Assembly (NCBI GenBank): GCA_036785375.1
Contig: JAWMAR010000563.1
Location: forward strand, 1,116,001-1,180,000
DNA from: Leucoraja ocellata
Lineage: Eukaryota
Direction of reading: 5' to 3'
Length of the DNA stretch: 64,000 nucleotides
Both the position numbers and the translations under genes were made by a program. Within the stretch, counting starts at the first letter, position 1. Every line of letters begins with the position of its first letter. The notes beneath the pieces were generated by a model. That model ran no database searches. It was not told the origin of the DNA and was given only the letters and a program-made list of their open reading frames with translations. Positions 1-64,000 of the stretch are shown here, in pieces.

Positions 1-2300
1 GTCTGTCAGAATGACCCCCATAATTTTTGAGTGCACGCATGTTTGCGCTCAGTAATTTGATAATGTAAAGGTCCGATTTATGTGGCTGGAACACAGCCAC
101 TATAATGCCAATCATTCTACTACCAGTCTGATGGATGGTTTAGTTTACTGCAAGCCTTCATTAAGGCTGTAACCTTTTCTTACGGCAAAGTCACTGACAT
201 GTGAGCTGAGTTAAGAGTGAAACCGCAGATGATCCATTGTGTTAAATACATCTGTGGTCACCTCTAATGGGTACTGTATAGTAAGCATTTTTTAATACGA
301 TGCTTGCCATGTAGTAACCTAGGATCAATACCTTTGCAGTAACAAAGGTTCCCATCTAGTAATGAATATAAAGTACGAAAGTATTCAAATTAGTCAACTC
401 TATGATGATGTGGCAACCACCATCTATTTTATGATAAAGATTTTGGACACAAATCCTGTGATTCGTGTTGGATGTCCTGCATTAGTCCTTTTATTCGAAC
501 AAGTTAGGGCTTTATTCTTTGGAGCGCAGAAGGTTAAGGGGGGACTTGATAGAGGTTTTTAAAATGATGAGAGGGATAGACAGAGTTGACGTGGAAAAGC
601 TTTTCCCACTGAGAGTAGGGAAGATGCAAACAAGGGGACATGACATAAGAATTAAGGGACTGAAGTTTAGGGGTAACATGAGGGGGAACTTCTTTACTCA
701 GAGAGTGGTAGCTGTGTGGAATGAGCTTCCAGTGAAGGTGGTGGAGGCAGGTTCGTTTTTATCATTTAAAAATAAATTGGATAGTTATATGGATGGGAAG
801 GGAATGGAGGGTTATGGTCTGAGCGCAGGTATATGGGACTAGGGGAGATTATGTGTTCGGCACGGACTAGAAGCGTCGAGATGGCCTGTTTCCGTGCTGT
901 AATTGTTATATGGTTATTATATGGTTATATTTGGGCACTGTAGTTCAGTAAACGCTTTTGATTATTTCTTTGCCTGTAAGCATGAACATTCAGTTCGGTA
1001 CATGCTGAACTGGAAGGTTATGTTTTGAATAATTCTATGGTATAACCCTATACTTCTTCCTCCATGGTTACTATAAGTAGGTTTCTGTAGTTGGGTCTGT
1101 GTTGAGGGTTAGCGCATTCCCCAGGAAGTAGTTTTTAGACGTTGCTTTAATGAGCCCCAGGGTTTCCCTCTATGTCAAGTTCTTTACCTGTTTAGATAAG
1201 TTGCCTCCAAATTTTAATATTGGTGGTATGGAGGTTCCAGGTTTGCATAGGCCTGCAAATTAGGGTCTAAAGCCGGTTGGATGGTACTTCTTCCTAATGC
1301 TGTTTACCCGTATTGGTAATTTGCAAAATAAGGCCAGTGCATTCTCGTGATCCAGTGTCATGTCTTTTTTGTTTATTGTGCGGGCGAAACCCGTAATACC
1401 CGCTGTTAGGACTTTTGGAACTTTCTTTCATTTCAAGTACCTGTCCTGCCATGTTTTCAAATACACTGGTTTATACTGGGAACATTCAGTGTTTTGCAGT
1501 TCCCTGATGGTAAGTGTCTTCCAATAGGTTTTCTGCACCCCATGTGCACTAGGGGTATGTTCTGCACCCCTGTTCAGGTTCAGCCCAGAATTCACCCCCT
1601 ATACTCCCCTCTGATGAGGGAGACACTGTGCAGCCCTACAAGAGGTACTGCTGTAGGACTTACTAGCTGCCCCCTGTGACTAGTCTCCATCTCCCGGAGC
1701 CTGCCACTTACCTGCTCCAACAGCTGCTCCAGCTGGCTCCGATGCTCTTGGGCACCCAACCGGCTCCAATGCACATGGTCACTGGCTGTCGCGGCTGCTC
1801 CTGAAGCCGCTACTCCTGAGGCCGCTCCTGCTCCAGTTCCTGCAGCCGCTCCAACTGTTCCAATGCTCACGGGCACTGGCCGCTCGCGGCTATTCAGAGT
1901 CGGACTCCTCGGAGTCAACGACCCTGTTAGTTTTTGCTTCGCTCTCCCGCCCGGCTTGGCCGGTGTGGGAGTGAAGTTGGGAGCAAAGTCGGGCACAGCT
2001 GTTCCCATTACGGGAGATTGGCGTGCCTTTGGCTGCTGCTGCTGCCGGCTGCCCGCAACTCCATGATTCTCCCCCGCCAGCTTTTACGCAGCCGTCGTGG
2101 ATCTGGTCCATGTCTCCACCTGAAAGGTAAGTGGAAGGAACGCAGAGTCTTCTTACCTGCTGTTCCCGGTTTTCAAATTTTGCCGCTAAGGGAACGTCGT
2201 TCCCCCTGCTGTGACTCGTTGCAATACGTGTAGCGATATGACACGCATGCGTCCTGGCGGGGTTCTTCACGTAGTCACTCACGTGACTCCGAAGTAAAAT
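1..2300 (-). mobile_element. Degenerate DIRS-type (tyrosine-recombinase) retrotransposon, 5' part (terminus, gag, RT); interrupted by a CR1 fragment
   Basis: Minus strand 1-490 translates, with stops and frameshifts, to DIRS RT motifs (GFVSKIFI..DGGCHIIIELTNLNTFV; GYYMASIVLKNAYYTVPI; SVTLP*EKV; GPLHY). 1150-1350 gives a gag-like segment (IQPALDP..FAGLCKPG..FGGNLSKQVK). GC-rich leader and a terminal CACGTGA motif near 2290. Confidence 0.75.
497..930 (+). mobile_element. CR1 LINE 3' fragment (family A, ATATGGTT-type tail) inserted in the DIRS element
   Basis: ORF 519-842 is the CR1 ORF2 C-terminus ([12 protein letters not shown]...FFTQRVVAVWNELP); tandem ttatatgg tail. Confidence 0.95.
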
Positions 2301-2864
2301 TTAGTTTAATTCACCTCAACCTCATTGCACATCGAACATTGTCTATGGGACTGATATGTTACAATGTTGAGAACTATATTCTGTACTCTGTATCCTCCTC
2401 TTTGCTCTATCTATTGTTTTTGAGTTTGTATTAATGTATAGTATTATCTAATTAGTTTGGACAGCATTTAAAACAAACCTTTACACTGTATCTTGAAACA
2501 TCTCACATTAATAAAACAAAACCTAAGGAAGTAAGTTCTGTGACGCAAGTTACAGTTTCTGCAACATAAAATATAACTGCCTGACAAACAGCGACTGTAC
2601 TAGTTTGATTCCAGGTATGCTGCACTAACCTACACAAATGCTCACTTTTGAAGATCCCCTCGAACAATGCACAACTAAGGAATCTGATGTTTCACTCTGA
2701 AGACTGTTGACATACTCCAGAACTTAATTTCCAACCTATCTATGTATTATGAGCAATCTAGGCTACAGCGCCATCTGTCCCTTCATCTGCTCTTAATACC
2801 AACAATAAGTGGTTGCATTGATTCCCAACCTGCAGTTACAGTTTCCCAACCTGAACACTCTTTT

Positions 2865-3105
2865 AGAAACATAGAGACATAGAAAATAGGTGCAGGAGGA
2901 GGCCATTCGGCCCTTCGAGCCAGCACCACCATTCATAGATACATAGAAAATAGGTGCAGGAGTAGGCCATTCGGCCCTTTGAGCCTGCACCGCCATTCAA
3001 TATGATCATGGCTGATCAACCAACTCAGTATCCCGTACCTGCCTTCTCCCCATATCCCCTGATCCCTTTAGCCACAAGGGCCACATCTAACTCCCTCTTA
3101 AATAT
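2865..3105 (-). mobile_element. CR1 3' end fragments (family B, TTCTATGT-type tail), partly tandem
   Basis: acatagaaa tail; 3' UTR matches 15850-15976 in reverse. Confidence 0.85.
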
Positions 3106-3176
3106 ATGATTTGTTCATGATTGTTCATGAAGTTTGGATCTCTACAATATATTGTATTTCTTTTGTTTCTCATTCA

Positions 3177-3755
3177 TAGTGATCATGGCTGATCGTCCCC
3201 TATCAATAACCCGTGCCTGCCTTCTCCCCATACCCCTTGACTGCACTAGCCCCTAGAGCTCTATCTAACTCACTCTTAAAACCATCCAGTGACTTGGCCT
3301 CCACTGCCCTCTGTGGCAGGGAATTCCACAAATTCACAACTCTCTGGGTGAAAAAGTTTTTTCTCACCTCAGTCTTAAATGACCTCCCCTTTATTCCAAG
3401 ACTGTGACCCCCTGGTTCTGGATTCGCCCAACATTGGGAACATTTTTCCTGCATCTAGCTTGTCCAGTCCTTTTTATAATTTTAAATGTTTCTATAAGAT
3501 CCCCCTCATCCTTCTAAACTCCAGTGAATACAAGCATAGTCTTTTTAATCTTTCCTCATATGACAGTCCTGCCATTCCAGGGATCAATCTCGTGAACCTA
3601 CGCTGCACTGCTTCAATCGCAAGGATGTCCTTCCTCAAATTAGGAGACCAAAACTGCACACACTACTCCAGATGTGGTCTCACCAGAGCACTATACAACT
3701 GCAGAAGAACCTCTTTACTCCTATACTGAAATACTATTGTTATGAAGGCCAACAT
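3177..3755 (-). mobile_element. CR1 LINE 3' fragment
   Basis: Minus ORF 3203-3454 (GHSLGIKGRSFKTEVRKNFFTQRVVNLWNSLP); LVRPHLE motif upstream. Confidence 0.9.
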
Positions 3756-4270
3756 TAAGACAACTCTCTGCTTGCTCTGAATTGTTTTTTCCTTTCATGC
3801 TAATTATTACCCCAAATGTCAAAAGCCTTTGCATCACTTGATCAGATATCTTATGAAAATCCTGATATTGTGGCGATATCTGGTGGTCAGGTCACTTATT
3901 GGTAGAATCCTCGTCAGGGGAGCTGGGACTATCACATGACAGGGTTTTGGTGGGAGTTGGTGATGAGTCAGTCGTCAGTCAACTGGTGTGCCCGATTACA
4001 ACGGCAGGAACTTTGCTCAAGTCCTTACTAAACACGCGTGTGCCAAAACTATATTTCTTTAAAAAAAATTGATTTGTTCATGACGTTTGGATCTCTACAA
4101 TATATTGTATTTCTGTTGTTTCTCATTCCAATTTTGTTATCTATTCTGCTTTTTCATCATTTTGTTTTTGAATTTTAGGCTGTGCACACCTGCAAACTAC
4201 TGCTGCTTGAATATTTATTGTCTACAGGTTCCTGTTGCATAAAGTTCATAATCAATTTCATAAACAAAGT

Positions 4271-4502
4271 TTGAAGAAGGGCCCCAAAACGAAACGTCAC
4301 CTGTCCATATGTAAAAAGAAACTGCAAATGCTGGTTTACACCGAAGATGGACACAAATTTCTGGAATAACTCAGCTGGTCAGGCAGCATCTCTGGAGAAA
4401 AGGAATACGTGATGTTTCGGGTCACGCTCCTTCTGACTGAGTCCATGTTCGCCAGAGATGCTGCCTGTGCCGCTGAATTACTCCAGCATTTTGTATCTAT
4501 CA
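4271..4502. repeat. Penelope-like terminal-repeat-derived sequence in a foldback arrangement
   Basis: ctggaataactcagc..ggcagcatctctgg followed by its inverted copy ccagagatgctgcc..ttactccag; matches the 3' part of the PLE at 31565-31790. Confidence 0.7.
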
Positions 4503-5076
4503 TGTATTGTCTTTCTACTGACTGGTTGGCACGTAACAAAAGCTTTTCACTGTACCTCAGTACACGTGACAATAAACTAAACTAAACCTTTTGTGTAAAT
4601 CAGTACCTGCATCTTGTTCTACAATTTTCCTGTTAATGCACTTTATTGTTTTGTTATTACTTAAATGTTCTGCCATTATTGAAAGAAATCCAGCATTTCC
4701 CCCAAAACAGATGTTAGATTATATAGGGCTAAAACCAGTATCTATCTGCTTTCAATTTGCCTTCTTTCTTGAATTAAGATGTGGCTGTGATGGTGCCATA
4801 GATCATAGAGTTGTACAGAACATATATTGTCCCTTTGCTATGCTGCAGAACTCTGTCATTCAAAACACCATATCATTTTATATACCTTGAAATGCGCCAA
4901 AGATAGACACAAAATGCTGGAGTAACTCATTGGTCAGGTAGCATCTCTGGAGAAAAGGAATAGGTGGCATTTTGGGTCGAGACCCTTCTTCAGCCTGAAG
5001 TCTTCAGACAGTGCCAATCTATTTAGCTGCACAGCTTAACAATTGATTTGTAAAATTATGCATTCTTATTTTTCAG

Positions 5077-5184
5077 AAGGAAATGGGAAGAAAGACAGGC
5101 ACATTGGCCTTATTGCCGTGTGTGTGCTGATATCGCTGGCTATTGGCTTGGCAGTAATTGTTTGGTGGAGAAAAAACAGGAGAG
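5077..5184 (+). CDS. Transmembrane exon of a type I membrane protein (probably MHC class I-like or CD1-like); upstream exons lie outside the window
   Basis: Acceptor ttcttatttttcag, donor G|gtaaga, 108 nt, phase 1-1. Encodes xGNGKKDRHIGLIAVCVLISLAIGLAVIVWWRKNRR (hydrophobic span plus basic stop-transfer). Confidence 0.85.
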
Positions 5185-5789
5185 GTAAGATGGAAACATT
5201 GTGACAAACTGTTGCTAGTAAAGGTATTGGATTTGAAGAAATGATCAATCTCAAGTAGGATAAGGCAGCAGCTACACATGAAATGCCACAATTGTCACCA
5301 CTGTCAACTAGCCTTTTTGCTGTTGCTAAATGTTTCTGATATTCAGATATTTGAAATTGTGAATTCAGTGTAAAATAAATAGGTAGACATTATGGATTCA
5401 CTGCACCAAATCCTAGAAATATCATTGAAAAGTACAGCATGCAAGCAGTCCATTCGGCCCACCGAGTCCATGCCAACCACCAACCACCTGTTTTCATGAA
5501 TTCTATCTCATTGCACCTTCTCATCCAGTCACACACCCACGAGGGGCAATTTACAGTGGCCAATTAAACTATAAACTGACATGTCTTGGGATGTATGAGG
5601 AAGCCGGAGCCCCTGGAGCGATCCAATGCGGTTACACGGAGGACGTGCAAACTCCACATAGATGGCACTCGAGGTCAAAATTGAAGCCGAGTTGTGACAC
5701 TGTGCTGCTCTGTTGGGGGCTCGCACTGTTCATAATCAAAGTCAGCAACGAGGCAGATTGGTTGCAGTTTTACATTTACTAGTTTTGTT

Positions 5790-6295
5790 TAGTTTAATTT
5801 AGAGATACAGTGACGAAATAGGCCCTTTGGCCCATCGAGTCTGCGCTGACCAGCGATCCCCGCATATTAACACTATCCTACACACACACACACACCATGC
5901 CAATTAACCTACATACCTGTACATCTTTGGAGTGTGGGAGGAAACCTTAGATCTTTGAGAAAACACACGCGGTCACGGGGAGAACGTACAAACTCTGTAC
6001 AGACAGCATCAGTAGTCGGGATCGAACCTAGGTCTCCGGTGCTGCAAGCACTGTAATGCCCCTGTCCGACTTAGGAAACCTGAACGGAAACCTCTGGAGA
6101 CTTTGCGCCCCACCCAAGGTTTCCGAGCTGTTCCTGGAGGTTGCAGGTGGTTGCCGGAGGTTGCAGGTAGTGGAAGCAGGAAGGGAGACTGACAAAAACC
6201 TCCGGGAACTGCACGGAAACATTGGGTGGGGCGCAAAGTCTCCAGAGGTTTCCGTTCAGGTTTGCTAAGTGGGACAGGGGCATAAGGCGCCTCTG
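5790..6295 (-). mobile_element. tRNA-derived V-SINE (HE1-like), interrupted by a MITE
   Basis: Reverse complement of the V-domain (gagtttgtacgttctccccgtgacc...ttcctcccacactccaaaga) and an AAACT-type tail. Confidence 0.85.
6057..6282. mobile_element. PIF/Harbinger-type MITE
   Basis: Long terminal inverted repeats (TIRs), TGCCCCTGTCC...GGGACAGGGGCA, making almost the whole element palindromic; flanked by TAA at 6054-6056 and 6283-6285. Confidence 0.85.
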
Positions 6296-7189
6296 TGGCT
6301 CCTGTTGCTGGAAGACTCAAAATGACGTGGGAATGTGAGTAGTGGGAGTAATAGTTCAAGGTGGAAAGCCGAATGAATGAGCAACAACGTGACAGGTGGA
6401 CAACAATGTGAAACAGGGCAGCACCGAGACAGAGACCAGAATTAAATACCAACATCGGCTGTTGTATCTGTAGAGTATGCATGTTGTTCCTGTGACCAAG
6501 TGGGTTTCCCCAGGTGCTCTGGTTTCCTCCCACATCCCCAAAACATGGTTTGGTAGGTTAGTTGTCCCCTAGATTGTGCATGATACAATGTGGGGATAGC
6601 TGATGAGAATGTGGGACAAATGTAGGATTAGTGTACATGAATGGTTGGTGCAAAGTCAGTGGGACAAAGGCCATGTTTGTATATTTCCATGACTCTTTAT
6701 GATGTAGAAAGATGCTGACTATTTTTGAATTATAAGATTGGAAAAGACTGTGAGGAACGGTGCTTGAGTAGCTCAGCAGGTCAGGCAACATCCCTGGAGA
6801 CCATGGATAGGTGACAATCTGGTTCGAGACTCTCCAGGCAAATTACAATGGGTAATCTCCGCTTAAGCCTGAGAGTAGTGTACAGATGCACCTCAACCAC
6901 TGACTTGCTCTACAAGTGCCCCAATGAGTTGAATTAAAGTATGTTTGGAGTAACATGTAGCAGTCCTTAAAATATACCATTTCCCAAATCCCAAGAGCTG
7001 GATGATCAGGGATTTAGTGTAAATTCAGTCATCTATGTCACTGGTTTCTTGCCTGTGATCACACTGTTGTAAGAATTATGCTGGAGATGAATTGCAGTTC
7101 ACTTTCCCCTTGTGTAAAGAAGTTATTGTGTTGAATATAACAAGTGGAAGGGAAAGTCAGTGTAGGATTTAGAGTTTGTACGTAATGCA

Positions 7190-7640
7190 GCATGGTAGTG
7201 CAGCTGGTAGAACTGCTGCCTCACAACGCCAGAGACGCAGGTTCAATCTGGACCTCGGGTACTGTCTACGTAGAGTTTGCACGTTCTCCTTGTGACTATG
7301 TTGGCTTCCTCAGGGAGCTCCGGTTTCCTCCCACATCCCAAAGATGAGCAGGTGTGTAGGTAATCAGCCAGGCAGTGTATGGAGTGGGTGGGAATCTATT
7401 ATGAATAGGCAATCGCTGGTTAGTATGGATTTGGTGGCACAAATGGCCTGTTTACACACTGTATCACTGTTTTCAAGAGAGAGTTAGAATTAGCTCTTAG
7501 GGCTAAGGGAATCAAGGGATATGGGGAAAAAGCCGGAATGGAGTACTGATTTTGGATGATCAGCCATGATTGTGTTGAATGGCGGTGCTGGCTCGAAGGG
7601 CCGAATAGCCTATTCCTGCACCTATTTTTTATGTTTCTAT
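7190..7640 (+). mobile_element. V-SINE followed by a CR1 family B 3' end
   Basis: tRNA-like head (ggtagtgcagctggtaga...ggttcaatc), V-domain, then CR1 3' UTR. Confidence 0.75.
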
Positions 7641-9239
7641 CTTTCTATTAAATAAACTAAATTGGAAGTCAGAAGGTATTGCCTGATGCATCTTCAAGCC
7701 AGCTGTAAATGTCATAAATTGTGAGAATTGATTGCGAATGTGATACAATATTATAAACAAAACTGGGTGATCAAAATGACAAGATGGCTGAAGAGCAGAG
7801 TTTTCATTGAAATAACAGACGTGCAGCTTTCTCGAGCACTTGGCCTTGGTTGTGTAATATTTCCTCTTCAAAATACAATGTTCCCAGGCACTGCTGGTCT
7901 GAGACACCACTCAGCAAGTATATTTCCTGAAACTGAGGTGCTGCTTTCATGGTATCAAGATGTCTAGCAGCTCCAGCACGCTGATCAGAACCAAGCCATT
8001 TCTCACTTTGCCAAAACTAAGAATGCAGCACCAATTTAGTCATTGAACACCAACAACATGCACATTTGAAGTGAGGCAAAGGTTTGACCTTATTATCACT
8101 GTAAACCAGCCATGGTTATAGAGGTCTGCCATTGTGGTCACTATTTGCGAGGGTGATTAACTAACATTTAGCAGTGAAACGGAAAATAATTGGCTTTACA
8201 AGCCCACGGAGCCAGAGTCATACGGCGTGGAAACAGGTCCTTTGCCTCAACTTGGCCATGCCAACCAAGATGCCAAGTTTAAACTAGACCCCTTTACCTG
8301 CAATTGACCCATATCTCCCTGAACCTTTTCTATCTACCGTATGTACCTGGCCAAGTGTGTTCTAAATATTTTTAAGTCCCTGCCTCAACTACTTCCCCTG
8401 AAATGTTGTTCCATATTTCCACTTCCTCTGGTTTTGAGTAACTCATTTCCCTTCACCTTAAACCTAAGTCCTCTGGATATTGATTACACGGCTGGTGAAA
8501 AGATTCTGTGCATTCAATCTATCTATGCTCCTTGATTTTATAAATCTCTATAAGATCACCCCTCAGCCTCTTGGATGCCAAGGAATAAAGTCCAGGCATT
8601 CTCATCCTCTCCCTGAATCGCAGGCCCTGTTAATGACATCCTTCCCATAGTGGAGTGACAAAACTTAACACAATACTCCAAATGTGGCCTCACCAACATC
8701 TTGTACAACTGTAGCAGAACATCACAACCTTTGTATCCAGTACCTTGACAGCCAGAGAAGGTTGTGCTGTGAGGAGGACATTTCATGTTATTGATGTTCC
8801 TGATTATTCCGTTCTTTGTGCCTGGCCATTTTGACTTTGCCCCATTTTACTTTGTGTATGATATTGTACAAGATTTGTAATCACACCTCCCAATTGACTA
8901 AATTATCCTAATTAATTAAATGCCTATATGTTAAATGCCACATTAGGCATTTAGTTAAGTAGGATAATTTTTTGTGCAGGGTAGAAGCTGCAGTTTTTAT
9001 TACACACTGTGTGGTGTGTGCCTGGAATGGACTGCCAGGGATGGTGGCGTTTGGGGTACAGCTTTGTGGATGCAGGGGCTGGAGGGACATGAATCATTTG
9101 CAGGCAGATGCTGCCTAACTGGTGTCTGTCCGACTGATTGGGAGGAATTCGAATGGGATCTGATGGTGAGGCATGGAGTACTTCCAGTGACAATATTATG
9201 CTGAGCCACCAATGTTTGTGCTGAACATGATGCATATTA

Positions 9240-9755
9240 AGGCAGAGTGGTGCAGCAGAGAGAGCTGCTGCCTCAGACCGTCAGAGACATGAGTTCAATC
9301 TTAATCTCGGTTTTTGGCTGTGTAAAGTTTGCATATTTTCCCTGTGACCGCATGTGTTTCCACTGTGCTCCAGTTTCCACACACATGCCAAAGATGCCAC
9401 GGTTTATGAGTTAATTGGTCTCTGTAATTTAACCCTAGTGTGGATGCGAAATTTGGATAACACAGAACTTGTATGAACTAAACTAATTGGAAGAATATTA
9501 TGTTTTTTGCTTAGTTTAGTTCAGAGACATAGCATTGAAACAGACACTTCAACCCATTGAGTGCGCACCAACCACCGATCACTCACACATGCTAGGGACA
9601 CAAGACAATTCACCTACAAACCTGCATGTCTCTTTTTGGAATGTGGGAGGAAACTGGAGTACCTGGAGAAAACCTGTGCAGTCACAGGGAGAAGGTACAA
9701 ACTCCGCAGAGACAGCACCCGTAGACAGGATCAACCCAGATGTCTGGTGCTGTAC
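9240..9755. mobile_element. Two V-SINE copies in opposite orientation
   Basis: V-domain on + (9240-9480) and on - (9505-9755). Confidence 0.7.
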
Positions 9756-9907
9756 CATTATATCTGGAAGGGAAGATGTTATGTGGGATGAATCAACAGT
9801 GGAAGCATCATTTTAAGCTCTGTCCTCGGCTCTGCGAATGGCCTATTCCTGCATCTTTTGTCCATTGTCTATTTCACGGTTGTCTAATATTTAATTTCCC
9901 TCCTCAG

Positions 9908-9948
9908 ATTATCAAAATATTCAACCAAACCAGAACGTTCCCTGCTAA
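9908..9948 (+). CDS. Putative terminal cytoplasmic exon of the left gene: (D)YQNIQPNQNVPC*
   Basis: Branch-point-like ctaat at 9884, polypyrimidine acceptor tttccctcctcag, phase-1 compatible with the donor at 5184, TAA at 9946-9948, AATAAA about 100 nt downstream; unique non-repeat sequence. Confidence 0.65.
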
Positions 9949-10049
9949 CCTATCGCTGAATAGAAGATTTCATTGATGTGATTGAAATGCAGGATCAGAA
10001 CTATATGGAAAGAGTTAAATTAAATTTACTAAACATGACAGTATTTCTT

Positions 10050-10055
10050 AATAAA
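10050..10055 (+). terminator. Candidate polyadenylation signal of the left gene
   Basis: AATAAA about 100 nt after the predicted stop. Confidence 0.5.
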
Positions 10056-11429
10056 GTATCCTGCATTTGTACAAGATAGCGCTATGTTGCAATTTTTGCT
10101 GATCACAGCTGATCTGACTTAGGCCTCAAGTCCTTTACTGTACTTCTTCCACATAGGATACAATCCCCTGTAATTTTATAATATAACCTATTTCTCTTTA
10201 AATATCTCCAATGTTCTAACCTCCTATGTGTCAAAATGCAGCTTCTCTGCAAAATGGTTGACCTGTCTATGCTATGTTCTCCAATGTAGAAGAGGCCACA
10301 TTGTGTACACTGAATGCAGTGGACATAGTTGGACGCAGTGCAGCTGAATATCTGTTTTACATGGAACTGTCTTCTCCCTTTGTTTCCATTTTCCACCACA
10401 CATTATCCACCAATTCACCACCCCATCATGCCTCTAATACCTTCATAAGGTTAACTTTGATTTTTGTTAACTCCAAGGAATACGGAGCCAATGATTTCAG
10501 CCATTCATGGTAAGGCAACACTTGCTTATTCCAAGAATCTCTTCGAGCTGATATCCAATATTAATATGTCCTTTCTTAAATCTGAGAACGAAACTGTACA
10601 CAGTGCTCCTGATATGTCCTTAACAAGGTCATGTACCATAATTACAATTGTAACCTACTTTAAACGGCAATATGCTAATCACCTTCTGCGTTGTGTGCTG
10701 CATCTACCTGTTGGCTTTTGTTTATTCACCTTAAGCATTTGAATCTCTTGTACTCCACTCATTTGCAATCTCGCTCCATTTAGATAATAGCTTCCTTTGA
10801 ATTGCTCTTACCAAAGTATGTGAGCACATATTTTCCATTATTAAACTCCATTTGCCAGTTTTATGTTCTCCTAACAAAGAGTCATGGAACCATATAGCAA
10901 TAAAACAGGTACTTCAGCCTAATGCTCCAAGCTGAACTAGATACTACATCTGTTAGTCGCATTTGCTAGCGTTTGGCCAACATTTCTCTCAGCATGTTCT
11001 ATCGATGTACCTGTCCAAGTGTCTTTTCAATGTTGTTATTCTACCTTCTCTGTCAGCTCATTTCATAATAATTTCATACACCCAGTAATCTCTGAGTGGA
11101 AAAGGTTTCCCTCTCAGGTTCCTACTAAATCTTCCTCTTCACCTTAAACCTGTTTTTGCTGGTTCTTGATTACCCTACCCTGGGTAAATGCATCAGTGCA
11201 TTCCCCTGATCAATCGCCCTCATGATTTTAGATAGCGCTATAAGATCACCAATTAAAAGGTTTCAATTATAGATAGAGTGAGATTTTGTGGTTATTTCCA
11301 TCAAGAATTATAGACTAAAGAAAGGCCAGTAGATGTACTTGGTCAAACAGAATCTGTGGAGGCAAACGGCAATAACCAGCATTTCAAGTCAAGGCACTGC
11401 ATTAGAATTGAAAGAGGATGGGAAGGTTC

Positions 11430-11920
11430 TACCTGCACGGGAGACCCGACCTTTTCTTTGTCGGGTCTCCGTTGTCGTTGGGGCTGCAACAAGGAGCCGC
11501 CTCCAACAGGAAGACCGGGGGCTCTGGTGCCGAAGACTCACCTCACCATCGCGGAGCTGGCCGAGTCCAGAGCGGGTGGAGCGCTGCTGCGGCCTGACCT
11601 CCGGAGATTCGGGGGTTCCAACACCAAGACCCGGTGTGCGATCTCGCACCACCCGGCGTGGCTTTAATGGCCGCGGGACAATTGCCATCGCCAGCCGGGG
11701 GCTTTGACTATGACTCTGACATCGGGGTGGGGGGGGGGGGGGAGTGCAGTGGAGAGATAAGTTTTTTTGGCCTTCCATCACAGCAATGTGATGGATGTTT
11801 ACGTAAATTATGTTGTGTCTTGGGTCTATTTGTTTGTAATGTGTGGCTGCAGAAACGGCATTTCGTTTGGACCTCAAGGGGTCCAAATGACAAATAAATT
11901 GTATCTTGTATCTTGTATCT
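11430..11920 (+). mobile_element. GC-rich non-autonomous retroelement with a Rex1-type 3' end; relatives at 38320-38780, 48490-49100 and 63164-63615 (all minus)
   Basis: 3' end atttcgtt-stem loop-tgacaaataaa plus (tgtatct)n; shares the gccttccatcacag/ctgtgatggaaggc block with 48585. Confidence 0.55.
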
Positions 11921-12947
11921 TACCAGTTTGAAGGAGGAATGGGTCAGAGGCTGGTAAGTGGCAAGTGAAATCTGGTGGTGGGGGGATGATGGGCAGGTGA
12001 ACACCAGTGGTGTCGATAAGCTGAAATATGACAAGTTAATATCCCATGAAGATACCCAGGTGGAGTATCAGGTATTTTGCTTCCAATTTACAGTGCACAA
12101 GGTTAACGACAGACGGGTCAATGTGAGAGTGGGACGGGGTGTTAAAATACCATACATCAGATCTCAGTATGATCTTTGCTTCAAAGTGTTTGTGCTCTAC
12201 AAAATGGTTGACGTCTAAGCTAGTTTCTCCAAAGTAGAGAAGACAACAATGTGAATACTGAATGCAGTAGAGAAAGTTGAAAGAGGTGCAAGTTTATTCT
12301 CCTTTTGTTCACCTCTTCCTCCTCCTCTCCTACCGGTTTCCATCTATCCATGATCCTCTCCCCACCTGGTTCTATGTTTGATCTACCAGCCTCTGTCCTA
12401 TCCCTCCCTGATTGCTATATATTGGCAATCCTTCCTCTTCCCTAACAGGTCAGGTGCAGGTTCTTGTCCCTATTTGTGACATAAACTATTTGTCCCAATA
12501 ATTTTTCTTGAGCCATTGAATGCTTTCAATGAAACCCACTGAGTTTCTCCAGCATTTTGGTGTACCTAATGATTTAAGTCTTCTGTTTTTAGTTGCGGAT
12601 TCTAGTAGCTATAGTCATTATTGGATAGAATATATTTTGATTTAACACTGCATTTAGTTTGAGACTCAGCACCAATAAATGTTGTTACATAATGCTTGGT
12701 TATTTGATGATGTCAAAAAGTATTGATTGTTTGTACTTTGTACATTTCTAATCTAAATGCAAAGAATTTATCATCCACAAGTATATAAAATTATCCACGG
12801 TGACTGGTGGCACAGAGATCAAGTTCATTTTATGTGGCTGGTTTGGTACAAGTGCTGCTCTTGAGATTTTGCCTGATAATAGTTCCCTGAAGAATGTGTT
12901 TGATGAATAGATTATTGAGTATAAGATTTTTGGAAATAAATGGGCAA

Positions 12948-13881
12948 TAAAAGATGGAAGTAATGGTTTTTGGTGGCACCACTGGGGCCCCCCCTGTAGA
13001 TCTGGGCTCCCTGGCCCAGTATATTAAACCAAGCATCATAAACCTAGGGGTTAAAGTGGACCCTGAGCTAAAATTTGACAGTCAGATCAAGGCTGTTGTT
13101 CAATCAAGCTTTTTCCATTTGAGGCAGCTGGCCAAAATAAAGCCAATTCTGTCAAGGCAGCACTTTGAGACGGTAATCCACGCCTTTGTTACCACTCGGC
13201 TGGATTACTGCAATGCACTGTATGTGGGGGTCCTCCATCGCCCGTCTCCAGATGGTACAGAATGCAGCTGTACGTCTTTTAACTGGCACACGTAAACATG
13301 AGCACATTTCGCACATTTTAGCCTCACTCCACTGGTTGCCTATTCAGTTTAGGATCCATTTTAAAATTATTTTATTTGCTTTTAAATCCCTGAATGGTCT
13401 TGCCCCGCCCAACCTATCTGAGCTTCTACACCCTTATACACCCGCCCGCTCTCTCAGGTCAGATAATCAGCTGCTCCTGAGTGGGCCTAAAACTAAGTAG
13501 AAGCTCAGAGGGGACCGTGCCTTTGCTGTGTCGGCACCCAAATTACGGAACGACCCGCCTCTCCACATTAAACAGGCCTCTTCTCTGTCTATTTTTAAAT
13601 CACTTCTTAAAACCCATCTCTTCTCCGTGGCCTTTGATACCCAGTAAGATGTCGACTTTATTTACTTGATTTAATTTCTTTTTTGATTGCTTTATTGCGT
13701 GGTTATTATTTTTACTCATGTTTTATGTCTTTTAATTTATTGTTGTATTTCATATGTAATTTTTGCGCTTTATGTGAGCTGTTATGTTGTCTGTTTATGA
13801 TGTCTTGTTTATTCTTCTGTACAGCACTTTGGTCAACATTGGTTGTCTTAAAGTGCTTAACAAATAAAGTTGGATTGGATT
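12948..13881 (+). mobile_element. L2-clade LINE 3' fragment
   Basis: NLGVKVDPELKFDSQI...TRLDYCNAL; QNAAVRLL...LHWLPI...; aataaag(ttgga)n tail. Confidence 0.9.
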
Positions 13882-14673
13882 AAATCCAAGTAAACACATT
13901 GGATTGCACCATGTATGATAGTGGCTTCATTTTGTAAAGTAAAGCCAAGACATATCGCCAATTAATATGCAAGGCACAACATTACATTGTTGTTAAAAAA
14001 TGTAATGGCTCCATTTATTTGCAGGAGCATCAATCACAGTTTTAATCCGCCAAAGTTGATTTTGTATTTTCTGAAGAAAGAATGGAACAAAATGATCAAA
14101 AATGAATTGGCAGTCAAAGTGATACAAGGTTGTAGTGGAGACAAGTGTGTAGGAACAGGCCACTCTGCCTATCCTGCCAATACTGGTGCATAATCATCAG
14201 CCTCTTTCCACCTTATGTGATCTACAACATGGTTGGCAAGTCCATGCTGGATTCTCTTTTGTGTTTGCCCAGCCTTCCCCTAAATGCATTTCATTGATCT
14301 GGATCCTCATTCTCACCAGTATTGGGTGGGAGGGGAGGAGAGGGAGCATTATCTGTAGAATTCCCTGCTGGATTTTAGGATGGAAATGGTTTCACCATAG
14401 TCATTCATTTAAAACATCTATGTATTTTAATATCACCCTTCAGCCACTTCTCAAAGGGGTGGAGGACTTGCACAGGGAGATTCGATGACCATGTTTTGTT
14501 TATATTATCCAAACATTTTTTTAATATAGGTTAGTACTTGCATATATAGTACTTAGTATAAGCAGTGCTTATCAATACAGTAGTGTTTTTTGCATCTTGA
14601 GTAAACATTGAAATAGCATTGGATGGTGTGCTCAGAAAATTATTTCTGATTTGTCCTGATTTGATTTGACATT

Positions 14674-15976
14674 GGACAAAGTCAGCATGGATTTACGAAA
14701 GGTAAATCATGTCTGACGAATCTTATAGAATTTTTAGAGGATGTAACTAGAAGCGTGGATAGGGGAGAACCAGTGGATGTGGTGTATCTGGACTTCCAGA
14801 AGGCTTTCGACAAGGTCCCACATAAGAGATTAGTATACAAACTTAAAGCACACGGCATTGGGGGTTCAGTATTGATGTGGATAGAGAACTGGCTGGCAAA
14901 CAGGAAGCAAAGAGTAGGAGTAAACGGGTCCTTTTCACAATGGCGGGCAGTGACTAGTGGGGTACAGCAAGGCTCCGTGCTGGGACCCCAGCTATTTACA
15001 ATATATATTAATGATCTGGATGAGAGAATTGAAGGCAATATCTCTAAGTTTGCGGATGACACGAAGCTGGGGGGCAGTGTTAGCTGCGAGGAGGATGCTA
15101 AGAGACTGCAAGGTGACTTGGATCGGCTGGGTGGGTGGGCAAATGTTTGGCAGATGCAGTATAATGTGGATAAATGTGAGGTTATCCATTTTGGTGGCAA
15201 AAACAGGAAAGCAGACTATTATGTAAATGGTGGCCGATTAGGAAAAGGGGAGATGCAGCGAGACCTGGGTGTCATGGTACACCAGTGATTGAAAGTAGGC
15301 ATGCAGGTGCAGCAGGCAGTGAAGAAAGCTAATGGTATATTAGCTTTCATAGCAAAAGGATTTGAGTATAGGAGCAGGGAGGTTCTACTGCAGTTGTACA
15401 GGGTCTTGGTGAGACCACACCTGGAGTATTGCGTACAGTTTTGGTCTCCTAATCTGAGGAAAGACATTCTTGCCATAGAGGGAGTACAGAGAAGGTTCAC
15501 CAGACTGATTCCTGGGATGTCAGCACTGTTTTATGAAGAAAGACTGGATAGACTTGGTTTATACTCTCTAGAATTTAGGAGATTGAGAGGGGATCTTTTA
15601 GAAACTTACAAAATTCTTAAGGGGTTGGACAGGCTAGATGCAGGAAGATTGTTCCCAATGTTGGGGAAGTCCAGGACAAGGGATCACAGCTTAAGTATAA
15701 GGGGGAAATCCTTTAAAACCGAGGTGAGAAAAACTTTTTTCACACAGTGGTGAATCTCTGGAACTCTCTGCCACAGAGGGTAGTTGAGGCCAGTTCATTG
15801 GCTATATTTAAGAGGGAGTTTGATGTGGCCCTTGTGGCTAAGGGGATCAGAGGGTATGGAGAGAAGGCAGGCACGGGATACTGAGTTGGATGATCAGCCA
15901 TGATCATATTGAATGGTGGTGCAGGTACGAAGGGCCGAATGGCCTACTCATGCATCTAATTTCTATGTTTCTATGT
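14674..15976 (+). mobile_element. CR1 LINE family B, 5'-truncated
   Basis: YLDFQKAFDKVPH, QGSVLGP, KFADDTK, LVRPHLEYC; ttctatgt tail. Confidence 0.95.
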
Positions 15977-18000
15977 CCTCGATTTGTGGACACCAAACCA
16001 ATGTAAGCATCTGTCTTATCTGCAAGAAAGGCATGGGCACCAGGATCTCTGTTCCTTTTAAGCATCCAGTTATCATGTTCTTTGATGCAGAGGAAATGTG
16101 GCCAGGATGAATACAAAAATGTTGAAATGCAGAATATTAAAGTTTAGCCTTAACTATTATTCAATGTGATTAATTGTGACCCAAATTATGTACCTTGATC
16201 CTTTTATTTCTCCCCATCACATCTGATCCTTTGACCATACGAATAACATATAACTCCTTGAATACATTTAATGATCTGTGTTCAACTGCTTCCAGTGGTA
16301 TAACATTCCACACATTCATCAGATCTGATGCCTGATCTTCAGATTGTGACCACTGGGTCCTGAACTGACCTGATTTCCCTCTTGAATATATGGATATGTA
16401 AATATATATTCACATATGTGTGTGTATACCTGCGAGTATGTGCGTATATATATATGCACACTGATTTTTTTCTCTTGTTTTTCATATTGTTTACCGTGTA
16501 CTATGTTTACATATTCCGTTGTGCTGCAGCGAGTAAGAATTTCATTAGACTATCTGGGACATATGACAATAAAACACTCTTGACTCTCTTGGATCTGTAC
16601 AGACCCATAAGAATCTTGTAGTTGATTTTGAATGGTCCTAATCAGAGATGTAATAATAATTGCCCTAATGCCCTAATAGCCCTTCATACATTAGTCCTCC
16701 CATCCATGAAATCTGATGAACTTTCACAGCACTCCCTCCATAACAAGAACATTCTTCCTAAGATCAGGAGACTAAAACTGCAGATGCCGTGGTCTTGGCA
16801 GGTTTCTCAGAATAACATGATGTATCTTTAGAAAGGAGGAATCTCTTCTGCCAGAGGGTGGTGAGTCACATATTAAGTTCTTGGAGCTCTGGAAAATTAT
16901 CAATCTTTGATGGGAAGAATGGATGGAGAGGTTGTTAATTTTGCTGAAGGGTTTGAGAGAGGACAAGGAATTATATGCAACGTGCGTTTGGAATTTCAAG
17001 TGTATGGCACGTGGATGATGTGTAGTTGAGTCCATTATGCCCTTAATGCATTGGAAAAGGTAAACAGGGTTTTCACCTAAGATGACATTTTCTGCAAACA
17101 GCAATTTATGGTAAGGAAGTAGGCTGGCCTTGGGAAACAATTAGATGATTGAGGGCTCGCTTAGAATAACTGTAAAATTATGGAGCAGCCATATTTACAG
17201 TGTAGCTAAAGGATAAGTTAAACCTTTTTTTATCTGACACATGCAAGAATAGCTCGGCTATTGATTTAATGCAGAACCTTTGAAGGACAGTCCCGCAAGA
17301 TCTCTATACCAGCCATCATAAATAGGAATCTCCAATGGGCAGAAGACTGTGAGACTTGATGGTATTTGCCGCTGCTTCTATCATTTAACACATTGAGCTG
17401 AAGCCATGAGATTTGTTGCTTTTTTAATGCTTTGTCTTGTAATTTGATGTAATAAAGATAGTCATTTGTAACACTGAAATTTCTTTCTCCGTTCATTGAT
17501 CAGAATCCTATTTATGTTTCATTACAAAGAGAGAATTGGATAAACGTATTGTTAGCAAAAACATGCAAAACTACAGTCGAAGGGCTGGGGTTGAACAAGT
17601 GCTCTTCTCCAGTAGAGAGGTGACACACCAGCTGGAAAGTGTCCAGAGAAGATTTACAAGGAGACTTGATAGTGGCATTTGAATTATTTAGAACGGCATA
17701 GATATGCAGGGAAAGGTGGGATATGGAACATGTGTTGGTAGGGGAGATTAGTTCAACTTGGCATCACGTTCGGAACACGTGGTGTGGACCAAAGGGCCTG
17801 TTCCTACGCTGAACTGTTCTGCAAGTCAGTGAGTTTATGTTCAGGGAAGGTGAGGGTGAGAAGGCTCTGATTTCATTCCTTAGAGTGCAGGAGGATGGGA
17901 AGATTTGAAAGAGGTTTACAAAATTATGAGAGCAATCAATCACGTAAATGCGCATGAGTATTTTGCCATAATGGGGGACTCGAGAACCAGGGGACAGAGA

Positions 18001-18210
18001 TGGTAGACAAAAGTGCTGGAGAAACTTAGCGGGTGCGGCAGCATCTATGGAGTGAAGGAAATAGGAAACGTTTCGGGCCAAAACCGAAGAAAGGTTTCAG
18101 ACCGAAACGTTGCCTATTTCCTTCGCTCCATAGATGCTGCTGCACCCACTGAGTTTCTCCAGCACTTTTGTCTACCTTTGATTTTCCAGCATCTGCAGTT
18201 CCTTCTTTAA
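18001..18210. repeat. Head-to-head foldback of Penelope-derived repeats
   Basis: 18001-18080 is the inverse of 18100-18178. Confidence 0.75.
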
Positions 18211-19210
18211 CAGAGGATATAGATTTACGGTAAGAGTGTGTGAATGGGGAGATTTAATAGAAACCTGGAGGGGTATCATTTTTACACAAAGAATGGTGGG
18301 TATATGGAACGAGCTGCCAGAGGAGGAGGTTGAGACAGGTACCATCATAACAATAAACAGACAATCGGACAGGTACATGCATAGGATAGGTTCAGAGAGT
18401 TATGGGTCAAGCGTGGGGAGTAGGGACTAATATATATAGGGCATGCTGTGTCGAAAAGCCCGTTTCAACGCAGTGTGATGACGCAATCCCACTTTGGCAC
18501 CTTACACATCTTACTAGGAGCAATTTACAGGGGGCAATTAACCTATGTTTATACGAGTTTGGAATGTGGATGGAAACCAGCACCGGGATAAAACCCACGC
18601 AGTCAATGTGAACGTACGACGTTGACAGCTTCCGTAGTCGGAATCAAACCCAGGTCTCCGACGCTGCGAGCCATCCGTTCGACTGCTGCGAAGCTGCACT
18701 TAATTTTTGTTTATAAGTTCTTATTTAAATCAAGTATTTTGGTATAGATATGAGTTCCATGTTTAGGAAATGTGTGAATGGCAGCAATGTTGTTTGCAGG
18801 TGTAGTATCAGGCAAGAGGTAAACTGCCTTGACATCCAGCTAACTCCTCCGCCATCAATCTCTGTGCACATAATAATTGAATCACCATCGTTTTGACCAG
18901 ACAGTGGGACTGGCGCGAACTTGGAAGCTTCAAGTCCTTATGTCCTGGGGAAAACGACTCATTTAGACTGGTATTACTTTTGACCACTGAATGGAAGATT
19001 ATAATAATTTTCCTCTGGCCGGTGGAATCAACACCCTTTCGCTTTCCAAGCGGGCAATTAGTGTTATTCTCCCTTTGAAATCTGCGGTGTAAAAATAGCA
19101 CCTGCCGATCAAGATCCAAATTGACCATCATTCTGATTTGGAAATATGTCGCTGATCCTCAGTATTGCAAAGGCCGAAACGCCCCAAGCCGACAGAATAT
19201 CGTATTCTCT

Positions 19211-21421
19211 AAAGCCAGTAGACAGAGTGTGAGGCAGGAGGCAGGGAAGGAAGCACTCGGACCCAAAATGTAGGGGAGAAAGAAGAAAAATAAAATAAAG
19301 AATAAGAGGCGGTGGGTTTCTTAAATGTGCATATGTTAATGCTAGGAGCATTGTAAGAAAGGTGGATGAGCTTAGAGCCTGGATAGACACCTGGAAGTAC
19401 GATGTGGTGGCGATCAGTGAAACATGGTCGCAGGAGGACTGTGATTGGAAACTAAATATTCCAAGATTTCGTTGCTTCAGGTGTGATAGAGTTGGAGGGG
19501 CAAGAGGTGGAGGTGTTGCATTGCTTGTCAGGGAAGATATTACAGCAGTGCTTTGGCAGGATAGATTGGAGGGCTCGTCTAGGGGGGCTATTTGGGTGGA
19601 ACTGTGGAGTGGGAAAGGTGTAGCAACACTTATAGGGGTGTAGTATAGACCGCCAAATGGGGAGCGAGAATTGGGACAGCAAATATGTAAGGAGCTAGCA
19701 GATATTAATAGTAAGCACAAGGTAGTGATTGTGGAAGATTTCAAATTTCCCCACATAGACTGGGAAACACATTCTGTAAATGGGCTGGATGGTTTGGAGT
19801 TTGCAAAATGTGTGCAGGATAGTTTTTTGCAACAATACATAGAGGTGCCTACTAGAGAAGGGGCAGTGCTGGTCCTCGTGTTAGGAAATGAGACGGGTCA
19901 GGTGGCAGAGGTATGCGTTGGGGAGCACTTCGGGTCCAGTGATCACTATACCATTAGTTTCAATATAATTATGGAGAGGGTCAGAACTGGACCTAGGGTT
20001 GAGATTTTTGATTGGAGAAAGGCTAACTTTGATGAGATGCAAAAGGATTTAAAAGGAGTGAATTGGGACATTTTGTTTTATGGGAAGGATGTAGAAGAGA
20101 AATGGAGGACATTTAAAGGGGAAATTTTAATAGTACAGAATCTTTATGTTCCTGTTCGGTTGAAAGGAAATAGTAAAAGTTGGAAAGAGCCGTGGTTTTC
20201 AAGGGAAATTGGACACTTGGTTCGGAAAAAGAGGGAGATCTACAATAATTATAGGCAGCGTGGAGTGAATGATGTACTGGAAGAGTATAAAGAATGTAAA
20301 AAGAATCTTAAGAAAGAAATTAGAAAAGCTAAAAGAAGATATGAGGTTGCTTTGGCAAGTAAGGGGAAAATAAATCCAATGGGGTTTTACAACTATATTA
20401 ACAGCAAGAGGATAACGAGGGATAAAATGTGTCCATTAGGGACAGCTATCTGCAGAGCCAAAAGAGATGGGGGAGTTATTGAACAATTTATTTTCTTCGG
20501 TATTCACCAAGGAGAAGGATATTGAATTATGTGAGGTGAGGGAAACAAGTAGAATAGCCTTGGATACTATGAGATTCAATGAAAAAGAAGTACTGATACT
20601 TTTGAAAAATATAAAAGTGGATAAGTCTCCAGGTCCGTACAGGATATTCCCTAGGATATTGAGGGATGTTAGTGTAGAAATAGCAGGGGCTATGACAGAA
20701 ACATTTCAAATGTCATTAGGAATGGGAATAGTCCCTAAGGATTGGGGTACTGCGCATGTTGTTCCATTGTTTAAAAAGGTTCTAAGAGTAAACCTAACAA
20801 GATACTTAGAGATACTATGTATAAGCATCTGGATAAACAGGGTCTGATTAGGAACAGTCAACATGGATTTGTGCCTGGAAGGTCATGTTTGACTAATCTT
20901 CTTGAATTTTTTGAAGAAAGTACTAGGGAAATTGATGAGGGTAAAGCAGTGGATGTTGTCTATATGAACTTTAGTTAGGCCTTTGACAACGTTCCTCGTG
21001 GAAGGTTGGTTAAGAAGGTTCAATTGTTGGGTATAAAAGCAGGAGTAGCAAGATGGATTCAACTGTGGCTGAATGGGAGATGCCAGAGAGTAATGGTGGA
21101 TGACTGTTTGTCGGGTTGGAGGCCAGTGACTAGTGGGGTGTCTCAGGGGTCTGTGTTGGGTCCACTGTTGTTTGTCATGTACATCAATGATCTGGATGAA
21201 GGTGTGGATTAGTAAATATGCAGATTATACTAAGATAGGTGGTGTTGTGGATAATGAAGTAGATTTCCAAAGTCAACAGAGAGATTTAGGCCATTTGGAA
21301 GAATGGGCTGAAAGATGGCAGATGGAGTTTATTGCTGATAAGTGTGAGGTGCTACATCTTGGCAGGACAAATCAAAATAGGACGTACATGGTAAATGGTA
21401 GCGAGAGGAGTAAATGGTAGT
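19211..21421 (+). mobile_element. CR1 family A, degenerate APE endonuclease to RT region, 3'-truncated
   Basis: YVNARSI, ISETW, GGGVALLV, DF.FPHIDW, GSSDH; QGSVLGP, KYAD; several frameshifts. Confidence 0.92.
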
Positions 21422-21589
21422 AAATGGTAGCGAGAGGAGGACTTACCTGGAGCTGTGAGTATAAAAACAGCGCGGGGTTTGCTTCTACAGAGGCCCGGGG
21501 AGGTGTTGGTGAGAGGAGGCCTTACCTGGAGCTGTGAGTTAACCAAATCTGCAACGTTCCATCTCACTTCCAGAGAAGGATCCAAGGAT

Positions 21590-21850
21590 TCTCCCAATTC
21601 TGTTAGTCCTTGCTGTCTCCTCCCCTTCCTCAGCTCCCCTGCTGTCTCCTCCCACCCTCCAGCCTTCTGGCTACTCCTCCTTTTCCCTTTCTTGTCCCCA
21701 CCCACCCCCACCCCTGATCAGTCTGAAGAAGGGTTTCGGCCCGAAACGTTGCCTATTTCCTTCGCTCCATAGATGCTGCTGCACCCGCTGAGTTTCTCCA
21801 GCTTTTCTGTGTAACCTTCGATTCTCCAGCATCTGCAGTTCCCTCTTAAA
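21590..21850 (+). mobile_element. Penelope-like terminal repeat fragment
   Basis: Nearly identical (inverted) to 26330-26545; contains a hammerhead core. Confidence 0.75.
21721..21752 (+). ncRNA. Minimal hammerhead ribozyme motif (PLE-type)
   Basis: CTGAAGA-A-GGGTT TC GGCCC-GAAA-CGTT: conserved CUGANGA and GAAA boxes around stem II, then palindromic AACGTT. Confidence 0.6.
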
Positions 21851-21852
21851 CT

Positions 21853-22600
21853 CTGGAACAATCTTCCTGCATCTAGCCTGTCCAACCCCTTAAGAATTTT
21901 GTACGTTTCTATAAGATCTGCACTCAATCTTCTAAATTCTAGCGAGTACAAGCCGAGTCTATCTAGTCTTTCTTCATATGAAAGTCCTGACATCCCAGAA
22001 ATTAGTCTGGTGAACCTTCTCTGTACTCCCTCTATGGCAACAATGCCTTTGAACATTGGACATTGTGACATCACACGATGGAAAGTTCACCAAGTGCTTG
22101 TGCTCCTGCAAAGGCATTTGTAAATGAATCCATTCCGATTGGGCATCTGTGAACATTGGACATTGTGACATCACACGTTGGAACGTTCACCAGGGGCTGG
22201 GGCTGGTGCTGCTTCTATGGGTGAGAAGCCAGTTTATTTTTGAAATATTGGTGGAAGGAGAGAAGGATTTGATTAAAAACGTGTACTTAAACACGACGAA
22301 ATGTAATGAGGAGTGGATACTTAGAAGGAAAAGTGTAATCTCTACCGAAATGGAAAAGATGTCAGCGATTCTGCGTCTGGTTTCGGAGTTGCAGGGAATC
22401 AAAGGAAGAAAGGCAGTCGACAGCCGTCCATGTAAATGGATCCATTCCGATTGGACATCTGCGAGCATTGGGCATTGTGATTGGACATCTGCGAGCATTG
22501 GGCATGGTGCCATCACACGATGGAAACAAATCAAAAGGCAGAAAGACAGGCGGACGGCAGCCAGTCGGATGGCACGAGAGTTTTATATATTAATAGATAG
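21853..22600 (-). mobile_element. Non-autonomous Helitron (same family as 58908-60257) with captured CR1 fragment; 3' end lost
   Basis: Minus-strand start (ATCT)n-TATTAATATATAAAACTCTC; body homologous to 58915-59170 and 59460-59650; same junction into CR1 sequence as at 59650. Confidence 0.8.
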
Positions 22601-22607
22601 ATAGATA

Positions 22608-23902
22608 GTAGTGAAAAGCTTTTGTTTGCGTCATAATCAACTCAGATCAGGAATGACTGAGGGATTGTATTGAATGACAGCGCAGGCTTGTGGGCCTGTT
22701 TCAATGCAATAAACTCCATATTAACGTAGCATATAAAGAATGCAGGTGCTTGTATGTTTGATGATGAGCCCAAAATATTGCTTTGGTAATTCAAGATATT
22801 CTCAGTGTCGCAATGGTAGAGTTGCTGCCTATAGCAGCAGAAACTCAGGTCCATTCCGACTAATGGTGCTGTCTGTACGGTGTTTGTACGTTCTCCCTGA
22901 GTGTGGTGTTTTTCTCTGGGTGCTCCAGTTTCCGCCCACATCTCAAAGAAGTACAGGTTTTTAGGTTAATTCGCTTTGGTAAAATTGTAAATTTTCACTT
23001 GTCGTGGTATAGTACTAGTGTACGGGGAGTCAGCGAGGACTCAGTGGGCCGGAGGACCTGCTTCCGTGCTGCACCTCTGATGTCTAAACTCAAAATGTTA
23101 ATTTCTATTAATTTTAATTTTCATCTCTTAACTAAAATCATTTCAATCAACCCAAACATGACTGTGTTTCTCCCTCACGACACCAGATTTAAGTCTGCAC
23201 TTTTAAAACGGTTTTTAATTTTGCTCGGATAGTGCTGAACTAATTCACTTTTTTAACAGAAGTTGCAACTCACAGCAGTGACCAGAGTAAGCAAGAGACA
23301 TCAAATACATGAACACAAGAAACGAGAAGCAGGAATAGGCCCACAAGTCACTGGCAGACCTTGTCCAAACCAACGTTTTAGTCCATATTACTCATCCACT
23401 GATTGAGGCCACATTATTCTGCTCCCTTCTCCATAAAGTTTAGTTTAGTTTATTATTGTAATGTGTATACAAATACAGTGAGATACTATGTTTTGCATGC
23501 CATCCAGTCATAATACACCATACATGAGTGCAATGATAGACAAGTAAGTGCAGTGGGTCATTGGGTCAGTGCAGGTGCAGTGGGTCATTGTAGAGATCAC
23601 AAGAACAATGATGTATTTGTTGGCCATGAGAAAAGTCTGTTCTGCAGCTCAATTGGGTCATGACTGATCTACTCCTGACCAGAAGTGTCTGTAACCAATA
23701 ACCCACAACTTCCCAAAGAAACAAATCCATCCTTCTCAGTAACGTAATGAATCTACACTCTGCAGTTGAAGATTCCCACCATTCGTTATCATCTGGGAGT
23801 AAATAAAACAATTTTCTCCTCAGTTTGAAACCTTGGCCTCCAAGGTCAAGTTTCCTCCATGAGGGGGAATATCAAGGAGGAAATAGAGTGGTAGGCTATC
23901 AG
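22608..23902 (+). repeat. Segmental duplicate, copy 1 (paralog at 35908-36647); carries an extra ~540-bp block including a V-SINE
   Basis: Near-identical unique sequence: 22608-22671 and 23215-23902 versus 35908-36647. Confidence 0.9.
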
Positions 23903-23974
23903 CCCCATAGATAGTCACCAAACTTGTCCCACCATTCAATAAAATGATCACTGATCAGTTGGCCTCGGCTCCTT

Positions 23975-24465
23975 AGTTTAGTTAGATTTAGAGGTACAGC
24001 ATGGAAACAGGCGCTTAGGCCTGTCCTGGCCAGTGATCCCCACAAACTAACACTGCCCTACATGCACTTGGGGCTAATTAACCTGCAAACCTCTACGTCT
24101 TTGGTGTCTGGGAGGAAGCTGGAGCCCCCAGAGATAACCCACGCATGTCAAGGGGAGAACGTATAAACACCATACATACAACCCCCGTGGTCAGGATCAA
24201 ACCTGGTCTCTGGCACTGTAGTAACTCTACCGCTGCACCTCCGTGCCACCTACACAGTTCTATCCTCTACACATGGGACAATTTACAGATGCCAATTAAC
24301 CTACAAACCTGCAGGCCTTTGTAACTGGGAGGAAACCAAAGCACCATGGGAAAACCAATGTGGTCACAGATAGAACATACAAAGTTGGTACAGACAGCAC
24401 CCGTAGTCAGGATCAAACCTGTCACAGGTACTGCAAGGAAGTAACTCTACTGCTGTGCCACCGTG
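23975..24465 (-). mobile_element. Two tandem V-SINE copies
   Basis: Reverse V-domain and tRNA-like heads. Confidence 0.7.
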
Positions 24466-25199
24466 AGGCCCTTCTGTTTAAAATGTTGGTTGCAAGTTCT
24501 AACTTTATTCATGAGGTTAATCGTCAAGAACACGAGAAAAAATAACAGGAGTAGACTAAGAAGTAGTTACATTACCCCTTAACTCTCAATTGCTTGAATC
24601 TTTCAAAGATTTCTCTATCTGTTCTTAAACATATGTAATGCCTTGGTCACCACAACCTCTGGGCAGAGAATTCCAGCGATTCATTCCCTCCTGAAAGAAG
24701 TGATTTTTATGTACCTCAGTTTTAAACAGCTGGTCCCTTATTCTGTAGTTGTTTCCCATTGACTTTAGACTTTCCCACCAGTGAAACATCTCAAGTTCTA
24801 TCATGAAAAGCCCCTTAAGATATTGCATGTGTGAATAAGGTCATTCATCACTTTCAACACTCCAAGGAATGCAGACCTAAAGTGTTAACCTGTCTTGATG
24901 GGACAACCTTTTCATCTCTTGACTTAGTTTGGTGAATTTCATCTGGTCTGCATCCAATGCTCCTATACCCTTTTAGTGTTAAAACTGTGTCCAGTTATTG
25001 ACTCACTATCATCCTGCATAATTCCAATATAACCTCTATTTCTTAAATTCCATCCCCTTTGCAGTAAAGACTGCATTTATTCCATTGGTTATTGGGCCTG
25101 CTGCTAACTTATTTTGATGCATGCACTTGAATACCAAGATCCCTATTGAACCACTCATTTACAGTCTCACTCCATTTAGACAATAATCCACCATTTAAG

Positions 25200-25950
25200 G
25201 TTTAGCTTGAGGTTTGTTATTATGATGTGTACCAAGGTACGGTGAAAAGCACTGTTTTTACTGCTGTATACATAAATACAGCCAAGGCAAACGCAAGTAC
25301 AATATGCAGACTGAAGGATAAGGTACAGAGTGAAGAAAATAGCTCTCAACATTATTGTTCAACAACTCCAGAGACAAAATCCAAAGGTCATATTCTTAAA
25401 AGGAGAATTGGGACTTGGTCCTAACATATGGAATGACCATTCAAAAGCTTGATAACAGAGGAGAAGAAGCAGTTCCTGTGTCTGATGTTCTGCATCTTTA
25501 AGCTCTACATCTTCTGCCTGATGGGAGTAGAGACAAAATGAATCACTAGTGTGAGCAATGTTTTTGACTATGTCGGCTGCCTTGCTGAAGCAGCAGGAAG
25601 TGTAAATGGAGACAATGATGGGCAGTCTGGTCTGTGTGATAGACTGTGCTACTTCCACATCTCTCTGCAATTTCTTGTGGTCTTGGGCAGAGCTATTCTG
25701 AAAACAAGCTGTGACGTAACCTGATAGGATGCTTTCTATGGTACATCTGTGGAAGTTGGTAAGAGTCATTGGACACGTACCAAATTTCCTCGGTCCTCTG
25801 TGGAAGTTGAGGCATTGGTGTGCCTTCTTGTCTGTCACTTCAATGTGGTTGGTCCATCAAGGTTTGTAGGTAATATTTACACAATAGAATTTGAAGCTCT
25901 CAACCATTTCTACTTTAGCACCATTGATACTGATTCGGACATGCTGACTT
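25200..25950 (-). mobile_element. Degenerate Rex1/Babar LINE 3' fragment
   Basis: KKAHQCL...TNFHRCTIESILSGYVTACF...KKLQR; homologous to 46000-46200. Confidence 0.75.
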
Positions 25951-26329
25951 GATATCACATGCCAAAGAGCATGACTCGAAACATCACCCATTCCTGCTAC
26001 CTAGAGATGCAGCTAGCATCTGCAGTTCCTTCCTACACAATTTGGCTGCTCCACTGAGAAATCTCCTCAAGGTATGCCTCCAACGAGAGTACTGCAGTCC
26101 AAAAATGGGTCTCGACCTGAAACGTCACCCATTCCTTTTATCTAGAGATGCTGCCCGTCCCCCTGAGTAACTCCAGCATTTTGTGTCTATCTTCAGCATG
26201 AGCTCAGTTTCCCACATTAGCCAGGTTTTGACTAAACACTCAAGCTATCTATATAACCATATAACAATTACAGCACGGAAACAGGTCATCTCGGCCTTAC
26301 AAATCTGTGCCGAACAACTATGTTTCCCT

Positions 26330-26550
26330 GGTTACACAAAAAAGCTGGAGAAACTCAGCGGGTGCAGCAGCATCTATGGAGCGAAGGAAATAGGCAACGT
26401 TTCGGGCCGAAACCCTTCTTCAGACTGATCGGGGGCGGGGGTGGGCGGGGACAAGAAAGGGAAAAGGAGGAGGAGCCCGAAGGCTGGGGGATGGGAAGAG
26501 ACAGCAGGGGGGCTGAGGAAGGGGAGGAGACAGCAAGGACTAACAAAAGA
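26330..26550 (-). mobile_element. Penelope-like terminal repeat inserted in the CR1 3' UTR, with 14-bp TSD
   Basis: AACTATGTTTCCCT at 26316-26329 and 26551-26564; hammerhead core on minus at about 26396-26426. Confidence 0.85.
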
Positions 26551-28284
26551 AACTATGTTTCCCTTATTCCCACCTGCCTGTACTCATACCATAACCCTCC
26601 ATTCCCTTCTCATCCATATGCCTATCCAATTTATTTTTAAATGATACCAATGAACCTGCCTCCACCACTTCCACTGGAAGCTCATTCCACACCGCTACCA
26701 CTCTCTGAGTAAAGAAGTTCCCCCTCATGTTACCCCTAAACTTCTGTCCCTTAATTCTGAAGTCATGTCCACTTGTTTGAATCTTCCCTATTCTCAAAGG
26801 GAAAAGCTTGGCCACATCAACTCTGTCTATCCCTCTCATCATTTTAAAGACCTCTATCAAGTCCCCCTTAACCTTCTGCGCTACAGAGAATAAACACCTA
26901 ACTTGTTCAACCTATCTCTGTAACTTAGTTGTTGAAACCCAGGCAACATTCTAGTAAATCTCCTCTGTACTCTCTCTATTTTGTTGACATCCTTCCTATA
27001 ATTGGGCGACCAAAATGGTACACCATACTCCAGATTTGGTCTCACCAATGCCTTGTACAATTTTAACATTACATCCCAGCTTCTATACTCAATGCTCAGA
27101 TTTATAAAGGCTAGCATACCAAAAGCTTTCTTTACCACTCTATCTATATGAGATTCCACCTTCAAGGAACTATGCACGGTTATACCCAGATCCCTCTGTT
27201 CAACTGTATTCTTCAATTCCCTACCATTTACCATGTACGTCCTATTTTGATTTGTCCTGCCAAGGTGTAGCACCTCACATTTATCAGCATTAAACTCCAT
27301 CTGCCATCTTTCAGCCCATTTTTCCAAATGGCCTAAATCACTCTGTAGACTTTGGAAATCCTCTTCATTATCCACAACACCCCCTATCTTGATATCATCT
27401 GCATACTTACTAATCCAATTCACCACACCTTCATCCAGATCATTGATGTACATGACAAACAACAAAGGACCCAACACAGATCCCCGAGGCACCCCACTAG
27501 TCACCTGCCTCCAACCCGATAAACAGCCATCCACCATTACCCTCTGGCTTCTCCCATTCAGCCACTGTTGAATCCATCTTGCTATTCCTGCATTTATACC
27601 CAACAGTTGAACCTTCTTAACCATCCTTCCATGAGGAACCTTGTCAAAGGCCTTACTAAAGTCCATATAGACAACATCCACTGCTTTACCCTCGTCAATT
27701 TCCCTAGTAACCTCTTCAAAAAATTCAAGAAGATTAGTCAAACATGACCTTCCAGGCACAAATCCATGTTGACTGTTCCTAATCAGACCCTGTTTATCCA
27801 GATGCTTATATATATTATCTCTAAGTATCTTTTCCATTAATTTGCCCACCACTGAAGTCAAACTAACAGGTCTATAATTGCTAGGTTTACTCTTAGAACC
27901 CTTTTTAAACAATGGAACAACTTGCGCAATACGCCAATCCTTGGGGACTATTCCCGTTTCTAATGACATTTGAAATATTTTTGTCATAGCCCCGGCTATT
28001 TCTACACTAACTTACCCTCAATGTCCTAGGGAATATCCTGTCTGGACCTGGAGACTTATCCACTTTTATATTTTTCAAAAGTGTCAGTACTTCTTTTACT
28101 TTGAACCTCATAGTATCCATAGCTACTCTACTAGTTTCCCTTACCTCACATAATTCAATATCCTTCTCCTTGGTGAATACCGAAGAAAAAAAAATGTTCA
28201 ATATCTCCCCCATCTCTTTTGGCTCTGCAGATAGCTGTCCACTCTGTCTCTCCAATGGACCAATTTTATCCCTCGTTATCCTTT

Positions 28285-28695
28285 TAGAAACATAGAAACA
28301 TAGAAATTAGGTGCAGGATAGGCCATTTGGCCCCTCGAGCCTGCACCGCCATTCAATATGATCATGGCTGATCATCCAACTCAGTATCCCGTACCTGCCT
28401 TCTCTCCATACCCCCTGATCCCCTTAGCCACAAGGGCCACATCTAACTCCCTCTTAAATATAGCTAATGAACTGGCCTCAACTACCCTCTGTGGCAGAGA
28501 GTTCCAGAGATTCACCACTCTCTGTGTGAAAAAAGTTCTTCTCATCTCGGTTTTAAAGGATTTCCCCCTTATCCTTAAGCTGTGACCCCTTGTCCTGGAC
28601 TTCTCTAACATCGGGAACAATCTTCCTGCATCTAGCCTGTCCAACTCCTTAAGAATTTTGTAAGTTTCTATAAGATCCCCTCTCAATCTCCTAAA
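28285..28695 (-). mobile_element. CR1 family B 3' fragment nested in CR1 family A
   Basis: ORF 28381-28686; host sequence cctcgttatcctttt|gctattaata resumes after the insert. Confidence 0.9.
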
Positions 28696-30371
28696 TTTTG
28701 CTATTAATATAGCTGTAGAAACCCTTTGGATTTACTTTCACCTTATTTGCCAAAGCAACCTCATATCTTCTTTTAGCTTTTCTAATTTCTTTCTTAAGAT
28801 TCTTTTTACATTCCTTATACTCCTCAAGCACCTCATTTACTTCATGCTGCCTATAATTATTGTAGATCTCCCTCTTTTTCCGAACAAGATGTCCAATTTC
28901 CCTTGAAAACCAGGGCTCTTTCCAATTTTTACTGTTTCCTTTCCACCGAACAGGAACATGAAGATTCTGTACTCTTAAAATATCCCCTTTAAATGTCCTC
29001 CATTTCTCTTCTACATCTTTCCCATAAAACAAAATGTCCCAGTTCACTCCTTTTAAATCATCTCGCATCTCATCAAAGTTAGCCTTTCTCCAATCAAAAA
29101 TCTCAACCCTTGGTCCAGTTCTGACCCTCTCCATAATTATATTGAAACTAATGGTATTGTGATCACTGGACCCGAAGTGCTCCCCAACGCATACCTCTGC
29201 CACCTTTCCCGTCTCATTTCCTAACAGGAGGTCCAGCACTGCCCCTCCTCTAGTAGGTACCTCTATGTATTGCTGCAAAAAACTATCCTGCATTTTACAA
29301 ACTCCAACGCATCCAGCCCATTTACAGAATGTGTTTCCCAGTCTATGTGTGGAAAGTTGAAATCTCCCACAATCACTATCTTGTGCTTACTACTAATCTC
29401 TGCTATCTCCTTACATATTTGCTCTTCCAATTTTCGTTCCCCATTTGGCGGTCTATAATACACCCCTATAAGTGTTGCTACACCTTTCCCTCTTCTCAAT
29501 TCCACCCAAATAGCCTCCCTAGACGAGCCCTCCAATCTATCCTGCCAAAGCACTGCTGTAATATCTTCCCTGACTAGCAATGCAACACCTCCAACTCTTG
29601 CCCCTCCAATTCTATCACACCTGAAGCAACGAAATCCTGGAATATTTAGTTTCCAATCACAGCCCTCCTGCAACCACGTTTGACTGATCGCCACAACATC
29701 ATCCACCTTTCTTACAATGCTCCTAGCATTAAAATATATACATTTAAGAAACCCCCCGTTTCTTATTCTCTGTTTATTTCCTTTTTTTTCTTTCTCCTTT
29801 TGTGTCCGAGTGCTTCCCTTTTCTGCTTCCTGCCTCCCATTGTGTCTACTAGCTTTCTCTATTTTAGTCCCTCGCCCCAACCATTCTAGTTTAAAGTCTT
29901 CCCAGCAGCCTTTGGAAATTTCCCCGCTAGGATATTGGTCCCCCTCACTATATCCTGTTGTAGAATCATACTTTCCACATTAAACCGTGCCATTTCATCT
30001 ATTTTTGTATCATTGTCAAAACTGAGTCCTTACATTGGTTCCCTGCTCCAATTAGTTGAGGGGAGCCCTGATAGAAATATGTAAAACTATCAAAGACATG
30101 GATAGGTTTGGCAGAAGGTGCAGAAGATTGAAGGCACGTACCACCAGCCTCAGCAACAGTTTCTTCCCCTCTGTTATCTGGCTTCTGAACAGTTTTTCCG
30201 TAGGTTATGGTAAGGTCTGATTTACCTCTATCCACCGAGATCATTGGTCTTTCTCTCTGGAACTGATGCGCTACAATGCTGAGATCGACATTCTGCATGA
30301 TATTCCTCCCCTTTGAATTGATTATATCTGTGTCTGGTATATCTAATCTGTTTGCATAGCATGGCATGCTT

Positions 30372-31790
30372 TGATCCTTGGATGGAGTCAAGGGAGGAGG
30401 TAAAGCGACAAGTGTAGCATTTTCTGTGGCTGCAAGGGAGAATACCAGGGGAGGGGGTGGTTTGGGTGGGAAGGGACGAGTTGACCAGGGAGTTACAGCG
30501 GGAGCGGTCTCTGCAGAAAGACAAAAACGGTGGAGATGGGAAGATGTGGCCAGTGATGGGATCCCGTTGGAGGTGGCGAAAATGTCGGAGGATTATTTGT
30601 TGTATGTGACGGCTGGTAGAGGGGAAGGTGAGGACAAGGGGGACTCATCACGAATGGGGGGATGGGGAGTGAGAGCGGAGCAACGGGATATAGAAGAGAC
30701 CCTGGTGAGAGCCTCAACTATAGTCGAAGAGGGGAAGCCCCGTTTCCTAACCTTCCCCTCCCCTGGCACTTTCCCATGCAACCGCAGGAAATGGTACACT
30801 TGTCGCTTTACCTCCCCCCTTGACTACATCCAAAGACCTAAGCAGTCTTTCCAAGTGAGGCAGAGGTTCACCTGCCCCTCGTCCAAACTCATCTATTGCA
30901 TCCTCTGCCCTAGATGTCAACTGCTCTAAATCAGTGAGACCAAGCGCAGGTTTGGCGATCGCTTCACTCAACACCTCCGCTCAGTCCGCTTTAACCAACC
31001 TGATCTCCCGGTGGCTCAGCACTTCAACTCCCCCTCCCATTCCGAATCCGACCTTTCTGTCCTGGGTCTCCTCCATGGCCAAAGTGAGTCGCTCTGCAAA
31101 TTGGAGGAGCAGCATATCATTTTTCACTTGGGTAGTTTACACCCCAGCGGTATGAACATTGACTTCTCCATTTTCAGGTAGTCCTTGCCAAAGATCCTAT
31201 AGCGAGCAAGATAGTCCACTCGACGAAAAAGACGTAGTAGGGTCATGGGCAGATTCATGGGGAATTTAAGGCCCCATTTCCGTAACCGGCTTCCGTCACT
31301 GCACCAAATAGTGCGGACACGGAAGCCGGTTACGGAAACATCCTTGTAAAAATAAAAGTTATTTGGTAAAAATCTTCTCCTCATTTTCAGAATTTAAATT
31401 TATTAACACAAACTGTTCCCCCACAACGTTGATTACACTGCAAGTCGGGTCGGGTCCGGTTACAGAAATGGATGAAAAAAGGCCCACCCACATTCCGTTC
31501 CATTGCGTACTACACGTCAGCACTTAACAGGAGTGGTCCATCTTGCTCCGCTATGGGATCTTTGGTCCTTGCTTTCTCCCTCCTTCCCCTCCCCTCCCCA
31601 GCTCTCCCACAGCCCATTGTCTCCACCTCGTCCTTCCTTCTTCTCGCCCCCCCACCCCCACATCAGTCTGAAGAAGGGTCTCGACCCAAAACGGCACCTA
31701 TTCCTTTGCTGCATAAAGGCTGCCTCACCCACATAGTTTCTCCAGCATTTTTGTCTACCTTCGATTTTTGCAGCATCTGCAGTTCTTTCT
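30372..31790 (+). mobile_element. Penelope-like element: GIY-YIG endonuclease region with inverted 5' segment and 3' terminal repeat
   Basis: FTCPSSKLIYCILCPRCQLL*ISETKRRFGDRFTQH...PVAQHFN...EEQHIIFHLG; 30378-30460 is the inverse of 30750-30830. Confidence 0.85.
31189..31564. mobile_element. Non-autonomous TIR element with CAAAG termini and 8-bp TSD (P-superfamily-like)
   Basis: TIRs of about 34 bp (CAAAGATCCTATAGCG-AGCAAGAT / ATCTTGCTCCGCTATGGGATCTTTG); GTCCTTGC duplicated at 31181-31188 and 31565-31572. Confidence 0.85.
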
Positions 31791-32189
31791 TAAACATGTA
31801 CTTGTTTTTGTACTTTTCTTGAGTGTATGGTGGGGTAATATGGAGTGTGCTTTAAAATCAAATGTGAGGTAAGAATGGTTTAATTGTCATATGTATCAAC
31901 AATGGAACAACAACATTCTTACTTGCTGCAGCTTCACCTGCATGTAACTGCAATAACACAGAGATAATATAAAACAACCAATAAAACAATACATTAATAA
32001 CTGGACTATCATAATAGAGCAAAACATAAAATTCATAGCAGATTCAAAGACAGTCCATAGATGATCATAGATGCTGAAGTTAGTTTTGTGTGGTGTTGAA
32101 GAGCCTGATGATTGCTGAGAGGAGGCTGTTCTTGAATCCGGCTGTCACTGTTTTCAGGCTGCTGTATCTTTCCCTATATCTATACTTAG

Positions 32190-32488
32190 GGGCGGCAGGG
32201 TGGCGCAGCAGTAGAGTTGCTGCCTTACAGCACCAGACACCCGGATTCGACCCTGACATGGGTGCAGTCTGTACTGAGTTTGTATGTTGGGTGAATGCAT
32301 TGTTTTTTTCCTGGTGCTCCAGTTTCCTCCCACACTCCAAAGACGTACAGGTTTGTAGGTTAATTGGCCTGTAAATTGTCCCTAGTGTGTGTATGATAGT
32401 GCCAATGTAAAGGGGTCATTGGTCTTCGCAAACTTGGTAGGCCGAAAGGCCTGTTTCCTCGCTGTATCGCTAAACTAAACTAAACTAA
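32190..32488 (+). mobile_element. V-SINE (HE1-like), full length
   Basis: A-box-like tggcgcagcagtag, B-box-like ggattcgacc, V-domain, (taaac)n tail. Confidence 0.85.
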
Positions 32489-32877
32489 TTCTGCCCTTAG
32501 AATGTGTGCTTGGACAATGCAGACGCAGCTTTACTTTCAATTTTCTTTTAAAAAAGCTGTACATTGAGGCAGCTGCAGAATTGCTGCTCCTCTGCTCCGG
32601 CAACTTACATTCAATCCTGATCTCGGGTACAGAGTGTATCATTTTCATGTTCTCCCTATGACATGTGGAGCTCCACCAAATGCTCCGGTTTCCTCCTATG
32701 TCCCAAAGACATGAGAGTTGGTTGGTTAATTGAATGCTATAAATTGCCCAGTGTGTGAATGGGTGACAGATGTTGTCATTGTTTAGTTTAGTTTAGAGAT
32801 ACAGCGAGGAAACCCTACAGCCCACCGTGTCTGCATCGACCAGTGATCCCCGCATATTAACACTACTCTACACACAC

Positions 32878-33430
32878 TTGGCCAAATGGATTCTTGGGGT
32901 GGCAGCTCAGTCCCTCAAGCCTGATGTGCTGGCAGCTCACTCATGGCTGGTGGGCTGGCAGCTGACTCACGGCTATTCCTTGAAATTCCATTTCAAGCAG
33001 AGTGCAAGGTCACCAAATTCAAGTGCAGTTTCATACCATTTCATGCTGGAGCAAGGACACCGCATTCAAATGCAGTTTCATACCATTTCGTGCAAGGCTA
33101 CCAAATTCAAATGCAGTTTCATACTATTTCAAGCAGGATGAAACCACCATAAAAACCACCATAAAAACCACCATAAAACCACACAAAACACCATACTCAC
33201 AGTTCAGTAGACATTCAGTGTGTTCAGTTGATTCACAGCTCAGACAGAGTCGTGACCTCTCCCTCCCCCATCATGCCGAGCTGAGCCACACCCACACTTC
33301 TGGGTTTTATAATCCCTCCCCCTACCACTGGAAAAGGTGTGGCCTTCATGGCGTGATTGACAGGCGAGAGATTCCCAACACTACTAACACTTTTGTTTTT
33401 CATTGATGGGAAGAATCCTCTTAGGCTGAG
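32878..33430 (-). mobile_element. Second Helitron-like family, 3' part, with internal minisatellite
   Basis: Homologous to 37200-37420; left end cttggccaaatggattcttgggg resembles a decayed reverse complement of the Helitron 3' end. Confidence 0.5.
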
Positions 33431-33444
33431 CATCAAAAATGTGT

Positions 33445-35063
33445 CTAGAAATCAGTTTTCGTGACCCAAGTCACCAACCTACATGAAATTTTCCACAGAT
33501 CTAGATGAAATATAATTGAGAAGGAAGTCATAATTCGTCATTGCCGAAAGTTGCACAATAATTAATTAAACTAATTAGAAAATGAGATCGGGAAAGTAAG
33601 CGCCATCTAGTGGCCAATACCCGTATTACACAATGGGCAGCCTACTTCCGTGTTGCAGTCCATTTCCAGCGGACCCCAACTTCATGAATAAATGAATAAT
33701 TGAATGAGTGAATGCATGATGAATGATTGAATGAATGAGTGAGTGAGTGAATGAATGGAAGGGATGTACAGCCTCCACATCTTATTTGTTCACATTATAA
33801 AGGGTGCAATTAAATTAATTAAAGTCCATACAGATTAATTTTCATAAATTCAGACTTTAGATCTTACCTTTCAGTGTGAGTTGATTCACAAAGTTTCACA
33901 ACTTTTTGTTGGAGCATCTCAGCAGGGACTTTACTTTCAAGGCTTTCTTCCACTTCTATCCACTTAACTACACATTTTTCTGACTTCTTAATGCTTTTCT
34001 CACTAAATTCAATTACCCTGCTACAAGTTTCCATAACAAAAAACCTTCATTGGAATCTCCATTAAAATAGGCATCAGTGAAGCCCTCTCAGTATGATGTG
34101 TGCTAGCCTGAAACAAAGTGCATGATTGGCCAACTGACAGACAACTCAATGTTAAACGTGCTTTGATTGGACTAAAAATACCCTAAACTTTTCCGTTTTT
34201 TCTCTAATTTAATGAAAATGTGCAAGTCTTGTTCATGACGAGTTTCAGGGGTGATTTATATGATTTTTATATGATAAAATTAGGACATTTTATTATTTGC
34301 CAAAATATATTTCTCAATGTTTCTTGTTTAAAGCCTGCACATTCACCCAAACTACTTATTTATTTATTTATTAATCATCTAATAACAGACAAGCCTGCAG
34401 CATGGAATGTTGTCAACAATCCTGATTTTGGCAAATAATAAAATGTCCTAATTTTGTCCAACTAACAGCTGACAATTATCCCATTCCTTAGCTTGCATCT
34501 GAGTAAAATTTATTTCAAAACGCATGGATAGTTTACGATTATTTAAATGGTAAATGTAGCTTCAGAAGTGTTTTCATTTTGCATGTTAAAACCCACCTGA
34601 GAACCATGGGCGATTTTGCAATTTTACTGACGGATTTTTCACTTTTAAAACTTTTCATATAACAAATGAATAAAGATAAAAAAAGTCAATAATGCCTTAC
34701 TTTTGATGAAATGCAGCGAGCAAACGCGATAATTCACGATTTTTTGGATCTTTAAATCGCCACGACAAATGTCCGCTGACCACTTCCGCTGGTTTTGTAC
34801 CTTCAGCTCCCTCTTGAATTTACCTTAGTTTCTATCTTTTTTTTGGACTGTAAATTTAGGTAGATGTGCCTCACGGTCACCCCAACTGGCACAGTAATTT
34901 GCAGCTCAAAAACTGGCCGTTTTCAATGTTTTTAACGGGTGTGAAAGTGCGTGTTTTCCTATTCACTAACATGTACCGGAAGTACCAAGTGTACTCCACT
35001 TTAAATTTTCGGTCACGTGGGTGCGGATCTACGCTCCAGTGACCTTTCGTGAAATCACCCTAT
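33445..35063 (-). mobile_element. Intron-containing DNA transposon relic (Academ-like), 5' portion
   Basis: Terminus TAGGGTGATTTCACG on minus at 35063; CpG-rich leader ending at donor AA|gtaagg (about 34700); exon 34107-33868 with ATG at 34034 encoding METCSRVIEFSEKSIKKSEKCVVKWIEVEESLESKV..., ending at AG|gtaaga. Confidence 0.5.
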
Positions 35064-35907
35064 AGCAAATGGAATGGCAGGGCATAGTTGCCTGGAAATG
35101 TAATTATGTTTCAGATAACGCACCATTCTTGTGCTGCTAACTGCTCCTAATGTTTTTTTATGATTCAGGAGACCCATAAATCCAATCGCCTATCCAGACT
35201 TGAATCATTACAATGCAGAACAAAAGCAGGAAACCAAACACTGTCCACAGCTGGTAGAGCTGCTGCCTCACAGTACCAGCGACCAGCATTAGATCATCAC
35301 CTCTGGTATTATCTGTAGATTTTCTTTAAGAAAGAACTGCAGATGCTGAAAAATCGAATGTAGACACAAATGCTGGAGAAACTCAGTGGGTGAAGCAGCA
35401 TCTATGGAGTGAAGGAATAGGCGATGTTTCGGGTAGGGGCCCTCCAAGAAGGGTCTTCTTCGTTCTTTCTGTGACCACTGTGTTCTTCCCGGGTACTCTG
35501 GTTTTCTCCCGCATTCCTCAGATGTGTGGGTTTGTCAGTTAATTGACCTCTATAAATTTTCCCTAGCGTGTGTGGGGATTGGACAACATTGAACTAGTGT
35601 GAAGGGGTGACTGATGGTCAGCATGATGGGCTGAAGGGCCTGTGTCCATGTTGCATCTTTCAACTCTAAATGGAATGATGTAAAGAAGTTATATTGGAAG
35701 CTAGGTTGGACATTGAAACTGTGCAGCGCATGGTGGTGAATATAGACGGCAATGGTGTCTACGAGTTTATCAAGGTCCTATCTATCAGATACAATACAAC
35801 GGTTTATTTATTTGTCACATTGCACAAAAAGTGCAAGTGAAATGATATGGGGAGAACTTACACAACAGCATTGGTATTTGTTTATAATTGTCACTTTTAT
35901 TGAGATA

Positions 35908-36647
35908 TAGTGAAAAGCTTTTGTTTGCGTCATAATCAAATCAGATCAGGAATGACTGAGGGATTGTATTTAATTTTGCTCGGATAGTGCTGAACTAATT
36001 CACTTTTTTAACAGAAGTTGCAACTCACAGCAGTGACCAGAGTAAGCAAGAGACATCAAATACATGAACACAAGAAACGAGAAGCAGGAATCGTCCCACA
36101 AGTCCCTTTGCAGACCTAGTCCAAACCAATGTTTTAGTCCATATTACTCATCCACTGATTGAGGCCACATTATTCTGCTCCCTTCTCCATAAAGTTTAGT
36201 TTAGTTTATTATTGTAATGTGTATACAAATACGGTGAAACACTATGTTTTGCATGCCATCCAGTCATAATACACCACACATGAGTGCAATGATAGACAAG
36301 TAAGTGCAATGATTGCAGTGGGTCATTGTAGAGATCACAAGAACAATGATGTATTTGTTGGCCATGAGAAAAGTCTGTTCTGCAGCTCAATTGGGTCATG
36401 ATTGATCTACTCCTGACCAGAAGAGTCTGTAACCAATAACCCACAACTTCCCAAAGAAACAAATCCATCCTTCTCAGTAACATAATGAATCTACACTCTG
36501 CAGTTGAAGATTCCCACCATTCGTTATCATCTGGGAGAAAATAAAACAATTTTCTCCTCAGTTTGAAACCTTGGCCTCCAAGGTAAAGTTTCCTCCATGA
36601 GGGGGAATATCAAGAACAGGAGGAAATAGAAGAGTGGTAGGCTATCA
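35908..36647 (+). repeat. Segmental duplicate, copy 2 (paralog at 22608-23902)
   Basis: Direct near-identity; paired ORFs 23566-23811 and 36196-36549. Confidence 0.9.
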
Positions 36648-36649
36648 GG

Positions 36650-37546
36650 CTATCTTGTTCATGACGAGTTTCAGGGGTGATTTATATGATTTCTTTACAC
36701 AATATGTGAAAATTTCATGTAGTTCTGTGACTCGGGTCACGAAACACTGGAATAAAGCTCCTCGGCCCACAGCCTATCTGCACCTGATGAGCAGAGGGGG
36801 ACTGAGTAAGATGGCCAAATATCACAGCCTTAAGTGGTAGCGTTTTATCTAAAATCAATATAGTGCAAACAGGAAGTGGTCAAGTTTAGACAAACAACCA
36901 TTTGCATGCAGTGCCTTTTCACTTCAACCCAAACACCGCAAACAACCATTTGCAGGCAGTGCCTTTTCACTTCAACCCAAACACCCCAAACAACCATTTG
37001 CATGCAATGCCTTTTTACTTCAACCCAAACCCCCCCAAACAACCAGTTGCTTACAGTGCCTTTTTACTTCAACCCATACCCCCCAAACAACCATTTGCAT
37101 GCAGTGACTTTTTACTTCAACTCAAATCCCCCAAACAACTATTTGCATGCAGTGCCTGCTTACTTCAAACCAACCATATTTTCATTTTCAAACCACATTA
37201 AGGGCACTCACAGTTGAGTAGACATGTGTTCAGTGTTATTCAGAGCTCAGACACGTGACCCTCTGGCTTCCGCCATCTTGCAGAGACTGAGTGAGGCACA
37301 CCACTTCCGGGTTTTATAGTGCCTCCCCATCCCCCTCCCACCAGCAGGGGCAGCAGAGAGAATGGCAAATTAAAAAAAAACATTAATATCTCTCAGATTT
37401 TTCATCGATGGAAAAAACCCTCTGATCCAGGGAGGGGGGCTTTGAGCGAGGTGGCCAAAAATGACGGCCGTAGGTCGCGACGTTCGCTCGGAAATCACAG
37501 CACAGTGAGCCAAATGCGGTCAAGATCAGACTTTTAGTAATATAGA
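36650..37546 (-). mobile_element. Helitron-like non-autonomous element, 5' part, with ~39-bp minisatellite (36890-37170)
   Basis: Minus-strand start TCTATATTACTAAAAG at 37546; about 7 units of aaacaaccatttgcatgcagtgccttttcacttcaaccc. Confidence 0.6.
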
Positions 37547-37879
37547 ATTTATACACACACACACACATACTCATATGTACACACAAAAAACAAACAATAA
37601 TGGTGCAACAATAACAATAATAGTCTATGTAGTTAATAGCCTAAAGGATGTAGGGAAGTAGTTATTCCTCAACCTGACGTTACAGTTTTCAGACTCCTGT
37701 ACCTTCTACCCCAATGGCAGGGGTGAAATGAATGTGTGGCCAGGGTGATGTGGGTCTGTGGTGATGCATGCTGCCTTTTTGAGACAGCGACTGCAGTAAA
37801 TCCCTTCAATGGTGGGGAGGTCAGAACCCGTGATGGACTGGGCAGTGTTCACAAATGTTTACAGTCTTCTTCACTCCTA

Positions 37880-39310
37880 TCTTAAAGGAATGAGGGTAAC
37901 TTGATAAAGAATAAGGCTCCTCAGAAAAAAATGCAGTCATCCATGTGAGGAACTGCATGAGATGAGCAAAATCTCAATAAGTATTTCTCCCCTGTTTTTA
38001 CTGTGGAGAAAGATTTGAAGATGAGGGAGCTTGCAACAGGAAATGGAGATGTCTTGAGGACAGTCCGTATTATGGCCGAGAAGATGCTGGACATCCAAAG
38101 CATATGAAAGTAGATAATCCTCCCAGACCTGATCATATATATCTGAGGACACTGTGGGGAGCTAGATAAGAAATTGCAACCGCCCTTACTGAGAGATATG
38201 AATCATTGTTAGACATGGGTGAGCTGCCGGATGACTGGAGGTTGGCAAATGTTGTGCCTCTATTTAAGAAGGACTACAGAGCAAAACCTAGAAACTATAA
38301 ATCAGTGAGCCTACAATCAATCAATCAGATTTATTCATCACATATACAATAAAATGCAGTGAAATGAATTTGCCAGCAGCGGTACAATTAAAAAAGAACA
38401 CAATACACAATAAAAATTTAACACAAACATCCACCACAACATTCTTCACTATGAAGTACAGTCAGTCCTCCTCCATTTTTCCCCCGTGGTAGAGGCCATA
38501 ACCTCAGCAGTCGCCGCTGCGGGCGGCCAGATGTACAGTCCCTGTTGTCTGTATAAAACTTGACGACTTGAGACCCAAATAGGTGCTTCATTACTGGTGG
38601 TAGCGGCTTCAAGGTGCCGTAGGCCGCAGGCCGGCAGTCGGAGCTCTTCGCATCGAGGATCCCGCTCCCGATGGTAAGTTAGTCCGTAATTCCACGCTGC
38701 ACCCATGGCTAGAAGCTCCGCAGTCCACGGCTTCAAGATGTTCTCCTCCGGGGGTCCCCAACGGATTCTGGGCTCCCTCCTTGTGGTAGGTAAGTTTCTG
38801 GAGAGATAGGTTAAATATGCATTTGTAGAGACGGGCTGGTCAGCATGTACGTGGGAGATCATGCCTCACCAATCTGATAATTTTGGAAAAAGTAACCAAG
38901 AAGGGTGATGATGATAAGGTCATAGACATTGTACATATGGTCTTCAGCAAGGCCTTTGATAAGTTTCTGCATGGTAGGCTGTTCTCGATGAATTCATGGC
39001 ATTCATGGCATTCAGGGAGAATTAGCTGCCTAAACAATGAATTAGGTTCATGGAAGTAAGCATAGGTTGATAGTGGAAGGTTGCTTTTCACACAGGATGC
39101 CTGTGACTAGAGGTGACCCTCAATGACCAGTGCTGGGCCCATTGCTGATTGTGGTTGATATAAGCAACTTAGATGAAAATGTGCGGCATGATTAGAAACT
39201 TTGCACCTGACATTGACGAAGTTGATACCATAAACAGTGAACATAGTTATTCAAAGTTACAGCTGGATCTTGATCAACGAGACAAGTGGACTGAAGAATG
39301 GTTAATGGAC
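37880..39310 (+). mobile_element. Old degenerate CR1 RT fragments split by a GC-rich retroelement (38320-38780)
   Basis: DWRLANVVPLFKK, KAFDK and gtgctgggcccattgctg remnants. Confidence 0.65.
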
Positions 39311-41959
39311 CTTCCAGGCCTGACCTACTGACTGTTGCTGATGCCACCATCGGCCCACAAAGCTTCCAGGCCATGTTTGCTGCCAACCTTTACCTGTACT
39401 CTAGCTGCTCGTGGGCCCATTGACTCCGCCGAGCCTCGCCTCTTCACCGGCCACTAGCCGGCCAAAGACATCAACTCACATGGTTTGTAGGCCCAGTTTC
39501 CGGCCATTGGCCTCTACGCTGCTGGCCCCGGGGTCATTCCGCCTCCAACTTTCTTCTGATACAGAACAGTCATCCTTCAAAGCCTTATCTTTGTATCCCT
39601 ACGCCCCCACCTCAAAAAATACAGGGCTCACCATGATGTAGATCTCTTCTTCAGTTGCCCCCGCATCTGAGCCTTTTTCTATGGGAAGAAGTCCTCACCT
39701 CCCGGTGAAAACACAGTCCTCCATATCCAACATCCCCCCTCCTCTTTGACCCCCTGCGCCAGCATTCTACCCTCTCCCGACCTGCTTATTTCAAACTGCC
39801 GACATGACATATCTCTAAACTAAACTCTATTATGAACAAATGGTGATTCATTTCTAAGTCATGATGGATCCCAGGTCAGGTTCCCACACATCTGCTGACC
39901 TTGTTGTTCTTGTGCTTGAGATGTTGAGTTTGGAATGTTCTGATGGGCTAGACGACACGTATCTGCAGTATGTTTTGTCGCTGGTTAAAGCTTGTGGTGC
40001 CGTGAATAAATGAGGAAATGAAATTGAGCATTGTGCAATCAACAGCAGACATACTCACTTTTGACTTTATAATGGAAGGAAGGTCACTGAAGTTCCAGAT
40101 GTTGATTAGTCAGTACTCTACATTTTCCAGGCACCTAACATTGAGTTATCTTGATGGGTTATTTGGTATCTGCATAAGGAATGGGAACAGCTTCAAACAA
40201 TGTACTTGGTTGTCGTTAATAAATTTAATTAATAGAATCATAGAGTGATAGACTGATACAGTTTGGAAACAGGCCCTTCGGCCCAAGTCGTCCACAATGG
40301 CCAACAATGTCCTAGTTACACTGGTCCCACTTCCCTGCATTTGGTCCATATCCCTCCAAACCTGTCCTATCCATGTACCTATCTAACTGTTTCTTAAATG
40401 ATAGGATAGTCCCAGCCTCAACTACCTCCTCTGGCAGTTGTTCCATACACCCACCACCGTTTGTGTGAAAAATTTATCCCTCGGAACCCTATTAAATCTT
40501 TTCCCCTTCACCTTGAACCTATGACCTCTGGTCCTCGATTCCCCTACTTTGGGCAAAGTACTCTGTGCATTGAATAACAGTTGATTGCGTTACATTTCAA
40601 TGTGTGTGATCTTTCAGGAAACTTTCCAAGTCCATGTTCCATGTTCACCATAGTCCATCATAGTCACTTTGTGGTACCATTGGCTGGGCAGGTTGTCCCT
40701 TCTAGTAATCTTGATAAGGAATGTCAGGCCAAGTGTACAATGGCCAATTAATTCATAAAATCTGATTCAAGTCAACATCACCATTCTCATTGACATGCGA
40801 TTTACATACAGGCCATGCAGATTTTTTCCCCAATGGATCTCAACCCAAAACATCACCCATTCCTTCTATCTAGAGATGCTGCCTGTTCCTCTGAGCTACT
40901 ACAACATTTTGTGTCTATCTTCGGCTTAAACCAGCATCTACAGTTCCTTCGTATACATTAAAAATTCCTTGGACATGTTTAGCATGGTTTGAACTCATTG
41001 TTTGAAAGCAGAATTCATTAACATTGTCCAGTATGGAGTGTGAGTGTTTCTTGAAGTAAATGCCACAATTTGTTTGCTTTTCCTTGTGAAAGGCTGTGTT
41101 CGGTATTGGGTTTCCTGAATTCAATATCAGACTGACAGACAAAAAGCCTTGTTCTCACCATTAACTGTGGAGTAGCATGCAGTCTAGTTCAGGCTAGGCT
41201 GTGATGTCACCCAGTAAATGGAAATAGCTCTCAAACATACCATGTGAAAACTGATCTTCAAAGTTCGGTCGTGTGAGAAAGGTATTGTAGAGAGTGTGTC
41301 TCCTTACAGCTAAAGCTGAAGAAGAGGTCAGTGCATATATCAGGGAAATTGATAAAAACATTTTAAAATAACCTACGCCTTTCCAGAGAATCTTGTAACA
41401 AAAGGCCTGTTATCAATATATTATGAGAGGTGGCCGTTGATTGAATGGGATTGAATTGAATACTTTATTGTGACATGTGACAAGTCACTGTGAAATTATT
41501 TGCTTGCACACACAAAGCATGGAAATAGTTGCCCATAAAGGGCGCTTACAAAGTTACAAATTCCCGTCCCCCACGCCAGGCCCTCCTTTGTTCCACATGT
41601 CTGTTCTTGTCCATCGGTCAGCGCCAGCATCGACCGCCACACCGGCCTCTCCACTAACGCTGCCAGGTCCTCTCTAGACGCGTTCGTGGCACTGACCCAG
41701 GCCCCAGCTGCGGGTTCCATCCGCCCAGGCAAGAAGTAACTGCAAGCATTCTTTTGATTCAGTGTCAGCCGCAGAATATCGCCATTCTCAGTTAGAGAGC
41801 CATGGGTCAATATCCCACCAAAGAAACATCAGTGGAATCTAGTGCTATACAGGCGTTCTGCAAAGTTTGTAATGCAATTTTAGTACCACATGTTAAACCA
41901 AAATACTCCCAGGCCGGCACAATGGCACAACTGGCAGAGCTGCTCCCTCAGTGCTAGAC

Positions 41960-42451
41960 AATATTGTGAACAATTTTGGGCATGATATCTGAGGATGGAT
42001 GTGCTGGCTCTAGAGAGGGTCCAGAGGAGGTTTACAACAATGATCCCTGGAATGAGTGGGTTAACCTATCATGAACATTTGTTAGCACTGGGCCTGTACT
42101 CACTGGAGTTTAGAAGAATGAGGGGGGACCTCATTGAAACCTACAGAATAGTGAATGGCTTGGATAGAATGGATGTGGGAGAAACTAAGACTAGAGCCCA
42201 TAGCCTCAGAATTAAAGGACATTCTTTTAGGAAGATGAGGAGACATTTCTTAAGGCAGAGGGTGGTAAATCCATGGAATTCTTTTCCACAGAAGGCTGTG
42301 GATATTTTGAAGTCAGAGATAGATAGATTCTTGATTTGTAAAAGTGTCCGAGGTTATGGGAAGAAGGCAGGAGAATGGGCTGAGGAGGGAGAGATAGATC
42401 AGTTATGATTGAATGATGGAGTGGACCAGATGGGCCGAATGGCCTAATTCT
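41960..42451 (+). mobile_element. CR1 3' fragment, target of the L1 insertion
   Basis: ORF 41995-42408 (LERVQRRFT...RGDLIETY). Confidence 0.85.
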
Positions 42452-44428
42452 TTTTTTTTTTAATATTTTATTTTATTAGAAGTAAGTACAGTCATATGGC
42501 ACCAAAGTGCCTAATATATATTTTCATAATACATTTTATGTACAACTTTTTTTTTGTTACATTGAAAAAAGATTAGCATAAGAAAAAGAAGTTAGATAGT
42601 AAAGGATAGAAAGATGTGAAATATATAGTGTGTGAAGAAAGAAAACAAGTAAATGAAGAAAGTTGAGAGAGAAAATAGAGAAAAGAAAATAAAATAAAAA
42701 AGAAAAGGAGATCATTATTTATAATCTTGACCAACCCTCGTCCAGTCCTGAAACAGTTATTTTTTACAATTGTGTTGCACCATATGATTCCAAAAAAACA
42801 ACGAATGGAGACCAACTCGTTATGAATTGGTCTGATTTATCCATTAGGAGGAATCGCATTAGCTCAAGATGAGCAGTGTCCAACATACTTGCAATCCACA
42901 TTTTAAGCGTTGGTATTGATGTACTCTTTCAAAATTTAAGTATTAATTTTTTTGCTATTATTAAACCATAGTTAAGGAATAGATTTTGAGATGTTTTCAA
43001 TTTATTCCCATCTTCCATTACACCAAATATAATCATTTCAGTATTAGGTTCCATTCTTGTCTTGAATAATTTTGTAAATATTTCAAAAATATCATTCCAA
43101 AATCTATAAAGTTTTATGCAGGAAATTAAGGAGTGTGTTATAGTTGCCTTTTGGGCTAGACATTTATCACAAGTGGCAGATATATTTGGATAAAATGTTA
43201 TCAATCTTGTTTTTGAATATTTGTTCAAACTTGTTAATATAATCTATGTACAATTTTAAATTGAATTAGATGATGTCTTGCATTAATTGAACATTTGTGA
43301 ATATATATCAGGTATTTTTCCCATTTAACCTTCGTAATTTTCATCATTAGTTCCCGTTCCCACTCTTTTCTAAGTACCTCTGTCGATGGTAGGTCTATAT
43401 TTAGAATACTATGATATAAATATGATATTAATTTTTGTGAGTCAGCTTCAATATTCATTGCTTCTTCCAATAAGTCAGGAGTTACTTTTTGATATCCTTG
43501 TATATATTTTTTCACGAAATCGCAAATCTGAAGATATTTAAAATATTGTTTTTTTTTCAATTTAAATTTTAATTGTAGTTGTTGGAATGATAGTAGGTTT
43601 CCCATTTCGTACATAACCCCGATCCTTCTAATTCCGAGACTTTCCCATTGGTTATATGTCTTATCAATAAGAGATGGTTTAAATAAAGAATTATTCGCTA
43701 TTGGCATTAACAGTGATAGATTTCTTAATTTTAAAGATAATTTTATTTGTTTCCAAATTCTTATTGTACCATATATAATTGGGTTTTTCTTATATATTGT
43801 GTCATTCAGTTTTTTGGGGGAGAAGAGGATCGTTCCTATATTACAAGGATGGCAATCCTCCTTCTCCATTTTTATCCATTCTGTCTGTTGGGTAGAACTA
43901 TCCAACCAATAAATCATATTCTTAATATGCACTGCCCAGTAATAATACATAAAATTCGGAAGTGAAAGTCCCCCGACCTCTTTTGGTTTACATAAGTGTT
44001 TTTTTGTGATTCTATATGATCTATAGTCCCAAATATAATTAGTAATATTAGAGTCAAATTTAAAAAATATATATTTTGGTATATATACCGGTATAGACTG
44101 AAATAGGTATAGTAATTGTGGTAGGAAGATCATTTTTATTGCATTTATTCTACCTAATAATGATAAGGGAAGTGTTTTCCAAAATTTAATCAGCGTATTA
44201 AGTTTATTTAATAAAGGTACGAAATTAGCGTTGAATAATGCTTTATATTTTCTAGTAATCTGAATACCCAAATATTTAAATTTTTCTGTTGCGATTTTAA
44301 AGGGGAACTTCAATAAGTGTTCTTGAGCTTTTAATGTCATGATTTCACTTTTATTCCAGTTTATTCTATATCCAGAAAAAGACCCAAATTCCTCTATTAA
44401 GTTTAATAAATTTGGTATGCTTGTTTGT
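42452..44428 (-). mobile_element. L1-clade LINE, 5'-truncated, with poly(A) and 19-bp TSD
   Basis: FKYLGIQI, GRINAIKMIFLPQLLYLFQ, GGLSLPNF, CDKC..THSLISC; T-run 42451-42461; GGCCGAATGGCCTAATTCT at 42433-42451 and 44429-44447. Confidence 0.92.
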
Positions 44429-45489
44429 GGCCGAATGGCCTAATTCTACACCCATTCTTTATGACCTGGCCTTGATCCTGGCCTCAAATACTGTCCGTGT
44501 GGAGTTTGCACCTTCCTACTGTGTGTGCGCTGGCTTCCTCCAGATGCTCCAGATTCAAAATGTGTTGCAAAAATGTGAATACACTGAACTGGTGTGAACG
44601 GGTAGTCAATGACTAGTGTGGATTTGGGGGGCTGAATGGCCTGATTCAATGCAATATACATTTCAAATAATCAATACCAGCCCTCTAAAAAATAATCCCA
44701 AAAGGTTATATAACGAACACAGGTTAATCCTAGAATCCTCATTCATATTTATCTTGCAGTTGATACCACCGAAGGACACAGATCATCTGTCGCTCATCAC
44801 ATTTCCCTTTGAATGAAAATTGAAAGCAGTGTTTGAGAGTGTCAGCTGTGAATGAGGACAGGTTGGACAAACTTTGCTCTTGTGGAGTCGGAATATGAGG
44901 GGGACACACACACCTGATGGAAGTGTATATAATTATGAGAGACAGAGAGTAGAGAGGAGTAAATCTTAAAGGATTTTTTACACAGAGAGTGGTGGGTGCT
45001 TGGAGCGTGATCTCAGGGGAAGTAGTGGAACCAGATATGATAGCAATGTTTAAAGGCATTTAAACAGGCATATATGCCGTACTGCTCTATGTTTTATATT
45101 AACTAATACATTGATTTTGACTGTCGTGCCACTCAGTGGCTCTTATATTGAATTATTTATTTTTTAAAAATCTATTTATACTGTGTTTATGGGCCTATTA
45201 GGCTGCTGCATGTAATAATGTAATTGTTCTGCTGTTGGAACATTTAATTAGACATTTATTTAAAGAAGCTTAACTCTCTTGTCTCTCTTGGGTCCTGACA
45301 CGTGAACAGAGAGGAAATGAAGGGGTGTGTGGAAAGGAACAGCAGATGCTGGTTTAAACTAAAGGTAGATACAAAAAGCTGGAGTAACTCAGCGGGAAAG
45401 GCAGCATCTTTGGAGAGAAGGATCGTGTGATGTTTTGGGTCGAGACCCTTCATCAGACTGGATAGAGCATGTGCAGGAAGGTGGGATTA

Positions 45490-46608
45490 GTTTGTAATGG
45501 CAACATGGCAACTCGCAGAACTGGGTCTCTGCGCATCCCTCTGCAACGTGATCCTCGACTTCCTCATCCACAGACCTCTGTTCGTATTGGTGGAAATGTG
45601 TCAGCCTCGATAACAATCAGCACGGGAGCACCTCAAGGCTGCGTGCTCAGCCCCCTGCTGTACTCACTCTATACCCATGACTGCGTAGCGAACCACAGTG
45701 CGAACTCCATCATCAAGTTCGCTGACGACACCACTATTGTGGGGCGTATCACTGATGGGGATGAGCCAGAGTACAGAAGAGAGATCGAGCAACTGTCCAC
45801 ATGGTGCCAGCACAATAACCTGGCCCTCAACACCAGCAAAACCAAGGAACTGATTGTGGACTTTGGAAGGAGTAGGAGGGGGACCCACAGCCCCATTTCT
45901 ATCAACGGGTCGATGGTTGAAAGGGTCAAGAACTTCAAATTCCTGGGCGTGCACATCTCTAAAGATCTTTCCTGGTCCGAGAACACTAACGCAATTATCA
46001 AAAAAGCTCATCAGCACCTCTACTTCCTGAGAAGATTACGGAGAGTCGGATTGTCAAGGAAGACTCTCTAACTTCTACAGGTGCACAGTAGAGAGCATGC
46101 TGACCGGTTGCATCGTGGCTTGGTTTAGCAATTTGAGCGCCCTGAGAGGAAAAGACTACAAAAAGTAGTAAACACTGCCCAGTCCATCATCGGCTCTGAC
46201 CTTCCTTCCATCGAGGGGGTTTATCGCAGTCGCTGCCTCAAAAAGGCTGGCAGTATCATCAAAGACCCACACCATCCTGGCCACACACTCATCTCCCTGC
46301 TACCTTCAGGTAGAAGGTACAGGAGCCTGAAGACTGCAACAACCAGGTTCAGGAATAGCTACTTCCCCACAGCCATTAGGCTATTAAACCTGACTCGGAC
46401 AAAACTCTGATTATTAATAACCACTTTCTGTTATTTGCACTTTACCAGTTTATTTATTCATGTGTGTATATATTTATATCATGGTATATGGACACATTTA
46501 TCTGTTTTGTAGTAAATGCTTACTATTTTCTGTGTGCTTAAGCAAAGCAAGAATTTCATTGTCCTATACAGGGACACATGACAATAAACTCACTTGAACT
46601 TGAACTTG
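45490..46608 (+). mobile_element. Rex1/Babar-clade LINE, 5'-truncated
   Basis: STGAPQGCVLSPLLYSLYTHDC, IIKFADDT, LNTSKTKELIVDF; tgacaataaa plus (cttgaa)n tail. Confidence 0.92.
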
Positions 46609-46783
46609 TCCAGTACTGATGTTGTGATGCTCGGACTTGTCCCTGTGTCATCCTGCTCAATGTTCTTTGTTTATTTATTCAATAGTGTTTACATTTCAAG
46701 AAATACTCAGTGGTTCTAAATGTTTTTGAAATGTTGTGAAAGGTTTTGCAAGAATGAATCTATATATTTTACTTTTTTCCCAG

Positions 46784-46907
46784 TTTTTCATATTCTGATT
46801 TACATCGTAAAGAATCTCATTGCGTACGCACACAGAAACCAACCAAACAATATCATACTTCAAAGCCAGAGTTTATGTTCCGCTTGAACCTGCAAACATC
46901 CTTGTTG
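46784..46907 (+). other. Orphan candidate exon (open in phase 2-0)
   Basis: Strong acceptor ttttacttttttcccag and donor G|gtaagt; one open frame, FSYSDLHRKESHCVRTQKPTKQYHTSKPEFMFRLNLQTSLL. Confidence 0.35.
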
Positions 46908-46920
46908 GTAAGTATCCTTG

Positions 46921-48040
46921 TTTAGTAAGGCCTTTGACAAGGTTCCTCATGGAAGGTTGGTTAAGAAGGTTCAACTGTTGGGTATAAATGCAGGAATAGC
47001 AAGATGGATTCAACAGTGGCTGAATGGGAGAAGCCAGAGGGTAATGGTGGATGGCTGTTTATCGGGTTGGAGGCAGGTGACTTGTGGGGTGCCTCAGGGA
47101 TCTGTGTTGGGTCCTTTGTTGTTTGTCATGTACATCAATGATCTGGATGAAGGTGTGGTAAATTGGATTAGTAAGTATGCAGATGATACCAAGATAGGGG
47201 GTGTTGTGGATAATGAAGAGGATTTCCAAAGTCTACAGAGTGATTTAGGCCATTTGGAAAAATGGGCTGAAAGATGGCAGATGGAGTTTAATGCTGATAA
47301 ATGTGAGGTGCTACACCTTGGCAGGACAAATCAAAATAGGACGTACATGGTAAATGGTAGGGAATTGAAGAATACAGTTGAACAGAGGGATCTGGGTATA
47401 ACCGTGCATAGTTCCTTGAAGGTGGAGTATAGAAGCTGGGATGTAATGTTAAAATTGTACAAGGCATTGGTGAGACCAAATCTGGAGTATGGTGTACAAT
47501 TTTGGTCGCCCAATTATAGGAAGGATGTCAACAAAATAGAGAGAGTACAGAGGAGATTTACTAGAATGTTGCCTGGGTTTCAACAACTAAGTTACAGAGA
47601 TAGGTTGAATAAGTTAGGTCTTTATTCTCTGGAGCGCAGAAGGTTAAGGGGGGGACTTGATAGAGGTCTTTAAAATGATGAGAGGGATAGACAGTTGATG
47701 TGGACAAGCTTTTCCCTTTGAGAATTGGGAAGATTCAAACAAGAGGACATGACTTCAGAATTAAGGGACAGAAGTTTAGGGGTAATATGAGGGGGAACTT
47801 CTTTACTCAGAGAGTGGTAGCGGTGTGGAATGAGCTTCCAGTGGAAGTGGTGGAGGCAGGTTCATTGGTATCATTTAAAAATAAATTGGATAGGCATATG
47901 GATGAGAAGGGAATGGAAGGTTATGGTATGAGTGCAGGCAGGTGGGACTAAGGGAAAATAATTGTTCGGCACGGACTTGTAGGGCCGAGATGGCCTATTT
48001 CCGTGCAGTAATTGTTATATGGTTATATGGTTATATGGTA
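46921..48040 (+). mobile_element. CR1 family A, 5'-truncated, with 66-bp internal deletion
   Basis: Nearly identical to 52980-54162 but lacks SHIDRVVKKAFGMLAFINQSIE. Confidence 0.95.
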
Positions 48041-48628
48041 TAACTTTATCAGTGTAACCATTTGTTGGCTTGTTACTTATTTGTTTATCAAGGCAGCTTG
48101 TTGTTAAGTAAAGGTGTTATATTTACCTCAGCTACTCACTATGTAGCAGATCCCCCCCTTGTCAAACTTTTCAGAGTTTCCCTTCTTTATCTCTGTTTGC
48201 TTTGTTGCTACCTTTTCCTTGATCTCCATTCCCTTTGTCCTGTTTTCACATCTTACACACCCTTATCTATACACTTCCTTATCTATCGACCTCCCATTCC
48301 CCTGACATCAGTCCGAAGAAGGGTCTCGACCCAAAACGTCACCCATTCCTTCACTTCAGAGATGCTGCCTGTCCCGACAAGTTACCCCAGCATTTTATGT
48401 CTATGTTCTGATTGGATCTTTTGTTGTTTCCTTGCATTCTTATTTTGTTTTTTTGTTATCCGTGTCATTAAAGTTGTTGGCGTTGCCTGTACTGGATCTC
48501 ACCCCTGGCCCAAGACGAGCAACAAAACACACAATGACATAAAAGTTAACATAAACATCCACCACAGCAGATTCCACATTCCTCACTGTGATGGAAGGCA
48601 AAAAAGTCCAATCTTCTTTCATTTTATT

Positions 48629-49011
48629 CTCCCGTGGTCGGGGCAGTCGAACCATCGTCGGGGTGATCGAAGCTCACGCAGCGGGCAGTTGAAGCACCTA
48701 TGTCGGGGTGGTCGAAGCACCTGCGGCTTGGAGCTCCCGAGGTCGGTCTCTGACCAGAGACTGCGAGCTCCGTGATGTTAAGTCTGCAAGCACCAACGGT
48801 TGGATCTCGAGGTCGACTCCTGGCAAAGGGATCGTGAGCTCCGTGATGTTAAGTTCACAAGCACCCACAGTAGAACTCACAAAAGACGGTCTCCACCAAA
48901 GGCTGCCAACTCCTGGATGTTAGGCCGCAGTGCGGACCGAGATACGATACAGAAAAAAATCGCATCTCCATCGAGGTAAGATATTAGAAAACGATTCCCC
49001 CAACCCCATCC

Positions 49012-49043
<32 letters not shown>

Positions 49044-49485
49044 CCCCCTCATCCCCACCCCACATAAAACAAGCTAAAGAACACTAAAAACATACATTTC
49101 ACACCGGGCTCGGCAACCTTGTTCTGCATAGGAGCCAGGACCCATGTCTGTGAGTGGATGGCGGGCCACATCTATCACCATATTTAATAATTAATTAATT
49201 ATAGTTTTTAAAAAATCGCAACTAAAATGTAACAAAAATACAGGGATAGTATCAAAACAAAAGATGAAGCGTACAAATTAGCCAGAAAAAGCAGCCTACC
49301 AGAGGACTGGGATAAATTCAGTCCAGCAGAGGAGGACAAAGGGCTTAATTAGGAAAGGGAAAATAGATTATGAAAGAAAACTGGCAGGGAACATAAAAAC
49401 TGACTGCAAAAGTTTTTATAGATATGTTAAGAGAAAAAGATTAGTTAAAACAAATGTAGGTCCCTTGCAGTCAGAAATAGGTGAA
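48629..49485 (+). repeat. Segmental duplicate, copy 1 (paralog at 63164-64000)
   Basis: Same nested retroelement / hAT end / CR1 junctions as 63164-64000. Confidence 0.92.
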
Positions 49486-51582
49486 TTGATCATGGGGAAC
49501 AAGGACATGGCAGACCAACTGAATAACTACTTTGGTTCTGCCTTCAAAAGGAAGATATAAATAAACTGCCGGAAATAGCAGGGGACCTGGGGTCAAATGA
49601 GATGGAGGAACTGAGTGAAATCCAGGTTAGCCGGGAAGGGGTGTTAGGTAAATTGAATGGATTAAAGGCCGATAAATCCACAGGGCCAGATAGGCTGCAT
49701 CCCAGAGTACTTAAGGTAGTAGCCCCAGAAATAGTGGATGCATTAGTGATAATATTTCAAAACTCTGGGTAGTTTCTGAGGATTGGAGGGTAGCTAATGT
49801 AACCCCACTTTTTAAAAAGGGAGAGAAAACAGGGAATCACAGGCCAGTTAGTCTAACATCAGTAGTGGGGAAACTGCTAGAGTCAGTTATTAAAGATGGG
49901 ATAGCAGCACATTTGGAAAGTGGTGAAATCATTGGACAAAGTCAGCATGGATTTATGAAAGGTAAATCATGTCTGACGAATCTTATAGAATGTTTCGAGG
50001 ATGTAACTAGTAGAGTGGATAATGGAGAACCAGTGGATGTGTTATATCTGGACTTCCAGAAGGCTTTCGACAAGGTCCCACATAAGAGATCAGTATACAA
50101 ACTTAAAGCACACGGTATTGGGAGTTCAGTATTGATGTGGATAGAGAACTGGCTGGAAAACAGGAAGCAAAGAGTATGAGTAAACAGGTCCTTTTCACAA
50201 TGGCAGGCAGTGACTAGTGGGGTACCGCAAGGCTCAGTGCTGGAACCCCAGCTATTTATGATATATATTTATGATTTGGATGAGGGAATTTAATGCAACA
50301 TCTCCAAGTTTGCGGATAACATGAAGCTGGGGGGCAGTGTTAGCTGTGAGGAGGTTGCTAGGAGGCTGCAAGGTGACTTGGATAGGCTGGGTGAGTGGGC
50401 AAATGCATGGCAGATGCAGTTTTGGTGGCAAAAACAGGAAAGTAGACTATTATCTGAATGGTAGCCGATTAGGAAAAGGGGGGATGCAACGAGACCTGGG
50501 TGTCATGGTACACCCGTCATTGAAAGTAGGGATGCAGGTGCAGCAGGGAGTGAAGAAAGCGAATGATATGTTAGCATTCATAGCAAAAGGATTTGAGTAA
50601 AGGAGCAGGGAGATTCTACTGCAGTTGTACAGGGTCTTGGTGAGACCACACCTGGAGTATTGCATACACATTCTTGCCATAGAGGGAGTACCGAGAAGGT
50701 TCACCAGACTGATTCCTGGGATGTCAGGACTTTCATATGAAGGAAGACTGGATAGACTCGGCTTGTACTCGCTAGAATTTAGAAGATTGAGGGGGGATCT
50801 TATGGAAACTTACAAAAATTTTAAGGGGTTGGACAGGCTAGATGCAGGAAGATTGTTCCCGATGTTGGGGAAGACCAGAACAAAGGGTCACAGTTTAAGG
50901 ATAAGGGGGAAATCTTTTAGGACCAAGATGCAAAAAACTTTTTTCTCACAGTGAGTGGTGAATCTGTGGAATTCTCTGCCACAGAAGGTAATTGAGGCCA
51001 GTTCATTGGCTATATTTAAGAGGGACTTAGATGTGGCCCTTGTGGCTAAAGGAATCAGGGGGTATGGAGAGAAGGCAGGTACATGATACCGAGTTGGATG
51101 ATCAGCCATGATCATATTGAATGGCGGTGCAGGCTCGAAGGGCCGAATGTCCTACTCCTGCACCTATTTTCTATGTTTCTATGTCTCTAATTACACCCGC
51201 GACAATCTACAACTGTTGCCAGAGCGGAATTCCTCACTGGCCCCGCTGATGCTTCCTTTACCTCCGCTGGGCTCCCGTGGAAACCGGCCAGCACACCCTC
51301 GTCAAAGCTGCTCTCAGCCCGCTGCAGTTTCACACACATGCAGCAGCATCGAGTTGGGGGGGGGGCTTTCACTCCAGGTTGTCGGGAGCATGGAAGAGGG
51401 GGTGGGAGGGTAGGGTCGGAGCGAGAGAGTGTCGACTGGTGTTGTGATATGGAATTGGCTGTGTGTGTGTGTGTGAATTATTCTGGGAAAAGTATTGTGT
51501 GCGCTTTGTGTTACGCCTGCGGGCTGGATGATTGCGGCTTACAGGCTGGATCCGCCCGTGGGCCGTAGGTTGCCGACCGCTG
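49104..51582. mobile_element. hAT-type non-autonomous element split by a CR1 insertion
   Basis: TIRs CCGGGCTCGGCAACC / GGTTGCCGACCGCTG; 8-bp TSD ATTTCACA (49096-49103) / ATTTAACA (51583-51590). Confidence 0.75.
49180..51187 (+). mobile_element. CR1 family B, degenerate, nested in the hAT element
   Basis: ORFs 49865-50179, 50337-50600 and 50625-50954; ttctatgt tail. Confidence 0.92.
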
Positions 51583-52128
51583 ATTTAACACGTACTATTA
51601 AAACACAAAGAAGGAAGGGACAGACAGACTGTTGGTGAGGCAGCCATTGCTGGTGCCACCCAGTAGTCGGGTTGGTTAGTAAGTTTGCAAGCGCCACCAA
51701 AATTGATGGAGTTACGAACAGTGAAGAAGGCTGCCATAGTGTACAATGGGAAATACATCAGCTACAGACATGGGCACAAAATTGCAAATTGAGTTTATTT
51801 TGAGCAAGTATGAGGTGTTACACTTTGAGTGGTCGAATGTAAAGGAAAAGTATACAGATATTGGCAAGACCATTAACAGTATTAATCTACAGAGAGATTT
51901 TGGGGTTGAAAATTGGGTTACTAGAGCAAATGAGTCAGGAAGTCATAACACAGTTCATAGGGCTTTGGGTAGTCCACATATGGTGTAATGTGTGCATTTT
52001 TTGTTGACCCGTTACATAAAGGATGTACAGGCATTAGAAAGGGTGCAGAGGATTACAAGAATGATGCCTCGACTAAGGTGTGTTGGCTACATGAAACAGA
52101 TGGATAGACATGGATTGCTTCGGCTAGC

Positions 52129-54162
52129 TTGGAAAGAGCCCTGGTTTTCAAGGGAAATTGGACATCTTGTTCGGAAAAAGAGGGAGATCTACAATAATTA
52201 TAGGCAGCATTAAGTAAAATGAGGTGCTTGAGGAGTATAAGGAATGTAAAAAGAATCTTAAGAAAGAAATTAGAAAAGCTAAAAGAAGATATGAGGTTGC
52301 TTTGGCAAGTAAGGTGAAAGTCAATCCAAAGGGTTTCTACAGCTATATTAATAGCAAAAGGATAAGGAGGGATAAAATTGGTCCATTGGAGAGACAGAGT
52401 GGACAGCTATCTGCAGAGCCAAAAGAGATGGGGGAGATATTGAACAATTTTTTTTCTTCGGTATTCACCAAGGAGAAAGATATTGAATTATGTGAGGTAA
52501 GGGAAACTAGCAGAGTAGCTATGGATACTATGAGGTTCAAAGTAAAAGAAGTACTGACACTTTTGAAAAATATAAAAGTGGATAAGTCTCCAGGTCCTGA
52601 CAGGATATTCCCTAGGACATTGAGGGAAGTTAGTGTAGAAATAGCCGGGGCTATGACAGAAATATTTCAAATGTCATTAGAAACGGGAATAGTCCCCGAG
52701 GATTGGCGTACTGCGCATGTTGTTCCATTGTTTAAAAAGGGTTCTAAGAGTAAACCTAGCAATTATAGACCTGTTAGTTTGACTTCAGTGGTGGGCAAAT
52801 TAATGGAAAAGATAATTAGAGACAATATATATAAGCATCTAGATAAACAGGGTCTGATTAGGAACAGTCAACATGGATTTGTGCCTGGAAGGTCATGTTT
52901 GACTAATCTTCTTGAATTTTTTGAAGAGGTTACTAGGGAAATTGACGAGGGTAAAGCAGTGGATGTTGTCTATATGGACTTTAGTAAGGCCTTTGACAAG
53001 GTTCCTCATGGAAGGTTGGTTAAGAAGGTTCAACTGTTGGGTATAAATGCAGGAATAGCAAGATGGATTCAACAGTGGCTGAATGGGAGAAGCCAGAGGG
53101 TAATGGTGGATGGCTGTTTATCGGGTTGGAGGCAGGTGACTAGTGGGGTGCCTCAGGGATCTGTGTTGGGTCCTTTGTTGTTTGTCATGTACATCAATGA
53201 TCTGGATGAAGGTGTGGTAAATTGGATTAGTAAGTATGCAGATGATACCAAGATAGGGGGTGTTGTGGATAATGAAGAGGATTTCCAAAGTCTACAGAGT
53301 GATTTAGGCCATTTGGAAAAATGGGCTGAAAGATGGCAGATGGAGTTTAATGCTGATAAATGTGAGGTGCTACACCTTGGCAGGACAAATCAAAATAGGA
53401 CGTACATGGTAAATGGTAGGGAATTGAAGAATACAGTTGAACAGAGGGATCTGGGTATAACCGTGCATAGTTCCTTGAAGGTGGAATCTCATATAGATAG
53501 GGTGGTAAAGAAAGCTTTTGGTATGCTAGCCTTTATAAATCAGAGCATTGAGTATAGAAGCTGGGATGTAATGTTAAAATTGTACAAGGCATTGGTGAGG
53601 CCAAATCTGGAGTATGGTGTACAATTTTGGTCGTCAAATTATAGGAAGGATGTCAACAAAATAGAGAGAGTACAGAGGAGATTTACTAGAATGTTGCCTG
53701 GGTTTCAGCAACTAAGTTACAGAGAAAGGTTGAACAAGTTAGGGCTTTATTCTTTGGAGCGCAGAAGGTTAAGGGGGGACCTGATAGAGGTCTTTAAAAT
53801 GATGAGAGGGATAGACAGAGTTGATGTGGACAAGCTTTTCCCTTTGAGAATAGGGAAGATTCAAACAAGAGGACATGACTTCAGAATTAAGGGACAGAAG
53901 TTTAGGGGTAATATGAGGGGGAACTTCTTTACGCAGAGAGTGGTGGCGGTGTGGAATGAGCTCCCAGTGGAAGTGGTGGAGGCAGGTTCATTGGTATCAT
54001 TTAAAAATAAATTGGATAGGCATATGGATGAGAAGGGAATGGAGGGTTATGGTACGAGTGCAGGCAGGTGGGACTAAGGGGAAAAAAAATTTGTTCGGCA
54101 TGGACTTGTAGGGCCGAGATGGCCTGTTTCCGTGCTGTAATTGTTATATGGTTATATGGTTA
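52129..54162 (+). mobile_element. Young CR1 family A copy with an uninterrupted 617-aa RT ORF (52224-54077)
   Basis: [36 protein letters not shown]; intact C-terminus and tail; no endonuclease (5'-truncated). Confidence 0.97.
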
Positions 54163-54241
54163 ATGCCGGAGTTTGATGGGACACCTGACAGAAGTACATA
54201 AAACTATGAGAGGTATAGATAGGATAGATAGTCAGAGCAGG

Positions 54242-54580
54242 GGCAGTCACGGTGGCGCAGTGGTAGAGTTGCTGCTTTACAGCGCTTGCAGCGATGGAGA
54301 CTCAGCCTTGATCCCGACCACAGGTGCTGTCTGTATGGAGTTTGTACGTTCTCTCCGTGACAGCATGGGTTTTCTCCGAGATCTTCGGTTTCCTCCCACA
54401 CACCAAAGAGTACAGGTATGTAGATTAATTGGCTTTGGTGTATGTGTAAATCGTCCCTAATGTGTGTAGGTTAGTGTAGGGTAGTGCTAATGCCCAGGGA
54501 TCACTAGTCGGTGCGGACTCGGTGGGCCAAAGGGCCTGTTTCCGCAATGTATCTCTAAACTCAAATAAACTAAACTAAAC
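54242..54580 (+). mobile_element. V-SINE (HE1-like), full length
   Basis: ggtggcgcagtggtagag head, V-domain, (taaac)n tail. Confidence 0.85.
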
Positions 54581-57500
54581 ATGGATGGAAACATTGAATA
54601 CAAGAGGGCATATCTTTAAGAGGAGAGTTTAAAGGAGATGTCCACAGCATGTTTTTTCACAGACAGTGATGAGTGCCTTGATGCCACTGTCTGAGGTGTG
54701 GATGAGGCTGCTTGTAAATATATTGTCTTGCATTCAGACAGGAGGTGTTGGGTCAAAATCTTGCAACCCCCTCCAAAAAGTCTGTAGCAGTCAGGTTTCT
54801 GCCTCATCTCGGTCCTTGCGAGGAATCTCACACCTGGGCAATAAATTCAGGGTCACCCAGATAGCACACAGTGATGGAAACAAGCCAATAACCATTTGGT
54901 GTAACATTAAACACACAGTTAAATATTAACAGAAAATAAATATATCAGTACATCAATAAAGTTGATGATTCACGCTGACTGGAGTGTGGAAATTAGATGA
55001 CTCGGGAATGGTATTTAGTTTTGTCTGAATAGTTAATGTACCTAGTAAATACACTTAAGATATCAGCAATCAGGCAAATATTATGTGTTTCCACAATCAC
55101 CACAATAGATCAGTAAAGCACAGAAACAGGCCCTTTGGCCCACAATGTCTGTGTTGAACATGATGCCAAGACCAACACGTATCTGCCGGCACATAATATA
55201 CCCCCATTACCTGCACATCCTACAACAAAAAGGACAGCATGATGCAGCACTGGAGTTGCTGCGTTAAGTGCCACACAGCCGGGTTTGATCTTGACTCTGG
55301 ATATGTGGGTTAATTGGATTGGTATAAATGTAAACTGTTCCAAGTGTGTGTAGGATAGTGTTAGTGTGCAGGAATTGGTGCAGACCCCGTATCTCTAAAC
55401 TAAATAAACTAAATGTGCTAACCAGTCAGTGGAAAGACAAAACATGATTGCAATTGAGCCATCCATAGTGTACATATATATGAAAAAGGGAATAACATGA
55501 ATAACGTTTAGTGCAAGATAACGACAGTAAAGTCCGATCAAAGAGTGTCCGAGGATCTCCAATGCAGGAGACAATATTGCAAGACAGCATCCTAGTTGTT
55601 GGTAGGATGGTTTCAGTTGCCTGATAACAAATTGGGAAGAGACTGTCCCTGAATGTGGAGGTGTGAGTTTTCATAATTGGTTATATGAAGAGTAATGTTG
55701 GTGTTATTGTTTTCTGAAGAGCGTTTGACGGCACTAGGCCTCTACTCGCTGGAGTTTAGAAGGATGAGGGAGACCTCATTGAAACTTACCGTATAGTGAA
55801 AGGCCTGGATAGAGTGGATGTTGAGAGGAAGTTTCCACTAATGGGAGCATCTCATCAGAGGGCAAAGCCTCACAATTAAAGTACGCTCCTTTAGGAGGGA
55901 GATGAGGACAAATTTCTTTATTCAGAGGGTGGTGAATCTGTGGAATTCTGTGGAAGGCTGTGGAAGCCGTCAATTAATATTTTTTTAAGGCAGAGATAGA
56001 TAGATTCTTGATTAGTACGGGTGTCAGGGGTTATGGGGAGAAGGTAGGAGAATGGGGTTAAGAGGAAAAGATAGATCAGCCATGATTGATGGGCTGAATG
56101 GCCTAATTCTGCTCCTATCACTTATGAACATAAACTTATGACTGAGTTAATAGCTGTCTGCAGTGTTAACAATGACAAAACAAATGTATAGCTCAGATGT
56201 AGCATGCTAACGTCTTGGTAAAATTCATTCAAAAGTATTTATTAAATGCTCATAATTCAGACATGACACTGGTGGAACTACAATGACATTCTTGGTCTGT
56301 TGCACATAAAACACTTCCACAGCTATTACACCACAGCTTTGATAATGAGTATTGTTACCAGTGATCTGTCGGGTCAACAAAACACAGTCCCCATACGTTA
56401 CTGTGTTCCATAAATACTCACATGACATGGTACTGGGTTGTTGTCTATGTGGAATTTGAATGTTCTCTCAGTGACCATGTGGGATTTCTCCAGGTGCTCC
56501 GGTTTCCTGGCACATCTCAATGATGTACAAGTTTGTAGGTGAGTTGTAAAATTGCTCTAGTGTATCGAAAGCGGATGTGAAAGAGGGATAACATAGAACT
56601 GGTGTGCAGGATGGTTGGTATCAACTTGATGAGCTGAAGGTTCTACATCCATGCTGTATCACTCAACTAAACTAAGCAATATTATCTAAGCTGTGGTGTA
56701 GAGCGTGGTTTGTATTGAAAACAAAGATCCTTGTTGACTGACCCATCAAATACTTGAAGCACTGAGTGAAGCATTAAATGCAGAGCCAATTACTTCTCCA
56801 CTACATCATCAGGTATGTGAACAAGGAATGCAGGTTACAGTGTGTGACAAAGAGGTGGCAAAATAACTAGGAAGGAACAGCAGATGCTGGTTTAAACCGA
56901 AGATAGGCTCGAAAAGCTGGAGTAAATCAGCGGGTCAAACAGCATTTCTGGAATGTGAAGAAGGGTATTGACGAGAAATGTCACCTATGCCTTATATGCA
57001 GAGATGTTGTCTGATCTGGTGAGTTTCTCCAGCTTTTTGAGTCTATCTCTGGCAAGATATTTGATAGTTTTTTAGATTGACAATCTGATCTGCAGGAAAT
57101 AGAGGGATATGGATCATGTTGCAGTTGGATGGGATCAGTTTCGTATCTCATCATGTTCACCACATACATTGTGGGCCAAAGGGCCTCTTCCTGGTATGTA
57201 CTTCTTTGTGTTTATATAAAATGGGATTAGCAATCAGCTGTAAGCCCCCTTGAACAGACTGCATCATTCAATAACATTATGTCCAATCTGATTTTGATCA
57301 GTTTACTACATAATTCCTGCAATCCTTTATTAATTTCTGATCTAAAACTCCATATATCACAACCTGGAAAATACTCATGCACCTTGTCTCCACAGCTGGA
57401 ATAGAAAGTTCAGGCAAATCATTCACCTACAGGAAAATAAATCTTCTTTGTATCTATTTTAAAGAGGCACCCAACATGGAGAGGCTGCCGAGAACAAAGA

Positions 57501-58344
57501 GGGACCATTGGGGACTGTAATGATTACGTTGTAACTGTGTCGACACCCTATACATGGTGACTCTTTGTATACCTTGTGTATATAACCATATAACAATTAC
57601 AGCACGGAAACAGGCCATCTCAGCCCTACAAGTCTGTGCCGAACAACTTTGTTTTCCCTTAGTCCCACCAGTATGTTATGCAAAGCAAAGAATTTCACTG
57701 TGACATGTCATATATGGTAATAAAGTATCAATCAATCAAATGGGCGAACTTTTATTCCAAAATGTGGCGCAATGAATGAGTTTGGAATCACAGGGTAACT
57801 GCAGTGAAGACAGCACTTAAAAAATTAATGGCTGAATGTAAAGCCATCAGTCAGCATTGATAGAATAAAGAACATAGAATATAGAACAGTACAGCACAAG
57901 AACATTCCCTTTGATCCACAATGTTTGTGCTGAACATGATGTCATGACCAATTGTTATCTGCTTGCACATAATCCATATCCATCCATTCCCTGCATATTC
58001 ATGTGACTATCTAAAAGTTTCTTTAATGCCCCTATCATATCAGCTTCCACCACCACCAGCACATTCCAGTCACTCACCACCCTTGGTGTAAAACGCTTGC
58101 CCTGCACATCTTTTTCAAACTTTGCCACTCATTGTAAAGCTATACCTTCTGTTATTTGATATTTCCTTCCTGGGTAAAAAGTCTGACGGTCGACCCTATG
58201 TCCACCCCTCCCAGTTTGATATATTACTGTCAGGTCTCCCCTCAATCCCCGACATTCCAGACAAAACAATCAAAGTCTGTCCAACTTCTTCCTGTGGCTA
58301 ATGCCCCACTAATCCAGACATCATTCCCAAAGACCTCCTCTGCA

Positions 58345-58550
58345 TCACAAAGGAAGCTGATTGTGCTTCATGGTCACTGCAGTCATCTCCTGGTCTCTGC
58401 TGTTGTCAGCTGGTCCCTGTTCATTGTGATTTTTTTTCCTTTTCCTCTTCTTCCAGCAACCTATTCCAAGGATGATCCCCAGGAGAATGAGAGGAACGAT
58501 TGCAGCTCCAGTCACGATCCTAATTTTTATATCATCTTTCGCTGCCCTCT
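58345..58550 (-). CDS. MHC class I-like gene, terminal exon: connecting peptide, transmembrane and cytoplasmic tail
   Basis: Acceptor tttgcctacag, phase 1, in frame with the alpha3 donor. Encodes ERAAKDDIKIRIVTGAAIVPLILLGIILGIGCWKKRKRKKNHNEQGPADNSRDQEMTAVTMKHNQLPL*. Confidence 0.88.
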
Positions 58551-58862
58551 CTGTAGGCAAATATAGAGCATTTTAAATATTTATTGATCAATAACAACGT
58601 TGTAATGATTTTATTATCTACATTAAACTAGCACTGTTCACATCTAATTACAAAGTAATAAAGTCTTAGATTGATGTAATTGTCCAGAGGATGGAAGTTT
58701 AAATGGATCAATGAAAAATCTTTGAAGTTCATATTGGCATTGAGATTTTGTGATTTTATCTGCAGCATTTAATTAAGAATTTAAAGAATCAAGTACGTCA
58801 GAAATCGATTACTATTTGCAGTCTAGAGGTCAACAATGCCGTTTTGTTATGTTGACGATTGT

Positions 58863-58866
<4 letters not shown>

Positions 58867-58911
<45 letters not shown>
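58867..58911 (+). repeat. (ATCT)n microsatellite at the Helitron 5' end
   Basis: Perfect tetranucleotide run. Confidence 0.95.
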
Positions 58912-58912
<1 letters not shown>

Positions 58913-59250
58913 ATATATAAAACTCTCGCCCCATCCGACCGGCTGCCGTCCAGTTGCTTTTCTGCCTTTTGATTCGTTTCCATCGTGTGATGTCACAATG
59001 CCCAATGCTCGCAGATGTCCAATCACAATGCACAATGCTCGCAGATGTCCAATCGGAATGGATCCATTTGCATGGACGGCTGCCGGCTGTATTTCTTCCT
59101 TTGATTCCCTGCAACTCCGAAACCAGTCGCAGAATCGCCGACATCTTTTCCATTTCGGTAGAGATTTCACTTGTGTGATGCCGCAGCCACCCCCCCTCCC
59201 CCGCAAACGCCGTTGGGGAAACAGACCCAACGGGTCTGCACTTGGTCTAG
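58908..59250 (+). mobile_element. Non-autonomous Helitron, copy 1 of a tandem pair
   Basis: 5' TCTATATATATAAAACTC; 3' hairpin CAGACCC-AAC-GGGTCTG followed by CACTTGGT-CTAG|T. Confidence 0.88.
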
Positions 59251-60257
59251 TTATAGATTAAAACTCTGTGGCTGCCCCCGTCCGTCCGTCCGCCTGCCTT
59301 TCTGCCTTTTGATTTGTTCCATCGTATGATGTCACAATGCCCAATGCTCGCAGATGTCCAATCGGAATGGATCCATTTACATGTACGGCTGTCGACTGCC
59401 TTTCTTCCTTTGATTCCTTGCCATGCCGAATCCAGACGCAGAATCGCCGAGATATTTTCCATTTCGGTAGAGATTTCACTTTTCTTTCAAAGTATCCGCT
59501 CCTGATTACATTTTGTCATGTTTAAGTACACGTTTTTAATCAAATCCTTCTCCCCCCCCCAATGTTTCAAAAATAAACTGGCTTCTAACGCATTGAATTA
59601 GCCCCAGCCCCTGGTGAACGTTCCATCGTGTGATGTCACAATGCCCAATGCCCAAAGACATTCTTGCCATAGAGGGAGTACAGAGAAGGTTAACCAGACT
59701 GATTCCTGGGATGTCAGGACTTTCATATGAAGAAAGACTGGATAGACTCGGTTTGTACTCGCTAGAATTTAGAAGATTGAGGGGGGATCTTATAGAATCT
59801 TATGTTTCTATGTTTCTCTCTCCTCACCCCTCTCCCTCTCCCACCCATGCCTCTCTCCCCCACCCCCCTTCATTCTCTACCCCACCCCCTTCCCTCTCCC
59901 CCCACTCCCTTCCCCTACCCCTCCCTCCCCGCTCTTCCACTTCTCTCCCCCCTTCCCCCTCCACTCTCCCTCCCCACTCTTTCCCCTCTTTCCCCCCACC
60001 CCTCTCCCCCTCCCCTCCCCCACATCTCTCTCCCCATCCCCCTCTCTCACCCCCTACCCCGCTCTCCTTTCCCTCCCAAATCTGTCCCATTTCCTCCTCC
60101 TCCTCTCCCCTCCCTCCCTCCCCTCTTCTCACCCCCCCTCCCGCCACCTGTGTGTTTGGGGGGTGGTTAATGTGAGTGTGATGCCGCAGCCCCCCCACGT
60201 CCTCCCCCCACAAACACCGTTGGGGAAACAGACCCAACGGGTCTGCACTTGGTCTAG
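59251..60257 (+). mobile_element. Non-autonomous Helitron, copy 2, with captured CR1 fragment (about 59655-59815) and C/T-rich tract (59820-60145)
   Basis: Same 5' body and identical 3' hairpin/CTAG end as copy 1. Confidence 0.85.
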
Positions 60258-60789
60258 TAGCAAATAAAAGTTACCCATTTTTTGTGATAACACTTCAAAG
60301 GTTTTAAACTGTGCTGATATTTCAATGATATATTGAATATTCAATGATATGTCGAGATGGCCTGCTTCCGTGCTGTAATTGTTATATGTTATATCTGAGA
60401 GTTTAATTTTCTCATACACACACTCTCTCTTTCTCCCACCCCCCCTCTCTCCCCCTCTCTGTCTCACACACATGAGCCCACACAAACACACACACATTAC
60501 TGTCTATTGATACTGACCAGCAATTGTAACCATGTCAGCTTGGCCCTGGTGTGAAGATCTTTGCCGAGGTCTTGTCTGGAACAAATAAGTCAGCTACAGA
60601 ACAGGTGCTGCTACTTCAGACTGATAATGGCACCATTATTGGCCTTTTGTGCAACTAACTACAATCAGAAAATTAGTTAGATGCCCAAGAGAGAAGATAA
60701 GAGACCTTGGCCAGGATCAGCCTATCTTGCTTCCACTGTTCCTACATTTGGATGGGTGAGTTAAAGGTGATGTAAGAATAATTTTGACC

Positions 60790-61580
60790 ATAAGACATTG
60801 GAGTGGAATTATGCCTTTCAGTCCATCGAGTCTACTCCACCATTCATCATGGCAGATCTATTTTTACCTCTGATTCACCTGCCTTCTCGCTGTAACTTTT
60901 GGCACCCATACTAATCAAGAACCTATCATTCTCTGCTTTTAGATATGCAATGACTTGACCCACACAGCTGTCTGTACCAATGAATTCCACAGATTCAACA
61001 CACTGTGACTTAAGAAATTCCTCCTCATCTCCATTTTGAAGGTACATATTTTTATTGCAAGGCTGTGCTAGACTCCCCCATTACTGAAAACATCCTTTCC
61101 ACATCCACTAACTAGGGCTTTAATTATCTGGTAGGTCTCAGAGATTTTCCCCCTCATCCTTCTAAATCCCCACGTGTACAGGCCCATCCCCAGGACATAC
61201 ATCCTCTGGACTCTCTCCAAAGCCAGCACATCCTTTCTAATATGGGGCCCAAAACTGCTCACAATGTTCCAAATATATCCTCACCAGTGACCGATAAAGC
61301 CTCAGCATTATATCATTGTTTTTATATTCTAGTCCCCCCGAAATAAATGCTGGCATTGCATTTGCCTTACTTACCACTGACTCAATCTGCAAATTAACTA
61401 TTTGGGAACCACTGACTCAATCTGCAAATTAACTATTTGGGAACCACTGACTCAATCTGCAAATTAACTATTTGGGAACCCTGCACTAGTACTCCCAAGT
61501 CCCTTAGATTTCTGAATTCTCACGCCAATTAGAAAATAGTCTATGTCTTTATTCCCACTACCAAAATGCTCAACCAGATA
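60790..61580 (-). mobile_element. Degenerate CR1 3' fragment containing a 35-bp x3 tandem repeat (61373-61477)
   Basis: KDVLALERVQR; unit accactgactcaatctgcaaattaactatttggga. Confidence 0.75.
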
Positions 61581-61614
61581 CTTGCTACACTGTATTCCAT
61601 CTGCCTATGTTTTG

Positions 61615-62258
61615 CCTTACAGCGCCAGAGACCCGGGTTCAATTCTGACTGCGGGTCCCGTCTGCACAGAGTTTGTACCTTCTCCCCGGAACCTGCGTGG
61701 GTTTTGCCCTGGGATCTCCGATTTCCTCCCAAAGACCAAAGACGGACAGGTTTGTAGGTTAATTGACTTGGTATAATTGTAAATTGTCCCTAATATGTAA
61801 GTTAATGTAAATGTGCAGGAATTGCTGGTTGACACGGACTTGGTGGGCTGAAGGGCCTGTTTATGCGCTGTATCTCTTAAACTAAAACTACATTCCATTG
61901 ACTATCAATATTTATGGGCAATTAGAAACCCACAATTAATAATGGGTGGCACAGTGGCGTAATGGTAGAGCTGCTGCCTTACTGCACCAGAGACCTGGGT
62001 TCGATCCTGACTACAAGAGCTGTCTGAAAGGACATTGTACGTTCTCCCTGGGACTGCGTGGGTTTTCTCCGGGTGCTTCGGTTTCCTCACTCATTCCAAA
62101 CAAATACAGGCTTGTGGGTTAATTGGCTTAGGTAAAATTGTAAATTGTCCCCAGTGTGCTGGATAATGTAAATGTACGGGATGATCACTGTTCGGCAACG
62201 ACTCAGTGAGCTGAATGGCCTGTTTCTGCACTTTATCTCTAAAGTCTAAAGTCTAAAT
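61615..62258 (+). mobile_element. Two tandem V-SINEs in the alpha3-TM intron
   Basis: V-domains at 61660-61770 and 62030-62130; taaac/aaagtct tails. Confidence 0.85.
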
Positions 62259-62351
62259 CCACAGGTGAGGTAAGAGTGTGAGTTGAGGCTGTTATCTCAG
62301 TCCATGAGGTTTATGGTCTCAAGTGATCAGACTCATTCACTTGCCACTTAC

Positions 62352-62624
62352 CCTGTGGAACATTGACTCCCCGCAGCAGAGTTGTATGTTCGATGTAACA
62401 GGAGAATTTTGCCACATCTTCTTTAATCAGTTCAATTGTATTCTTCAGCTGGTAAGTCCCATCCCAATTCGGTAACAGATCACTGGATTCAAACCCGGTG
62501 ACCCCCTCACCATCTCTCAGCCACGTTACATCGATGGCCTGTGGGTAGAAGCCTGTGACAAGGCAGGAGAGGCTCAGTGATTGCGACCCATCACGTTTAA
62601 TCCCAATAAACACCTCGGGGGTTT
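62352..62624 (-). CDS. MHC class I-like heavy chain alpha3 exon (Ig C1-set)
   Basis: Acceptor ttcttctacttgcag, donor G|gtaagt, 273 nt, phase 1-1. TPEVFIG...LSCLVTGFYPQAIDVTWLRDG...LLPNWDGTYQL...FSCYIEHTTL has both Ig cysteines, the core Trp and the class I PNxDGTYQ motif. Confidence 0.93.
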
Positions 62625-63163
62625 CTGCAAGTAGAAGAAGCGTTAGAATCAGTGAAGACATGAAGAAAAGTCGTCAATTGGAAGATCACTACACCTCACC
62701 TCTTTCCCAGGCTTCTCTGGCTGAACAAAGTTTCCAGCCACGACCCAAAATGCTGGAATAAGCCAACAGGTCAGGCAGCATCTCTGGAGAGAAGGAATGC
62801 CCAGAGATGCTATCTGACCCACTGAGTTACTCGAACATCTTCTATCTTCGGTGTAAACCATCATCTGCAGTTCTATTTTGCACAAAGTTTCTCAGCCTTT
62901 TCTCTTTTCATTTTGCATTTCTGACAAAACAACAAAACATTTAGTTTTAATATCTCTGACATGCTCTATATCTTTGCTCCAGACTTTAACTGACAACACA
63001 GACGGAAGGGGAATGCAGGGCCCAATGGAGGAGTATAACTCACCATTGGGATTGATACTGTAGATGTGATTGCTTCTGCTTGTCACAAATCTCTGCTGAA
63101 TAATAACACTAAATATTCCAAGAGGGAATGGGAGGAAGAAGTCCAGCAGAGGAGGACAAAGGG

Positions 63164-64000
63164 CTCCCATGGTCGGGGCAGTCGAACCATCGTCGGGGTG
63201 ATCGAAGCTCACGCAGCGGGCAGTTGAAGCACCTATGTCAGGGTGGTCGAAGCACCTGCGGCTTGGAGCTCCCAAGGTCGGTCTCTGACCAGAGACTGCG
63301 AGCTCCGTGATGTTAAGTCCGCAAGCACCAACGGTTGGATCTCGAGGTCGATTCCTGGCAAAGGGATCGTGAGCTCCGTGATGTTAAGTCCACAAGCACC
63401 CACAGTAGAACTGACAAAAGACGGTCTCCAACAAAGGTCGCCAACTCCTGGATGTTAGGCCGCAGTGCGGACCGAGAAACGATACAGAAAAATATCGCAT
63501 CTCCATCGAGGTAAGATATTAGAAAACGTTTCCCCCAACCCCATCCCCCCCCCCCCCCCCCCTCATCCCCACCCCACGTAAAACAAGCTAAAGAACACTA
63601 AAAACATACATTTCACACCGGGCTCGACAACCTTGTTCTGCAGCATAGGAGCCAGGACCCATGTCTGTGAGTGGATGGCGGGCCACATCTATCACCATAG
63701 TTAATAATTAATTAATTATAGTTTTAAAAAATCGCAACTAAAATGTAACAAAAAGACAGGGATAGTATCAAACCAAAAGATGAAGCATACAAATTAGCCA
63801 GAAAAAGCAGCCTACCAGAGGACTGGGAGAAATTCAGTCCAGCAGAGGAGGACAAAGGGCTTAATTAGGAAAGGGAAAATAGATTATGAAAGAAAACTGG
63901 CAGGGAACATAAAAACTGACTGCAAACGTTTTTATATATATGTGAAGAGAAAAAGATTAGTTTAATAAAATGTAGGTCCTTGCAGTCGGAAACAGGTGAA
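63164..64000 (+). repeat. Segmental duplicate, copy 2 (paralog at 48629-49485), within the class I intron upstream of alpha3
   Basis: Near-identical composite of retroelement, hAT left end and CR1. Confidence 0.92.

Follow-up and report, generated by a model that had tools for sequence, protein, structure and literature searches.

Two plus-strand exons in the stretch of Leucoraja ocellata DNA analysed here (64,000 nucleotides, referred to as the window) encode, with a probability that we put at roughly three in four for the reading as a whole, the membrane anchor and cytoplasmic tail of skate UGA, a likely lipid-presenting molecule with a YxxPhi motif, which is predicted to let it recycle via endosomes. 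Our analyses established the two exons and their spliced product, the match of this product to an annotated class I protein, the place of that protein in the UGA clade, the loss of several peptide anchors from the groove of the clade's members, and the conservation of the motif in their tails. The lineage has already been named and crystallised, and a gene model and the likeness to CD1 are likewise on record; the conserved sorting motif and, less expected, a motif-less sister lineage adjoining UGA are useful and testable additions. Behind them stands a live question, whether adaptive immunity has from its beginnings included lipid presentation with sampling of endosomes.

We propose that the UGA heavy chain would pair with beta2-microglobulin, that its hydrophobic groove would take up cellular lipid, and that the complex would then arrive at the cell surface. 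Binding of the tail tyrosine to the mu2 subunit of AP-2 would lead to clathrin uptake, so that lipid exchange could take place in endosomes ahead of display to T cells. The features of the window are as follows.

5077..5184, plus strand: skate UGA exon for the transmembrane part (108 nt, in phase 1 on either side; it encodes the connecting peptide, the membrane helix and basic stop-transfer residues)
5185..9907, plus strand: intron between the transmembrane and tail exons (4,723 nt, GT-AG; junction present in P0016 and P0020-P0022)
9908..9948, plus strand: coding part of the cytoplasmic-tail exon (YxxPhi motif YQNI, terminal Cys, stop)
9949..10055, plus strand: 3' UTR to the polyadenylation signals (ATTAAA at 10019, AATAAA at 10050; signals predicted from sequence)
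58345..58550, minus strand: single transmembrane-plus-tail exon of the neighbouring class I gene, lacking YxxPhi
62352..62624, minus strand: alpha3 (Ig C1-set) exon of the neighbour (273 nt), which belongs to a second nonclassical class I lineage

The 3' end of a class I gene

The exon at 5077-5184, bordered by a pyrimidine-rich acceptor ending in TTTCAG and a GTAAGA donor, was the best of the four transmembrane candidates listed by a window scan of both strands (hydropathy 2.98). The exon at 9908-9948 follows an acceptor ending in CCTCAG and keeps the phase 1 frame, so that the joined product ends in RRDYQNIQPNQNVPC and a stop. The motif by itself could be due to chance, as 7 of the 188 possible acceptors in 5185-58000 would yield a YxxPhi at codons 2-4. 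Support for the splice is independent of the motif and comes from the identity of the joined product to independent proteins. Its 48 residues are the C-terminus of RefSeq XP_055521885.1 from Leucoraja erinacea (P0016; 48/48 identical), and they recur in three unnamed Logan proteins (48/48 in P0020 and P0022, 47/48 in P0021) and, with 44/48 residues identical over membrane segment and tail, in XP_032898133.1 of Amblyraja radiata. The longest contigs of the three Logan proteins measure 3455, 1435 and 1992 bases; as none exceeds 3,455 bases and the intron alone takes up 4,723, we infer that they represent spliced RNA. A search of sequencing runs listed no RNA data set with the sequence. A search with the transmembrane exon returned three protein matches among 18 candidates, all of them skate class I, and the clusters of these matches contain XP_055521885.1 and the three Logan proteins.

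The in-frame splice described in the original prediction is thus borne out by the exon borders and the 48/48 identity, and the AATAAA is present at 10050, but to call the gene hidden was an overstatement. A RefSeq model exists under a generic class I name, both XP_055521885.1 and XP_032898133.1 being entered merely as 'class I histocompatibility antigen, F10 alpha chain-like'.

No plus-strand alpha3 exon was found in positions 1-5076 of the window, and the ectodomain analysed below is that of the full-length proteins sharing the 48-residue end, the Leucoraja versions compared being about 98% alike. P0016 carries PF00129 and PF07654, the class I platform and the C1-set domain. With the ectodomain taken from these proteins, the chain possesses every part of an MHC class I heavy chain, from the alpha1-alpha2 platform and C1-set alpha3 to the transmembrane segment and tail; a non-MHC ectodomain, named beforehand as an outcome that would speak against class I identity, is not what they contain.

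Skates have several UGA copies, among them ten near-identical models in Rhinoraja and Leucoraja models on two contigs, and one protein from these contigs (P0017) has neither transmembrane segment nor tail. Given these copies, and an ectodomain that lies beyond the window, the locus could be a partial copy. That it is an orphan or non-functional 3' fragment of a skate expansion we regard as very improbable: the splice sites and reading frame are intact, as is the poly(A) signal, and the joined product is identical at 48/48 residues to full-length proteins whose contigs are short and probably spliced. The accessible text of a 2025 review describes UFA and UGA, from personal communication, as CD1-like genes that sharks and rays carry in single or low copy number and in linkage to the MHC (PMC12562908), to which the ten Rhinoraja models stand in contrast. 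As far as the window itself reaches, UGA lies beside a second class I gene. At the Leucoraja RefSeq locus some models are fused to a GPR139-like gene, which is absent from this window.

Placement in the UGA lineage and character of the groove

The best PDB match of P0016 is 9CH4, 'Crystal structure of shark nonclassical MHC CLASS I, UGA', released 2026-03-18 (phmmer E 1.3e-114; runner-up 3.5e-48), and P0041, a zebra-shark member of the same clade, matches this entry with an E of 6.7e-170. The predicted structure of the skate chain resembles class I folds and superimposes on 9CH4 with a Z of 31.7 and an rmsd of 1.4 A over 268 residues at 58% identity. Against shark UFA (8GM8), the other reported CD1-like class Ib lineage of elasmobranchs, the Z is 22.9 and the identity 28%, short of ortholog-level similarity. 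The model was built on a 114-sequence alignment (pLDDT 93.4) and supersedes one from 19 sequences (pLDDT 56.6); because the larger alignment consists mostly of class I chains other than UGA, the modelled groove width is not trustworthy.

In trees of the whole ectodomain, of alpha1-2 and of alpha3, 17 UGA-like rows form one clade with SH-aLRT values of 97-100, which divides into sharks and batoids. The trees were computed by a quick method from 42 rows that we picked from the stored proteins; P0041 stands in for 9CH4 itself, and all rows are class I chains other than CD1. The phylogeny proposed in the original prediction was accordingly completed for elasmobranch lineages, and the suspicion that the gene is a nonclassical class I of a CD1-like lineage has found its answer in UGA, on the combined evidence of PDB match, structure and trees. 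Of the solved structures, UGA is the one closest to this chain, which groups inside the UGA clade.

For the groove we used what we take to be the HLA-style numbering and list of groove positions, anchored on Triakis classical class I. All 22 UGA sequences carry leucine in place of tyrosine at position 159 and A, I or V at position 123 (A in this protein), and in 20 of the 22 T143 is replaced by F, L or M, the other two having S. Y7, Y59, K146, W147 and Y171 are mostly kept, and R84 is retained within UGA in skates only. Classical elasmobranch UAA (Triakis; PDB 6LUP) shares with UGA the domain layout and a membrane-near tail tyrosine, but the two are 30% identical in alpha1-2, and UAA keeps T143 and Y159 and has a longer tail with YxxA; the full set of peptide-terminus anchors of classical class I is broken in skate UGA by the changes T143 to F, Y159 to L and 123 to A.

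Averaged over 41 groove positions, hydropathy comes to +0.23 in skate UGA, +0.53 in shark UGA and +0.63 in that of other rays, as compared with -0.04 in Triakis classical class I, -0.17 in sturgeon and +0.10 in a Mustelus multicopy family. Against the shark and sturgeon classical controls, in a comparison made with class I controls other than CD1, the UGA groove is thus predominantly hydrophobic, modestly so in skates. Of the UGA grooves, that of skates is the least hydrophobic, and it retains Y7, Y59, K146, W147 and Y171. The proposed check of groove hydrophobicity gave hydropathy above both classical controls and showed several peptide anchors to be lost, and the residues are consistent with a groove that would suit lipid, to a modest degree in skates. 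Lipid binding by skate UGA is likely by analogy with a second-hand report on shark proteins: in the accessible text of PMC12562908, again from personal communication, UFA and UGA lipids are said to have been seen by crystal structure and mass spectrometry and to be comparable to CD1d lipids.

The tail motif and the likeness to CD1

A YxxPhi motif is present in UGA tails of 16 of the 18 elasmobranch species and in 34 of 47 models, and every one of the 34 models with the motif has I or V at +3; the tyrosine motif, whose absence from orthologs was to count against the original prediction, is therefore retained. Whale shark (0/3 models), Pristiophorus (0/3) and two of three sawfish models are without it. 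Back-translation leaves room for a frame-shifted motif in the odd Pristiophorus tail, a weak indication that was left out of the count.

Exact YQNI is confined to Leucoraja and Amblyraja, other rays having YQTI, YENI or YESI and sharks YNxV/I. In the skate tail the tyrosine lies six residues past the membrane and eight residues follow the motif to a terminal Cys, which is kept in motif-bearing ray models. Shark UGA, the protein of 9CH4, resembles skate UGA in clade, groove substitutions and possession of a YxxPhi, but its tail, unlike that of the skate, stops at the motif with little else left. In two shark models, P0238 and P0241, the transmembrane exon is skipped and alpha3 runs straight into the same tail exon, which indicates that the tail exon is conserved.

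Is this tyrosine more than the ordinary residue of class I exon 6? The accessible text of PMC12518231 describes a conserved tyrosine in a YXXA context in exon 6 of classical class I, and the UGA tyrosine, too, opens a separate tail exon. As background we took 146 library representatives, of which 90 have a detectable transmembrane segment and 78 of these a tail of at least 9 residues; they are cluster representatives, many of them roughly modelled, and species that are related do not count as independent samples. A membrane-near tyrosine occurs in 41 of the 78, with A or T at +3 in 31 of the 41. A YxxPhi at similar distance occurs in 4 of the 78, and the first membrane-near tyrosine has a bulky +3 residue in just 2 of the 41, as against I or V in 34/34 motif-bearing UGA models. 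Together with the trimming of shark tails to little beyond the motif, this contrast makes it unlikely that the residue serves modest internalisation or phosphorylation alone, with UGA loading its ligand in the ER and having no need of endosomes. Most likely, judging from these tails, the UGA motif arose from the common class I tail tyrosine when the residue at +3 became a bulky one, a change that ran parallel to CD1.

How far does the likeness to CD1 extend? Mammalian CD1b, CD1c and CD1d and the CD1 of reptiles and birds have in common with UGA the class I fold, a hydrophobic groove and a short basic tail with a YxxPhi; the recycling motif of CD1 is thus present in UGA as sequence. According to the accessible text of PMC5002277, CD1 recycling is driven by YXXZ motifs, and by analogy with mammalian CD1 the tail motif is likely to route UGA through endosomes. 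The UGA crystal chain, at 268 residues, is ectodomain only, and a conserved sorting motif would add the trafficking half of the CD1 design. The gene is the skate member of a known CD1-like lineage, likely with endosomal sorting, and its tail motif is directly testable by a tail reporter. A literature search, thin on subscription journals, found neither the primary UFA/UGA paper nor a mention of the UGA tail; the motif may already be described in that paper. Among the rows listed from the supplement of PMC10751288 (30 of 45), loci are labelled MHC-Ib alone.

The special tie to CD1b that the original prediction drew from the shared letters found no support. Human CD1b ends in RRRSYQNIP (PMC5002277, PMC2715062, both as accessible in part), YQNI is found in two skates only and is not lineage-wide in UGA, and the skate tail runs eight residues past the motif. 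AP-3 binding is moreover context-dependent: as given in the accessible part of PMC2715062, YQNIP of CD1b binds AP-2 and AP-3, and YQDIL of CD1c binds AP-2 only. Since a near-identical motif can thus bind AP-2 and not AP-3, lysosomal depth is unreadable from four letters.

True orthology of UGA and amniote CD1, with a tail motif inherited from an ancestor some 450 million years old, would account for the hydrophobic groove and for a tail that is short and basic and has its YxxPhi spaced as in CD1, and batoid motifs resemble CD1 variants in the accessible part of PMC5002277. The review text of PMC12562908 likewise takes UFA and UGA to imply an early CD1 origin, but PMC10751288, as far as its text is accessible, refers to UFA as CD1-like (unpublished) and calls CD1-UFA orthology hard to assess. 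In a wide structural search chicken CD1-1 ranked second (Z 26.3), but within 1 Z of HFE (25.9) and ZAG (25.8), and no CD1 was among the Foldseek matches listed. Nor is a CD1 chain among the best 60 PDB sequence matches of P0016 or P0041; the CD1 chains listed are 20-24% identical to skate UGA and not its nearest relatives by sequence, and UGA, as distinct from CD1, keeps Y7, Y59, K146, W147 and Y171. PF16497, presumably the CD1-type model, scored 18-30 bits, below cutoff, in 10 of 13 UGA proteins and not at all in three. Other class I chains scored 17-39 bits, a range that encloses the UGA scores, and the model was dropped as a discriminator. Orthology is thus without support in Pfam and sequence ranks and not favoured by structure ranks, and we consider it improbable. 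Both this possibility and that of an ordinary tyrosine partly overlap with the reading of UGA as a recycling lipid presenter that we prefer.

The convergent neighbour

The minus-strand neighbour and UGA are convergent, tail to tail, about 48 kb apart. The neighbour represents a distinct lineage, found in seven shark and ray species, with about 39% identity to UGA. No groove that we measured is more hydrophobic than its own (+1.14, five sequences), and none of its seven tails contains a YxxPhi; CD1a tails lack the motif as well, according to the accessible text of PMC5002277. UGA and the neighbour form one clade (SH-aLRT 99) when the tree is built from alpha1-2 or from the whole ectodomain, but not when it is built from alpha3 only, so that convergence of the grooves or an exchange of exons may explain part of their sisterhood.

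We speculate, tentatively, that sharks and rays own a lipid-surveillance system of two isoforms that predates the shark-ray split, in which UGA, with its YxxPhi tail, would sample late endosomes like CD1b and CD1d, and the motif-less neighbour would sample the surface or early endosomes like CD1a. If so, the compartment division of CD1 either evolved twice or dates from the first jawed vertebrates.

No name for the neighbour lineage was found in a comparison with UGA, UFA and UDA, and the primary UFA/UGA paper may cover it. It is not UFA, scoring 115 bits as against 207 for UGA, with 8GM8 outside the best 60 matches of P0008. Nor is it UDA, which we take to retain most anchors, since the neighbour retains just W147 and Y171.

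Cysteines of UGA

Among UGA proteins (a named nonclassical class I lineage of sharks and rays), shark tails end with the YxxPhi tyrosine motif itself, whereas ray tails that bear the motif are extended to a conserved closing cysteine, 8 residues beyond it (7 in stingrays and mantas).

9943-9945: terminal Cys of the UGA tail, conserved in motif-bearing ray orthologs

This residue is a possible lipidation site. An additional cysteine, at residue 54 of the Leucoraja erinacea protein P0016 (XP_055521885.1), lies in the alpha1 floor and is nearly invariant across UGA orthologs; an obvious partner for it is not apparent in skates.

The neighbouring class I gene and the intervening DNA

62624-58345: the window's second class I gene, nonclassical, on the minus strand
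10100-58000: intergenic stretch packed with short repeats and pieces of reverse-transcriptase-like ORFs

The second gene belongs to a lineage of sharks and rays that is closely related to UGA; its groove is very hydrophobic, and it lacks the tyrosine motif. UFA, another elasmobranch class Ib lineage, was rejected as its identity, and our search for a name for the lineage found none. The tail ends earlier than that of the RefSeq Leucoraja model P0004, which continues 8 residues beyond this stop. The intergenic fragments and repeats are presumably CR1-type LINEs, and tblastn found no further class I exons between 10100 and 58000.

Gene models and copy number

In five RefSeq models (P0001, P0002, P0012, P0013 and P0015), the TM exon of Leucoraja UGA is fused with a GPR139-like gene. 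Because the GPR139-like gene is absent from the window, this fusion probably arose at another copy, through either read-through or faulty annotation. In P0238 and P0241, the UGA models from catshark and basking shark, alpha3 is not followed by the TM exon, so a soluble form is predicted. PMC12562908 describes the UGA lineage as single or low copy; the ten near-identical models of Rhinoraja longicauda (P0003 and P0024-P0032) represent a skate expansion of it.
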